A DNA stretch of 64,000 nucleotides from Felis catus (taxonomy: Eukaryota): assembly GCF_018350175.1 (NCBI RefSeq), contig NC_058368.1:112470001-112534000 (forward strand). Direction: 5' to 3'. Below are positions 1 through 64,000 of this stretch, one piece after another. A program made the position numbers and the translations under genes. The first letter of the stretch is position 1. Each line of letters begins with the position of its first letter. The notes beneath the pieces were generated by a model. It was not told where the DNA came from. It saw only the letters and a list, made by a program, of their open reading frames with translations, and did not search any database.

Positions 1-863
1 AGAGTGAGCTGCTCTCAGGTAGGGACTCTGTCCCAGCACCCGGCACGGGGCCCGGCTCGCGGTAAGCGCTCAGTAGGAACTACCCCAAAGCCTGGTTTCC
101 AGACAGGCAATAGCTCCTTTCTTCAACAAGGTGGCCTCAGGCCCCTTTTCTTCTCTGAAAAGGAAGAGGAGTCTTCCCAGATACGGGGGATCTCCTCTGG
201 AGGCTGTTACGCATGTGGATGGGAGGAAGCATGAATCCAGGGCTCCCCTGAGGTCTCTCCCCGGAAAGCAGAGGGTGGCCTGCTCTGCTCTGCTTCAGTC
301 CACTTTGGCTAAGAGGCCTCCCCCTCACTCAGAGGGGACACCCGTGGGCCAGCAGGCCCCAGATGGAGGAGGACGTCTGGTCCAGACGGCAGACATACGG
401 CTGGGTAATCACGCCATCGAGCAGGTGACTTCATCTTGAGCGGGTGACCTGACCCTCTAACCCCTCTGGGGAGGAAGTTTCATGCTTAGGTAGTTTTCAC
501 CGTGTGCAGGATCCTCTCCCTCCAGTTCTATTGAAGGAAGAAGGTCTGCGATTGGGAAGCAGCAGAGACAGAGGGGAAAGACTTTGGATTAAATATCCTC
601 ATTTGGGCGGAAATGAGTTTTTGAGGGAACAGATGGAAAAACCACTCTCTCCCCTGTCAGTTGGGGCCAGTACGTCCCTATGGCTTCCTGGCAACAGCCC
701 ATAAATAATTCGAGCTCAAGGAAGCCATCTGCATGCGGGGACCTTTCCCTGATGACAGCGCTCAGTCGGGCTCCCAGAGGTGGATAGAGAATGAGGCAAA
801 CAGACCTGGGGGTGGCGTCGCCACACTGTGGTCAGTCAAGGAGGGGAGTGACCTGAGGCTAGC

Positions 864-868
864 GTGCG

Positions 869-903
<35 letters not shown>
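864..903. repeat. (CG)n(CA)n compound microsatellite
   Basis: gtgcgcgcgcgcgcacacacacac... directly visible. Confidence 0.95.
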
Positions 904-1955
904 TCTTGTATCCTCAGTTCTTCCAGCACACAGGCACAGGAGCTCAGAACATATCTGAGAGCAAAGCAAGAACAGACTCTGACCTGCCAGGATGCAGCCT
1001 CAAATCCCAGTTCTACTGTGACAGGAAACACCACCAATCAGATCCCGTCGACTTCCAGCCTAGAGCAGGGCTTCCTCACCCTCCTTGAGCCCGGAGCTCC
1101 TGATGCAAGCTGGGACCCTCTCCTAGGGACACAGGCGCCTATACTCAGTTTGAATGACCGCTCACCCTTGAGCCCCGCCCTAAGTACATTTCGTACTGGC
1201 TGGAATTCTTTAGCACTGCGAGCTTCTTGGCACCAAGTTCTCTGCCTCCCCAGCATCCCACTTGGACACACAGTCAATGTACACCAATAAAGATAGCATA
1301 TATTTATAAAAGAAATATAAAATATTTATATAAAATATACACCAGTAAATATAAAATGTGGGCCATCCCACAGCAGCCCAGTTTCTGAGCCTGTGACAGT
1401 GCACACGGGCTGTCTGTCAGAGGCACAGGGGTAGGCAGACAGCAAGGGACTTGAGAGAGCCGTCACCAGGCCTGATGGGGAAAGGCCTTCTGGGGTCTCA
1501 TGGTGTGGCCCACCCACCGGCGCAGATGGAAATGGTGAGAAGCCCCGCGGCTGTCAAGAGTGTGAGAAGACCTTTCCTCAGAACTCAAAACGTTTTTAAC
1601 ATGAGAGAATCCACCCCGATGGGAACCCCTGTGCCCTTGAATGACAGGGAAGGACCACTATGTGGGGTTTATAGTTTATATCCTTGTGTCGACTCGACCA
1701 CAAGGACACCTCATACAGAAAGTCAGTCTTGGAAGGTGGTTCTCAATAGCCTACACCTTTTTTGGAAATCATGGAATTTATACCAGTAAGTGATTAAAAA
1801 TAAAAGCCCTTCAGTCATCTTTCTAACCACCTTTTAGCTTGAGAAAAATCCTATTTGTGAACTTAGTTTTATTTCCTAATGCATCTATCATATTCGTGTT
1901 CATGTTTAAATTTGATTTGAATTTGATTTACTCTAAGACAAGAATTCAGGGTCTC

Positions 1956-2172
1956 TTTTTTAAATGTTTATTTATTTATTTTTGAGAGAGACAGTGAGAG
2001 CATAAGTTGGGGGGGGAGGGTGGGCAGAGAGAGAGGGAAACAGAATCCAAAGCAGACTCCAGGCTCTGAGCTGTCAGCACAGAGCCCGAGGCGGGGCTTG
2101 AACCCACAAGCCATGAGATTATGATCTGAGCTGAGGTCGGATGGTTAACTGACTGAGCCACCCAGTCACCCC
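1956..2172 (-). mobile_element. Can-SINE (SINEC_Fc type)
   Basis: Reverse strand shows tRNA-derived head GGGTGGCTCAGTCAGTTAA, GGTTCAAGCCCC B box, (CT)n body and AATAAA-rich tail. Confidence 0.95.
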
Positions 2173-2702
2173 CAAAATTCAAGGTTTTGATGAATGATGT
2201 CACCTCCAATCTTTTATCCCCCTGCCAGAAATTCAACAGTTACTTCCTCCCCTATTATGTTGTTTTGTCTTCTCAGAGATACTTTTGATTTTTATTCATA
2301 TCAGCTGTGTCTCATGACCATGTTTTCTCATCTTCTGTTCCTTTCATCTACCTAGCTGTGCTGGCACCTGTACCACACCCCATCAACTGGTGTTAATTTA
2401 ACATCTTTTAACACCTTGGAGTCAGATTTCTTTGCTTTTGAAGGTAACTTTTTTTCTTTTTGTGAAATTAACACTTTCTCCTTGTAAAAGTTTCAGAAAA
2501 TACAGAGAAGCAGGGGGGAAAAAAAAAGTAAAAATCATCGATACCTCTATCAACGAGGGACAACCTTGGTCAAATTATTGGAGCAGGTTCTGCCAGATTT
2601 TGTTTTTGAGGCAAATGTGAGCATATGTAACAGCTCATAATCTCCCTTAATCGTGCTAAAATAAATTATTCACAAGTCTCAAAATAAAAACAAAACAGGT
2701 GT

Positions 2703-3247
2703 TGTGGTAGACGGAATTTTGGAGGGGGCCTCCGTGACCTTGGCTCTCTAGTGTTACTCCTTTGTTGGCAAAAGGGAGATGATCCAGGTGGGTCCAATCT
2801 AATCACACAACTATTGAAAAGCAGAGTTTTCGCCAGCTGCGGGCACGGGCACGAGAGGACGTTAGGCCGACGTGGTGTTTTAGGACGGCTGGAGGCAGAG
2901 TTGTTCTTTGAATTCAGAGATGGTCAAGTGGAGAACAAAGCAGGCAGCCTTTAACAGTGAGGGTAGCTCCCACTGAGAGCTAGCAAGGAAATAGGGAATT
3001 AGAACCTACTACCCCAAAGAACTCAGCTTGACCACCCACCTCAAGGGGTTTGGAAATGGATCTTACTCCAGAACTTCCAGGTAAGAGCCGCCCCCCGCCC
3101 CCCCCCCCCCCCACCGCCATACTGTCAGCCTAGGGGATGCTGAGCAGAGAACCCACTCAGAGCACTCATGGAACTGGGCAACAGTTAGTGTTGTTTTAAG
3201 CCGCTACGTTTGTGGTAACTTCTTACACGGCAGTTGAAACTAATGTA
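2703..3247 (+). mobile_element. MaLR solo LTR (MLT1 family)
   Basis: Starts TGTGGTAG, ends TGTTGTTTTAAGCCGCTACGTTTGTGGTAACTTCTTACACGGCAGTTGAAACTAATGTA, the characteristic MLT1 3' end; near-TSD ggtgt/ggtat. Confidence 0.8.
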
Positions 3248-4548
3248 GGTATTTAAACTAGTGAATGATTAAAAAGGAAAACACATTTATCTTTCTAACT
3301 GTATTTTCAATATTAGGAAAATCACTTTGGGGAATAATCCTGTGGATTTAGTTTCATTTCTTTCTACTCGACATCTGCAGCGGCCTCTCGATTGCTCTGG
3401 TTCCAGGGAAAGCCTGTGTCAAGATGGGGTCTCTGGGGCTGGGATTCGGAGCCAGGCCGTGTGAGGCCCCATTGCGCACCCACTCCATGAAGCGGAGTGA
3501 TTGAGTGATTCCCTGCCCGTAAAGCTCTCTCAGATTCACAAGAGATTTGTTTTGAGCTGGGGGTGCTCCTAGGCACACCCCTGGTGGGCTAGCTCACCCC
3601 CAGGGCATCCACACAGTGTATCTGACAAATTAGGAGCCTGTGAGCATTCAGAGGGCCTCCTGGGAACAAGTCCCCACCTTTGCATTTTAACACACGGAAA
3701 AGCCTGCAAGTTGTTATCCTATAGCCACTAAGGGTGGCCTTAGGACTGACCCCTGAGAGAGAAATTGAATCACAAAGACTCTGGGGCTCCACCAATCTCA
3801 CCCTCTGGTGTCTATTGTAATAAACCAAGACCTCTCTTACTGAAAGCCTAGCTTTGTAAAGCCTTATGCTCCCTATGTTACACTAACCTTCTCTTTAATT
3901 ATTGTTTTCGTTTATGGAGGGAGAAGCTGAGGGTCCAAGAGATTGTGTAATGTACCCAAGGAGGCACCGTTAATGATTAAGTGGGGATTCTGATCCCACT
4001 CTGACTCTAGACTCTTGTCACCATTCACTACCTTGGGTAGCCACGGGGAAGGACTGCGTCAGCAACAACCCAGAGCAGTGCTTTTTATCCTGCTGCATGG
4101 TAGAGTCTTGAGCAACCTTCTAAAAGCCCTAGGCCTGGACTCCAACAGATACTTGGACATGAATGGTTTTAAGGGAACCTGTGCCTCAATAGTTGAGAAC
4201 TTCTCCTGGTGGTTTTAAGGTGAAGAACCAAGGTTCTCCGCCAGTGTTATGCAAAAGATCCTTACCAGGGCCCTCCTTACATACACAGATGCCTGGGCCT
4301 CCCTGGGAGACTGGTTCAGCTGGGGTGGGGTAAAGACCAAGAATTAGCATATTTCACCCCCAGCCGTGTGTGCTAAATAGCCGTCCGTGCTATTTAAACT
4401 TGCTGAAACTGAAGATTCCAATTCTAAGTCTGAGAAGGAACCTCAGAGTCTGCCTTTTAAACAAGTTTCCAGCTGACACGAACGGTACTGGTCCAGGGGC
4501 TACATTTGAAGTGGCCAATGTCCCAGCAGACTTAGAAGTACCCTAGAC

Positions 4549-4724
4549 CAATGTTTCTCAAAGTGTGGTCTGGGGACCAGCAGCATGGTGAGCAAACTTA
4601 ACAGAAAGGGAAACTGGGGGGCCCCACCTCAGCCTTACTGGATTAGAAATTCAGGGGGTGGAGTCAGCATTTTGAATAAACCTTCCAGGTAATTCTGATG
4701 TGGGGTATGTTTTGAGAACCACTG
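4549..4724. mobile_element. MER5-like hAT-Charlie MITE
   Basis: Terminal inverted repeats CAATGTTTCTCAAA / TTTGAGAACCACTG and internal GGACCAGCAGCAT...CCAGGTAATTCTGATG; a second degraded copy probably lies at about 4240-4520. Confidence 0.7.
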
Positions 4725-6059
4725 AGAAATCGGCCATATCTGGGATAGCAGCTCAGGGCTGGCAGAGAAGGGGTGTCTGCTCTCTTCGTTGTTTCTGCTT
4801 TGGGCTCCAAAGGCAAAGCTTTGTTTCCCCAGGAGGACAAGTCAGTGGAACGGGAAGCAGGCAAGGCTTCCAGCAGCCTCACTGGAACCAGCAAAAATTC
4901 CCTAGTTTCCTGACAAGGTCTGGGGCAGCCAGGTAGATATTGTGAGGCAAATATGGAAAACTGAACATTCTTGAAGGATGCAGCACAGTTAGGTCGAGTT
5001 TTTTCTCAGTGCATCAGTTTCTGGAGCCTAAATACCCTTTTCTGGAAAGCAGTGGGATTTCCCTGGCTTGAGGAAATAAAGCGAGCTCTTCTGTGAAAGG
5101 AGAGGGTGGGATTATTTCTCACTTTGAACATTGATTCAGTCTTTCTTTGAGTAAGTACATATTGAATGCCTGGTGTATACCAAGCCCTCTGCTAGGAAGC
5201 AGGGTGAGAAATGGCAGAAACATTTATTGTGTACCCCATCCCACCAACCCCCTGCCTACCCCAGAGGCAGGTGCCAGGATCCTCTCCCCTACAGGTCACC
5301 AGGTACCCTTTATAGGGACACATTCCTACATTCTGGGAACATCTAGCTTTTAAACAGGGGCCTTAGGGGGCATTCTGATGGGTTCCCCTTTTTTTTAAAG
5401 TAGAGCATGAAATAATAGGTATGCCTCTCTGAGCTGGAACCTTGCGTCCTGAAGAGAGAAGGGCTCAGGGCTGAAGGCGAAGGAGCAGGAAGTACAAGAG
5501 CCTGGGACCAATGGGGGCCCAGTGGCCTCTTCTGTCCAGGAGAACAAGTCCAGCCCTCCAGCTCCCTATTCCCTGAGCTGGGCAGTCACATGAGACCCCC
5601 TTCAAAGTCCACCTGTTCTGCCTGGCCCCGCACAGAGGTTTTTTACATAGCAGGACACCACCTGTAAGTCTCTTGATAGCTAAGGGCTGAGAGCTCCTCA
5701 CCGAAGAGAGAAGCCGTGTTTTAGGGATGCTGTGACAAGTCTGCAGCAGTGAGCCTCAAGGGCCAGCCAGCCGTGGAGGGCAGAGCAGAGGAGCACGCGG
5801 TCTCCACTTCACCCTCTGCCAAATACATAAATACGTGGATTTTTCACCCTGCAGTGTGGTTCCCCCCCTCCACCCCGCCATCCCTGCCCCAGCTGTTGGA
5901 TTAAGGATCTGGGTGTCTGCAGCCATCCTCCCCAGATTCAGGTTCAGGGATCCCAGGGAGCTCCTGTCACATCTCTCTGCCCCTCTGGAACATCCAGCTT
6001 CTGTATCCTTCTAATAAGACCCCAACAGGTTTGAGCATTTCCTTGCTTTTTTCATAGAC

Positions 6060-6870
6060 CATTAGCAGGGGACCCTGCCATGTGGAGGGTGAACTGGAGG
6101 GTGCTAAGACCAAGCAGGGAGCCCAGCTGGCTGCTGTCACGGAGTCTAGGTGAAAGGTGATGGAGTCAGGATGTTTGGGGACCAGGTTGCAGTGACAATG
6201 ATAAGTGATGGAATTAAAGATTTATTTTACAAAGTAAAATCATTAGGACTTGTTCATTAATGGCTTGAATGGGGGGCGGGGGGGGGATGACGAAGACCAA
6301 AAGATAGCATCCAAGTGGGTAGTGCTGCCATTTCCTGATGGGAAGGAGCGAGGAACATGTTTGGGTGGGTAGAGGGAGGGAATCAAGTGTCTGAGTTAAT
6401 CAAATTTGAAATGTCAGAGATATATCAGGTAAGCAATTGGATATTAAAATGTGAAGGTCAGAAAAAACCTGGGCTTGAGATCTGCGTTTGGAAATCATCT
6501 GCAGCCTGGGAATTTAATGCCTGGGGGTTGAGTAAGGTTACAGGGGGAGGGAAGAGGGCTGGATAGTCGCAGAAAAGATGGGAGAGCCATGGGGCCTTCA
6601 ATCCTTGGGAGTCCAGAGAACAAGAGTCCGCAGAGGAGACCAGGAAAGACAGGCCAGGAAGGCAGGTGGGAAAAGGGGACCAGTGGTGTCAGGAGGCTTA
6701 GAGCAGCAAGTGTGGCTGAAGTTGGTGGGACAGAATAAGGTTGGGAAAGGGAACTGACATTTGCACTTAGCCTGAGGGTACCTCAGCTGGAGAGAAAAGC
6801 TCTTAACCCAGTGAGAGGAGAAAAGAATTGAAGGCTAAGAAAATGGAGACAGAGGTGCTTTGCCAAGAAG
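6060..6870 (-). mobile_element. Old L2 LINE remnant
   Basis: Purine-rich degraded tract resembling antisense L2; boundaries approximate. Confidence 0.5.
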
Positions 6871-8376
6871 GGGCGGGGGGTGGAGGGGGGCGGGGAAGTG
6901 GGGGGGTGTTGTCAGGAGAGGACATGGGTTAGAAGGAACCTCTTTGTTGGTGTAGGTCCTAGTTTTGTTTTTGGAGGGTTGGACCATGCTAAGGCCAGTT
7001 TGTAGGACCATGGGAAGAACCCAGTAGAGGGGGAGAGGTCGGTGATGTGGGAGGAGGTTAGGGGAATCTGGGTCGATTGTGATGGACCCATGCTCCTTTT
7101 TCTGCGCCGGGAAGGTTCCTCCCAGATGCTGTGCTTGCTCGTGGGCTGGGGCTGCTTGCTGCTCGCTGCTCCCTGCTCCCAGTCCCCTTTCAGGATCTCG
7201 TGCCTATCCGGTAGGGAGCACAGGGGGTGCACCCGGGACCTCTGCCTCCCCGCCCCCCACCACAGTGTCGGAGGAAGGGGAGGCAAGCCCCTGGAGGCGG
7301 GGTGCAGAGGCAACAGGGCTGAGCGGGTGCAGCCAGGAGGCAGAACAGGGCGCCTGCAAAGACTCGGAAACATGCAAAGACTTAGAAGTGTGCTTGCACA
7401 ATGCATGTAGCCTGTCCAGAGTTAAGGGGGCTGGATAGCAGGCAGGACCGCTGGTCGCCTGTCCCGGAAGGGCTGCAGTGTTGAGACCAGGGCTCAGAAC
7501 TGTAGCCCAAGAGCACAATCATGTCAGGATCCCCTGCCCCACGCACAGTCTCAGCCTCCTGGGGCTTGTAGGGATTTTGTGGGGAACCAAGGGTCACCCC
7601 CCACCCCAACTGGACCTCTCCGCAGGGAATTTGGGCTGCGAGTATCTAACGCCCTCAAATGTGCCTTAACTCAATCTAACCTTGAAAGGGCTGGATGCCC
7701 TGGGTACAGCAGGGGTCAAAGATGCTGCCCTCCTCATGCAGTTTATATTCTAGAAAGACCCCTCACATTAAACAAAATCCCATAAAATGTCTAGGATTTG
7801 GGCAAGCGTTATGAGGAAACCAGTAAGGTACCGGGGTGGGGGGTGTAGATAAAAGGAGAGATTGCCTTTTGATTGGGAGGGAGGCATGTGTAGGGACGGC
7901 CCGTGTAAGACAGCAACAGGCTGCCACAGGAGGATTCTAGGACTTAAAAGCAAAATCTGGGGTAAGATAGGAGGGGGAGGTCTCAGCTGTGGTTGAGCCA
8001 GCAGGTCCTTGGGGAGCTTGGTATATACGAACAAAATAGTCTGGAAGGGTAAAATAACAATAAATGGCAGTAATTGTTATTAAAGTTCCGGAGGCTCTCT
8101 AAAACTTGAAATGAAATCCATGATCCATACTACACAGTTTTGATCTTGCCCCTTGACTCTCTTGTCTGGCATTTACCGCCCCCCCCCCTTCCCCCGCCTC
8201 GCCCCGTTGCAGGTATCTGACTGGTCAGCCTGTCATACAGAACTAGTCTGACTCTGGGCCCAGAAGTGACCCTTTTCATAATCTCCTTCAGGCTATCAAA
8301 GCTACACCAAAATATATTATCAACAGATAAGTAATGGGGCAAAATGAAGACTGAAAGAACATAATCTAAAATTCTC

Positions 8377-8411
8377 AAAAAGGAATTAATACAGAGAATT
8401 TGAGAACAAAA
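8377..8411 (-). terminator. Pol III terminators of the vault RNA (primary T4, back-up T5)
   Basis: TTTT at 8408-8411 directly after the terminal stem; TTTTT at 8377-8381 downstream. Confidence 0.8.
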
Positions 8412-8506
8412 GGGTCAGAAAGCACCCGCGGGTCTCGAACCCCAACGAGAGGGTTGGAAGGTTAAGTAACCACACGCGAAGTAACCGCTTGAGCTAAAGC
8501 CGACCC
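8408..8506 (-). ncRNA. VTRNA2-1: Vault RNA, orthologue of human vtRNA2-1 / nc886 (RNA Pol III, 99 nt)
   Basis: Minus strand reads GGGTCGGCTTTAGCTCAAGCGGTTACTTCGCGTGTGGTTACTTAACCTTCCAACCCTCTCGTTGGGGTTCGAGACCCGCGGGTGCTTTCTGACCCTTTT. Box A TAGCTCAAGCGG (8485-8496), box B GGTTCGAGACC (8431-8441), vault hallmark GTTCGAGACCCGCGGG, 7-bp terminal stem GGGUCGG/CUGACCC, TTTT terminator. Opposite strand to and upstream of SMAD5, as in human. Confidence 0.96.
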
Positions 8507-8590
8507 AAGCGCCAGGCTGCAATTTCAACCTCTCAACTGCAGTGGTGTGGAGTGACGTCTAGGGGCAGGGCTGCATTTCTCCACGCCCCC
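8507..8590 (-). promoter_or_regulatory. Upstream promoter elements of the vault RNA gene
   Basis: CRE-like TGACGTCT at 8553-8560 (-47 to -54), Sp/KLF box CCACGCCCCC at 8581-8590, AT-rich TTGAAATT around -15 to -22; vault RNA genes are known to use upstream CRE-like and TATA-like elements. Confidence 0.65.
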
Positions 8591-9031
8591 AGAGCTGCTG
8601 GCCTCGCCCAGTCCTGCCTGTTCCTCGGGAGCCTGTCCTGTTCTCTTGGCCCTCCCCTTCCCGCAGAGCTGAGGGAGGGGATGAGAATCAGGAGGGAGGG
8701 GATGGGTTTGCAGATCAAGGGCTATGAGAAGCAGCCAGCACTTGGAGAAGTCCTCCCCCGCTAGAAACTTGTCAAGGTGTCCTTGAGCAGGCCCGGGGAG
8801 CCCAAGTCTCAGTAAAATCTCCCCCGACAGCCTGTGATCTTGCCTAGGGCTAAGAGACAAGCTCATTTCATCTCTATGCCAGGCCCTTGAGCTGGCCCCT
8901 AGTGACGGAGTTCGTGATGTGCAAATGCTTTTGGGATGGGGCGTGAGTGAACTAATGAAGGATTATCCGGCTTCTGGACCCCAAGGTTCAGCCCAGAATT
9001 GAGCTCGGAGGCTCAAAACTTGAAAGCCTCA

Positions 9032-9242
9032 GGGCACCTGGGTGGCTTGGTCCGTTGGGCAGCCGACTTCTGCTCAGGTCATGCTCTCACGGTCTGTGAG
9101 TTTCGAGCCACATGTCGGGCTCTGTGCTGACAGCTCGAAGCCTGGAGCCTGCTTCAGATTCTGTGTCTCCCTCTCTCTCTGCCCCTCCTCTGCTCATACT
9201 CTGTCTCTCTCAAAAATGAATAAACAATAAAAAATTTAAAAA
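9032..9242 (+). mobile_element. Can-SINE (SINEC_Fc type)
   Basis: Full head, body and A tail; 17-bp TSD AAAACTTGAAAGCCTCA at 9015-9031 and 9243-9259. Confidence 0.96.
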
Positions 9243-9965
9243 AAAACTTGAAAGCCTCATAGCTCATAAGAAAGTCCTCTCTCAGGGATAAAGTAGGGCT
9301 AAGTGTCATTACTTTTTCCCATCCCGTGGCTGGTCTCCACTTCTTTCCTATTGGAGGATTCAGGAGCTGGATAGAGACCTGACATATACAAGTGTTAAAA
9401 AAGGGACTCAAACCTCAAGCATAATAACATAGCCGTTTAGAGCGTACAGCGCCATGAGAAGCTCCGGGTTAAGCTGTCTCATTTATACCCTAATTGGTAA
9501 TGTTGCCCCCTTTTGTAGACAAACAGACTCAGAGTTTAAGAAACTGAAACAGTAAGAAATGGAAAAGTGGCACAACTACTCAGTGACAGAACCACAGTTT
9601 GAACTCTAAGGAAAGGGGAAGAGTTATCTGCAAGGGTCTGTCTGCCAGTCTTACTTTAAAATGTTTCCAACATCTGGTAAGCTCCACCAGACAGATAAAC
9701 CATTTTATTCTTTCCCATTTCCCTGTGCCTGGCACAGCGTGGGGGCCACAGTAGATAATCTATAAACACGAGTGAGTGAGCAACAGGAAGAGTTGGACAG
9801 CTTTGTTCTAGAAACTGGCCTAGAAACTCGAAGCTCGTATGTTTGACTAATTGGTTTTTAAAAACATGTTGTGTGGAACAAAAACCGCACAAGCAGTTAA
9901 AGCCAGTACAGGTAATAAAAGCCACCCTTAACCTAATTTTAGGTATTCATCCTGATCCTTCCCTA

Positions 9966-10141
9966 TTTTTTTTTTTTTTTATTTTTAGACAGAAAAGTGC
10001 GTGCGTGACATGGTGAGGGAGGGAGGAGCAGAGACGAGGGAGAGACAGAATCTCAAGCAGGCTCCATGGGCCCACGGAGATCGTGACCTGAGCCGAAATG
10101 AAGGGTCGGACGCTTAACTGACTGAGCCACCCAGGCACCCC
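9966..10141 (-). mobile_element. Can-SINE with internal deletion removing box B
   Basis: Head GGGGTGCCTGGGTGGCTCAGTCAGTTAAGCGTCCGAC and poly-A tail on minus strand; the segment containing GTTCGAGCC is missing. Confidence 0.9.
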
Positions 10142-10740
10142 AATTACAGCTTTTTTTTTTAGTGAGTTGGCTGTGCCTCCTTCCTAGTCGTCTTTCTATA
10201 AATTTACGTAGGAAGGTAAAATTTAAATAAAAATAGCTTCATTTTGCTTATGTCTCTCTTTTGTTGGATAGGATGGGACTCCAGTGACCCAGCTTTGTGG
10301 GAAACTCAATTGTGTCCGGGAAACAATCCCACAACAGTGTCTGGAGCTCTCTCCTTATTTATAATAGCTCCCCCGGAGTACCAGGACATGAACCACGATG
10401 TATTTTGCCATTCCCCTGGTAGGATTAGACACTGAAGTTGTTTCTGGATTCTTACTTTGTTTGTTTTTAACCAGTTTTACAATCTTGCTCCGCTGAACGT
10501 CTTTGTACAAGTCTCTTCACGGAAACAGATGAGTGTTGCTTGAGGGTGAATTCTCAGCAGCCGACTTGCTGGGCAGGTGCATGGGATTCTGTCCGCTGCG
10601 AACTCAGTTCACCTGCCGCCAATCACGTCTCTGCAATCCAGCTGCTGGTCTGAGGTGGCTCAGGCTTTGGAGCCTGGGGTCTGGGTTGAGGAATAAGCAC
10701 TGGGCAGCAGACAGGGGAGGACTCAGCGGGTACGTTGCGG

Positions 10741-10759
10741 GTGCTCCCCCTGGTGGGCA
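10741..10759 (-). promoter_or_regulatory. Candidate CTCF binding site
   Basis: Minus strand TGCCCACCAGGGGGAGCAC, 13/14 match to core CCACCAGGGGGCGC, within a locally CpG-rich patch. Confidence 0.7.
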
Positions 10760-12446
10760 GATGTCCCTTGACAGTAAGGAAATCCACCTGGAAAGCCTAA
10801 CCCCGTCCCGTCCACGCCTGCTCCGAACCCTCAGCGAAGGCCTCCCATTCTTACAACCCAGCCCAGACTCTGTTCGCCGGGCGATCCGGTGCCTGGCTCC
10901 TTTTCCGATGATACCTGGTGCCCCTCTCTTGTTGCCTTGTCGCGTCGCCGCCACACTGCCCTCTCTGGTTCCTCAAGCATGCCTTTTCTAGCTGCTGTGC
11001 TGTGTCTCAAAAAACCTCCCCGCCCTTCAGTCTCATTGTTTAACACTTACCTCCTCAGAGGGCCCTTCCATGAACACTGCCCAACGGGTGTTAGCACCCA
11101 CCTTCTTCCTGGTCATGGCAGCTGGTGTTTTTCCTCCGTGAGCAAGTCCACACCTAGATCAGCTCAGACATGTCCAAGTGCGCAGGAGTGCAGTGTCCTG
11201 AGGACGGGGGCCGTATCTGTCGTAGCTGTGCTCCCTGGCTCCCAGTGCCCGGCCTGGCCCCTGGGCGATGGCATGCTCTGGGCACTTGTTAGAAGAATGG
11301 CCGAGTGAATACATACATGACGCTATTACACGCAGGAGTAGAACTGACCTCGAGAGCTAGCAGGGGTCAAGCAGGACATACCTTCTGGGGTCTGGGCTCT
11401 TGTTGTCTCCATGGGATAAGAAAATGTTTTTCCTGGGGTAGGTTTTTGTTAGAGGTATTGCCCTGGGGATGAGGCAGGGGGACAGAAGGCAGGGGACGTT
11501 TGCCTCAGTAACCTTCCCTCCCCACAGTCTGTAAGATTGACCGTATTATGTGCTCGCTGAGCAAACTCAGGCCCAAAGAGGCAGAGGAAGAGACACCCCT
11601 AGAGTCAGGCTCAATCCCTTCTTCTGGTCCAAAGGAACAGAGTCTGAAAGGAGGACATTCCCCCACTTGGGACATGGTGGCCTTTCTCAGTGGGGGAATC
11701 TATAGTGGCTGCGACAGGGTTGTGGACTTCCCCCAGCCAGCACACCATTAGAGATCATCTACGGTGCGCCAGGCCTGTCAAAGATGATGAAGGGGTAAAT
11801 TCGGCATTTAAAAGCTTTACGGTCTAGAGACCGTTGCTGTGGAAGATGTCAAGGGGCGTGTTGGGAGTGTGTAGAAGCAGAGAAGTCTCATATGGCCAGG
11901 TTGTGCATAACTCAAATCCGGGCTCTGCCCTGAGGAATGACCACAGCGTGAACAGTGCTGTCCGTAGTCAGGCCACGCACAACCTGAGCAAACATGTGGC
12001 TGCTGGTGAGGATGGGGTATGTCGTCTGGAATTAGGGCATCTGTCTGAGGAGTAAGAAGAGAAGAGAAGATAGACCTCAAGGGAGCAGCAATGTGTAGGG
12101 GTCTGTGGAAGGTGCAAAAGGCAGAGATAGAGGAGGAGGACCGGGTGTTACAGAAGCCAGCAGAAGATGAACCCAGGCGGAGGTGCAGCTAGCAGTGCCC
12201 AAGGGTGTGCCTGGGGAAGCAGAGAAGGGCTCCCAAGTGGCAACAAGGAGTTGGTTGGTGACCTTGGCAGGAGTGGTGAGGATCACATTCCCCTTTTTAT
12301 AGGGATGGATGGGATGTAGGGACAGAGGGAGGGTATTGAGCTCTTGCTGGAAATTGGCTGTGAGAGAGAGGGAGCAAGTAGTGGCCTGGGTCTTCGGGAC
12401 TGGGGAGAGCTTCATTTTTTAGCGGCCTTTAAGATGAGAACCTTGA

Positions 12447-12662
12447 GGGGCCCCTGGGTGGCTCAGTCGGTTAGGCGTAGAACTTTGGCTCAAGTCATGA
12501 TCTCGCCATCCCCGAGTTCGAGCCCTGCGTCAGGCTCTGTGCTGACAGCCCAGAGCCTGGAACCTGCTTTGGATTCTGTGTCTCCCTCTCTCTCTCTCTG
12601 CCCCCCGCCCTCATTCATGCTCTGTCTCTGTCTCTCTCAAAAATAAACATTAAGAAAAAAAA
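12447..12662 (+). mobile_element. Can-SINE (SINEC_Fc type)
   Basis: Full-length; TSD AAGATGAGAACCTTGA / AAGATGAGAGCCTTGA. Confidence 0.96.
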
Positions 12663-13009
12663 AAGATGAGAGCCTTGAACATGTCTGAATGCTGTAGGGA
12701 AGGCAGTAATAGTAGCCAAGGGAAGTTGAAAACTCACTAGAGAGTGTTTTCACCAGGATGACTCACACAGCAAGGCTTCGTGGAGGGAGAGAGTTTAGTT
12801 CTATATTAAGCAAAGGCTCCAGATGACAGCTAGTCAGAATTCCAGAAGGCTTCATGGAGATGGTGTGCCTTAGTCCTGGGCATCAGGGGCCCCTTTTAGA
12901 CCATACTCCAGGTGACTGGAATACTCAAGTCACCTCCAGAATGGCCCCGAGTGTCTCTTGGAGTCTTTGTGAACCTTTCCCTCCTCACATCCTCCCTAGA
13001 ACAGTCCAT

Positions 13010-15696
13010 TCCCAAGGGGAAGCCAACTCATTTTTTGAGGTTAGCGTTAGTCTGATTCCACACCAGGAAAATCCATTGCAAGGAAACAAACCGATATCCC
13101 TCATAAACATAGATGTGAAAATTCTAAATAAAATTTTAGCATATAGAAGCCAACAATCTATAAAAATGCAATGTATCATGACCACGTAGGCTTTACCACA
13201 GAAATGGAAGGTTGGTTTAACATTTGAAAATCAACATAGTTCACTATATTAATAAACTAAAGCCCAGAGAACGCATCATAGCAATAGATGCAGAAAAGAC
13301 ATTTGAAAGTCCAACGTCCATTCCTGATTAATAAAACAAACAAACAAAACAAAACAAAACAACTCTCAGCACCCCAGGAACGGTGGGGAATTTCCTCAAC
13401 TTGATAACTAGCACCTACAAGAGGAGCCCATCTAACAACCTGCATAAGTGGAAGAGACTAACAGACTTTCCCTACTAAGATCAAGTAGTTAACAGGGATG
13501 TCTGCTTTTAGCACTTGGATTTGACATTATACTGAAGGTTCTAATCAGTGCAGTAAGTCAAGAAAAAGTCATGAGTTACCCCAATCAGAAAGGCAGAAGT
13601 AAAACTGTTTTTAGGAGCCAATGACACAATCATCTATGTAGAAAATCTGACGGGATCGAAGAAAAGCTACCAGCACTGATGAACAAGTTTAGCAAGGTGG
13701 CAGGACACAAGATCAGCCTACGATTCTACTTCCTTTCACAGCAACAAACAACCAAAAATGAAATTGAAGATACTACTATTTACAATAGTACCAGAAGTTA
13801 TAAAATCCTTAAGGATGAACATGGCAAATGATGTGCAAGACCCATGGACTAAAAACTAAACTTGGCTGAGACAAATTTTAAAAAATCAAAATAAATGGAA
13901 AAAACATTTAGTTTGTTCATGGATCAGAAGACTCAGTATTGCTCTCACATCTCACCACAGTGTTCTATAGATGTAATATACTCCCAATCGGAGTCCCATG
14001 TGGCTTTCTTTTAAATTAAAAATTGATGAGTTTATGTTGAAATTCGTATAAAAAGTAATAGACCTGTATTAGCCAAAATGACTTGGAAAAAGGGTACAAT
14101 GGGAGGGCTCACATTACCTGATGGGAAAAGTAAAAATCAGATGATGATAATGGCACAGAGATGGACAAATAGATCAGTGGAACAGAACGGAGACTCCAAA
14201 AATAGACAACTGATTCTTAACCAATTTGCAAAGGCAATTCGGTGAAGAAGGCGTGGCCTTTCCACTAATGGGGCTGAAACAATTGGTTATCCACATAAAA
14301 AAGTAAGTTTAAGCCATATTTCCCACCATATATAAAAAGAAATCATAAAAACTTTTTTCTTAAAAAACTTACAGATCATAGACCTAAATGAGAAACCCAA
14401 AACCCATAAAGCTTCCAGGAGAAAATCTTTTTGACCTTGAGCTAGGCAGAAATTTTTTAGATACAAGAGCAAGAAGCCTGATTGAAAAAAAAAAAAAAAA
14501 AAGATCATTTGAATTAACTTTGCTCTTTGAAAGATGCTGTTAAGAGAATAAACAGACAAGCCAGGGACTGAGAGACGAATCTTTGCAAATCACAGACCTG
14601 AAAAACACAGAATAGAAAAGCTCTCAAACACTCCACGTCAAGAAAATAAACAGCTCATTTTTCAAAAAAGGGCCAAAGGTTTGAACAGACATGTCACCAG
14701 AGCAGATACAGCGATGACACAAAAGCACGTGATAAGAAATTCTCAGCATCATTCTTGTTGAGGGAAATGTAAACTAAAGTCACAGTAGGATTATTCCACT
14801 ACACATTTGTCAGAATGGCTAGACTGGGAGAGACCAGTCCAAGTGGCAGTCACAGCCTAGGGTGCGAAGGAGCTGGAATTTTCTTATGCACTGCCGGTAT
14901 GAATGATGAGGCAAACCTGTGTAAGGCAAAGTTGGACAGTTTCTTAAAAAGTCAACATGCTCATAACATACCAGCTTCTTCCCTCCTAGGTGTTTCCTCA
15001 GGAGAAAGGAGAGCGTGTGTAGAAACCAAATCTTGTACATCAATATTCCTATCAGCTTTATTCGTAATAGCCCCAAACAGGAAACAAATAGTCAAAAACT
15101 AGTCGATGGATCAACAGTCTGTGTCATATCTATGCAGTGGAATACTACCCAGAAATAAAGGGGAATGAAATATTGGTAGTTTCATCAACATGGATGAATC
15201 TCAAAAGAACGATGCTGAGGGCTGCCTGGTCAGTTAAGCGTCTGACTCTTGATTTTGGCTCAGATCATGATGTCAGGATTTGTGGGTTCAAGCCCCACGT
15301 TGGGCTTGACATGCGCTGATGGCACGGAGCCTGCTTGGGATTCTCTGTGCCCCTCCCCTGCTCACTAGCTCTCAAAATTAATAAACCTAAAAAAAATAAT
15401 GATGCTAAGATGGAGAAGCCAAATGAAAGGAGCACATGTAATATGGATCATTTACCTAAAACTCTAAAACATGCAAATTAATCCCTTTTGACAGAAAGCT
15501 GAATAGTGGTTGCCTGGGGATGGTAGGGGTGGGGTGGGAGGTATGGCAGGGTGGAATTATACAGGGGGAGGGGTCTTTGGGGAATGTTAGATGTGTTCAC
15601 AGTCTGATTGCAGTGATGGTTTCATGGGCGTATACGTGTGTTCAACCTATTGCATACAGTTTATTGTGTGTTAATTGCACCTCGATAAAGCTGTTG
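13010..15696 (+). mobile_element. Old 5'-truncated L1 (L1M-type): degraded ORF2 RT region to 3' end
   Basis: Translation NSFFEVSVSLIP...PISLINIDVKILNKILA matches the L1 ORF2 RT N-terminal motif; later MEYYPEIKGNEILVVSSTWMNLK matches the ORF2 C-terminus; L1M-type 3' end ...CACCTCGATAAAGCTG; many stops and frameshifts. Confidence 0.9.
15219..15397 (+). mobile_element. Can-SINE nested in the old L1
   Basis: CAGTTAAGCGTCTGACTCTTGATTTTGGCTCAG head, A tail; degenerate TSD AAAGAACGATGCTGA / AAATAATGATGCTAA. Confidence 0.9.
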
Positions 15697-17409
15697 AGTA
15701 TAGAGGCTCCTAGTATGTTGATCTCCCTGTTACTTTGCTTTTTGTTCCACAAATGTCAGGAACAAGTTCCGTGATGGGCCATTAATAAGAGTTAAACATT
15801 AAGAAAAAGCAAATAGACTTCTCTGAGTATGTGTGAGCGTGCTGTATGTGAGACACAAAAACAGAAGACATTTTTCTCACGTGCGCAAAGAACCAGAGGC
15901 TTCAAAAAGTCACCGTGTAATATAATTAACAGCAAGTATTTATTTACCAACCAACTTGACTCCCTCCTTGAGTCAGATTCTTGACAAATGCATACAATAA
16001 TCCTTTTGACCCTCCCGATAAATTTAGAGTAATGTGACAGTTTCGAAAATGAGTCTCAGAGGCATCACGTCAGCTTTCCAAAAGTGCACAGCGAAGGAGT
16101 GGCAGGGCCGGGATGTGAGGGGCCTGAGATGGCTGCACTTGTTCCCCCCCCCACCCCCGCCCCTGCTCTGTGGACCCCTCCCTGCAGACAGCTGCCAGTT
16201 GGGCTGGTGTTGAAACAATAGGCCAACTCCGTCCAAGAGTCCAGTCCTCCAAGGTTAGCTATTGTGCATAGAGCTATATATAGCTGACTTTGGGGAAGAA
16301 AGAGAAAATAAGATTTACTTTTTGGAGGCTCAGAGGATTGAGGCAACTTGAAAGGTCCTCAGGGCTTTTGCAGACGGCGGCTGAAATGTCATTGGCTAAG
16401 CACAGTTGGAGTGTGGTTTCTTAACAAGGGAGGAGGTGTCCTGGCCCAGGGAGGTGTGACACGTTTCTCTGCTCAAAATAGAGACTGGCCATTTCCTGAG
16501 TGGGACTCAGCTGGGGGTGGGAAGGCAGCCCCAGCCCTACAGCTTCTGACCACCTACAGCTTCTGACCACTGGAGCGTCTTGCACCCCTGCTGGAAAGTG
16601 GGAAGCGGGGGCAAAGTTCAGGGCCCCTGAGGCTCTCACGCTGCGGGGAGGGGCGGGTGGAATGGGGGTGGTGGTGACAGAGCAGACAGTGGGACAGTGA
16701 GATGGCTGCTATATTGATTGCGGGTGGGGAGGGGTGGCTTCCAACTCTGCCTGGTGCGGGGGTGGGGAGAGAGGGGAACGGGGAACGTGGGCAGAGGCCA
16801 GTCCTTACAAATTGCAGCTAAGGAGGTGTTGAGGCTGAAGTCTCTGGGCATGGACAGAGTTCATGGTTCCTGTGCAGGCAGCCGCTGAAGAAGAAGGGTC
16901 CAGAAAAGGAGGCGGAGGCCTGATAACGTCCCGGCAGTCTCTGTGAGCATTGAGAGGCCATTTTCTAACTGGGTGAGAACCAGCCATGCCCTTGAGTTCG
17001 GATCCTCCGCAGGTTCCAACTCAGTACCTGCTCCAGGGCTGATGTGAGCTGGTTTGCACCAGTGTGGCCGTGCTGGGGGTTCACTGCAGAGCTACTTTTG
17101 CACTGGCTGGTAACTAGCCCCTGCCCAGACTCCCCCATAATGACTCTTAACCATCACAGCCATCATGTCATCCCTCATCCCTATGTCCCATGGTACCCAC
17201 TCCTCACCTAGCAAGTCCAGCTGCCCAAAGGTCAATGCCTAGCTTTGCGGTGGTTGTCTCGTGCCAGGGCTGTTAAATACATGAATATCACCTATGCTGG
17301 ACCCAAAAGAGTAGCGCTCGTCCATTACTCTTTGCTGTGTGTCAGTCACCCCCCTCCATTCTAGATGCTTTCCTTGTATCTACAACAGTAGCAATAGCCA
17401 TAAAACAAC

Positions 17410-17650
17410 AGTAGCTAACAACAGTAGTTCATTAGATGCCAGGGATGGTGCTAAGTACTTTGCATTGATTATGCCATTTTAATGCCCATCCATCATTATA
17501 ACCCTATGTGGTAGGTTCTGATAGTATCTTCCATTTTCAGAAGGAAAAAAAACCCCAAGACCCAGAGAGGTTGAGCAACTTCCTTTGGGTCACACAGCTA
17601 GTAAGTAGCAGGGCCCAGTTAAAACCCAGGTCTTGCTGACTCTAGGATCT
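17410..17650 (-). mobile_element. MIR
   Basis: Core CCCAGAGAGGTTGAGCAACTTCCTTTGGGTCACACAGCTAGTAAGT matches antisense MIR. Confidence 0.8.
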
Positions 17651-18229
17651 TTGCTCTGGCATTATTCTGTACGATAAGAAATAATCGAAAACAATAAAAA
17701 ATGCTCCTAAAATTTAAAAGCATCCTTTTATGAAAGCCATTTCTATTCTGTACTGAGTGTCCAACACCTTTATCAGGCAAATTTCTTCAACTTTGCTGCT
17801 TGAGTGTTTCTAATACACCGTCTGCATTCGATGGCTATCATTCTCCTGCTGTGAAAGTAAGGGTGATTGTGCCAGGGGCATCCTAGTTGATCTGGCTGAA
17901 CAGTGGCGCAAAATACTCCGTTAAAGAGGATGCAGGAGTCCTGACTGATGTCTGTAAGAAACAAATGGAAGTGTGGAGGCTCCATGCCATCCATTTGCTC
18001 CCCAGTCTCCAGAGCTTTCCTGGAAACCCTCCTTCCTGATTATTTATTGTGAAGTCATGCAAAGGCCGCTGACGTCTTATTGGCGAGGCTCTTAAGAGCT
18101 GCCCTGTTTCTGAAATCAGGCCACTTTCTGTGTTCCAGGAATTATCTAGTGTATCCAAGACTGGTCATGAACATGCACTCACCCGGTCAGTAACTATCTA
18201 GGGAGGACCCACCATGGATCAGACACTCT

Positions 18230-18620
18230 TCTAGATACTGAGCAGAGAGTCACGGATAAAACAGACCCTGCCCCTGCCCGCGTGGGGCTTGTCCTCTAGA
18301 GAAAGAAAGAGATACTTGACACCTGACTGCAGAAACACAGCTAACTGTATAATTAGGTCTTGTGATAAATGCCGTGAAAGAAAAAGACTAAAGTAAAAGA
18401 TCTTCAATTCGATTATCAAAGATGTGAGAAGAAGGAATATTGCAAGTACTATTCAAGCTGACACATGAAGAGGCAGGCAGTCACACGAAGGAAGGAGACG
18501 GTCTCAGAATAAAGTTGCAGGTGGGGGGTGGGCAGTGTGGGTGCAGGCCTGGGGTCAGGTGACACTTGGGCAGTTTTGAGGTCTTTGAAAGGAAAAACAT
18601 CTGGAGTTTAACTGCATGGG
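18230..18620 (-). mobile_element. L2 remnant
   Basis: AAAACAGACCCTGCCCCTGCCC...GGGGCTTGTCCTCTAG resembles antisense L2 near its 3' end. Confidence 0.55.
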
Positions 18621-20335
18621 AGAGAATGAGAGGTGATAAGCCTGGATGGTGGGAGTGGGCCACATTTTCTGGGAATGAGGGTCTCTATAGAGCATGTGCA
18701 GATGAGGGTTTAAGGCCTAAGGAGGGTGGTGGAATCACCCCCAAAACCATACCCTTTGCTAGGACAGACCGATGGACAATAGCAAGAAGAGGTCCCCAAA
18801 GCTCTCCTTACTCATGAGGCAGTTGCTTTGTGAATGGCATTTGCTTTCACAGAAAAATTTATCTCGGGCAAAAATCACATCACCCTGGCAGGGGAAAGCA
18901 TTCTTGATTAAAGTAAGACCCGACAGCTCACGTCTGTGAATGTGGCCCAGACTTGCAGGGGCTGGGATGATGCCTGAGGATTCTTCTAGTTACCACTGAC
19001 AGAAACTACCTCAGATTAGCTTAGGTGAGGAAGAGACATGTATGGATTCAAACCACTGGGGAGTCTGAGGAGTCAGCTGGCGAAGTAGAGGTGTTCAAAC
19101 TTGTCATCTCTTCTCTCTCTCGTTTGGTCTTTCCTGCTCCGTCTTGGCTTCTTCTTACCGATTTACCACCATGTGGCTTCGTTCTGGGACAGGCAAAGAT
19201 GACGCCATGCTATTTCGGATGAAAGAGCTAGATGGTCGCCTACAGTCGAGTCTCCCCTTGCATCACCTACGTATCTCTGAGCCGATTGCCAGGACGAGCC
19301 GTCTTATTGCCCGGTTTCAGTGGCACCGGGCCGCGTGGATCAGACAGGAGAGTATGGAGTTCAGGAGGGGTCATTCCCCAGAGGGCTGCTGACAGACCAG
19401 AACACATCCCTTGTACCTAAGGGGTGCGAAACTTGTCCTGCCTCTGCATGTCGAATTGTTTTGTTCCGTTATTTTTATAAATTTTGTTAAAAAGTCACCC
19501 ATAAAGCTGTCAATGTATTGCTAGCATTTACTGCATAACCTGTTAATCATACCCACCCACTTACATGCACACAGACATCTACATCTTTTATAGGCTTTGT
19601 TTGGTTGGTTTTTTGGGGTAGTCATTTGGTAGAATTCAACTTCAATACTATTAACTTTTAATTTTTTCCCAAGAAATGTAAAAATGTCCTCTCTTCCTCT
19701 AATCAGTGATGTCCCAAATGAAACTCTGGCTAATGCTCCTCTATTTAAACCTCATTTTGCTCCTTCTCATCTTTTCTAACATTGAACACTGATGCTAGAA
19801 TCCCCAGCATATGCTTGTCTGCGGTTTCGGGGTTAACCACGTAAAAATCCTCCAAGTGTATTTGGAGTGAAGGGACAGGGCTGAGGAGTCCTGACCCATT
19901 TCTTGAGTCCTTGGACTTAAGTTCTCTCCTGAGAACTCTCTCCTGTCTTTGCCCTTTGACCCATGGCCTGGTTGGTTTTTTTTGTTTTTGTTTTTTTGTC
20001 TTACAGAGGAACTCACAGCCATGCGCAAAGATAACCCAAAAAGATGTTCCTTACAGCTTTGATTGTGACAGCTTACAAAGTGGCAACACTGACATGTCCA
20101 TCGGTTTGGTCAAGTGACTGTGTATGATGTAACACAACCCAGTACCTGGGAGTCATGCCAGCCATTTCCGCAGACCCCTCTGGAAGGTGCCCAACGTGTA
20201 CTCAGAGAAAACATGAAATTGCAAAAGGGTGTTAGAGCTGTAGTTCACAAACTGATATTTCAATAAATATTTAATGAGTGGGTACTACTGACCAGGCTTT
20301 TCCATTGCCCTGTTGTTAAAAATTTCATCTGTTCT

Positions 20336-20571
20336 GGGGCGCCTGGGTGGCGCAGTCGGTTAAGCGTCCGACTTCAGCCAGGTCACAATCTTGCGGTCCG
20401 TGAGTTCGAGCCCCGCGTCGGGCTCTGGGCTGATGGCTCAGAGCCTGGAGCCTGCTTCCGATTCTGTGTCTCCCTCTCTCTCTGACCCTCCCCCGTTCAT
20501 GCTCTGTCTCTCTCTGTCCCAAAAATAAATAAACGTTGAAAAAAAAAATTAAAAAAAAAAAAAAGAAAAAG
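20336..20571 (+). mobile_element. Young Can-SINE (SINEC_Fc)
   Basis: CpG-intact head GGGGCGCCTGGGTGGCGCAGTCGGTTAAGCGTCCGAC, long A tail, perfect 18-bp TSD AAAAATTTCATCTGTTCT (20318-20335, 20572-20589). Confidence 0.98.
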
Positions 20572-20915
20572 AAAAATTTCATCTGTTCTATGTCCTCAAT
20601 TGTCTTTGACTTGAAAAATGGCTTCTCTTCCAAAAGTTCTCAAAGAAGACGAGACAAGTAGGATCCGGGGTGGCTTTTGAAAACTACTTAGAGTTAATAG
20701 TTTGAATAACTTAGGGAAACATTTCCCTCCCTCCCCCGCCCCGTTTGTATTTATAAAAGACCTCATTGGAAGAAAAATGTCACACGTGAACATTTGCACA
20801 TGTATATCTGGTTTTCCGACAGTCATAAAACCAGGATCACATGTTCTCTTCTGTACTGTATGAATTTTCCCCTTGAAGGTGAATTACTTAAATAACATGA
20901 AAAAGTACTAGTTCA

Positions 20916-21126
20916 GGGGCACATGAGTGGTTCAGCCAGCTAAGCGTCCAAGTCTTGATTTTAGCTCTGGTCATGATCTCACAGTTCCTGAGTTCTATTC
21001 CCGTGTCAGATCCATGCTGAGAGTGCGGAGCCTGCTTGGGATTCTCTCTCTTCCTCTCTCTCTCCTTCTCCCCTGTTCATTTTCTCTCTCTCTCTCAAAA
21101 TAAATACACTTAAAATTTTTTTTAAA
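20916..21126 (+). mobile_element. Older Can-SINE
   Basis: Diverged head and (CT)n body; degenerate TSD AAAAGTACTAGTTCA / AAATGTAGTAGTTCA. Confidence 0.9.
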
Positions 21127-22257
21127 TGTAGTAGTTCATTAAAAATTTCACACACACACACACACATGCACGACACACATACAAGGTTTTTCTCCCTGAC
21201 AAGCCTCTCTCATTAGTGACTTTCTACTCTTTGGAAGGTTTGCCCCTTGTCACTGCCAGGTGCTTTTGTGATCCCCTCTGAACTACCTTTCCTACTAGGG
21301 TAGGAGCCATATTTAACCATCGTGTTGTGACTGTTTCCTTCCTTCCGGTGACCTAACACGTGAATCTCTTGTAAAGGTAGTCAAAGAAGATGAGGAAGAA
21401 TGCAGGGGTGTGTTGGGGAACCATTCAGAGTTCATGGCCCAAATACCTTAATAAGAGCTTTAAGAAGTTTTTTTTTTTCATAGAAGACTTAAATTGAAGA
21501 AAAATATACTGTGTGATCATTTTCCCAAGCCCCACCCGGTATGTGAGTGGCTTACAGCATTGCTCATTGTAGAGCAATTGGTTATTCTGACTCCTTCCGC
21601 AAATTAATTTACCTCAGGAAGCCACGTCCCTCTATAAAGGGGAGGGCGAAACAATGGGGTCTTTTACATTCTCGGTAATATGGGGCTCGTTAGCTAAATG
21701 CTGACTTTGTTGGGCTCTGGAACAGAGCAAAATATACTAAAGCAAGTTCATAGCTGTAGCAAACTGGAAAGAAAGGGGACCCTCGCACCTGTGTCTGAGC
21801 CCTGGGTGGGGAAGGAGCCAGGCGGGGGTGTCTGGGGCAGGAGGTGCGCTGCTCAGGTGGCCTCCTCCCCCTCTCCTGGGGTCTGGGCCCAGAGGGAATG
21901 ATGGGAGGGCCAGAGGGTGGCACTTAAACCTCTTGGGCCAGAGGTGCCAGAATATTGTATAGGCCAGCAGTCTCCATGCAATCCCCCCCCCCCACCTCTT
22001 GCTGATTTAATCACAACTGCCTCTTTGGGTAAAAATGTCTGAGCATATACTCCCAATATACATTATAATGGTATGTGGAATATCTTATAAACTAAAAAAA
22101 AAAACCCAACATTTTAAAGATGAAATTAAAAAATAAAATAAATTTAATTATAAGACCACTTTTATAGATGAGATAGGAACAGACCTCTGGTCCCCATGGT
22201 CCCCAGCTGAATGATGAAATGATCCTTGGAACTTGTAGCTTTAAAAACAAGCAGCCT

Positions 22258-22500
22258 GCGGGCACCTAGGTGGCTCAGTTGGTTGGCCACCAACCACTGA
22301 CTTCAGCTCAAGTCATGATCTCACGGTTTGTGAGTTTGAGCCCCGCATCGGGCTCTGTTCTGACAGCTCAGAGCCTGGAGCCTGGTTCGGATTTTGTGTC
22401 CCCCTCTCTTCCAGTCCCCTGCTCATGCTCTGTCTCTCTTTCTCTCCCAGGAATAAATAAACTTTAAAAAAAATAAATAAAAATTAAATAAAAATCAAAT
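22258..22500 (+). mobile_element. Can-SINE (SINEC_Fc type)
   Basis: Head, body and tail; TSD AAAAACAAGCAGCCT / AAAAACAAACAGCCT. Confidence 0.95.
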
Positions 22501-23399
22501 AAAAACAAACAGCCTAATACCAACCCCTATCCCCAATTTCCCACCAAAACTGAAAGCGGTCTCCTAGAAGGTACAGAAAATGCTCAAGGCTCATAATGCC
22601 TGAAGGAGAGCTTATAAAGTGAATCTGGGAAGAATTTCCACCAAATACAGGGCTAATTGAGTAGGAGAGAGGAAAACAAATGGTGATAATCCTGTGTCAC
22701 CATGGAATAGAGTATCCCTCTTTCCTAGAAAGAAGGCAGAAAGAATCCCCAGCAAACTCCATTTTCTGCAGCAGCCTTAAAATCAGGGAGCATTTCAGAA
22801 CAGGAGCCTGCCTCTTGGGACTGTCATTTCCCACCCACCCCAAGAACCACATGTTTGTCTTAAGTGCATCCAGAGACTGCAAATCACAGAACAGAGGAGA
22901 GCCGGGAGTTTGAGGGCGGGCAAGAGGGAAAGACATGATACAGAGCATTTCGAAGTGCTGAGGACCCAAGGTCACTGCTTTGACAATAAGGAAGAGAGAA
23001 GAAATCTTTATAATAGCCCCTGACACAGGTGTGCCTGTCCCACTTATTCCAGCAATTCAATGCATCAAAGCCAGGAGTTGGGAAGGAGGAGAAAAGCCAT
23101 CTTAGGACAAGAGAGGCATGTGACAGAGTGATAGTCTGGGCCTTTATCCTTCGCTTCAATCAAGCTTTTTATGATTTTAGAGGGTTTTATGTTGGAGTTC
23201 AATGTAAGACTTTTTTCCCGAAAAAAGTTTCTGCTGAAAACCATGGTAGTCACTCCTACTGGACATTGGGAATTGGGTCATGAGCTGTCACAGCCACCTG
23301 CTGTAGTGCTGAATTCACAGAAGGGGAGTTGGGCAGCACACCTACACAGCTGCCCTGTGGGTAGCTCCCCCTTCGCGCAGAACCAAGTCAAGAAGGAGG

Positions 23400-24570
23400 A
23401 ACCTGACAAGGGACAACTAAAACCCTCATGAAGAAGGCAGAAAGAAATAACATCTGAAGAAATACACAGGAAGAATGGGAGAACGGAAACGATGGATAGC
23501 AGAACCCAGAAGAACAGTTTTGAAAACTGTTTGGCATATCTGATAAACATAGCTTCCAGTAATAGAGGTAGAAAATCATGAAGAAAAAAGACAAGATGAA
23601 AAGGGGTATTAAGAAGTCAGGGAAACTGCTATATTAATGGTAAGATTAAAATCATCGGGATTGGAGGCAATAAAGAACTAAATGCTCAGAAAATTAAATC
23701 ACTAACATGGAGGAGAAAGTTCAGCAATCTTTATAAAATGCAAAGGACACAGGAAAGGCGATCAAGATTATGAGAAAGGAAATTATCTCCGTGGAGGATA
23801 AATAATAGAGACTGATTCCAACAAGTAAGAATCATCGTCAGTACATGTAGAACAAATATAACTGAAACATCGCAGGGATTTAAAAAAATCTTGTGAGGAT
23901 GTAAATCAAAAACAAAACCATCAGAAAGGAAGGAAATATAGGTATTTATCTGATGTTAGGGGCAAGAACTCTTAACAAAGAACATCAATGATAGCAAATG
24001 TATTTATCAGAATATTAATGTACCTGCATATGTACTTTTTAAAAAGATGTTTATTTTGAAACAGAGTGCATACAAGTAGGGGAGGGGCAGAGAGAAAGAG
24101 GGAGAGAGCAAATCCCAAGCAGGGTCCGTGTTGGCAGTGCCCCTGGATGTGGGGCTCAATCTTACGAACTGTGAGATCATGACTTGAGTCAAAATCAAGA
24201 GTTGGACACTTAACCAACTGAGCCACCCAGACACCCATGTACTTTTTCTTTAAGTTTAAAGAGCATCACAAAATGGGGGAAATTAGAAATTTGGAAAATT
24301 ATCTATAATAAATATGACAAGGTTAATATACTTAATATATAAAGAGTCTTTAAAAACAAATAAGAAAAACAGTTTCCCCTTCAATAACCAACTTAGGCAA
24401 AGATTATAAAAAAGACTCAAATGACTGATAAATATTTGAAAACATAACCTCATTAATCACCAAAGATATGCAAATACAGAGCAGTGTTAACATACAGATG
24501 CCTTTCACGTTTGCAGAGTCTTTGGAGGTTATCATACACACACTAGTTGGTTTTTGAAAAACACAATTGG
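23400..24570 (+). mobile_element. Very old L1 fragments interrupted by a SINE
   Basis: Strongly A-rich sense tract; 24300-24480 resembles late L1 ORF2 (TATATAAAGAG...GGCAAAG...CATTAATCACCAAAGATATGCAAAT). Confidence 0.55.
24041..24236 (-). mobile_element. Can-SINE
   Basis: Minus-strand head GGGTGTCTGGGTGGCTCAGTTGGTTAAG; TSD ATGTACTTTTT on both sides. Confidence 0.93.
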
Positions 24571-25210
24571 AATTGTACTGGCCTTCTCCCACTTGAGGGA
24601 CTCTTCTTATCCTTCAGGTTTCAGTTTGACCTTCCCTTCCTCCCAGTTCTCTCTGACCACTCAAGCTAGGTTGTGACCTTTCATTAGTCTCCATTGCACC
24701 TTACATTTAGTGGCCTTTATCTCAACCATAGTGTGACTATTTGTGTGTGATTTGTGTATTCAGTATTTGGGACCTCACTGAGACTGTAGGGGTAACTGAA
24801 GTTTATATTGAGAATTTATACTGTGCTATGAAATAGTTGAGTGCTTTCATGTGTCTTAGTTCATTTAATCCTCCCAATAACCTTATGATACAGATTCTTG
24901 TCGTACTTGTTTTACGGAGGAGAAAGCTGATGACGTTGACAGAGGTTTAATGCCTTGTCTTGCATGGTGGGGCTGGTACCTGCCTCCACTGGCTAACTAC
25001 TGCTTCTGGTCTGAGAGTTGCAGGCTTCTTTTCTATCCAGATGGATCATCCGGAAGCCAAGCTCTCTCCCTCTAGGAAAGGACTAGGTCTTTCATTTTCT
25101 GGCCCTTAGGCAGCACCACAGCACCCCTTTCTGAGGCTACTCCAGCAGATCAAAATTACATTTCAAAGATATAAAGTGGCTTTATTACCAAATACTAAAA
25201 ATTCACCTTC

Positions 25211-25215
25211 CTTTC

Positions 25216-25283
<68 letters not shown>

Positions 25284-25289
25284 TTTTTT
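25211..25289. repeat. (TTTC)n tetranucleotide microsatellite
   Basis: Directly visible, about 15 units. Confidence 0.97.
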
Positions 25290-25809
25290 GTTTCAGTACG
25301 CAAAACTTTATCCATGACAAACAGCTCCACATTTCAGAACGTCACATTCCACCATAAAGATACAAAGCAAACCCAGGACCCTTGAGGAATTCATGATTCA
25401 AGTGTCCAAACCTTTCTTGGATCCAAAGGAAAATATCTTTTCACTTCCATATGCTCCTTTGTAAATGTCAAATAGATAGCAGGATAAACAAGGTTTTATG
25501 AGGATACAGGACATGTATGAGTTATTACGTCAAGTGGATGGGGGGTTATTGCCCTTTGTTTGCAAGGAGACAGCCATGAGGTCTGGCATGGGGTTATCTG
25601 GTGCTAGAGCCTGCAGGTTTGGGGGACAGAGACTGGGGGGGGGCAGCTGGAAGAGAGAGAGGGTTTGCTAATTAACATCTGTGACCAGCAGGGAGCAGGG
25701 AAAGAATTGTTGAAGGCATGCTGTTTGGTAGAATGGAGACATTTCTTTCAACCTCTAATCTGCCACAGCCTCCTTAATACGGGATTCGCACAAGAAACAA
25801 AGCAGCTCA

Positions 25810-26032
25810 GGGCACTGGGTTAAGAACCTGATCTTTGGTGTTAGAAGGGTCTGCGTGTGAGTCTGAGTTCTATAGCTTGCCTGTGTGCAAATTTCTTAAT
25901 CTTATGAGCCCAACTCTCCCGTAAATTTGGGGTCATGAAAGAGTTGTAATCAGAGTTACATGAGATAAATATACAAAATGCTTAGCATAGAGCCTGGCAT
26001 GTTACAGGCATTCAATATATGTTAAGCATTAT
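25810..26032 (+). mobile_element. MIR
   Basis: ATGAGATAAATATACAAAATGCTTAGCATAGAGCCTGGCATG...TTCAATATATGTTA matches the MIR 3' half. Confidence 0.7.
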
Positions 26033-29000
26033 TTCATAGCTGCGTCTCGACCTATCAGTCAAAATGACCTTTTCCTTTATATCTTAATTATTTTTCTTTA
26101 GACTTTAAACGGTTTTATGGAAACCTTCTACAATGAAGTACATATTCTCCAGGCTTATTAAATAGAATATACTAAATACAGCGAATGCCTTTGCTTTTGT
26201 TATACTTGATATACCTCAGTATATACACATAAATAATGTAGGAGTCTATAAAGTTGAAACTGGAAGTCTGCCCAGTCTGCTGCAATTCACTCTTATAGTC
26301 TGTGCCCTTCGCAACTTGGAATTTTCCTGAACATTGCATCAAATGGTGTGATGCTGAGATGCTCTCATCTAGAGCTATGACAATGTAGGGAGCATTCTAC
26401 CCTTATACTAAATGGCCCCAGCCAGCCAACCTCTAGGAGCCCCAGGCCTCCTCCTTAGTCTTTCTACCTCTCCCTTGATGTCAGATGGTGGCCTTCCCTC
26501 CTGCTCCTTCCCACGTTAGTTAGGGGTTTCTAATCTCCTTTGTTGAGGAAACAAAACACTAAGTTGATTATAAGAGTGGGCTATTAGGACTGTGATCTCA
26601 GATATTTAAGATCCATGATAATATATTTCATTTATTTCTGAACTTATGGTTATAGCATAGAAAAAGGGGTAGCATCTCAGAGAGAAATCCAAAGACCTGA
26701 TTCCTGGTCCTGGCCCTACCATTTAATACCTGCATGGACCCGGAAAAGTCACTGAACCTTGCTAAGCCTCAGTTGCCCCATCTATAAAATGAGATTCATT
26801 AATTAATTCATCAAACTCTTAGTTACTGAGTGCTTCCTGTGCACCAGACATATTCCTAGGTGCTTTGCACATAGCAGTAAGCAAGAAAGATATCCTCAAA
26901 TTTACATTACAGAAGTAGGGAAAGAGGTGATAAGCAAAATACATTCACCAGTTAATACCCACCATCGGATATCAGTGCTACCAGCAGGTGCCCCGAAGAC
27001 AATCAGGTGGGGTGATATGGTTAAACGTGACAGGTCTCCTGTCTCCCAGGGTTGCTGGGGCTTCAAATGAGTTGCATCAAAGGATTTTGTAAACGATACT
27101 ACGTGATATGAAATATAATTCTCAGAAAACAACAAAGTACCCATATATTTGTAATACCAACCACCCAAGATTCTGTGATTCTCAAAGAAAAGGTGTCTCA
27201 AAGGAGGGAGGACATCCAGAGGGCCAAAGGTGGAGAAACACTGCTTTCCAGTAAATAAAACAGTTGTCTGTATTTATTTCAATATTTTCCCTAAGTTTTC
27301 AAAGTCTCCCAAATAAGTGGCAGGGATAAGAGGATGGGAAGATTTTTTTTCTACATACAAAGGCAATCCTTGCTTATTACTTAGGCTAGACCCTGCCATT
27401 AGCACTGGAACGATAGATTGGGGGGGTGAAGCGGTGCTAGACCAAAGCTATGCAGTGTCCTTTGGCAACCCCAAACTCTCAGTGTTTGCTTACAGATCAC
27501 AGAATATTTTAACGGTAGGAGAGACTCAAAGTGCTCGAACCGCCACCAAGGAAGACCCATGAGACGTGACGATGAAGCAAATCTGGTAATGTGATAAAGA
27601 CACATTTGTATACCTCGGCTTAGGATGTCCATCATTAGGATTTTCATTATTGCCTCAAACATCCAGTGAGGCTGGTATCTCATACTGTACGGATGAGAAA
27701 ACTGAGGTCCATGGTGAAAACATCCTCCCCAGTGTGTCGCTGAAGGTATTTCTTGGCTTAGCGGCTGCCTTAGGATTCCCCCAGGAGCTCAGGCCATACT
27801 GGGTTTCTTCTCGGGCTTCTAGGCCCTTCGCACTCTGCCCATCCACCTAGGGGTCTTTGCTATTGCCCTCTCTTAGTCCATCCTGCTCTCCCTCCTGGTC
27901 TTCTGCCTCCTTCCCCATCTTAAATACAGATTTTCCTGCTCATCTTTCTCTACCGTAGCACTTCCTTTCCTTCCAGGCATGTATGAAGAGAGATCTACAT
28001 ACTTTCGAACACGTGATTTGGTATATTGTTAATCCTCCCCTCATGAAGTCGACGTCTATGCCTGTTCAGTTCACTGCTGTCTTCTCAGCCCTCGGCACGG
28101 TGCTTATCAATAATTGTGGAAAAGCGAGTGGAAGGAGGGAAGGCAGGCAGGCTGACGGATCACTTGTCTCTGAAGGGTCAAAGATAAAATTAAAACTGTT
28201 TTCCCTGACGTTATATTACGAAAACGTTAAGGCATACAGGCAGTGGAAAGAATTGTGTAGTATGGCTTCAACGAAGGTTGTTAAATTAAGAGCTACCGAT
28301 TGAAGTTCATGTTCAGGAAAACTGAATTTAAAGTTGGGTCGGCTGGTTGCGGCACACTAGGCGTTGGACCAGCGCTCACTGCCAAGTGCTTTGGGAGTTC
28401 TCAGTTACAAAGCACTGGTTCTACACAAGGTGGCCCAGAAGCAGTACCTTGGCCAGAAAGCTGCAGGTACCCACACACAGAACTGAGGCTTCCTCTCAGT
28501 TCCTGGTGACACTGGGTGTTGGGGGGACGGAACACATCTGGGCCTGGAGGGTCTAATCGAGACCACACGAGGCTCTGTGGTGCAGGTCGAATTGGTTCTC
28601 CTTTCCCACCCAGCTTCTTCTGTGAAATGGGGATTAATATGCCAGGCCTGACCTCCTCATTGCTCACTGAGATGGGATGATGGGAATCAGATGTAGGAAA
28701 TACAAAGCACAAAGTGCCGTTTAAACGTAAGGGGTTATGGCAGGCGGCAGCACACACAAAGCAACCGGGGATCTGTTTATTTTCCTTCTCGCTAATTTGC
28801 GCTGTTAATGAAGAATTCCGGGTTACCTCCCCGCTTCGGTCCTCTGGCAGGACTTTGGCTCCGAGCCGGGCGGCTCCTCCTGGAAACGTAGTTGAACCAA
28901 GGGCAAACCTGTAAGGGCCCCTGAGATAGTGCTCACTCCCCGGAAGCAGGATTGCTTTGAATATTTTGCCAAATCTCCTTCCCACTCTTGGAAGAAGATT

Positions 29001-32000
29001 TGAGCCGCAGGAATACAGAAACAGTTGTGTTCGCCTGCCCTTCCCGTCTCCCCCGGCTGCACGGTTTCTGTCTCACATCTATCCTCCTACTCCTTTTCTT
29101 CTCCTCCCACCCAGATCCAAACTTGGAGGGGACCTTTTGCCCTGAATTTCAGCAGGAAACATAACCAGCAACCAGATGTCTGACTTTTTCACCCCCTTGG
29201 CAAGGATTAGCCATCTTCCCTGTAAACTTCCGGCCTTTCCTCTCCGTTAGATCTCTCAGCTTCTTCACGCTCCATCTCCTTTAGCTCATACACGGGAACA
29301 CCCTCCGGAGGAGAAACGAAAGGTGGCCTGCAAACTGCTGCAGCCGTGTTGAGGATTTCATACACCCCGTTCAGTTAGTGGAGGGTCGGGGGATGCCGCG
29401 GCAGGTGGGGGTGGGGAGGGTAGCAGTTCAGCCCCTGGGTTCATTTGCTGTCTGGCTAGATTCAGATCCAATACATTCAGACTAGGTGTCCTCAGTCAGA
29501 GAAAGAGATCAACAAACTCACAACTTAAAACGGCACCCAAAGGGAAATAAATGCAAAATCTGTTACCATCAGAGTGACCGGGTGTGAAAAAAATAATAGG
29601 TAAGGCAGCTTTCTCAGCTTCTGGAATAGTGAGACCCAGATCTTCTCCGACCCACGGCAGAGGACTTTGGAACTGGGAGAGTCCTCAGACGGCCGCTCTT
29701 GCCGTTCCTTCCCTTTCCAGGCAGAGAAACCGAGGCTCTGCCCAGGGGGGCAGGACTTACCCCAGGTCCCTTGATTGATGGCACAGGGGGCTTCCCAGCA
29801 CAAGGGCCCACTCTTGGGTGTCCTTATACCTCCCCTGAGACATCTCTGGAAAAGCAAGGTGGCAGTCCCAGGTCTGGGCTTTGCCTGCCCTGCTGTCTCT
29901 GCCTCCTGTCTTTCCGTTCTCCAAACGGTCAGCTGGGTCTCCTTACGGTTCACTCTGATCCGCAAGTCCCAGCCATGCAGCAGCAGCAGCAGCAGCTGGA
30001 CCAACAATCACATGAAAGGGGAGAAGAGGCAGAAACCTTTTTTTTTTTTTTTTTAAATAAGAGGAAACGTTTTCAAACCAGCGCTCTTGGCTTATCTATA
30101 AGGCAATAAGGAACAAGTGATTCCCAAAGAAATGCATGAAAATGGGCGCGTTCTCACAAGAAACTTTTAAAAACGGATTGTAAGGAATTCTCAGTTGCAC
30201 TCCTCCTGTCCCTCACACTCACTTTCCCCACATTCACCCGTGTCTGCTGGTACAAATCCCCATGCCACCATTGCCGGATGTGTGACTTTGGTCCAGTCAC
30301 TGTCCCTCTCTGTGCCTTAGTTTCCTCACCTATAAAAGGGGGATATTAGTTCTTATTTGGCGATTATGTGAAGTGAAAGCTATGGCACTTTGCATGCAGT
30401 AGGTGGTTATAATAAACGTTTGTTCTCTTCCAATTTTCTTCCTTCTCTGGTGGAAGCCTGTGAACACTTCCCTTAGGGAGTGGGTCCCAGCAGGATAGGA
30501 AGGTGCCTTCTTGAAGCTCCACAGCACGTTGCTTCCTCACCCACCAGCGTCTTGGTCCTGCAGTCCCGGCTGCCTCCAAGAAAAAGGATTGGTCTGGGCC
30601 TTGAAGGATGTGTTCAATTTGTCTAAGTGGCCAGGGCACCTAGTCCTGGCAGAGCCACTGTGGGAAATGTGTGCCCCTTCTGTCCTGGACCCACAACCAG
30701 GGCCTCTACCCCTGATGTTTCTAATTGTTCACTTCACAAAACCTGAATTTTTCTTCTAAAAAAAAAAAAAGAAAGAAAGAAACCAGGGCCCCAACATTAA
30801 TGTAAATGAATCCCAAGGGGGGCCGTTAGCTTGGACTCAGAACAATGAGTTAATTGAAAGTGGTAATGAGAAAAAGCAGCTGACACTCATAAACCCATGG
30901 GCCAATGAGCAGTTCAATTCCTGGGCAGCGGGTGAGAGCCAGGCTTTCTAGCCAACCGAGATGTCAATGGCTTCTGAAAATAATTGCCCAAGGCATGCCG
31001 GGCTACGGGCGGGGACAGAGTTTGTCTATAGATCCTGTCACCTGGCTGGGAGCCACCTGTGCTGGCTCCATGCCCAGTGCTTCAAGCCCTGAGAACACCC
31101 TGAGCTTTGAAGAAATACCTGAGACCCAAGGACAGACGCTCAACTGGGGTATCATGTGAAAAATCGCCGTCAAGAGACTTGGTTCGCATTCCAGCAAGGA
31201 GATGGGGTCTCACACAAAGCATATATCTGGGCCTCGGTTTTCCCACCTGTCAGATGAGCACATTAATACATTTCCCCACAGCCTCTCAGCACTATTTTGT
31301 TTGAACATCAAATGAGATGTGTCTGGAATGCTCTATAAAAGAAGACATCTGAGGAGGAAAGCTTACATCAAGCTGAGGGGTCAGATTACCTAGTTAACTC
31401 GAGTGAGGCTCAGATAATAAGAATTCATACCTCCTAAGATTGATGAAAGAATTAAATGTTTATTATATATAATGCTAGATAGTATTTGGAGTGGGAGCTG
31501 ATATATGGTAAGCGCTGAATAAATGTTAACTCTTACTTCTGGTGAGTTATTATCTTCAGGGTGGCCTTGTCTTATAGTGACTAATCCAAGCTTATGGCCA
31601 GGAGTCCTACGGAGGGTTCTATTTTGCTTTTTTTTTTTTCAACCATCTCTAGTCACATACATCAAACATCCATTCCTCCCATAGCAGTCCTGTATCTAAC
31701 AAGGAGGGGCAGGCTGAGTAGACAGAGCAATGGGAAATTTGAAAGACAAAATGATTCACAACACACCTGAGATCTAACTGATTGAAATGCCATTTCTTCC
31801 CAGAACCTGACATTCACATTGTACTGTGAGCTCCCTGCATGCCCGTCCACCTGCAGGCCCAAGCAGGGATGTAATGGAATCTTCAGTGAGCCTTGGACCA
31901 TTTATCTAGACAACTGATGGAGTCCAGGGTACAGGGAACTGAGAAACATGATTGTGTGTGTCTGTGGCGTGGCGTTGGGTGGGGGGAGCTGCAGAAAATC

Positions 32001-32289
32001 CTGTAAGAAAAAATGATGTGTTCCTTAGATAAGAACGAAGACACAGGCGTCTCCCCAGGTATCTGTCCACCTCCATTCTGCCTCTGGCTGGCTCTCAGAC
32101 CTTCCCAGAAGTTTGGACCACCTTATTACTCATGTGCAACCTTGAGTGGGACTTTATGGCAGGTGCTGAGTGGTATTGCCCATTCTATGTTGAGCCTGAA
32201 TCCCTCAGCAAGTGCAGGAACACAATCCATGTAGCTGTATCTTAACATGCCTCTCATTAAAGCCAAGGACAGCCTTAAGGGACAACCAA

Positions 32290-32900
32290 GTGATTCACAC
32301 ATTGCCACTAAGAGTGAAAATTGGCACAACCTTTTTAGAGCACGTTTTAGCAGTATTTCTCAAAACTAAAGATGCACCTACCTTTGAATGCAGCTTCGAG
32401 AATTCTGTCCCACAGAAACGTGCACACACATGCACAGAAGCAAAGGCACAAACCTGTTTACTGCAGCATGCCACTAATAGAAAGGACCGGAAGCAACACA
32501 GGTGGCCATCCAAATGTGCAAAGATGAAAAGATGCTCGCTACACCAGGCTTGTAATCACAGGGAAAAGAAGGGAGAGACCATGAAAAATCCGTTTACAGG
32601 AGGTGTTGAAAATATTGAGGTGTTTAGTACGTAGACTCCAGTGACATGGAAAGGTTCCAAATATTTAAGTAGAAAAGGTAGTTTGCAAAATATTAAATGT
32701 AGTGAGGCCCTTGTTAGTATGTGTACAGAAACAAGATCCAGATGATTAGACCGAACTGCTGACCTAGTTGTTACCTTGACGGGGGTGAGAGAGAGAACAG
32801 GACACTTGCACTTTCTGTATTATGTATTTCTGTAACATTTGGCTTCTTCGGGATGAAGATGTATCAAGTTTGAATGTAAAAAAAGTAAACAGTAAAGATG
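32290..32900 (+). mobile_element. Very old L1 3' remnant
   Basis: GAGTGAAAATTGGCACAACCTTTTTAGAG...TTTAGCAGTAT resembles the L1 ORF2 C-terminal region. Confidence 0.6.
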
Positions 32901-34370
32901 ATTAAGAAAATGCGCATAAACAAAACTGAGGGAACGTAAACCGAAGGGGCTGAGCTACAAGCTTGGCCTTCAGGGCATTCAGCTAGGTTGGAGCTCACTT
33001 TCAAGGATCCAGAGAGATGGTTTGATGTGGGCTGTTTTGTGGGCTCTTTGGAAGGCAGCGGTCAAGTTTTGCTGGACTTGGAGCACAGGTCCGCTCAAGG
33101 ATGTGTTCCCCTACTGACAGCAGCAAACGTCTACCAGCTTCAGAGCAGAGGAAGTTGACCTGGCTGCCCAGATGCTCCTGTGGAGCTGGGGCGCTGAGGG
33201 ACTATGGCCGGAGCCGCCCCCCTCCCCCCCCCCCCCCCCCCCCCGGGAGCAGACCCAGTTCTGAGCCAGCTCAGGGAGAAGGGGCTTCCTCAGGGCCTCT
33301 GTCCATCTCGCAGCCTGGGAACTCCACACAGGACTTCCTTTCTTCCCTTCCTCCGGGAGGCCCAGAAAAACTTTCCTGTTTCCCTGTATGACCCTCTAAG
33401 TCTTAAAATTTTCATTCCACGTGAGCTGGGCAAGAAAAATCTGGCCGGGCACAGGGGACTATCAGTTCTGGGCGGCAGACAGCTGGGCAGCCTGTATGTG
33501 TAATTTCACAGGATCTGCTTATTCTAATCAGTGAGGGGCCCGTTCCCCCAGCAAGACACCACCACCCACTCTAGAACCACAGCTTCCTGGGTGGGAGCAA
33601 CAGAACACGTGCCTCTACTGACTCTAAAATCAGCAGGACCCATTGAAAAGCTGATGTAGGATGGGAAGTCTTTGGTCCCCTTTTTTGCCTCAACTGAGAG
33701 CTTCTGCCATTTTAGTGTTATTCCTGCAGAAAGGCCAGAACCCTCATTTGAGCCTTTTTGACCTTGAGAAGGTTTACAGGGGGTCATGTGAACTACCATT
33801 GAATATTTACAAAATCTCCCAATGGAAAAATACATCTGACCCCTTCTGTGGATTTCCAGAGCATTTACTCTAACAGTAATGGGAGAGAGTTACAGAGGAA
33901 GAGAAGGAGGGGACAGCTGCTGTGGACCAATGCGAGCCTCCGAGAATACACGGGGGGACATGAACAGGCATGTCTAACTTCATGGAGCTCACAGTCTAGT
34001 GAGGGAGAGGAGCTTCAATCAGATAATCACCTTCCTAGTACATGATAGCAAAGGGACATGGCACTCTGAAAAATCCAACAGGTTCCAAGAAAACCTAGAA
34101 AGGAACCAGTCTAGGCTGGGCTCAGGGAAGGCTGTCTTAAGGGAAAAAATACTGAGATCTGAGAAGTGAGGTGTGGACAGGAGTGGAGGGGATGGGGAGA
34201 GGACACTCTTGTAGACCCTCCACACAGAGGAGAGCTGAGAGTTGGGGGGGGGGCAGCAGGGAAGATGGAGAGAAGTAGTCAGGGATGAAAAGGGGGCAGT
34301 GAGGAAGAGAAAAGAAGTGATGGTTTTTATGGACATAGACATGACTACCACCACAACTCCCCCCTACATG

Positions 34371-34397
34371 CACACACACACACACACACACACACAG
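34371..34397. repeat. (CA)n microsatellite
   Basis: Directly visible. Confidence 0.95.
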
Positions 34398-36020
34398 CCT
34401 CGGAATAGCTTGCTTGGAAACAGATGGAGGCTGAGCTTGCCAAGACCAAAGGATTCCTCCCAGGACTGGATCCCTCTGTTTACTAACTGTCCATTCCTCT
34501 GCTGAGAAAGGAAGAACTGATTTGAGTCAAGGACTGTTAATTAAGGAATAATGAAATGAAGACAGAGAGGATCTAAAACGAGCAGGATAAAAGTGTACAC
34601 TTGACTGTCTAATTTCAATTGTTGTCTTTTTTTTTTTTTTTTTTTTACTGGGCAGGAATCTAAAATGTCAGACCATCTGGTTCAACACCGTGCCCTCCTT
34701 GTCCGGACTCCTGGACCTTCTTCCTTCCTCAGGAAACCTAGGCCGTTGCCCGCAGGCTCAGACTCCCGGGCCACTTCCTTCTTGAACCCAAAGAGCTCCC
34801 AACCCAAAGCATGGAGACTTCTGTCCGTGCCAGGGAAGTGGCCGACGACACTCCCTCCCGACCTCCAGCTGCCTCTGTGCCACACACAGTCCTCCTCACA
34901 CCCATCTCACGAATCCCAACCTCCTCTCCCCTCACCCTCCTTCCTGGCCTGATGCTTCACTCTGTTTTATTTTCTCTGTCCCAGATCAAACTCAAAGGCC
35001 CTTCTGACCAGACTCCCGAGGTTGGAAGCTGGGAGTAAATGGAGGCCAAAGGGAAGGACTGTCTCAAGATCCTGGGCTCTCCACTACCCACACACACTGT
35101 TCCCCCTTTCTCTTCCCCTCTTCCTCTGTTACCAAGCTCCCATCAGAACTGAGGTCTGAAGGGCCCCCTGGGGCAAGCAGGGGTGCTGTGAGGATCTGAA
35201 AATGCCCTCTTGGAACTAGAATCGTGGAACTCTTTGGCTTGAGGAGAAGCACAGGGCAGAAGTCCTGTCCCGCAGGGTAGAAAGCACCTCACTTGTGAGT
35301 TCTGCTTCAAAGGAGCAAGTATCTCCCACGGAGATCCACCTTCCAACCCCGCAGGAAGTTTCCCACTCTGTCACATTCATTCATGGATTCAGTGAGCCAC
35401 TGTGTGCCACCTCTCCTTGGAAGGGTTCTGAGATGATCAGGCAGGAGTGAGACCACGGTCATCTGGATTTCTGGAAGATGAGGTAAAGTGTAAAGAATTG
35501 TCTTTATCCAGACAAGAGGTTCTAAGCTTCTTAGAGATGCCAAACCCTTAGAATAAGCAAAAGGGCCTCTCCCCAGAAAAATTTACACATGAAAAGTGCC
35601 CGAAGCTCTGTAAACAGCCCCAGGGCTCCACCCTGCAAAGGACCTGGAGAGAGCCTGGGCTTCAGTGAGCTAGCACCGAGTCCACAGGCAGGGCACCCAA
35701 GCCCCGCTCCAGTGTGCCAGAGGGCACAAGGGACCCTGGCCTCATCCTAGGTCCAGTTCCTAGGACCTGGCTGCGAAGAAAAAGCAAGTGAATGAACACC
35801 TCATTTTGCTCTTTTTGGGATATACATAGGGTCCCTCCTCTCTACTGTCAAGGAAAGTAGGGCTCCTGAGCAAGAATTGTCCAGATCCCGAGGTGAGCAA
35901 AATGCTATGCCCAGTGCTTTCATCAGGGTAATGTCTACTGAATTCACCCTGTGGTCTTGAGATAATCTGCTGCCTCCTGGCTGGCTAGCCAGATGCAGGG
36001 CCTTTCTTCCTAGGTCACTG

Positions 36021-36046
36021 CAGAGGAGAGGACCCCTACACGCATG

Positions 36047-36092
<46 letters not shown>

Positions 36093-36119
36093 CCAGCAGA
36101 AGAGAAGACGCCTACACAG

Positions 36120-36150
<31 letters not shown>

Positions 36151-36225
36151 CCAAGAAAAGAGAGGACGCCTACACAGACACACACACACACATACACACA
36201 CACGTGCGCACACAGGCCAGGACAC
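36021..36225. repeat. Tandem triplication of a unit of about 60 bp, each copy containing a (CA)n tract
   Basis: Spacer GGCCA..GAGA(A/G)GACGCCTACACAGA alternates with (CA)n three times. Confidence 0.9.
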
Positions 36226-38756
36226 CTGTCTGTAGAGTGAAGACTTATCTGGGCTCCAACCTTAGCTGGAACACTGGCCTGGGAAAAAATAAAGTCTCCA
36301 CAATTAAACAAATGAACACAATCAATGTCTTATAAGATGATGAGAGCAAAGTCTGCAGGAGCCCTGGTTTAGCCTAAGACTTCTCTACCCATTTAAAACA
36401 TTTCTAATGAGCCCGTCCAACTCAAGAGAATAAGAAATGGGACTGTTTTCCCTCTTAATTTGGGGTGTCCCAGATTTCTCCCTTAAGGTAATCAGGGAAA
36501 AATAAAATTACATTACATATGTTTTGCTCTAGAATTCAGTTAGCAAACATTTTAATGTGGGCCTACCATGTAGCACTATGTACCATCCACCACAGCAAAG
36601 AACTTGATAGATGTGTCCCTACCACTTCCCTACATCAGAGATAAATCCTGGGGGGACGAGTCTTCCCGCAGATACTCCATACAGGATATCGTGTCACCTA
36701 GGACTCATGGAAGTATCCCCCCCCCCGGTCCCCTCCTTCCCCAGGAGGAAGTGTCATTTCCCACATCCTGCAAGGCTGGGGGATAGCATGTGGACTCAGT
36801 CTTCTGTGGAGCCTGTTTGCCCCAGACACGCCTTCCCAGCTCCTCTGACTTTCCAGTCACTCCTGCCCTTCCCTTTCCGGCAGCAGTTAGGCAGCTGGGT
36901 GACCCTGGTCCCTCCAGGCACAGGGCCACAGCGCAACGGGAAAGCCAGCTGGGATGGGACTGAGGCGGCCAAGGTCCTGGGCCGGCCCTGGATGAAGGTC
37001 ACAGGTGACACCGTGATAGTGCTGCTGAAATGCTGGCAGAGAGCTTGTCCTTTGAGTAACCCCCTCTTCCTCTGCACCCCTTCGTCTTCCCTGCCACCAC
37101 CAGCCTTCCTCCTCACTAGGGAGGCAACTGCTTGAGGCCCGGCTCTGACACATGATGCTGTTAGGATAATGCCAAACACTAGCCATGGCCTACCAAGCCC
37201 TGGGTTGTCCTGTCCACCTCTCCAGGCCCGTCTGTGTTTACTTTCTCTGTCCAGCACTGGTCTTCCCGCCCTGGGGCCTTCACACTTGCTATTTCCTCCA
37301 CTGCCTTGAAGGCTTTCCCCACCCTCAGCCCCACCCAAACTTCACCTTCGCTCAACTGACTCCTGCTCATCCTCAGATAGAAGCTTAAGCACCTCTGTCA
37401 GGGCAGCGGTCCCTGCCCCCTGGGTCTGTACGCTTACTGGCCCGTCATCCTTTTTCTGCAGTGCGGTCACTTGTCCCTCCTACTAGGTTCTCTCAGTGGC
37501 GTGGGCAAGGACTGGGTCTGTTTCTGCTCAGCCTTGTGTCTGGCATCTGTCACGGAGCCTGCACAGAGCAGACCATTAGTAGAAGTATGACAAATGCTTG
37601 GATGGATAAACGAATCAATGAATGCCTTGCGTGGGGGATGCTACTGTACTGAGCAGATCTCCTGGCCCTCACTTTGTATGCTGGGCTGGGAGCGGCAGAG
37701 CCCAGAAAGCACAGGGGGTCTGCCATGCCCACAGCAAACTTGTCAGGAAAGTGACCCGAGCCACGTCATTCCTGGAGAAATGGGTTTGACTTGTGCCGTG
37801 TGGTTTGAAAGGAAGCAGCCCCTACAGCTCTGGACTCACAGTCCCCGAGATGAGTACTGACGTCCCTGCCAAATTGCAAATGAGCTGCCGTGAGAGGAGC
37901 CAATACGTTGTGAGGAGGCTCGGTATGAAATCTATCCAGTAGAACTCATTTCGGGCGGTGGCAAACTTGGAAGTCTCTCTTGAGAAGTTGAACCACCAGG
38001 AATTCCGGGCAAGTGAGAAAAGAGGAGGAGGGTCACTCTAGGGTTGGCTGAGTCCCCAATCACGCCCCGAGTATTGTTCTAGAAGCCTGCTGGACAACTC
38101 CTTCTTGGTAGCCCTGGGAACAGAATGACTTCCCAGCCAACAAAAGCATGTTTTTACCACCCCACCTTGCCAGATATCCTTGCAATAGGCGTCCTCTGCC
38201 ATTAGGTAGCTCATGTTCATCTGTTTCTTCCAATTTCAGAGAGGAAGAAGAGCCCAAGTGTGAGAATGAGGAATGGGTTTGTCGCTGTGTTTTTGTTCTC
38301 ATTGTGTGTTGTGCTAAAAAAAAAAAAAAAAAAAGAGAGACCTTTTTGGTTCCTCCTTAAGGCTGCAGAGTCCCTAAAGGTAGCTGCTAGAAACCACTCG
38401 GCACACACACACAAAAATGCCCCATGTGGCTGTGGGACTTTAGTTGTCTCTGGCCTCCTAGCAGCTCCAGGTGAAGACCTAGCCTGTTGGTGAATCGGTA
38501 GTCACTTGGAGCCCCAGGCGCTAACTCCTTTACGAACCAATGCAGGCATGGCTGCTTGGCTGTCTGCGTGCCTTTATTTACTCCAGTTCGGTTTTGGCTC
38601 TGCCCACGTCGCAAACACAACAAAGGCGAGCCAGGCCTGAGTAGATCTCTTTCCATGAGGTTGTTTATAGACCTCCAAAATAATTTCCCATCATGTGCTG
38701 ATGAGGTGAGCGGAGAAAGGAAAAAAGCTGTGCAGTTTAAAAAGTTGACCTCAGCC

Positions 38757-39420
38757 GAAAGAGGATCTCTTTTGCGTTGTTGGTGGGAATACAAGCTGGT
38801 GCAGCCACTCTGGAAAACAGTGTGGAGGTTCCTCAAAAAACTAAAAATGGAACTACCCTATGACCCAGCAATTGCACTACTAGGCATTTATCCACAGGAT
38901 ACAGGTGTGCTGTTTCGAAGGGACACATGCACCCCCATGTTTATAGCAGCACTATCCACAATGGCCAAAGTTTGGAAAGAGCCCAAACATCCATCGATGG
39001 GTGAATGGATAAAGAAGATGTGGTATATCTATACAATGGAGTATTACTCGACAATCAAAAAGAATGGAATCTTGCCATTTGCTACTACATGGGTGGAACT
39101 AGAGGGTATTATGCTAAGTGAAATTAGAGAAAGACAAAAATCATATGACTTCACTCATATGAGGACTTTAAGAGACAAAACAGATGAACATAAGGGAAGG
39201 GAAACAGAAATAATATAAAAACAGGGAGGGGGACAAAACAGAAGAGATTCATAATTATGGAGAACAAACTGAGGGTTACTGGAGGCGGTGTGGGAGGGGG
39301 GACGGGCTAAATGGGTAAGGGGCACTACTCCTGGAATCTACTCCTGAAATCATTGTTGCACTGTATGCCAACTAATTTGGATGTAAATTTTAAAAAATAA
39401 AAAATAAAACAAGTTAAAAA
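38757..39420 (+). mobile_element. Young 5'-truncated carnivore/felid L1 (ORF2 C-terminus, 3' UTR, A tail)
   Basis: Open ORF2 peptide [39 protein letters not shown]...MEYYSTIKKN; perfect 18-bp TSD AAAAAGTTGACCTCAGCC (38739-38756, 39421-39438) at a TT/AAAA endonuclease site. Confidence 0.97.
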
Positions 39421-40754
39421 AAAAAGTTGACCTCAGCCAATGCTGATCAAAAGAAGAAAGGGGATGTTTGGGGATCATCTTAATTACGCAGACTCGAGAT
39501 AGAGGATTTACGTCTGTCTTCCTGACTTGACTACCTTCCACGTGAGCAGAGGCCCTGCCTGATTTGCATTGTAAGGCATTCCCAGTGTCTAGCCCAAGGC
39601 CTGACACAGAGCAAGCACTCGATAAATGTGTGTTGAGTGAATAAATGAATCCGATTCCAGTCACAAAGCCAGAGATCGGAATAGAGATCTGACTGAAGAA
39701 ACAGATGGGGGCAGAGTTTCAAGGAAAGAGGTGGGTGTTCTTTTCCACTGACATGTGTCTCTTTAGCCCTGATCTTCGTGAATGAATGGAGGAATGTAAA
39801 GTGTGAACGGATAAATAGGATAATAAATAAATAATGTCTCCTTATCATTCTTGTGCCGGGCTGACAGTAGAGACTCACCCAGCCATCATAAGACAGTCAA
39901 ACAAATATTTTAACCTGTATAAGGTTCTTTCCCGTGGTCCTGAAAACCAGTGGGAGTCCCCAGATGGCTTTTGTTACCACCTCAGAGACATCTCAGCCAG
40001 AAGCCCACTGGAGGTCAGACCTCATATAAATTCTCATTTCTGACAGCAGTCTGGCTGGAGGTTCCTCCCACACCGTCTGTGACACATTTGACGCGGGGGA
40101 CTTTGTTGACTTCTTCGTTTTTGAAATGTTTGAACTCTGGTTTCTAGTGTATAGTGTGATAGTGCTGTTTCAGGAACAGGTTTGTGGAAGCAACACAGAT
40201 AAGAACAGCACCCCTGGTGGGTCTCTGCTGGGGGAATGGTATACCACATGACTTGAGCAGCCAGGGTCGACTTAGAGGAACTTACCTGATTTGATTCATC
40301 AGTTCAAATCACCTTTAATGTGGCACCTTAATAATGCCATCATATTGTAAACGATACATCCACAGAGGCATTAGTCATTACACAAATAGAATTAATAGGT
40401 TTCACTACACTTCAAGATCAACATGTTGGAACAGTAACTCCATTCATCCAGGGCCTTTTGAGCTTGCTCAGGGTCCTTACCTGACTGTTAGAATAAATAT
40501 AAAGTTTTATGGCCTGCTTGTTCTGTGTGACTTCACCATCACCAAATCACACGCATTCAGTTCAGTTCAGAAATGCCAACCGTACGCACTGAAACATTCG
40601 TTCACTCATTCGTTCTCTTACTAACTACTGTTTTTCCAGCTCAGTTTGCCTAGTATTGTGGTTCCCCGACTGTTATCATAGGATTCAAAGGAACCATTTT
40701 GTTGGGGTGCAGACGTTTAGAATATCTCAGTGAGAGTGAGTCAAGAGAGAAGGC

Positions 40755-40896
40755 AGTGTGCATAGTTGGTTAGAGCAGGAGGTTGGGCATCAGATCAGAC
40801 TTACTGGATTTGAATTCTAGTTCCATCACCCACTGTTTGTATACACTCAGGAGCCTATTTCACTTCTCTGGAGTCTCCACTTCCTTATCTGTCAAA
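40755..40896 (+). mobile_element. MIR
   Basis: TAGTTGGTTAGAGCA...TGGATTTGAATTCTAGTTCCATCAC...TTCCTTATCTGTCAAATG. Confidence 0.7.
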
Positions 40897-42559
40897 TGCC
40901 CTTGAAACCCCTCACCCCTCACCATCTCTGCCTAGCGTATCTCTTGTCCTTCTGGTGCTCCTCCCATGGTGCCATGCATCCAAGAAAGATCCTTGAGGTC
41001 CAGGCAGGCTGGGTCAGGAAAGTTGGGACAGGCTGCACAAGGGGACATTCCTACGGACGTTCTGCAAGAGCAAAGGTGTATTGATGGAGTGTGATGGCGG
41101 GTTGGGAGCAGGAAGGAACAGCGAAGAGGCCAGTTCAATGACAGGGGAAAGGAGGGCCGTATCGGGGTTGGTGTGAGAAGATGGAAGAGACTGGGGATAG
41201 AAAACAGAGAATGTGAGATTTTACAGGATGCACAAAGTGAGGAATGGACCCAGTGCACAGAATATTTCAATCAGATTCTGTGATAGCCTCCCATGATTAG
41301 CGAAGCAGTTGCAAACACCAGTTCTTAAAAAAAAGACACCCTCCAAGGTTAGAAACATTTCTGGGTGTTCTACAGCCCAAGCAGGCTGTAGAAATACATG
41401 CATTCACAGCATCCAGATCCTTAAAAGCTTGTGCCTTAGTTTCTCCATTTAAAAAAAAAGATCATTTGTTTTATATGGCACCTCCATTGTGAGGTTACTG
41501 TGACATTTAATGAAAAAATGTAAAGCACATTGCTCTGTACTTAGGACAAAGTACACACTTGATCAATAATAGCTTTATTATACACATGGAAAGGTGTCTG
41601 GCAAGATGTCTTATCAACTTATTTATCACGGCTATCTCTCTTTGTGTGATTTCAAGTAACTTTTACTCTGTTTTTTGCCTCTGCTCTGTAATTTGAATTT
41701 TTCCAATAAACCTGCATTATTTTTATAAAATTGTAAGGCTACTTTTAAAAAAAATCATATTTAGGAATGAAGCATCTCAGGAAATACAGTCTCAAGGGAT
41801 GTAGCTCTTCCTGTAACAACCTTTCCAATGAATGTACTGCATAGTTTAACCCTTTAGTGCTAAACACACCTTTTCCGAAAAGGTGTTTCACATTTGCATA
41901 ATCAAATGGTCTCTTACCTGTGAGAGCTTTTTATAAAACAAAGGGCTCCTCAAAGATATAAAGAGTCCCCTCTCCTGAGTATATTTTGGCTGACACCTTT
42001 GAAATGACAATTTTGATTTTCTAGTTTCTGACTCTTTCATCAAGTGTTCAAGGATCTTGAAGACAGAAAACACATGAACATCCCCCAGGAGACTGTGAGC
42101 TTCAACAGTGAAGTCACCTTGGTAGCCCAGTACTTGGCACACTGGCAAGCACATGGTAGGTATCACACAAATATTTAAGTTGAATGAATAAGAGAATGAA
42201 CAAATGTTACATCTAAGGGCTGCATTTCTGCTTGGGAGACAAGGGGAGTCACACCCTATTCCATATTGAAATTTGATTAAGAACTTTAAAAAATTAAATG
42301 GAAACAAAAGTGATTTTTACTAAAACCAAAAGTGAAGCAGAACATTCAATGGCTCTGTATGGAGGGCCTATAGCAGTCCCGGCACCGATCTAAGTATTGA
42401 GGATTTTGCTGTGAAGAGGAGCTTAACTCCAGCGGGGAATATAGACTTTGATCTGGATGGTCTGAAAGTATATAATGGGGGGAACCAATCTTGACAGGGT
42501 AGAGGGGTTGAGTGGGGCAGAGGTGGCAGGGAAGGCTTTGATAAGAAATTGACCTTTAG

Positions 42560-42774
42560 GGGGTGCCTGGGTGGCTCAGTCGGTTAAGCATCCGACTTCG
42601 GCTCAGGTCATGATCTCACGGTCCGTGGGTTCGAGCCCCGCGTCGGGCTCTGTGCTGACAGCTCAGAGCCTGGAGCCTGCTTCAGATTCTGTGTCTCCCT
42701 CTCTCTCTGACCCTCCCCCGTTCATGCTCTGTCTCTCTCTGTCTAAAAAATAAATAAAACATTTAAAAAAAAAA
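42560..42774 (+). mobile_element. Young Can-SINE (SINEC_Fc)
   Basis: Near-consensus; TSD AAGAAATTGACCTTTAG on both sides; inserted in an L2 remnant. Confidence 0.97.
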
Positions 42775-43649
42775 AAGAAATTGACCTTTAGGCTGAGACC
42801 CAAGGTTGATGAGAAGGAGTGAGACAGATGAGGCGTGGTTGGCAAAGCATTTCTGAACTTTCCAAGGTGAAGAGCGATGGCTTCCTGCTTGCAGAGGGAG
42901 CCATATGTACAAAGCCCTAAGTTGGGGAACAGCTTGTGGCATGTGAGGAACACAAATGAGGCCAGTGTGTGCAAGGCATGTGCAAGAATATTGGCGATGG
43001 CGGGGACCATATTGATCAGGGCAGGGTAGAGAGCTTGAATTTTATCCTAGTTGCAATGGGAAGACTTTGAAGACCTTGAAGAGCTTTAATTCCACAGGGA
43101 TCATAATCTGATTTACATTTTCACCATGTAATAGCTGTTGGGTGGTCAAGGGACTGGAGCAAGGCTGGGTGGGAGCAGAAGAGAGTCCAGAGAGAAATGG
43201 TAGCGACTGGACCTGACTGTCTGTAGATAGTAGACACAGAGAGACATGGAGAGGTTTTAGATCTGGTTTGAAGGTAGGAATGATACGACTTTATACTGAA
43301 TTGGAAGTGGGAGGCGATCCTATTTAACCCTGACTATTTCATCAACACGGCAGCCATTGTCCTTCCTCATCCAGGTACCCACTCTGTCCCCCATTTATGA
43401 TTTTAATTTTCTACCAGGTACTTTTTACCAGATGACATGCTAAATTGTACTTTTGATTTAAAAAAAAAAATACCTGTTTATTCTATTAAGGCTGGGATTT
43501 TTGTCTATGTTGTTTAATGTCTTTTCCCTGGTGCCCAAAATACACTTGATATGTAGTACGTGGTCCGTAAATATTTGTCATATTGTTGAATGAGAGAGGT
43601 AATAAATGAACAAATAAATGAGGATGAGAAGTAGGGGTAAGTGAAGAAT

Positions 43650-44103
43650 GCTTTAGCTGGCTATTGCTGCATAAGAAACAAACCCAGAATCTCAGTGGTG
43701 ATCAAGAGCAAACACTAACTTTTCACTCTTGGGTCCCTGAATCATCATGGATGGCTGTGTATCAGGATGCAGGTCTGGCAAGGTAGGCTCTGGGCTACGG
43801 TTTGGGATCAGCTCTTGTGTATGTGTATTTTCATCATCCTTGGACCGACGGCTACCTGGGGCCTATTTTTCCGATGGTAGATGGAAAAAGTGCCGAATGC
43901 CAAGTCAAACTGTCAAGCACATCTAAAGATTATGTTCATGTCATATCTACTGGCCAAAATCAACATGAAAGGCACAAAGAAGCAAGTATACTCCACGTTC
44001 TCTAGAGAAAGTTAGTGCAAAGTTTTGTGGGAAAAGGTGCAGGTATATAATTCCACAACAGGGAAGGGGTGAAGATTTAGGACAATAATCGAATCTACTA
44101 CAG
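43650..44103 (-). mobile_element. Old MaLR LTR (MLT1 family)
   Basis: TTAGCTGGCTATTGCTGCATAAGAAACAAACCCAGAATCTCAGTGG...TCTACTACA resembles an antisense MLT1 LTR; a further MLT1-like piece probably follows at about 44250-44770. Confidence 0.6.
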
Positions 44104-45019
44104 AAGGCTGCCTGATATTAGCAACTGTGTAAATGGAGTTGCCATTTATTGATGTGGGGGAGATAGGAGTAGGACCAGACTGGGAAGGAAGGATGACAAA
44201 TATCAGGAGTTCAAATGTGTACCTGATAAATCCAGTGAGACTGCCAAGGGCAGAAGTTACAAGCAGTACAAGCCTACCCAGCTAAACAAAAGCAGAATAT
44301 ATAGGCTAATGTAATGGGAAGTCAAAGAAAGATCTTTAGAGCTTCAGGCATAGCCAGATCAAGGGATTTTTGTCATGGTTTCTCCTCTGTATTTCAGCTG
44401 TGCTTCACTCTTTGGGATTCATCGCCAAGTGAATTCCCTCTACTTGGTGGTTAGATGGCCTCTGGCAGCCTCAGACTCAGCCTTAGCTTAGCAGCAACAG
44501 TAAGGAAGATTTCTCTCTCCCAACATCCATACATCAGTCTGAGAGCTAATACGTGTTACTTTGCTTGGGTCATATGTCCACCTATGAACCATTCATGATG
44601 GACTGACTAGTGGGAAACTAGGATAACCCTCCTAGGTCGTATGCCCATCTCTGGGGTGGGGAGTTTGGGACCATGCTTAATATCGAAGAGGAATGGTATC
44701 ACAAAGGAAGCAGGAGAAAGGGGTTTGGGGAGTATGGCAGGCAGACAAAATCCACAATTACTGCAGTGCAGTAGAGACATTAGAAGGGAGTTCAACGGTC
44801 TGGAGTTCATTAGCCAAGTCCAAGATGGAAACAGAAATTTGGGAATAGTCTGCAAAAGAGAGTACCATAGGCTTGAGGGTGAATGAGATCACCTACCATG
44901 GTGAGAAGAGAAGAGGGTCTACTGTTGGGTAAGATGAAGGCACATTTTATGTAACAAATGAATTTAGGACTGTTTTAGAGGTTGCTGGTGTATCTGTGAA
45001 AATACATGCCTTCCATTGC

Positions 45020-45220
45020 AATACTGTTCTAAGTGCCTATGGAGTTTCTATTTATTGAATCTTCATAATAATTCTATTAACTTGATACTACTGCAATTCC
45101 CATTAGGGAATTACAGACGAGGAGACTAAGGCACAGATTGGTTCAGGAACCTGTGCAGAGTCACATAGGGAGTAAGGGAGACAGCTGGTGTTCAAACCCG
45201 GAAGTGTGGCTTCAGAGTTC
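45020..45220 (-). mobile_element. MIR
   Basis: TTACAGACGAGGAGACTAAGGCACAGA...GTCACATAG...TTCAAACCC. Confidence 0.75.
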
Positions 45221-46112
45221 TCCTGACGAAGATTTTACGCAGTTAAAAGGCATTGGAGGGAATGTGAATTTCTGTCTCCTTTCCGTCCCTGCAATTTCAT
45301 AGCATTCCCAGATTTTCACCTGCTGCTCTGCATTTGTGGCAGAATGCACGTGTGGTTTAGCTCATCTGAGACTATGTCTCTGAGGATGAAAATTGAGAAC
45401 GTAGAACTGTGGCGTTCCATCGAGTTAACTTGGAGGGCGTTTGCCGTCAGGAGGAACAGATGCTGTTTAAGTCAGGAAGAAATGAGTGTTCCCTCCAAGC
45501 CCTGCTTTAGAAAGCCTCTTTGTTTTACGACGCTGGGTGCAAGCAACCCTTTTAATTTTGTGTTTTGGATTCCAGCCATAGGAGGCCTTCTTTAATGTAG
45601 CAGATGGCTGGAGACAGGCAAGCCAGGTTCCTACACTCTGCATCAAGCGGTCTTCCCTAGAGAGGAATCTCCCAATTATGTTGCTCTGAAAAAGAGAAGA
45701 GAAGAGAACTTAAAATGGACACATTAAATTTGCACCGCACGTAAAGTCACCGGTGCTTTAAGCATCTGCAAGCATTTGGGGATCAGGCAAGCTTCTGAGA
45801 AGCTGATGAAAACTATGGACTTTTTCGGCAGAAAATGTGTAGGTAGGGATATACACAAAAATGTGCATATTCATTCCAGGGGATGGGGGAGTCACAGAGT
45901 TTCTCACATCCGGTCCCTGAAGCTTCAAGGGGTCTATGACCTGGAGATTCCTGGGCTTTCCGTGAGGCAGTTGTCATTTTTTTTTTTATTTTACTTTTCT
46001 TTTTTTCAGTATATGAAGACCCTCAACATCTGAGTTGTGAAAATAAAGGGTCTGTGGACTATTAAGGAATCATTTCACCACAGAACACTCAAATTTTACT
46101 GGAAAAAAGTCC

Positions 46113-46171
46113 TTTTTAAAAAATATTGATTTATTTTGAGAGCGAGAGAAAGAGCACGAGCACAAACAGGG

Positions 46172-46208
<37 letters not shown>

Positions 46209-46357
46209 GGAGAGAGAGAGAGAGAGAGAGAGAATTTCAAGCAGGATCCCTTCTCAACACAGAGACAGATGTGGGGCTTGATCTCAAGACTGTGGATCAT
46301 GACCTGAGCCGAAATCAAGAGCTAGTTGCTTAACTGACTGAGCCACCCTGGCACCCC
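46113..46357 (-). mobile_element. Can-SINE with internal (TG)n/(TC)n expansion
   Basis: Head on minus strand ending at 46357; near-TSD TGGAAAAAAGTCCTTT / TGGAAAAAATCCTTT. Confidence 0.93.
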
Positions 46358-47228
46358 TGGAAAAAATCCTTTCAAATGTTGAATAAAATCACTTTAGTGT
46401 ATTCTCTGGTTCACACAGAACCTTAGCTCTGTAACGTGAAGTTTATTTGGGAAACTTTGTGTGATGATTTTTTTCTCTCTCGGAATTTTGCACACTGTTT
46501 CTTCGAGATCTCATGCTTCTCGGCACTTTTCTCCACTTAGCTCTGCCTCCTGCACCGTTTCCAGTATGAAGGCTTGGGGGTGGGGCTAGTCTGTCCGTTG
46601 AAGAACATACAGAACTTGGAGAGGAAGCTTTATCATTTCCAGGACACTGTCCAGAGGAGTCACTCAAACTCAGGCATTTCTTCCTCTGAGGTCCACTTGC
46701 CATGACTGTCGGAGGAAGTGAGTGTCTCGGAGGTGGCTATGAGGTGGGACCCTTCGCATCTCTGTGGTCACTCACTGATCCTTTTATGCCGAGTGACTCC
46801 TCGAAACACCATCACGTTCTTCCAATTCTAGTGGGTGTGCGTTGGGCATTTAGGGAGAATCTTCTGAGCTGTAGCAAAGCATGGAAATGACATATTTATT
46901 AAGGATATTGGCACCAAAATCAGTTGGCCTCAATTACCCTTCAGTTAAAAATTAAAAATAGGGAAACACTGAATTAATGATTCCAGTTCTTCATGTTCCA
47001 TATGTGGTCCCCTATTTCCTGAAAATTACTTCCTTTTTGGTTCTGGAAAATTCAAGGTGGGAGTAGGTCATGAACTAAACATTCTGGCTGATCCTTTTCA
47101 CCTAATGAATAATTAAAGCAATTATTTTTATTTATTTATTAGAAAAATTCAAGCAAAGGGCCCATTTTCTCCCTAAACATCAACCCCAATTAAAGAAAAC
47201 CTATCTGGGGCTTAAAACAATACATACA

Positions 47229-47455
47229 GCCGCGCCTGGGTAGCTCAGTCGGTTATGCATCAGAGTCTTGGCTTAGGTCATCGTCTCACGGTTTGTGAGT
47301 TGAAGCCCCTGTCAGGCTCTGTGCTGATAGAGTGGAGACTGCTTGGAATTCTCTCTCCCTCTGTCTCTCTCTCTCTCTGACTCTACCTAACTCGTGTGCT
47401 CTCTCTTTCTCTCTCAAAGTAAATAAATAGATAAACTTTAAAACATGAAAAAAAA
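47229..47455 (+). mobile_element. Can-SINE
   Basis: GCGCCTGGGTAGCTCAGTCGGTTA head, (CT)n body, A tail. Confidence 0.92.
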
Positions 47456-47465
47456 TAATGTATGT

Positions 47466-47662
47466 AGCGACATTTTGGACGGGATAACTCTTGGTAGAAG
47501 GAGGCTGTCCTGTATATCACAGAGAAATTAGCAGCTTCCCTGGCCTCTACCCTGTAGATGCCATTAGCACCACCCTCCTGTATGTGACAGTCATGGTTGT
47601 TTTCAAATATTGTCAAATATTCCCCTGGGATGGGACCGTCGCCTCTGGTTGAGAAGCACTGG
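47466..47662. mobile_element. MER20 (hAT-Charlie MITE)
   Basis: GGCTGTCCTGT...TTAGCAGCTTCCCTGGCCTCTACCCTGTAGATGCCATTAGCACC...GGTTGAGAAGCACTG closely follows the MER20 consensus as I recall it. Confidence 0.8.
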
Positions 47663-48027
47663 CCTAAATTATCCACAAATAGCTTTCTCTGCAAGTATAG
47701 TAAGATTGAAGTTTGAAGCTGCTTTTATCTGCTCTCATGGGGGAATGCTAAATCAGTTTATCTATTGTGATGCCCCATTGAGACTACGTCTATTTGTTCA
47801 GATCATCCCATTCTACATTTGTTTTTAGAATCCATTTGATAGTTAAAAACAGGAACTTCCTTATTCCATTCCTATGGCTCTGGTGTGCCTGTTCATTCCC
47901 CGTTTGATAATCTTTTCAACTATCTAGATATTTAGCGATCTGTCTGATTTTCTATACCCTTTGAGCCTAGGTAATTTCTCAGTCCTTTGAGAGGCATTTT
48001 TGTGCTGTTCAAGTTTCCATTCCTTCT

Positions 48028-48253
48028 TTTTTTTTTTTTTAATTTTTTTTAACATTTATTTATTTTTGAGACAGAGAGAGACAGAGCATGAACGGCGGAG
48101 GGGCAGAGAGAGAGGGAGGCACAGAATTGGAAGCAGGCTCCAGGCTCTGAGCCATCAGCCCAGAGCCTGACGCGGGGCTCGAACTTGCAGACCGCGAGAT
48201 CATGACCTGAGCTGAAGTCGGACACTTAACCCACTGAGCCACCCAGGCGCCCC
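48028..48253 (-). mobile_element. Young Can-SINE (SINEC_Fc)
   Basis: Near-consensus; TSD TCCATTCCTTCT on both sides. Confidence 0.97.
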
Positions 48254-50119
48254 ATCCATTCCTTCTTCTATGGTATCATCTCTTCCCACTTCAGACCTAA
48301 GCTGAGCTCACATAGCAACTTGGAGAGGTTGGAGTCTGGTTGCTGTGATCAGTAGGTGTGTACATGGTTCAGGAAACACAACTGTTGGCTTTAAGATTAC
48401 AAATGTGAGCATTAAAAGGAATCCTGCAATCACAAATTGTTCCTTATATAATGTGCAGTGACTGTAAGATGGCCAACAGTTTGGGGGAGGATTTTACTAG
48501 CTGTTTGAAGTGAGGAATGGCTCTAGTGTACAAAATGTTTAAACCAAATTGTTATGTCTTACAATGTTCAACAAAACACTCTGCAAACATCAGTTCTGAG
48601 GGAAAAAAAAGGCACCCTCCAAGGCAGGGTTATAGGCACTTCTGGGAGTTGTAAAGCCATGCAGGCTCCAGAAATATGTGCCTTCCAAGGGCTGGAAAGT
48701 TCTGAATTGCCAACAAATAATCAGTGAGTGTGACAAAGAGTTAAAGTACACAGACGTTACTTTCACAAAATTTATGGTGTAGTAAAGAGGTTTAAGATGT
48801 AGACCCGAGACTGCAAACCAATGGTCAATAGGACTAAATCAGGACCATGGATTTGTTTTGCTTGGCTTGGAGAGAATTGGCCTCCAGCGTGTCTAAGAAA
48901 GGGAGAAGAAGTGAGAAAGAATGAGAGAAGTGGCTAAGCTTTTAGATAACAGAGATTTTTTTTTTTTTGCATTAAAATCCAGATTTCCAACTGTTTTTGA
49001 AAAATCCGACGATCTGCCAACACTGGCCCTTATTCTGTTTCCCTACAGTGGTGGTCGGCTGGAGTGGAACAGCAGCTGTCCCTTTGATCAGAACAGGCAC
49101 TCTCTGGGTCCCCACCCTGGCCCACTACACTTCCTCACCAGGCCTCTGTCCCATTCGAGATTGGCCACCCCTTATGCAGAGACTTCGGCAACATTTACTT
49201 TGTCTTCTCACCGTGGAAACAAACTGCTGGGGCCCTGAGCAAAATAGCAGCTGCTCATTTGTGTGAGATGATGCTGGCTCAGGCCACAGAGGTGATAATA
49301 GAGGCAGTGAGAAATGGTCAGATTTGGCATATGTTTTGAAGGTAAAGTCAATAAGATTTCATGATGGATTGGATTAGGCTATGAGGGAGAGGATTTGGAA
49401 AGGACTCCAATTTTGATTTTTACTTAGATTAATTTCTTTAAAAAGTAAACCTATGGTGGAGTATTGGAAAACCAGTATTGATCTCTTAAAATAAGAACAT
49501 TTAAAAGTCTTTCTTCACTAGTACTCTTCCACATGGGTGCCCTAGGTAGTGCCATCATCATAGTCTGGTAAATGCTGCCGCTTTGGGGAATTTTGAGGGA
49601 AAGAACAATGAGAAGAGCCCCAATGACTAAGAGACTTAGATTCTTGTCCCAGGAGGCGGATTGGAGAGATGCCAGCCTACTGGTGACCTCTGTGCACCTC
49701 ACTGGCCTCACCTGTCCAGAAGGGCGTGTGTATCCCGAACTACTGGGGTTGATCTCCCAACATGGACGGTCCTACTTCCGGGAACTCCAAGTTCAGGCAC
49801 TCAAAAGGGGTTGGGAAAGTAGAGGCTCCAAGATTTCCAAATGGGAGCTGTTTCAGGGCTGCCTTGAGTAAGAAACTGTTCTCAAGTTTGTTTTGAAGCT
49901 AGTTTTCATAGAAAGATCTAAGTGAAGAGGACTCTCTTCACCTAGATTTATATAGTTACTTTAAAAATCAATGAAAGCAGCAAACTTGTGTCGGAAGATC
50001 TTTTTTTTTTTTTTTTTTTTTAACAGTTTTTGCAGTTGAGAAAATCCGCAATTGTCCCTATCGAGGGCAATAGTTTTATTTTGTTATCTTCTGGGCTGCT
50101 TTGGTGAGTGGAGACTACT

Positions 50120-50970
50120 AGTGGCCGTTGTGGTGGTGGGAGCTGACCGACTCCCACTCGGGGGCTGGCCATTGCCGCGAGAGCCTCCGGCGGATCGGAA
50201 GCTGGACTTGGCCGCGCGGAGCCAGGCGCGGAGGCTTCCTTCCCTCGGGCACCGCAGCGGTCATTCGACCCCTGACGCGCATGCGCAGACCCCAGCGGCG
50301 TCCTCCCCGGCTCCTTCCCTCCCTCATCCGGGTCCTGGGCGAGCGGGCGCCGTGCGCGTGTCTCGCGGCCGAGCTGCTAATAAAGTTGCACTGAGGCAAA
50401 GCGCAGCGACGGCGCCGGGGGAGTGCGTCCAGCCGGCGGGTGAGTGAGTGTGGGGCCCAGGGCGGGCGAGCGGGCGAGCCGGGCCGGGGGCTGCAGCTTC
50501 TTCCGCGACGCAGCTCGCCCTCAGGCCCGAGTGGCTGGACTCCGGCCGAGGTGGGGGCGCTGGGCCGCGGGCGGAACGGAAACCGCCCGGGCCTGCGGGG
50601 CGGGAGAGGTAGGCCGACTCCCGGCCTGCAGAGGTTCGGGCGGCCGGGGATGGGGCGGCCCGTCCCGCTGCGGAGGCCGTGCAGCGGCCGGGGGCGTCCC
50701 GTGGCTGGCCTTGTTCCTGCGCCGCCGTAGCCGCCCGGACTGTGGAGGGAGGCGCTCGGGACGCCCTCGAGGCGGAGGAGGAGCGGTGGGGGCGGGGGGG
50801 GGGGGGAATCCCGGCGCTGCTTGTGTCCAGAGGAGCGGTTTGTTCTACCTCATCTAAGCACCACCCTCAGTCACACCCCTGGTAGGATCGCCGTGCTCGG
50901 TCGAGCCGTCCGGTCTGCTTGCTACACTGCAAAGCTGTCCAATGGCTTGGTGAATCCGTGCCGCCGTCGC
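50120..50970. promoter_or_regulatory. SMAD5: CpG island / SMAD5 promoter
   Basis: Very GC- and CpG-dense, TATA-less; perfect NRF1 palindrome GCGCATGCGC at 50277-50286; ETS-like CGGAAG near 50196. Confidence 0.93.
50326..50443 (+). other. SMAD5: SMAD5 non-coding exon 1 (5' UTR); TSS approximate, donor after 50439 or 50443
   Basis: ATCCGGGTCCTGGGCGAGCGGGCGCCGTGCGCGTGTC..GCGGCCGAGCTGCTAATAAAGTTGCA matches the start of human SMAD5 mRNA as I recall it; followed by GTGAGT donor(s); synteny with VTRNA2-1 supports the call independently. Confidence 0.88.
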
Positions 50971-53388
50971 TTTGTGTTTCAAAGATAAGGATCCACGCTT
51001 ATCGGTGGGAATTACACTCTGGGCACTTGCGACCTGCTACTGCACTCAGCTGGTAGTTAGACCTGGTTTCTGCCCGTTGCCGTGCCAGTTTTCACCATTG
51101 CAAAGATTCCTTCCCCTTCGTGTTAACTTCTGCACTGCTGCAAGGAGAACGCCAAGCCGTGCCTCTTTGCACATTCAGCCTCTGCCCGGTCTTTCACTTT
51201 AATATCAGTACTCAAATTCATATTCCGGGCTCTCCCCCTCCCCCGCCCGTTTTCCTCTCTTCCCCTTTCAGCTGCTCTTATTACGTGGAGTTTGGAGCCT
51301 AAGCTTTGAAAACTCCCATGTGGCGCCTGTCTTAAGTTGGAGCATGCTCAGTAGCCAAAACAGATTTTGGTTGCAAAAAAGAACTGGGGCGAGGATAGTC
51401 CGGGTATTTGGACGTTTGCCCGATTCCTAACAAAATGTTCCAATTCTGGTTTTGACGGCATTGGAGAATGGAGCTGTAGGCCAGCCTGGAGGTGAGGAAT
51501 GCCTGAACACCCTGGGCCAGATCGCTATCTTGATTGCAGAGACATTGTTTCCTGACCAGCTGGAGGTCTAAGAGTTGTTGGGGTGGTGGGGGGGCGAGGG
51601 GGGGGGGACATTCCTGGCTGCTTGTGCGTTTAAATGGGTGTGGTGCTAAGTATATCTTGTTTACCTTATCTTTCTGTGGAAAAAGTTTTGAAGTCTGGTT
51701 GGGTTTGTCACATCATGCCTGTTGCCTAGCACTGCCTAAAGTGCTCTTATCTAGCAACAGGCTGGGTAGGTGGAGGTCGTGGCTTGGCCTCACAGAAGTT
51801 GAGAGTAAAGGATGCTTGGGTTGTTGTTTTAAAAATTATTTAAGTTCTTTTTAAACAGAGCGCTTGAATTTCCTTAAGAGGACCCGAATTGCCCGGAGCG
51901 AGTTAGTTTTCAATTTTAATTGAAAGGAGTTCTAAGATTTCTGCAAGGTGTCAATGTGGAAGTGGCCGTTGTAGGCAAAACAGTTCTTAGACACAGTGTG
52001 ACAGTTTGGTATTGATCAGGATACTGTTGTGAAATTAGTGTGTTCCAGAGTCAGTAAGTAAGGGATTATTTTACAGATTTGTACAACTTTCTTTTTTTTC
52101 TTTTACTCCTTCTTTGGTAACTATTTTTTCCCTCTGTGGGGAACCCCAAGATGACAAGAATGCACACGTCATAAGAGACAATTTACCAAAATATAACCTT
52201 CACAAAAGTGGTGCATAATACGTTTTAGAGTTTTAAATTTTAATTTTTGTTTTGTTTGTTTGTAGATCTATATTCCCTCTCTATTGCAGATCCCTTGGTC
52301 AGTGTGCCTTTCTTTTTCACCTGGGTGTTTTTATCGCATGAATGTTACCCTGTATCTTTGTTACAAAATTTCATTCATTATTTATCCTTCCATTCCTTTC
52401 AGGTTTGAAATAGCTGAGATCGGCAGCAAAAGTTAGGTGAACATTCTCAACTGACTTTCCTCTTAGATTTTAAATGCATCCATATGATACGGTGTGGTAA
52501 AAAGGAAAGTCAGCAGTGGACTGAAAAAAGAATAAAATATTTTTGTAGAATACGTGCAGATTTGCTGGTATTATCTACTCGTCTGGTTCACCTCGGTAGG
52601 CGCCACAGAAATGGGTAGATTGATATGTGCTGCATTTCTTTCCCCTCTGGCAAAGTCAGCTATTAATTTCAGTGGGAGACAGTGGCAGAATGTTGTTACT
52701 AATGAGGTTTGAATCAGATGTTGTTTACTGTTAGTTATGTAACATGTTGCTGGAAGTATTATTAAAAGTTGCCTTCTGTAGCAAGGTAGAGGCAAGTAAA
52801 TTCTGCTTACTCTTCACTGAGTTTTAATTCTTGGCTGAACCTGAAGGCACATTACACTATAACCATAATTATACCTGGGCAGCCTGTCTGTTTCCTGTTT
52901 TCATCATGAACCCAAACATTATGATTTGCAGTGATGATCTTTTTTGTCCTTTGCGTTAAACAGAGGCAATATGTTTTCTCTGTCTACTGAAAACAGATTT
53001 GTAACTTGGTCAAATCAAAGATACTGGATTCTCTGTTTTTGAAGACCAAACAGTAAAATACCAGTTTTTCACTTATTAGTAATGTAAATTGAAATACTAA
53101 TGCTATCTTAAAAAATCTATTTTACACATATTGTTTGATAGTGCTTTATGTAAATTTTAATGTTACCAGTAGTTTGTAGAGTGTGTGAATTAAGAAAGCC
53201 CTTTTTGTTTATGACTTATCAGTGTTTATTATTACCAGATGTATATGTTGGTTTAGGCAGTGAGCCACACATTTGGATAAATTTCAGAGTCTGCTTGAGT
53301 GTACTTTAGGATATAGCTGCCTTTATTCCTTTGGTTTATCATTTTTGCCTGTTCTCTTTACTTCTGGAGGATCTGTGTTCATTTCTCT

Positions 53389-53619
53389 TTTTTTAAATTT
53401 TTCTTTCTTTCTTTTTTTTTTTTTTTTTAATGTTTATTTAGAGAGAGAAGAGAGTGAGTTGGGGAGGGGCAGAGAGAGAGGGAGACACAGAATCCGAAGT
53501 GGACTCCAGGCTCTGAGCTGTCAGCACAGAGCCCGACGTGGGGCTCAGACCCACAAAGTACGAGATCATAACCTGAGCCCAAGTCGGATGCCTAAGTTAC
53601 TGAGCCACCCAGGCGCCCC
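53389..53619 (-). mobile_element. Can-SINE in SMAD5 intron 1
   Basis: Head GGGGCGCCTGGGTGGCTCAGT on minus strand, long T tract at left end. Confidence 0.95.
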
Positions 53620-55703
53620 ACGTGTCTCTCTCTTTGTGTGTGTATGTTCCATACTAATCACAAAGAGGAAGCCAAAATAATTTATTTTTTCACGTTACCA
53701 GTGCCTTATATCTGATGGGTGTGCCGCTTGACTCAAGGTCAAAGACATTGAAGATTTCCTTTTATAAAGGACAGTTGCAGCCTGAGAGATGATTTGTAAC
53801 TCCATCAGTCTGATTATTCTGGAGAGAAGAGTTATCTGGAAGGCTACGACCCAGGAAGGCTGCAGGGAGATAGGGTGCTTTCCCACCAAAGAAGATGGTG
53901 CACGACCCCAGGAAGCCTATCCATGTCTTTTCACACCTTGTTTTTCCACTTCCAAACCTAATAGAATAACAGTAATTGAAATTTTTAGTGTTAGATTATC
54001 TAGTTTATTGTCGTTATCTAGAACTCTGAATCCGAGAAGTATGTGTACTAGTTGGAAGGTTAAGATACACAGTTCGTTTTGAAGAATTGATTGTTGTCAG
54101 GACCAGCTAATTTCCCATTTTCGTACATCACGTTTACATTCTAATATTTTTATTGTTTGAAAGAGGGGGTAATTACAGAGTTAGTAGGTTTTTCATAAAT
54201 AATCACCTAGTTTCCAGCTCTTCAATGTTTTTTGTTTGTTTGTGTTTGTCTTGGGCAGCTAGCTGGAGACATTTTTGGCCCCATTTTAGGAGGGAGGTGG
54301 TTTCAGTGACTTTTCTTCCTGCTTTTACTGTGATATTCCTGACTTGGTTGTGACAGTATTTTAGAAGAAAGAATTATCAGACAGTTCTGTATGGGCAAGA
54401 GAAAAATTGAAATTCACTTTTGGAAGCTAGTTGTTAAAGTACATTTTGTGAACAGGTTTTGCTTTTGAATTCTCTGGTGTACTAGTCTCTGTAATGTTCA
54501 TCCAATTTACAGAGGAGTATACTCTGAAAATCTGACAATGGTTTGATCTGTTGTCTGATTTGAACTGGATTTCCCCTTTTGATTTCTGTATATATGTGTT
54601 ACTTTGTTACTGCTGAAAATAACAGTAAGAAAAGAAGCTAGTGTCACCATGGCACTTTTCTCTGAGCTTAGCACCTGGAGTCCTGAGAAGTGCCTTACAC
54701 TTTGCCCATTTAACTATGATCTCAGAATATGGCTGGTGCTTTCAAGGCAAGTTTTGTTTTGTTCAGTTTTGTTTTCATGATGTGTCAGGATCTGCCTTGC
54801 ATCCTATCTGGTGGGCTGTATAACTTGAGATCTAGTTATTCTGGTTTCTGTGTTCCCAGGAAAAGGGGGTACTGTGGAAATATTTAAAAGCTAGTCTTTT
54901 GTTTTTTTCCCCCTTATTCACCTCTTTCTGCCCACTTAAGTGAGTACCTACTTAACTCACTGACCATTTCCATTTCCACTCTTTGGAGCTGAGTGTACAT
55001 TAAATGAATGATGACAACAGCTGAAAAGGTATCCAGAGCCATATTTGCTCCCTTTTCTTCTGAGTAGGTGACTTGAACTCTGGGGTGCACATGAGGTATG
55101 TGGAGACCGTCTTCCTAAAGCGTTGTGTACTCAGGTTAGTGCTTGGTGCTCCAGAGACACATTTGGTAATGTAATGATTTGGTATCCCTTGACAATTTTA
55201 TAATTTAAAGGAAAGCACCATAATGATTGACCAGCTCTGTGTCTATTCCTGTGCCTACAGGCCTGTACAAGTATACTCAAACACATCTGGTAGTAATAGA
55301 GGAAATCTTGCAGGCTCTGTGGGGGTGAGTATACATCTAGATCAGGCTCTGCTTAATTAGAGGACTTAGAGGAGCAGGTGAAGTTTAAAGAGTGATTAAA
55401 AACTGGGAAACAGAAGTCTGGATGTGGGAGATAAAAACGTAGAGACTTGTGTGGGCACAAAGAGAGACTATGCAAGATAATCTGTGAGAAGTGTCAGGGA
55501 ACATGAGTTCAGCTCCTGACTGGCTTTGAAATCTACTGTGAGAATTTTTGGTATCTTTGGAAATTGAGAGCCACGATTTGGAAAAGTAGTGATTTAAATG
55601 TTTCTCTAGGAAAGTTATTTTGGTGCCCATGTTGTATCCCCTCTTCCTCATAGATGTTCCCATAAAGAATAGTAGGATTTCTGAATCAAGAAAGTTTGTG
55701 GGA

Positions 55704-55940
55704 GGGGTGCCTGGGTGGCTCAGTCGTTTAAGCGTCCAACTTCGGCTTGGGTCATGATCTCACGGTCCGTGAGTTTGAGCCCCACGTCGGTCTCTGTGCT
55801 GACAGCTCGGAGCCTGGAGTTTGCTTCGGATTCTGTCTCCCTCTCTGTCTGCTCCTCCCCCGCTCATGCTCTGTCTCCCTCTCTCTCTCTCTCTCAAAAA
55901 TAAATAAACACTAAAAAAAATTTGAAAAAAGAAAGAAAGC
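55704..55940 (+). mobile_element. Can-SINE in SMAD5 intron 1
   Basis: Full-length; near-TSD AAGAAAGTTTGTGGG / AAGCAAGCTTGTGGG. Confidence 0.95.
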
Positions 55941-56552
55941 AAGCAAGCTTGTGGGCAAACTTGGTCCTGGTTTGTTTCTCTTCTCTGCCTGCAGCCAGGG
56001 ATGTGGCTTACGTGTTTTAGTAATTGTATGTCTGGATCTAGGATTGGTTTGACACTGGTGGTGCTACATGGTGACTACTATTGATGTTAGAGCCATAAGG
56101 GTAAGATATTTTTAGAGCTTTACCCCCACCAGCCACAAAAACAGTTACCTTTGCAAGTGACTTCTTTACATGTTTCTAAGGACCTTGTTTCTCAGACCTG
56201 CTGTAAACCCTAAGACTCTTGTTTTCATGGTGGGAGGTAGGGTTCTAATCTCAAACCTCACGAATCTGAATTTTGTGGGATGGTTATGAGAAATGCGTTT
56301 CCTTAGGACCCCCATCTGTAATTCTTTTGTACAGGCGTGGCTGAGATCATGGTGGGTTGTGACCCAACCGTATGGGCATTTATTTGCATGGGTTGATGTG
56401 CTCAGGAGATTTTGTTTTGACTAACAGTGTTGGATGAAATTTTTGGATTGGTCGCTTGCCTTTTACTTTGGATTGAAGCAGTTGGAGAGGTGTTGGAGCA
56501 GAAAGTGAAGGAGCTGTTTCTGTGAATTGTTTTGTCAAGTCTGGGCACGAAC

Positions 56553-56553
56553 C

Positions 56554-56591
<38 letters not shown>
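56553..56591. repeat. (GT)n microsatellite
   Basis: Directly visible. Confidence 0.95.
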
Positions 56592-56592
<1 letters not shown>

Positions 56593-56779
56593 TCTAAGGA
56601 TGAGTTTGGAGGGTGGTTTGTGTATATCTTCTGGGAGTTGGTCAGGAGGTCCTACCTAGGTATCTTGAGGTAAGAACAGGATCTTTGGGTTTTCATATTA
56701 ATATGATTTCATTTGAAATGGAAGCCTGGTGAAGCTTAATAACATTTTATTTATACATTTAATGTATGTAAAATGTAAC

Positions 56780-57685
56780 TCCTGATCTTCCTTTAGCTTT
56801 GTTATCACTTTTCCCCCAAATCAGTTGATGACAAATCCTGTTCTTCCAGTTGTCAGGGCTGACACCTTGGAATCATTGTTGACGCCTGCGTTCTCACATT
56901 CTCACATTCCCCGTATCTCTTCTATCAGGAAACTCACTATTCCCTAAAATGCATGTGAAGTTGTCTACTCCCCACTGAACTGCCATCACTCGGATCTAGG
57001 CCATTATCATCTCTCACCTAGCTTACTGCAACTCTGAACTGGTCTCCCACTTTTACCCTTGCTGTTTATTCTCAACACATCAGCCAGAGTAGTTAGTTCT
57101 TTAATGTTTGTCAGAAAATGTCCTGTCTCCACTCAGAGCTCTCAAATGGGTCCTCATTTGAGTTACAGTAAAAGCCATTGCCCTTATATGCAGGATGTCC
57201 AATCTGGGTCTCTCACCTACTGAACCCCATTCATTATTTTCCCTTCCTCGTTCACTTTATTCTCATGCTACCTTGGTCTTGGCAGTTCTCAGAATGTGCC
57301 GGACGTGCTCCCACCTTGAGATCTTTGCATTGCCTGTTGCATTTGCCTGCCATGATTTCCCCCAGATGTCTGCCTGTCTTGCTCCTGTTTCCTTCATGTT
57401 TTGATTCCCTTGGTGTCTGCTTAAGTGAGGCCCACCTCAGCTGCCCTATTTAAAATCACACCTCTCCCACCACACTTCCCATTCACCTTCCTCTGCTCTA
57501 TTTTTCTCCCTAGCACTTTTCCCCGAACAAACTACAGTATTGCTTATTTATTGCCTTTTCTGTCTACCTCCTCTGGAGTGTAATCTACCGAGGACAAGCG
57601 TTTTGGGTCTCTTTATTCATGTGTATATTCCCAGCTCCTGGAATGCTACCTCAGAAAAGATCCTTCTGAATGAATTACTTGAATA
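56780..57685 (+). mobile_element. L2 3' fragment
   Basis: TTCCAGTTGTCAGGGCTGACACCTTGGAATCATTGTTGAC...TTGCATTGCCTGTT...TGAATGAAT follows the L2 3' region. Confidence 0.75.
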
Positions 57686-58642
57686 AATTTCAAAGGTCCT
57701 CTGAATATGCTTAGTAGTGTTTCTTAAAGATTATTCTCTGGTGAGAGAGATAAAAATCATGTAAGTCAGCAAACACTTACAAATTGATTTATACACTGAA
57801 GGAAATGAACATGGTATTAGATGAGGGATTGGGGAACACCTACTTTATATAGGATTATGAGGTGATCAGGGAAGGTCTCTGGGATGACACTGAAGCTGAA
57901 GTCTGAATGCCAAGAGAGCTTGGAAATTAGTGGTTGGGGCTTGACGAGAGTGGTTTGGGCAGAGAATGGCCTTTGTAAAATCTCGGAGGTACAAAAGACA
58001 TTCCAGTATAGGAAGATAAATTCCTTTGAAAGATGAATTCTTACTAATATTTTTTGAGAGCAGAAAGTGTTTGCCCCTAGTTTCTCATTGGTTTTTCTTA
58101 AATTTCAGCTTCCAAATTTGAATAGTCCTAGATAGAGCTGTTGGAGATAATTTTTTTGAAATATGAATGTCTCTTGACATACAAGTCCTCTCTTTAGTAA
58201 GGATTTTAATATGGGTGAGGTATAGCTGCACTTTGGTTTTAAAATTTGTTTTTTCCCCTGAATATATTGGAAGTATGTTTGTTTTAAGAAGTAAAGAATT
58301 GTATGAAGCAGAAAGTGAGAAGTACCCTACCCCTTCAGCTAAGGCCCTTTCAAAAGCTTTTTGTGCTCATTCTCTTTCATTTATTAAACAAATATTTCTT
58401 GAGCATGTGTATCACCGGGCTTACAGTGATGAGTGAAAATAGGTATGGTTCCTCTAATATACATTCATGCAGAATTTGTACTCTTACGGAGTTGGACAGA
58501 TAAATGTAAAAATATAGTGTGTTAAGTGCTACAAAGTAGAGTTATGTGATGCAGTAAGAGTGTTTAAGAGGGGGGTTTTGTCTGTGCATCACCATCTGGG
58601 AAGGCTTCCTGAAGAAGGGATGCTTGAGCTGAAATAGAATTA

Positions 58643-58643
<1 letters not shown>

Positions 58644-58688
<45 letters not shown>
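58644..58688. repeat. (TG)n microsatellite
   Basis: Directly visible, about 22 units. Confidence 0.97.
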
Positions 58689-58691
<3 letters not shown>

Positions 58692-61266
58692 GTAATATGC
58701 TAGATTCTTCTGTAATGCATGATATTTCTTACTTTTATAATGTGTATAATGTTCTCAATATATCTCTGAGGTACCACTGCTTTTTCTTTGTATATCCAAG
58801 GTACTCTGCATTATTAATTGAAAGTTTGCAGAAGAATTTCAGGGAACTTAACACACAAGGATTTCTCAATCTTACTGTTACCTGTTCGTTTTTGTTTTTG
58901 TTTTTTAGCTCTGGGGAGCAGTCATTTCTCTAAGAAATAAAAAAAAAAACCCACTGTAATGAAAAAGTCATCCAGTCAGGTCTTATAAACAGAGGTAGAC
59001 TATAAACTTCCAAGGTATGGCAGGTAATAGGTCATAGTTATTTTCTCAAGTCCCACCAAGTTCTGGTATAAGAAGTAGCATACATTCCTGCCTGCTCAGT
59101 TACTGGCCTTCTCTGCTTGCTGTACATATTTTTAATTTTACTTTAATGGCTCATCTTTCTTGGTTATCATACAAAAGTAAATCTAGAAGAAAATGAAGCG
59201 GTGTACTAACCAGCATATGAAGCTGTTCACAACACCTTCTCTTCTTTCCATTACTTTTTAAGATCTTTGATACTACAGATAGTGTCTTTTCAGCCTGACT
59301 TTTTGGCTTATTAGATACTCAGCCGGTTTTGAGTAAAGGAAACCTGCCCTCTCAGAGTCAGCTCTCCCTTCTGTTGCTATGGTCCTCCAAATCTACACAT
59401 CCCTCTTCTCTTGAGCTTTAGTTTCACTATTGCCAGGACGTGCATCTGTGCTTACTTGCTCCCAGCCCTCCACAGCCTCCTCTTGGCTAGACCTAGAATT
59501 GTCCTTTTTAGGTAAGTGATGTCTTTATTTTTCAGCTTTTAAACCGTTACCTTTCTTGTTTGCCCTTGGTCTCTTCTGGGTAGTTACCAAATCCTGTTGA
59601 TGTTTTATTTGTAATGCCCATCACATCACTTCATTTTTGTCTCTACTGCCATCCCTGTCCTGGTCTGTGTACCACTGTGCTGGAGTGTCCTCCTGTCATA
59701 GTTGGATTTCTACCATATATTCCATCTACCCTCTGCCTCCTGAATTAAGTCTCCTACTTAGTCATGTGCTGTTGCCATTTGTGACTTCTTGAAATTCCTC
59801 TTTGGACGTGTCTTTCTGCTTAGAACTCTACACTGCACATAGGGTTCCTTCTAGCAGCAGGGCTGTAGCCCTGTATTCATTCTTTCCCTGTTTGGCATTC
59901 ATTCTGGGGCCTTTCCCTTTTGCTTCACAAACTAATTGTCCTCTTCCTGCCTCATTTGGCTTAATAATACTTGGTTTTTCTTATTCTTGTTCTTTATTAA
60001 CAACTGTATTGTGGTTTATAGATTGTCATCTTCCTCTTTTGAGCTTGTGATAAGCATTCCCAAAATATGTGCAGAAATGATGTGCTGTTATCCTCGCCTC
60101 ATCCTTAAGACTTTTATCCACTTCCCTGCAATGTATGTGGTGGGGGAAGGACCGAGAGCTAGGCAGAGCTAAGATGTTTTGTATACTGGCGAAGCCTTCC
60201 ACTTTTTGTCACTAGCCATTTGCAGCCTAGTTAATTTTTTCTTCATTCTTATTTACAAATATATCTTTTTACTTTCTTTCTCTCCTGTTTTCCAGTTATG
60301 TTGGAATAATTCCTCTTTCTTTCTGTTTTATTTATGATCCCCCTAAGATCTAAGTTTCACAGTGTTTGATCACCAGATTTAGTTACATTTACTCAAACTG
60401 CAATATTGATGGGAATTAACTGGCTCAACTTACACAGGTTGTCACAGGTATTTCCTAACAGGATCTTAGATTTGGGGACATTCTCTGGCTTTAAAGCTAG
60501 AAATAGAAAATCCCTGAAAGGAATATTTTGGGTACTGTTCAGTTTAATTTGTATTTTTTGGTTTGTTTTACTTGGTTAGCCCACTATGCATTACTGTCAT
60601 AAGACTTGACTTCTAAGGAAAAGGCTCATTTTGACACTTAAAATTGTAAATGTTTGGTATAGTACAACCTCAGAGCAAAAAAGAGAAAACAGAATTTGTC
60701 TTCTCTCCCTGATTAGGCTATTGAAATAAGGCTTTGATATTTATAAATAAAGGTTAAAATGTAAAAGATGTTAAACATTAAATGTTACAAATTTGAAATA
60801 GCTTCTTATGAATGTTTATTGCAAAAGAAAATAATTCCATGATTTCAGTTCCTTGAAGTCTCCTTGTTTTCCTAGGAATTAATTATATCACCTTTAAAAA
60901 ATAGTAGCAAATATGTATTATTCCCACTGGTGTACATTAGGATAGCTTTAATGTGATCACTGGCCCAGGATGAAGATGGCAGAGGCACAAATAGAATCTG
61001 CTTAGAAGCCAGGTTTTCGTGTAGAACACTGTCTCACATATCTGGGCTGTGAAATGCATTTTCCTTTTTACTTAGAGGAGAGCACAGAGGTAAGCAACGA
61101 GGAATGTGGGAGAGAGACGCTATGAGGAATGAATAAAGAGTAGGCAGGAAAGAAGAGTCAAAGGGATGAGAACAAAAGAAAGGAGAACAGCAGATGCTGG
61201 TGGAAAGTGATGGGGGGGTGGGTAGCAGGAGAAGGGACTTTGGGGGAGGAAAAAAGAAAAAGCTGC

Positions 61267-61712
61267 ATTATTTCCTTATTTCTTATAAGGTGTACTTAAC
61301 ATTTTTTTCACCTTGTAACATCTCTGAAATTGGGAGGTGTCTTATAATCAATGGCATTTGAGTATTGGTTTTAGCTAGGTGACATTTGTGTTGCAGTTGT
61401 CCTTGCAGGTGCATAAACTCTGCCTTTCTGTTTATGTTGCTGTCATTTCTTTCATTTACACCCTTTGGGAAGATCAGGCAAGTATCAGAACTTGCAGGAG
61501 GGATGTCCATAGCTTGAATGACAATACTGGGGTAATACGGGAACACTTTTCAGACCTGCAGTCTGAGGGCAGAGATTGATACTGTGAAGAAAAATTTTAA
61601 GTGATAAGAAAGCACTGTGTGATAGTTTAATTTGCAACCTGTTCTTCCTTCAAGGTTAATAAAATAATGGTACATCTTAAGTAGATGGCTTTGTATATTC
61701 ATTGAAATAAAG
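61267..61712. mobile_element. Tc2-family DNA transposon remnant (MER104/Kanga-like)
   Basis: TTTTTTCACCTTGTAACATCTCTGAAATTGGGAGGTGTCTTATAATCAATGGC resembles the MER104/Kanga end; degenerate inverted end near 61700. Confidence 0.5.
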
Positions 61713-63554
61713 TAGCTCAGCTATGTATTTGAAATCCTCAGCCTGATCTCAGAAATGTTCATGATAATTGCAACAGTGGTAACTGCAGTTCTCCTTTACT
61801 GAGAATGTGCCATGCCAGGCACTGAGTTAAGTGGGTATCTCATTTAATTCTCAGAACTGATATTTATTATACAAAATAGGAAAAAATAGAGGTTTAGGTG
61901 TAAATGTTAAATCCAGAATTTGAACCCAAGTTTATTAGACTTTTTAGATCTGGTGTTTTTACGTGTTACAATGCGTATATTGTTATCCGTGTGTGGATTA
62001 GCCTTATTTTATTGTATATTTCTAGCCAGTTCTTTAGTTCTACCACCTCAGTTCTAGCAGACTGAATCATTTTCTCATCCTGGTGGATGAAAACTCAGAT
62101 TTTGTGTCTTTACTCACAATTATTTTTATGCCTCTGATAAAGCTACTTGGTGGTTCTTGTCTCCCTTCCCCTGTCCCCAAAGGGCCATCTCCTTAATTTA
62201 TTGTAGCACCTTCTACACCCTTAGGGCATCTGCCATTCTCCATTGTGTATTGCAGAGAGGTATGGGCATATTTTCATAGCTTATCAATTTGTAATTCTTT
62301 AAAGTTTTAGTCTGGACTTGATTTATCTTTTTTAGCCTTTTAGTTTCTTGCTTAGTGGTTTGCCCTTTTTAGGTGCTCTCAGTGAATGTGTGTTGCATAA
62401 ATAAGACCGTGAGTCTGAGATCAAGATTAGCAATGGTTATGTCTGTTGGTGCCTCAGTAGACTCTGAAGGCATTGTGGAATGGGAGCACAGAGAACCAGA
62501 TTAATTGCCCAGCAATATGTAACCTCTGAAGACTGAAGTTATTCAGTATAGCTTTGGGGACTTTCCTGTATTACTAGGATAAGTTTAGAGATACTATAGG
62601 AAGGTATTATGGATGGTTATGCACAGAGCTGACTGAGCTGAAAATTGGTGTTCTCAGTGTTTGTGAATTCATTTTACTTAGTGAAAAGCAAAAGAGGTGT
62701 GAAAAATTGAACCAACTTTTCATGAATAGATTCAAAATTCTACATTTTGATTACTAGAAAACCTAGTCATACCCTGATTTTCAAAGGATTGAATGTTTAC
62801 TTGGGGTTCATATTACAGATGCTAATATATGCATACTAGAAAAAAGTATAATATCTTGTTTTTTTGTGTATGTAGTGAGAAATTCTTTTCATAACCAAGG
62901 ACTTAAGATAGTAAAATAAATCTATTGCTGTATCCAAAGCACTGTGATAGTTTTATTTGTGAGGATCAAGGTATTGTCTCGAATCTGATAGATTTTACAG
63001 AATAGTTTACAGGAGAAAATTTATCATACGGGTACAGTACAGCAATTTTGATCCCAGGAAAACAATTTTATTTAGAAACCTAAATGTTAAATATTAATGA
63101 AGTGAATGAGTGAGATTTAGGCTGTTAAAATTATGTGTTCTAGTGATTAGTGTGGCAAAAATGTCCTAATGAGATAAAAAGGCTTTGGAGTAAGGCTACC
63201 ATAATGAATATAAATTTTTAATTAAATTTTAATAAAATATAAATTTTATTTTTATAATTTTATTACAATAGTAATAAACACTAGTCTTTCATACATATTG
63301 ACTCATTTTGTTCAATTGAGAGAAGAATGGGTTGAAGTAGATAAAGAGGTTAATGAAGTATGTTAAGTGGTACAAAGAATCACTTTGAAAGTGAGCATAT
63401 TGAACAGGATCATCCTTGGTCTCTGAAACTATATAATGTTGTGATAACAACACTTTTGAGTATTTTGGAGAAGTCAGAGATAGGGAGAACAGTAGAGAAG
63501 GTCTTTAAGCAAAGAATATTCTTTGGTGGGAGACTTTTCTTTTTAGGGTACCGT

Positions 63555-63810
63555 GTGTACAGTGTTTAGGAGTGTGAGTTCTGGAGCCAGCCTGCCAATT
63601 TTCAATTCTTGGCTCTATTTCTAATCTATATAAATAAGCAAGTTACTTTTAATTTCTCTTTCCTTGTTCTCTCATCTGTAAAATGAGAATAGTGGAATTT
63701 ACCTGATATGGCTGTTGCGAGATTTTAATGATTTTTTTGTCTCTCAGAGTAAGGTCCTTAACAGTGTTAACATAGTGTTCAATAAATGTTAGTGGTTTTT
63801 TATTATTATC
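63555..63810 (+). mobile_element. MIR just upstream of SMAD5 exon 2
   Basis: TCTGGAGCCAG...TCTCATCTGTAAAATGAGAATA...TTCAATAAATGTTAG. Confidence 0.8.
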
Positions 63811-63870
63811 ATCATCATCATCATCATCAAAGGAATATTAATGTTTTTGCTTTAGCAATTGATTTTGTAG

Positions 63871-63946
63871 AAAGGAAGCTGTTGGATTCCTTGAAATAGC
63901 TATATTCTTTTTAAGAAAGCCGAATGTCCCACAAAAGTCTACCTCT
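63871..63946 (+). other. SMAD5: SMAD5 non-coding exon 2 (5' UTR)
   Basis: TTTTGTAG|AAAGGAAGCTGTTG...GCTATATTCT...AAGAAA...AATGTCC...TCTACCTCT|GTAGGT resembles the roughly 75-nt second exon of human SMAD5 mRNA as I recall it. Confidence 0.78.
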
Positions 63947-64000
63947 GTAGGTAACTTCTTAAGATCGTTCATGCCCTGTTGTCTCTTCAGTCATTAACAT

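Follow-up and report, generated by a model that had tools for sequence, protein, structure and literature searches.

The review literature places VTRNA1 in the interval from ZMAT2 to the protocadherin cluster and describes VTRNA2 as adjoining SMAD5. Reviews that cite Stadler et al. (2009) state that this second vault locus, VTRNA2, is syntenically conserved across mammals. According to a review, all of the expressed human vault paralogues have a proximal CRE-like element upstream. The human vtRNA2-1 gene is described as having a CRE but no TATA box, PSE, or DSE, and as lying within a CpG island (PMC8287541). The sequence of the human locus is printed in the supplement of PMC8926257.

The product of human VTRNA2-1, nc886, has repeatedly been stated to exist only in primates, the guinea pig, and some squirrels. 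In the survey of Kostiniuk et al. (2022), a species was nc886-positive when its sequence was at least 80% identical to the human one and the 5p, 3p, and loop parts were intact. The methods of that survey state that the loop structure of nc886 mediates PKR binding. The cat is not named in the main text of the survey or in three of its supplement files.

Tailless retropseudogenes are described as truncated at defined internal single-stranded positions, and their sources include tRNAs, 5S, U2, 7SK, and other RNAs (Noll et al., 2015, PMC5322556). For vault RNA, the sole published retrocopy that turned up is a human one with a poly(A) region, in the RetroSeeker paper (PMC11727581). A literature search found no paper that holds both tailless retropseudogenes and vault RNA. 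A search on vault RNA and feline returned no paper that, by its title, is about cat vault RNA.

Vault RNA gene and its anatomy

The window, the whole stretch of 64,000 nucleotides that was analyzed, corresponds to C1:112,470,001-112,534,000 of the cat genome. The gene described here lies at C1:112,478,408-506, and window positions are used for it below. With a probability of roughly 0.87, positions 8408-8506 on the minus strand are an intact and functional Pol III vault RNA gene of the VTRNA2 locus and the positional orthologue of human VTRNA2-1/nc886. The parts of the gene are as follows, from its 5' to its 3' end.

8408..8506, minus strand: vault RNA gene of 99 nt, T4 run included (RF00006; all 18 retrocopies begin at the base for 8506)
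8500..8506, minus strand: 5' side of the terminal stem (7 bp in the MFE structure; paired in the model alignment)
8485..8496, minus strand: box A, gene nt 11-22; one A more than in the Rfam consensus and model
8431..8441, minus strand: box B, gene nt 66-76 (sequence and RF00006 alignment)
8412..8418, minus strand: 3' half of the terminal stem (MFE structure; model alignment)
8408..8411, minus strand: T4 Pol III terminator (sequence and RF00006 alignment)

Scanned with Rfam 15 at its gathering thresholds, the window gave five matches over its full length, one Vault and four SMAD5-AS1. The Vault model (RF00006) matched 8408-8506 on the minus strand with 82.3 bits, where the gathering score is 34, and with an E-value of 2.4e-17 for the 64,000-nt window. 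The alignment spans model positions 1-99 of 99 and contains no non-canonical pairs. When the search is referred to the whole 2.43-Gb cat genome, the E-value is 2.2e-16. A preliminary description, made from the letters of the window, had called this unit a vault RNA gene and had proposed a covariance-model search with RF00006. The search gave a clear match that exceeds the gathering score, and the full-length alignment at 82.3 bits confirms the identification. The hallmarks that had been named, which are box A, box B, paired ends, the T4 run, a CRE, and CpGs, are all present where they had been placed.

The transcript is predicted to be about 95-99 nt long. Box B fits every specified position of what we take to be the tRNA-type consensus. 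A panhandle is indicated by the 7-bp terminal stem of the MFE fold together with the intact RF00006 pairs. The fold energy itself is not distinctive (z-score -1.36; 22 of 200 shuffles fold equally well). The gene contains 8 CpGs in its 99 nt, with an observed/expected ratio of 1.05 compared to 0.32 for the whole window. In the 300 nt upstream the ratio is 0.29. An unmethylated island is not what keeps the CpGs of the gene; another cause is at work.

Genomic position and surroundings

The neighbors of the gene were located through protein domains. In a genome search, a SMAD exon (Pfam MH1) was found at C1:112,541,503-805 on the plus strand, 7.5 kb past the right end of the window. The Pfam Fasciclin domain gave 14 matches in the genome, 5 of which are at this locus. 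These are five plus-strand exon matches within C1:112,449,261-112,462,034, or 8.0-20.7 kb to the left of the window, and by their sequence they fit TGFBI, which had been expected just left of the window. The vault gene is therefore situated between TGFBI and SMAD5 and is antisense to both, as is known for the VTRNA2 locus. One further feature of the window fixes the distance to SMAD5.

50001..51200, plus strand: SMAD5 promoter CpG island (CpG scan; the sole CpG island of the window)

The Rfam matches to SMAD5-AS1, at 46.6 and 51.2-51.8 kb, flank this island and overlap its end. From the positions of the island, SMAD5-AS1, and the MH1 exon, the vault gene lies 41.5 kb from the SMAD5 promoter and is divergent from it. 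The 42 kb given in the preliminary description agrees with this.

The four SMAD5-AS1 models match the plus strand at 46618-46878 and 51225-51788, in ascending order from 1 to 4. The plus strand is SMAD5's own strand, as seen from the MH1 exon, and for an antisense RNA the minus strand would be the expected one. These models, which are without structure, may have been made from sequence in sense orientation.

The vault gene is not in a CpG island, as no surrounding 500-nt window reaches a GC content of 0.55 together with an observed/expected ratio of 0.6. About 1 kb downstream of the 3' end of the gene, at window positions 6800-7700, the GC content rises to as much as 0.63 with a CpG observed/expected ratio of 0.33-0.38. 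For CTCF, the window was scanned with what we take to be the consensus motif. No match with at most one mismatch was found in the 64 kb, where 0.67 would be expected by chance; the scan is crude and excludes a strong site only. The CpG island and the CTCF-flanked region of nc886 were accordingly not found around the cat gene.

Upstream elements and comparison with human nc886

The DNA directly upstream of the gene contains elements that can be compared with those of the human locus.

8553..8560, minus strand: CRE-like octamer, -54 to -47 (7 of 8 consensus positions, motif scan)
8568..8590, minus strand: two upstream blocks, one GC-box-like at -84 to -73 and one 9-mer at -70 to -62 (manual comparison)

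No TATA box was found by motif scan upstream of the cat vault gene. A TATA-less promoter with a CRE is a trait of VTRNA2-1, and the cat gene has it. Both upstream blocks recur 5' of human nc886 at similar spacing, as compared by eye with the sequence in the supplement of PMC8926257. The CRE half-site region is a third block that is common to the cat and human upstream DNA, and its distance from the gene is likewise nearly equal in both. Between the end of the upstream 9-mer and the gene there are 59 nt in human and 61 nt in cat.

The identities between the cat gene and human nc886 are manual counts made by eye rather than from a tool alignment. Counted in this way, the 5' arm is identical at 26 of 29 positions and the 3' arm, including the T run, at 35 of 36, which gives 61 of 65 for both arms together. 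By eye, the extra A in box A is common to cat and human as well. The shared arms, the extra A, and the upstream blocks support the orthology of both the gene and its promoter. The preliminary description had proposed an orthologue of VTRNA2-1/nc886, and this is borne out positionally by the antisense location in the TGFBI-SMAD5 interval, along with the features just named.

Unlike the arms, the central domain of the cat gene is only about one third identical to that of nc886, and the overall identity comes to about 72% (manual counts). This value would explain the absence of the cat under an 80% filter. At each of the three positions where the 5' arms of cat and human differ, the cat base is the base of the Rfam consensus.

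The cat RNA could work in the same manner as nc886, that is, as a free regulatory RNA outside of vaults, through PKR binding or miRNA-like fragments, and under the control of methylation at the locus. This is rather unlikely. The locus and its orientation are those of nc886, and the nearly identical arms (manual count), the additional A of box A, and the TATA-less promoter with a CRE would be in keeping with such a function, but only about a third of the central domain is identical, and the loop is the part said to mediate PKR binding. An overall identity of some 72% is also below the 80% of Kostiniuk et al., the 5' arm of the cat is closer to the Rfam consensus than the human 5' arm, and neither a CpG island at the gene nor, in the crude scan at up to one mismatch, a CTCF-consensus match in the window was found. 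Because the central domain is not conserved and a CpG island is lacking, the PKR-binding and imprinting biology of nc886 cannot be assumed for the cat.

Second vault locus

At least two Vault loci are present in the cat genome, as counted among the 49 candidates that were scored out of 449,812 found at first look. That there are only two is also backed by BLAST and by pattern searches with the 3' arm and the canonical 5' arm. The other Vault match is located at C1:116,565,426-116,565,515 on the plus strand. It scores 39.6 bits, above the gathering score, and has three non-canonical pairs. A zf-C2H2_jaz exon (25.9 bits) that fits ZMAT2 precedes it by 4.9 kb, and the protocadherin cluster (PCDHA) follows it, with the first Cadherin_2 exon 73.5 kb away. 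It thus occupies the VTRNA1 position. In the 60 kb around it, no further Vault match was found at an E-value of up to 1.

Both the window gene and the copy at the VTRNA1 position pass the Vault gathering score. The copy contains a single CpG (observed/expected 0.20). By eye, it has kept none of the 8 consensus CpG sites, compared to 6 of 8 in the window gene. Its MFE fold is without a terminal stem, and neither a second copy nor a retrocopy of it was found in the genome. The copy may be decaying or weakly active. It does keep TATAAT at -21 to -16, and since it also passes the gathering score, it may still work.

A search was also made for the canonical form of the 5' arm, which does not have the extra A. 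It gave one genome match, at 3 mismatches, which is as many as the reversed control gave (1), and no Rfam match with an E-value of up to 1 was found there. This match was regarded as chance. Metagenome contigs were scanned for host-derived orthologues with a 5' arm of the cat type, with 0 matches. The repeats of MVP are intact in the cat genome, at C41:18,176,448-18,180,032.

Tail-less retrocopies

The 5' part of the gene has been copied to many places in the cat genome. A BLAST search with the 99 nt returned the gene and 17 partial matches, all of which cover nt 1 to about 40-52. A 30-nt pattern taken from the 5' arm, for which as many as 3 mismatches were allowed, found 19 matches, which are the gene and 18 others, and the reversed control found 0. 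These 18 are dispersed retrocopies of the 5' part only. Neither full-length copies nor retrocopies of the 3' part were seen. Three examples are given here.

C13:149,986,258-301: retrocopy (L009)
C10:91,221,212-256: retrocopy (L010)
C16:27,607,860-905: retrocopy (L011)

All of the retrocopies (18 of 18) start at the base that matches gene nt 1, which places the 5' end of the RNA at window position 8506. The similarity to the gene ends between nt 39 and nt 46, with three retrocopies ending at 39, eight at 40, four at 42, and one each at 44, 45, and 46. In the Rfam consensus structure these end points fall within the loop, and in the centroid fold they are found around the 3' edge of the unpaired nt 32-44. 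Target site duplications (TSDs) of at least 12 nt with at most one mismatch flank 16 of the 18 retrocopies, compared to 2 of 306 control pairs made of mismatched upstream and downstream flanks. In 12 of these 16, AAA occurs within the first 8 nt of the TSD. An oligo(A) tail was not found at the 3' junctions of the retrocopies, where no run of A is longer than 4.

Judged from their sequences, the retrocopies are L1-mediated tailless retropseudogenes, and the features of that class were found in them. The class was reportedly first described by Schmitz et al. in 2004. As retrocopies are made from RNA, they show that the RNA of this gene, or of an earlier state of it, was present repeatedly in the germ line.

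The retrocopies also carry information about the state of their source. At the 31 non-CpG positions, 11 of the 18 show no differences from the gene. Gene nt 31-32 are CG, and the retrocopies have CA at these positions in 13 of 18 cases and CG in 3 of 18. One of the three that carry CG is identical to the gene at 44 of 44 positions. In the simplest reading, there was one master gene, which changed at nt 31-32 and stayed active until recently. Most of the retrocopies therefore derive from this master in an earlier state or as another allele, or possibly from a source gene that is gone from the assembly.

The flanks of the retrocopies were compared with each other, and 34 cross-matches were found among 9 of the 18 loci. 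These have 69-83% identity, match upstream to downstream flanks, and are non-collinear. A larger unit shared around the retrocopies was rejected, because the flank matches are non-collinear and were SINE-like where they were inspected (downstream of L017 and in the flanks of L013); the matches are taken to be interspersed repeats. At L017 (C11:55,322,149-55,325,192), a carnivore tRNA-derived SINE is situated a few bases past the downstream TSD of the retrocopy.

Expression

Evidence for the RNA itself was sought in an index of sequencing runs, in which 7 sampled words of the 99-nt stretch were looked up and 24 runs were listed. At least half of the 7 words were found in 20 of the 24 listed runs, from 15 studies. 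Of these 20, four are recorded as RNA (X4, X5, X13, and X14) and come from two studies (P3 and P4). In these four, the share of sampled words is 0.86-1.00, and the run sizes are 44-1887 million letters. The run X5, labelled as a feline metatranscriptome, has 44 million letters and contains the whole 99-nt stretch in the index. Two other runs, X8 and X9, are guessed to be RNA and have 4 and 7 million letters. Runs this small are far from sufficient to include one given stretch of 99 nt out of 2.4 Gb at random, and they must therefore be rich in this sequence. When the genome was searched with a 32-nt pattern from the 3' arm, the single match was the gene itself. Since the 3' arm is unique, the full word shares do not come from the partial retrocopies. 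The vault gene is apparently expressed, as is supported by the look-up in RNA runs and by the retrocopies. The preliminary description had argued for an active gene rather than a pseudogene, and the RNA-labelled runs and the 18 retrocopies of the 5' part lend this indirect support.

It is very improbable that the gene is a silent relic, meaning a well-kept copy in which transcription has ended. The flanking DNA is CpG-poor, and most of the retrocopies differ from the gene at one CpG and could date from an earlier active phase; however, three of them have the present CG state, including the one identical at 44 of 44 positions, and the full stretch occurs in RNA-labelled runs of 44-1887 million letters (index look-up). 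A relic would also have to account for the 8 CpGs retained in 99 nt, when the VTRNA1-position copy has kept 1, and for the fact that every pair of the RF00006 model is intact. A fragment of a tRNA-derived SINE, or a chance pair of box A and box B, has next to no likelihood: SINEs of carnivores that carry both boxes do occur often in the DNA flanking the related loci, but this reading is refuted by the RF00006 scores, with a full-length match at a genome-wide E of 2.2e-16, and by a 3' arm that occurs once in 2.4 Gb, and the synteny is exact.

Proposed transcription and function

Transcription of a vault RNA gene with a box A and a box B inside it follows the type-2 Pol III pathway, from which the steps proposed here are taken. 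TFIIIC would bind to box A and box B, and TFIIIB would then be placed upstream, possibly with help from the CRE-like element. Pol III would start at the G at window position 8506, which agrees with the 5' ends of the 18 retrocopies, and would terminate in the T4 run. In the resulting RNA of about 95-99 nt, the conserved 5' and 3' arms are expected to pair and form a panhandle around the variable central loop. As the retrocopies show, the 5' 40-46 nt were reverse transcribed repeatedly into the germline by the L1 machinery.

There is nearly an even chance that the cat RNA serves as the main conventional vault RNA, with a fraction that would be bound to vaults and TEP1 and an additional free pool, and does not work in the manner of primate nc886. 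This conventional role is suggested by arms that are closer to the canonical consensus than those of human nc886, by the lack of a CpG island, and by the decayed appearance of the VTRNA1-position copy. Held more tentatively is the idea that the vault loci of the cat have swapped roles compared to human. The gene at the VTRNA2 locus would then be the principal and perhaps the sole vault RNA that supplies the particle, the gene at the VTRNA1 locus would be decaying, and nc886 would descend from an ordinary vault RNA that had no CpG island.

If the swap of roles is true, the traits of nc886, which include a new central domain, a CpG island, CTCF flanks, and imprinting, would be later and lineage-specific additions. 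The stated restriction of nc886 to primates, the guinea pig, and some squirrels would come from an identity threshold and not from how old the gene is. As for the 18 retrocopies, they would amount to a dated fossil record of how the master gene was expressed in the germline and changed in sequence. Cats, and perhaps other carnivores, might show the role of the VTRNA2-locus RNA as the main vault RNA.

Comparison with known systems

Because the VTRNA2 locus is described as conserved across mammals, the kind and the locus of the cat gene are already known. The gene is recoverable by a routine Rfam scan, and what is new are details and not a new kind of thing. One such detail is a carnivore with a canonical-looking vault RNA at the position of nc886 and no CpG island. 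Others are the decayed-looking copy at the VTRNA1 position and the 18 tail-less retrocopies.

With human nc886, the cat gene shares its place in the TGFBI-SMAD5 interval, antisense to both genes, and an upstream region that has a CRE-type element and common blocks but no TATA box. It differs from nc886 in its length, which is 99 nt in cat and 101-102 nt in human, and in being without a CpG island and without a CTCF-consensus match.

The vault RNAs of the VTRNA1 type, represented by the RF00006 consensus, human vtRNA1-1, and rodent vault RNA, are similar to the cat gene in other respects. The arms of the cat gene are close to the consensus, and it likewise has a type-2 internal promoter, a T-run terminator, and a panhandle fold. 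Unlike these genes, it is found at the other locus, it does not have the TATA-type upstream architecture that is ascribed to VTRNA1, and its box A is one base longer.

The cat retrocopies differ from the tailless retropseudogenes described thus far in that their source is a vault RNA; the word "vault" is absent from the main text of PMC5322556. They are like them in being 3'-truncated at a single-stranded position, in having no oligo(A), and in being flanked by TSDs of the L1 type. Thus, the retrocopies offer evidence of germline transcription that is drawn from genomic sequence alone, and they add vault RNA to the sources of the tailless class.
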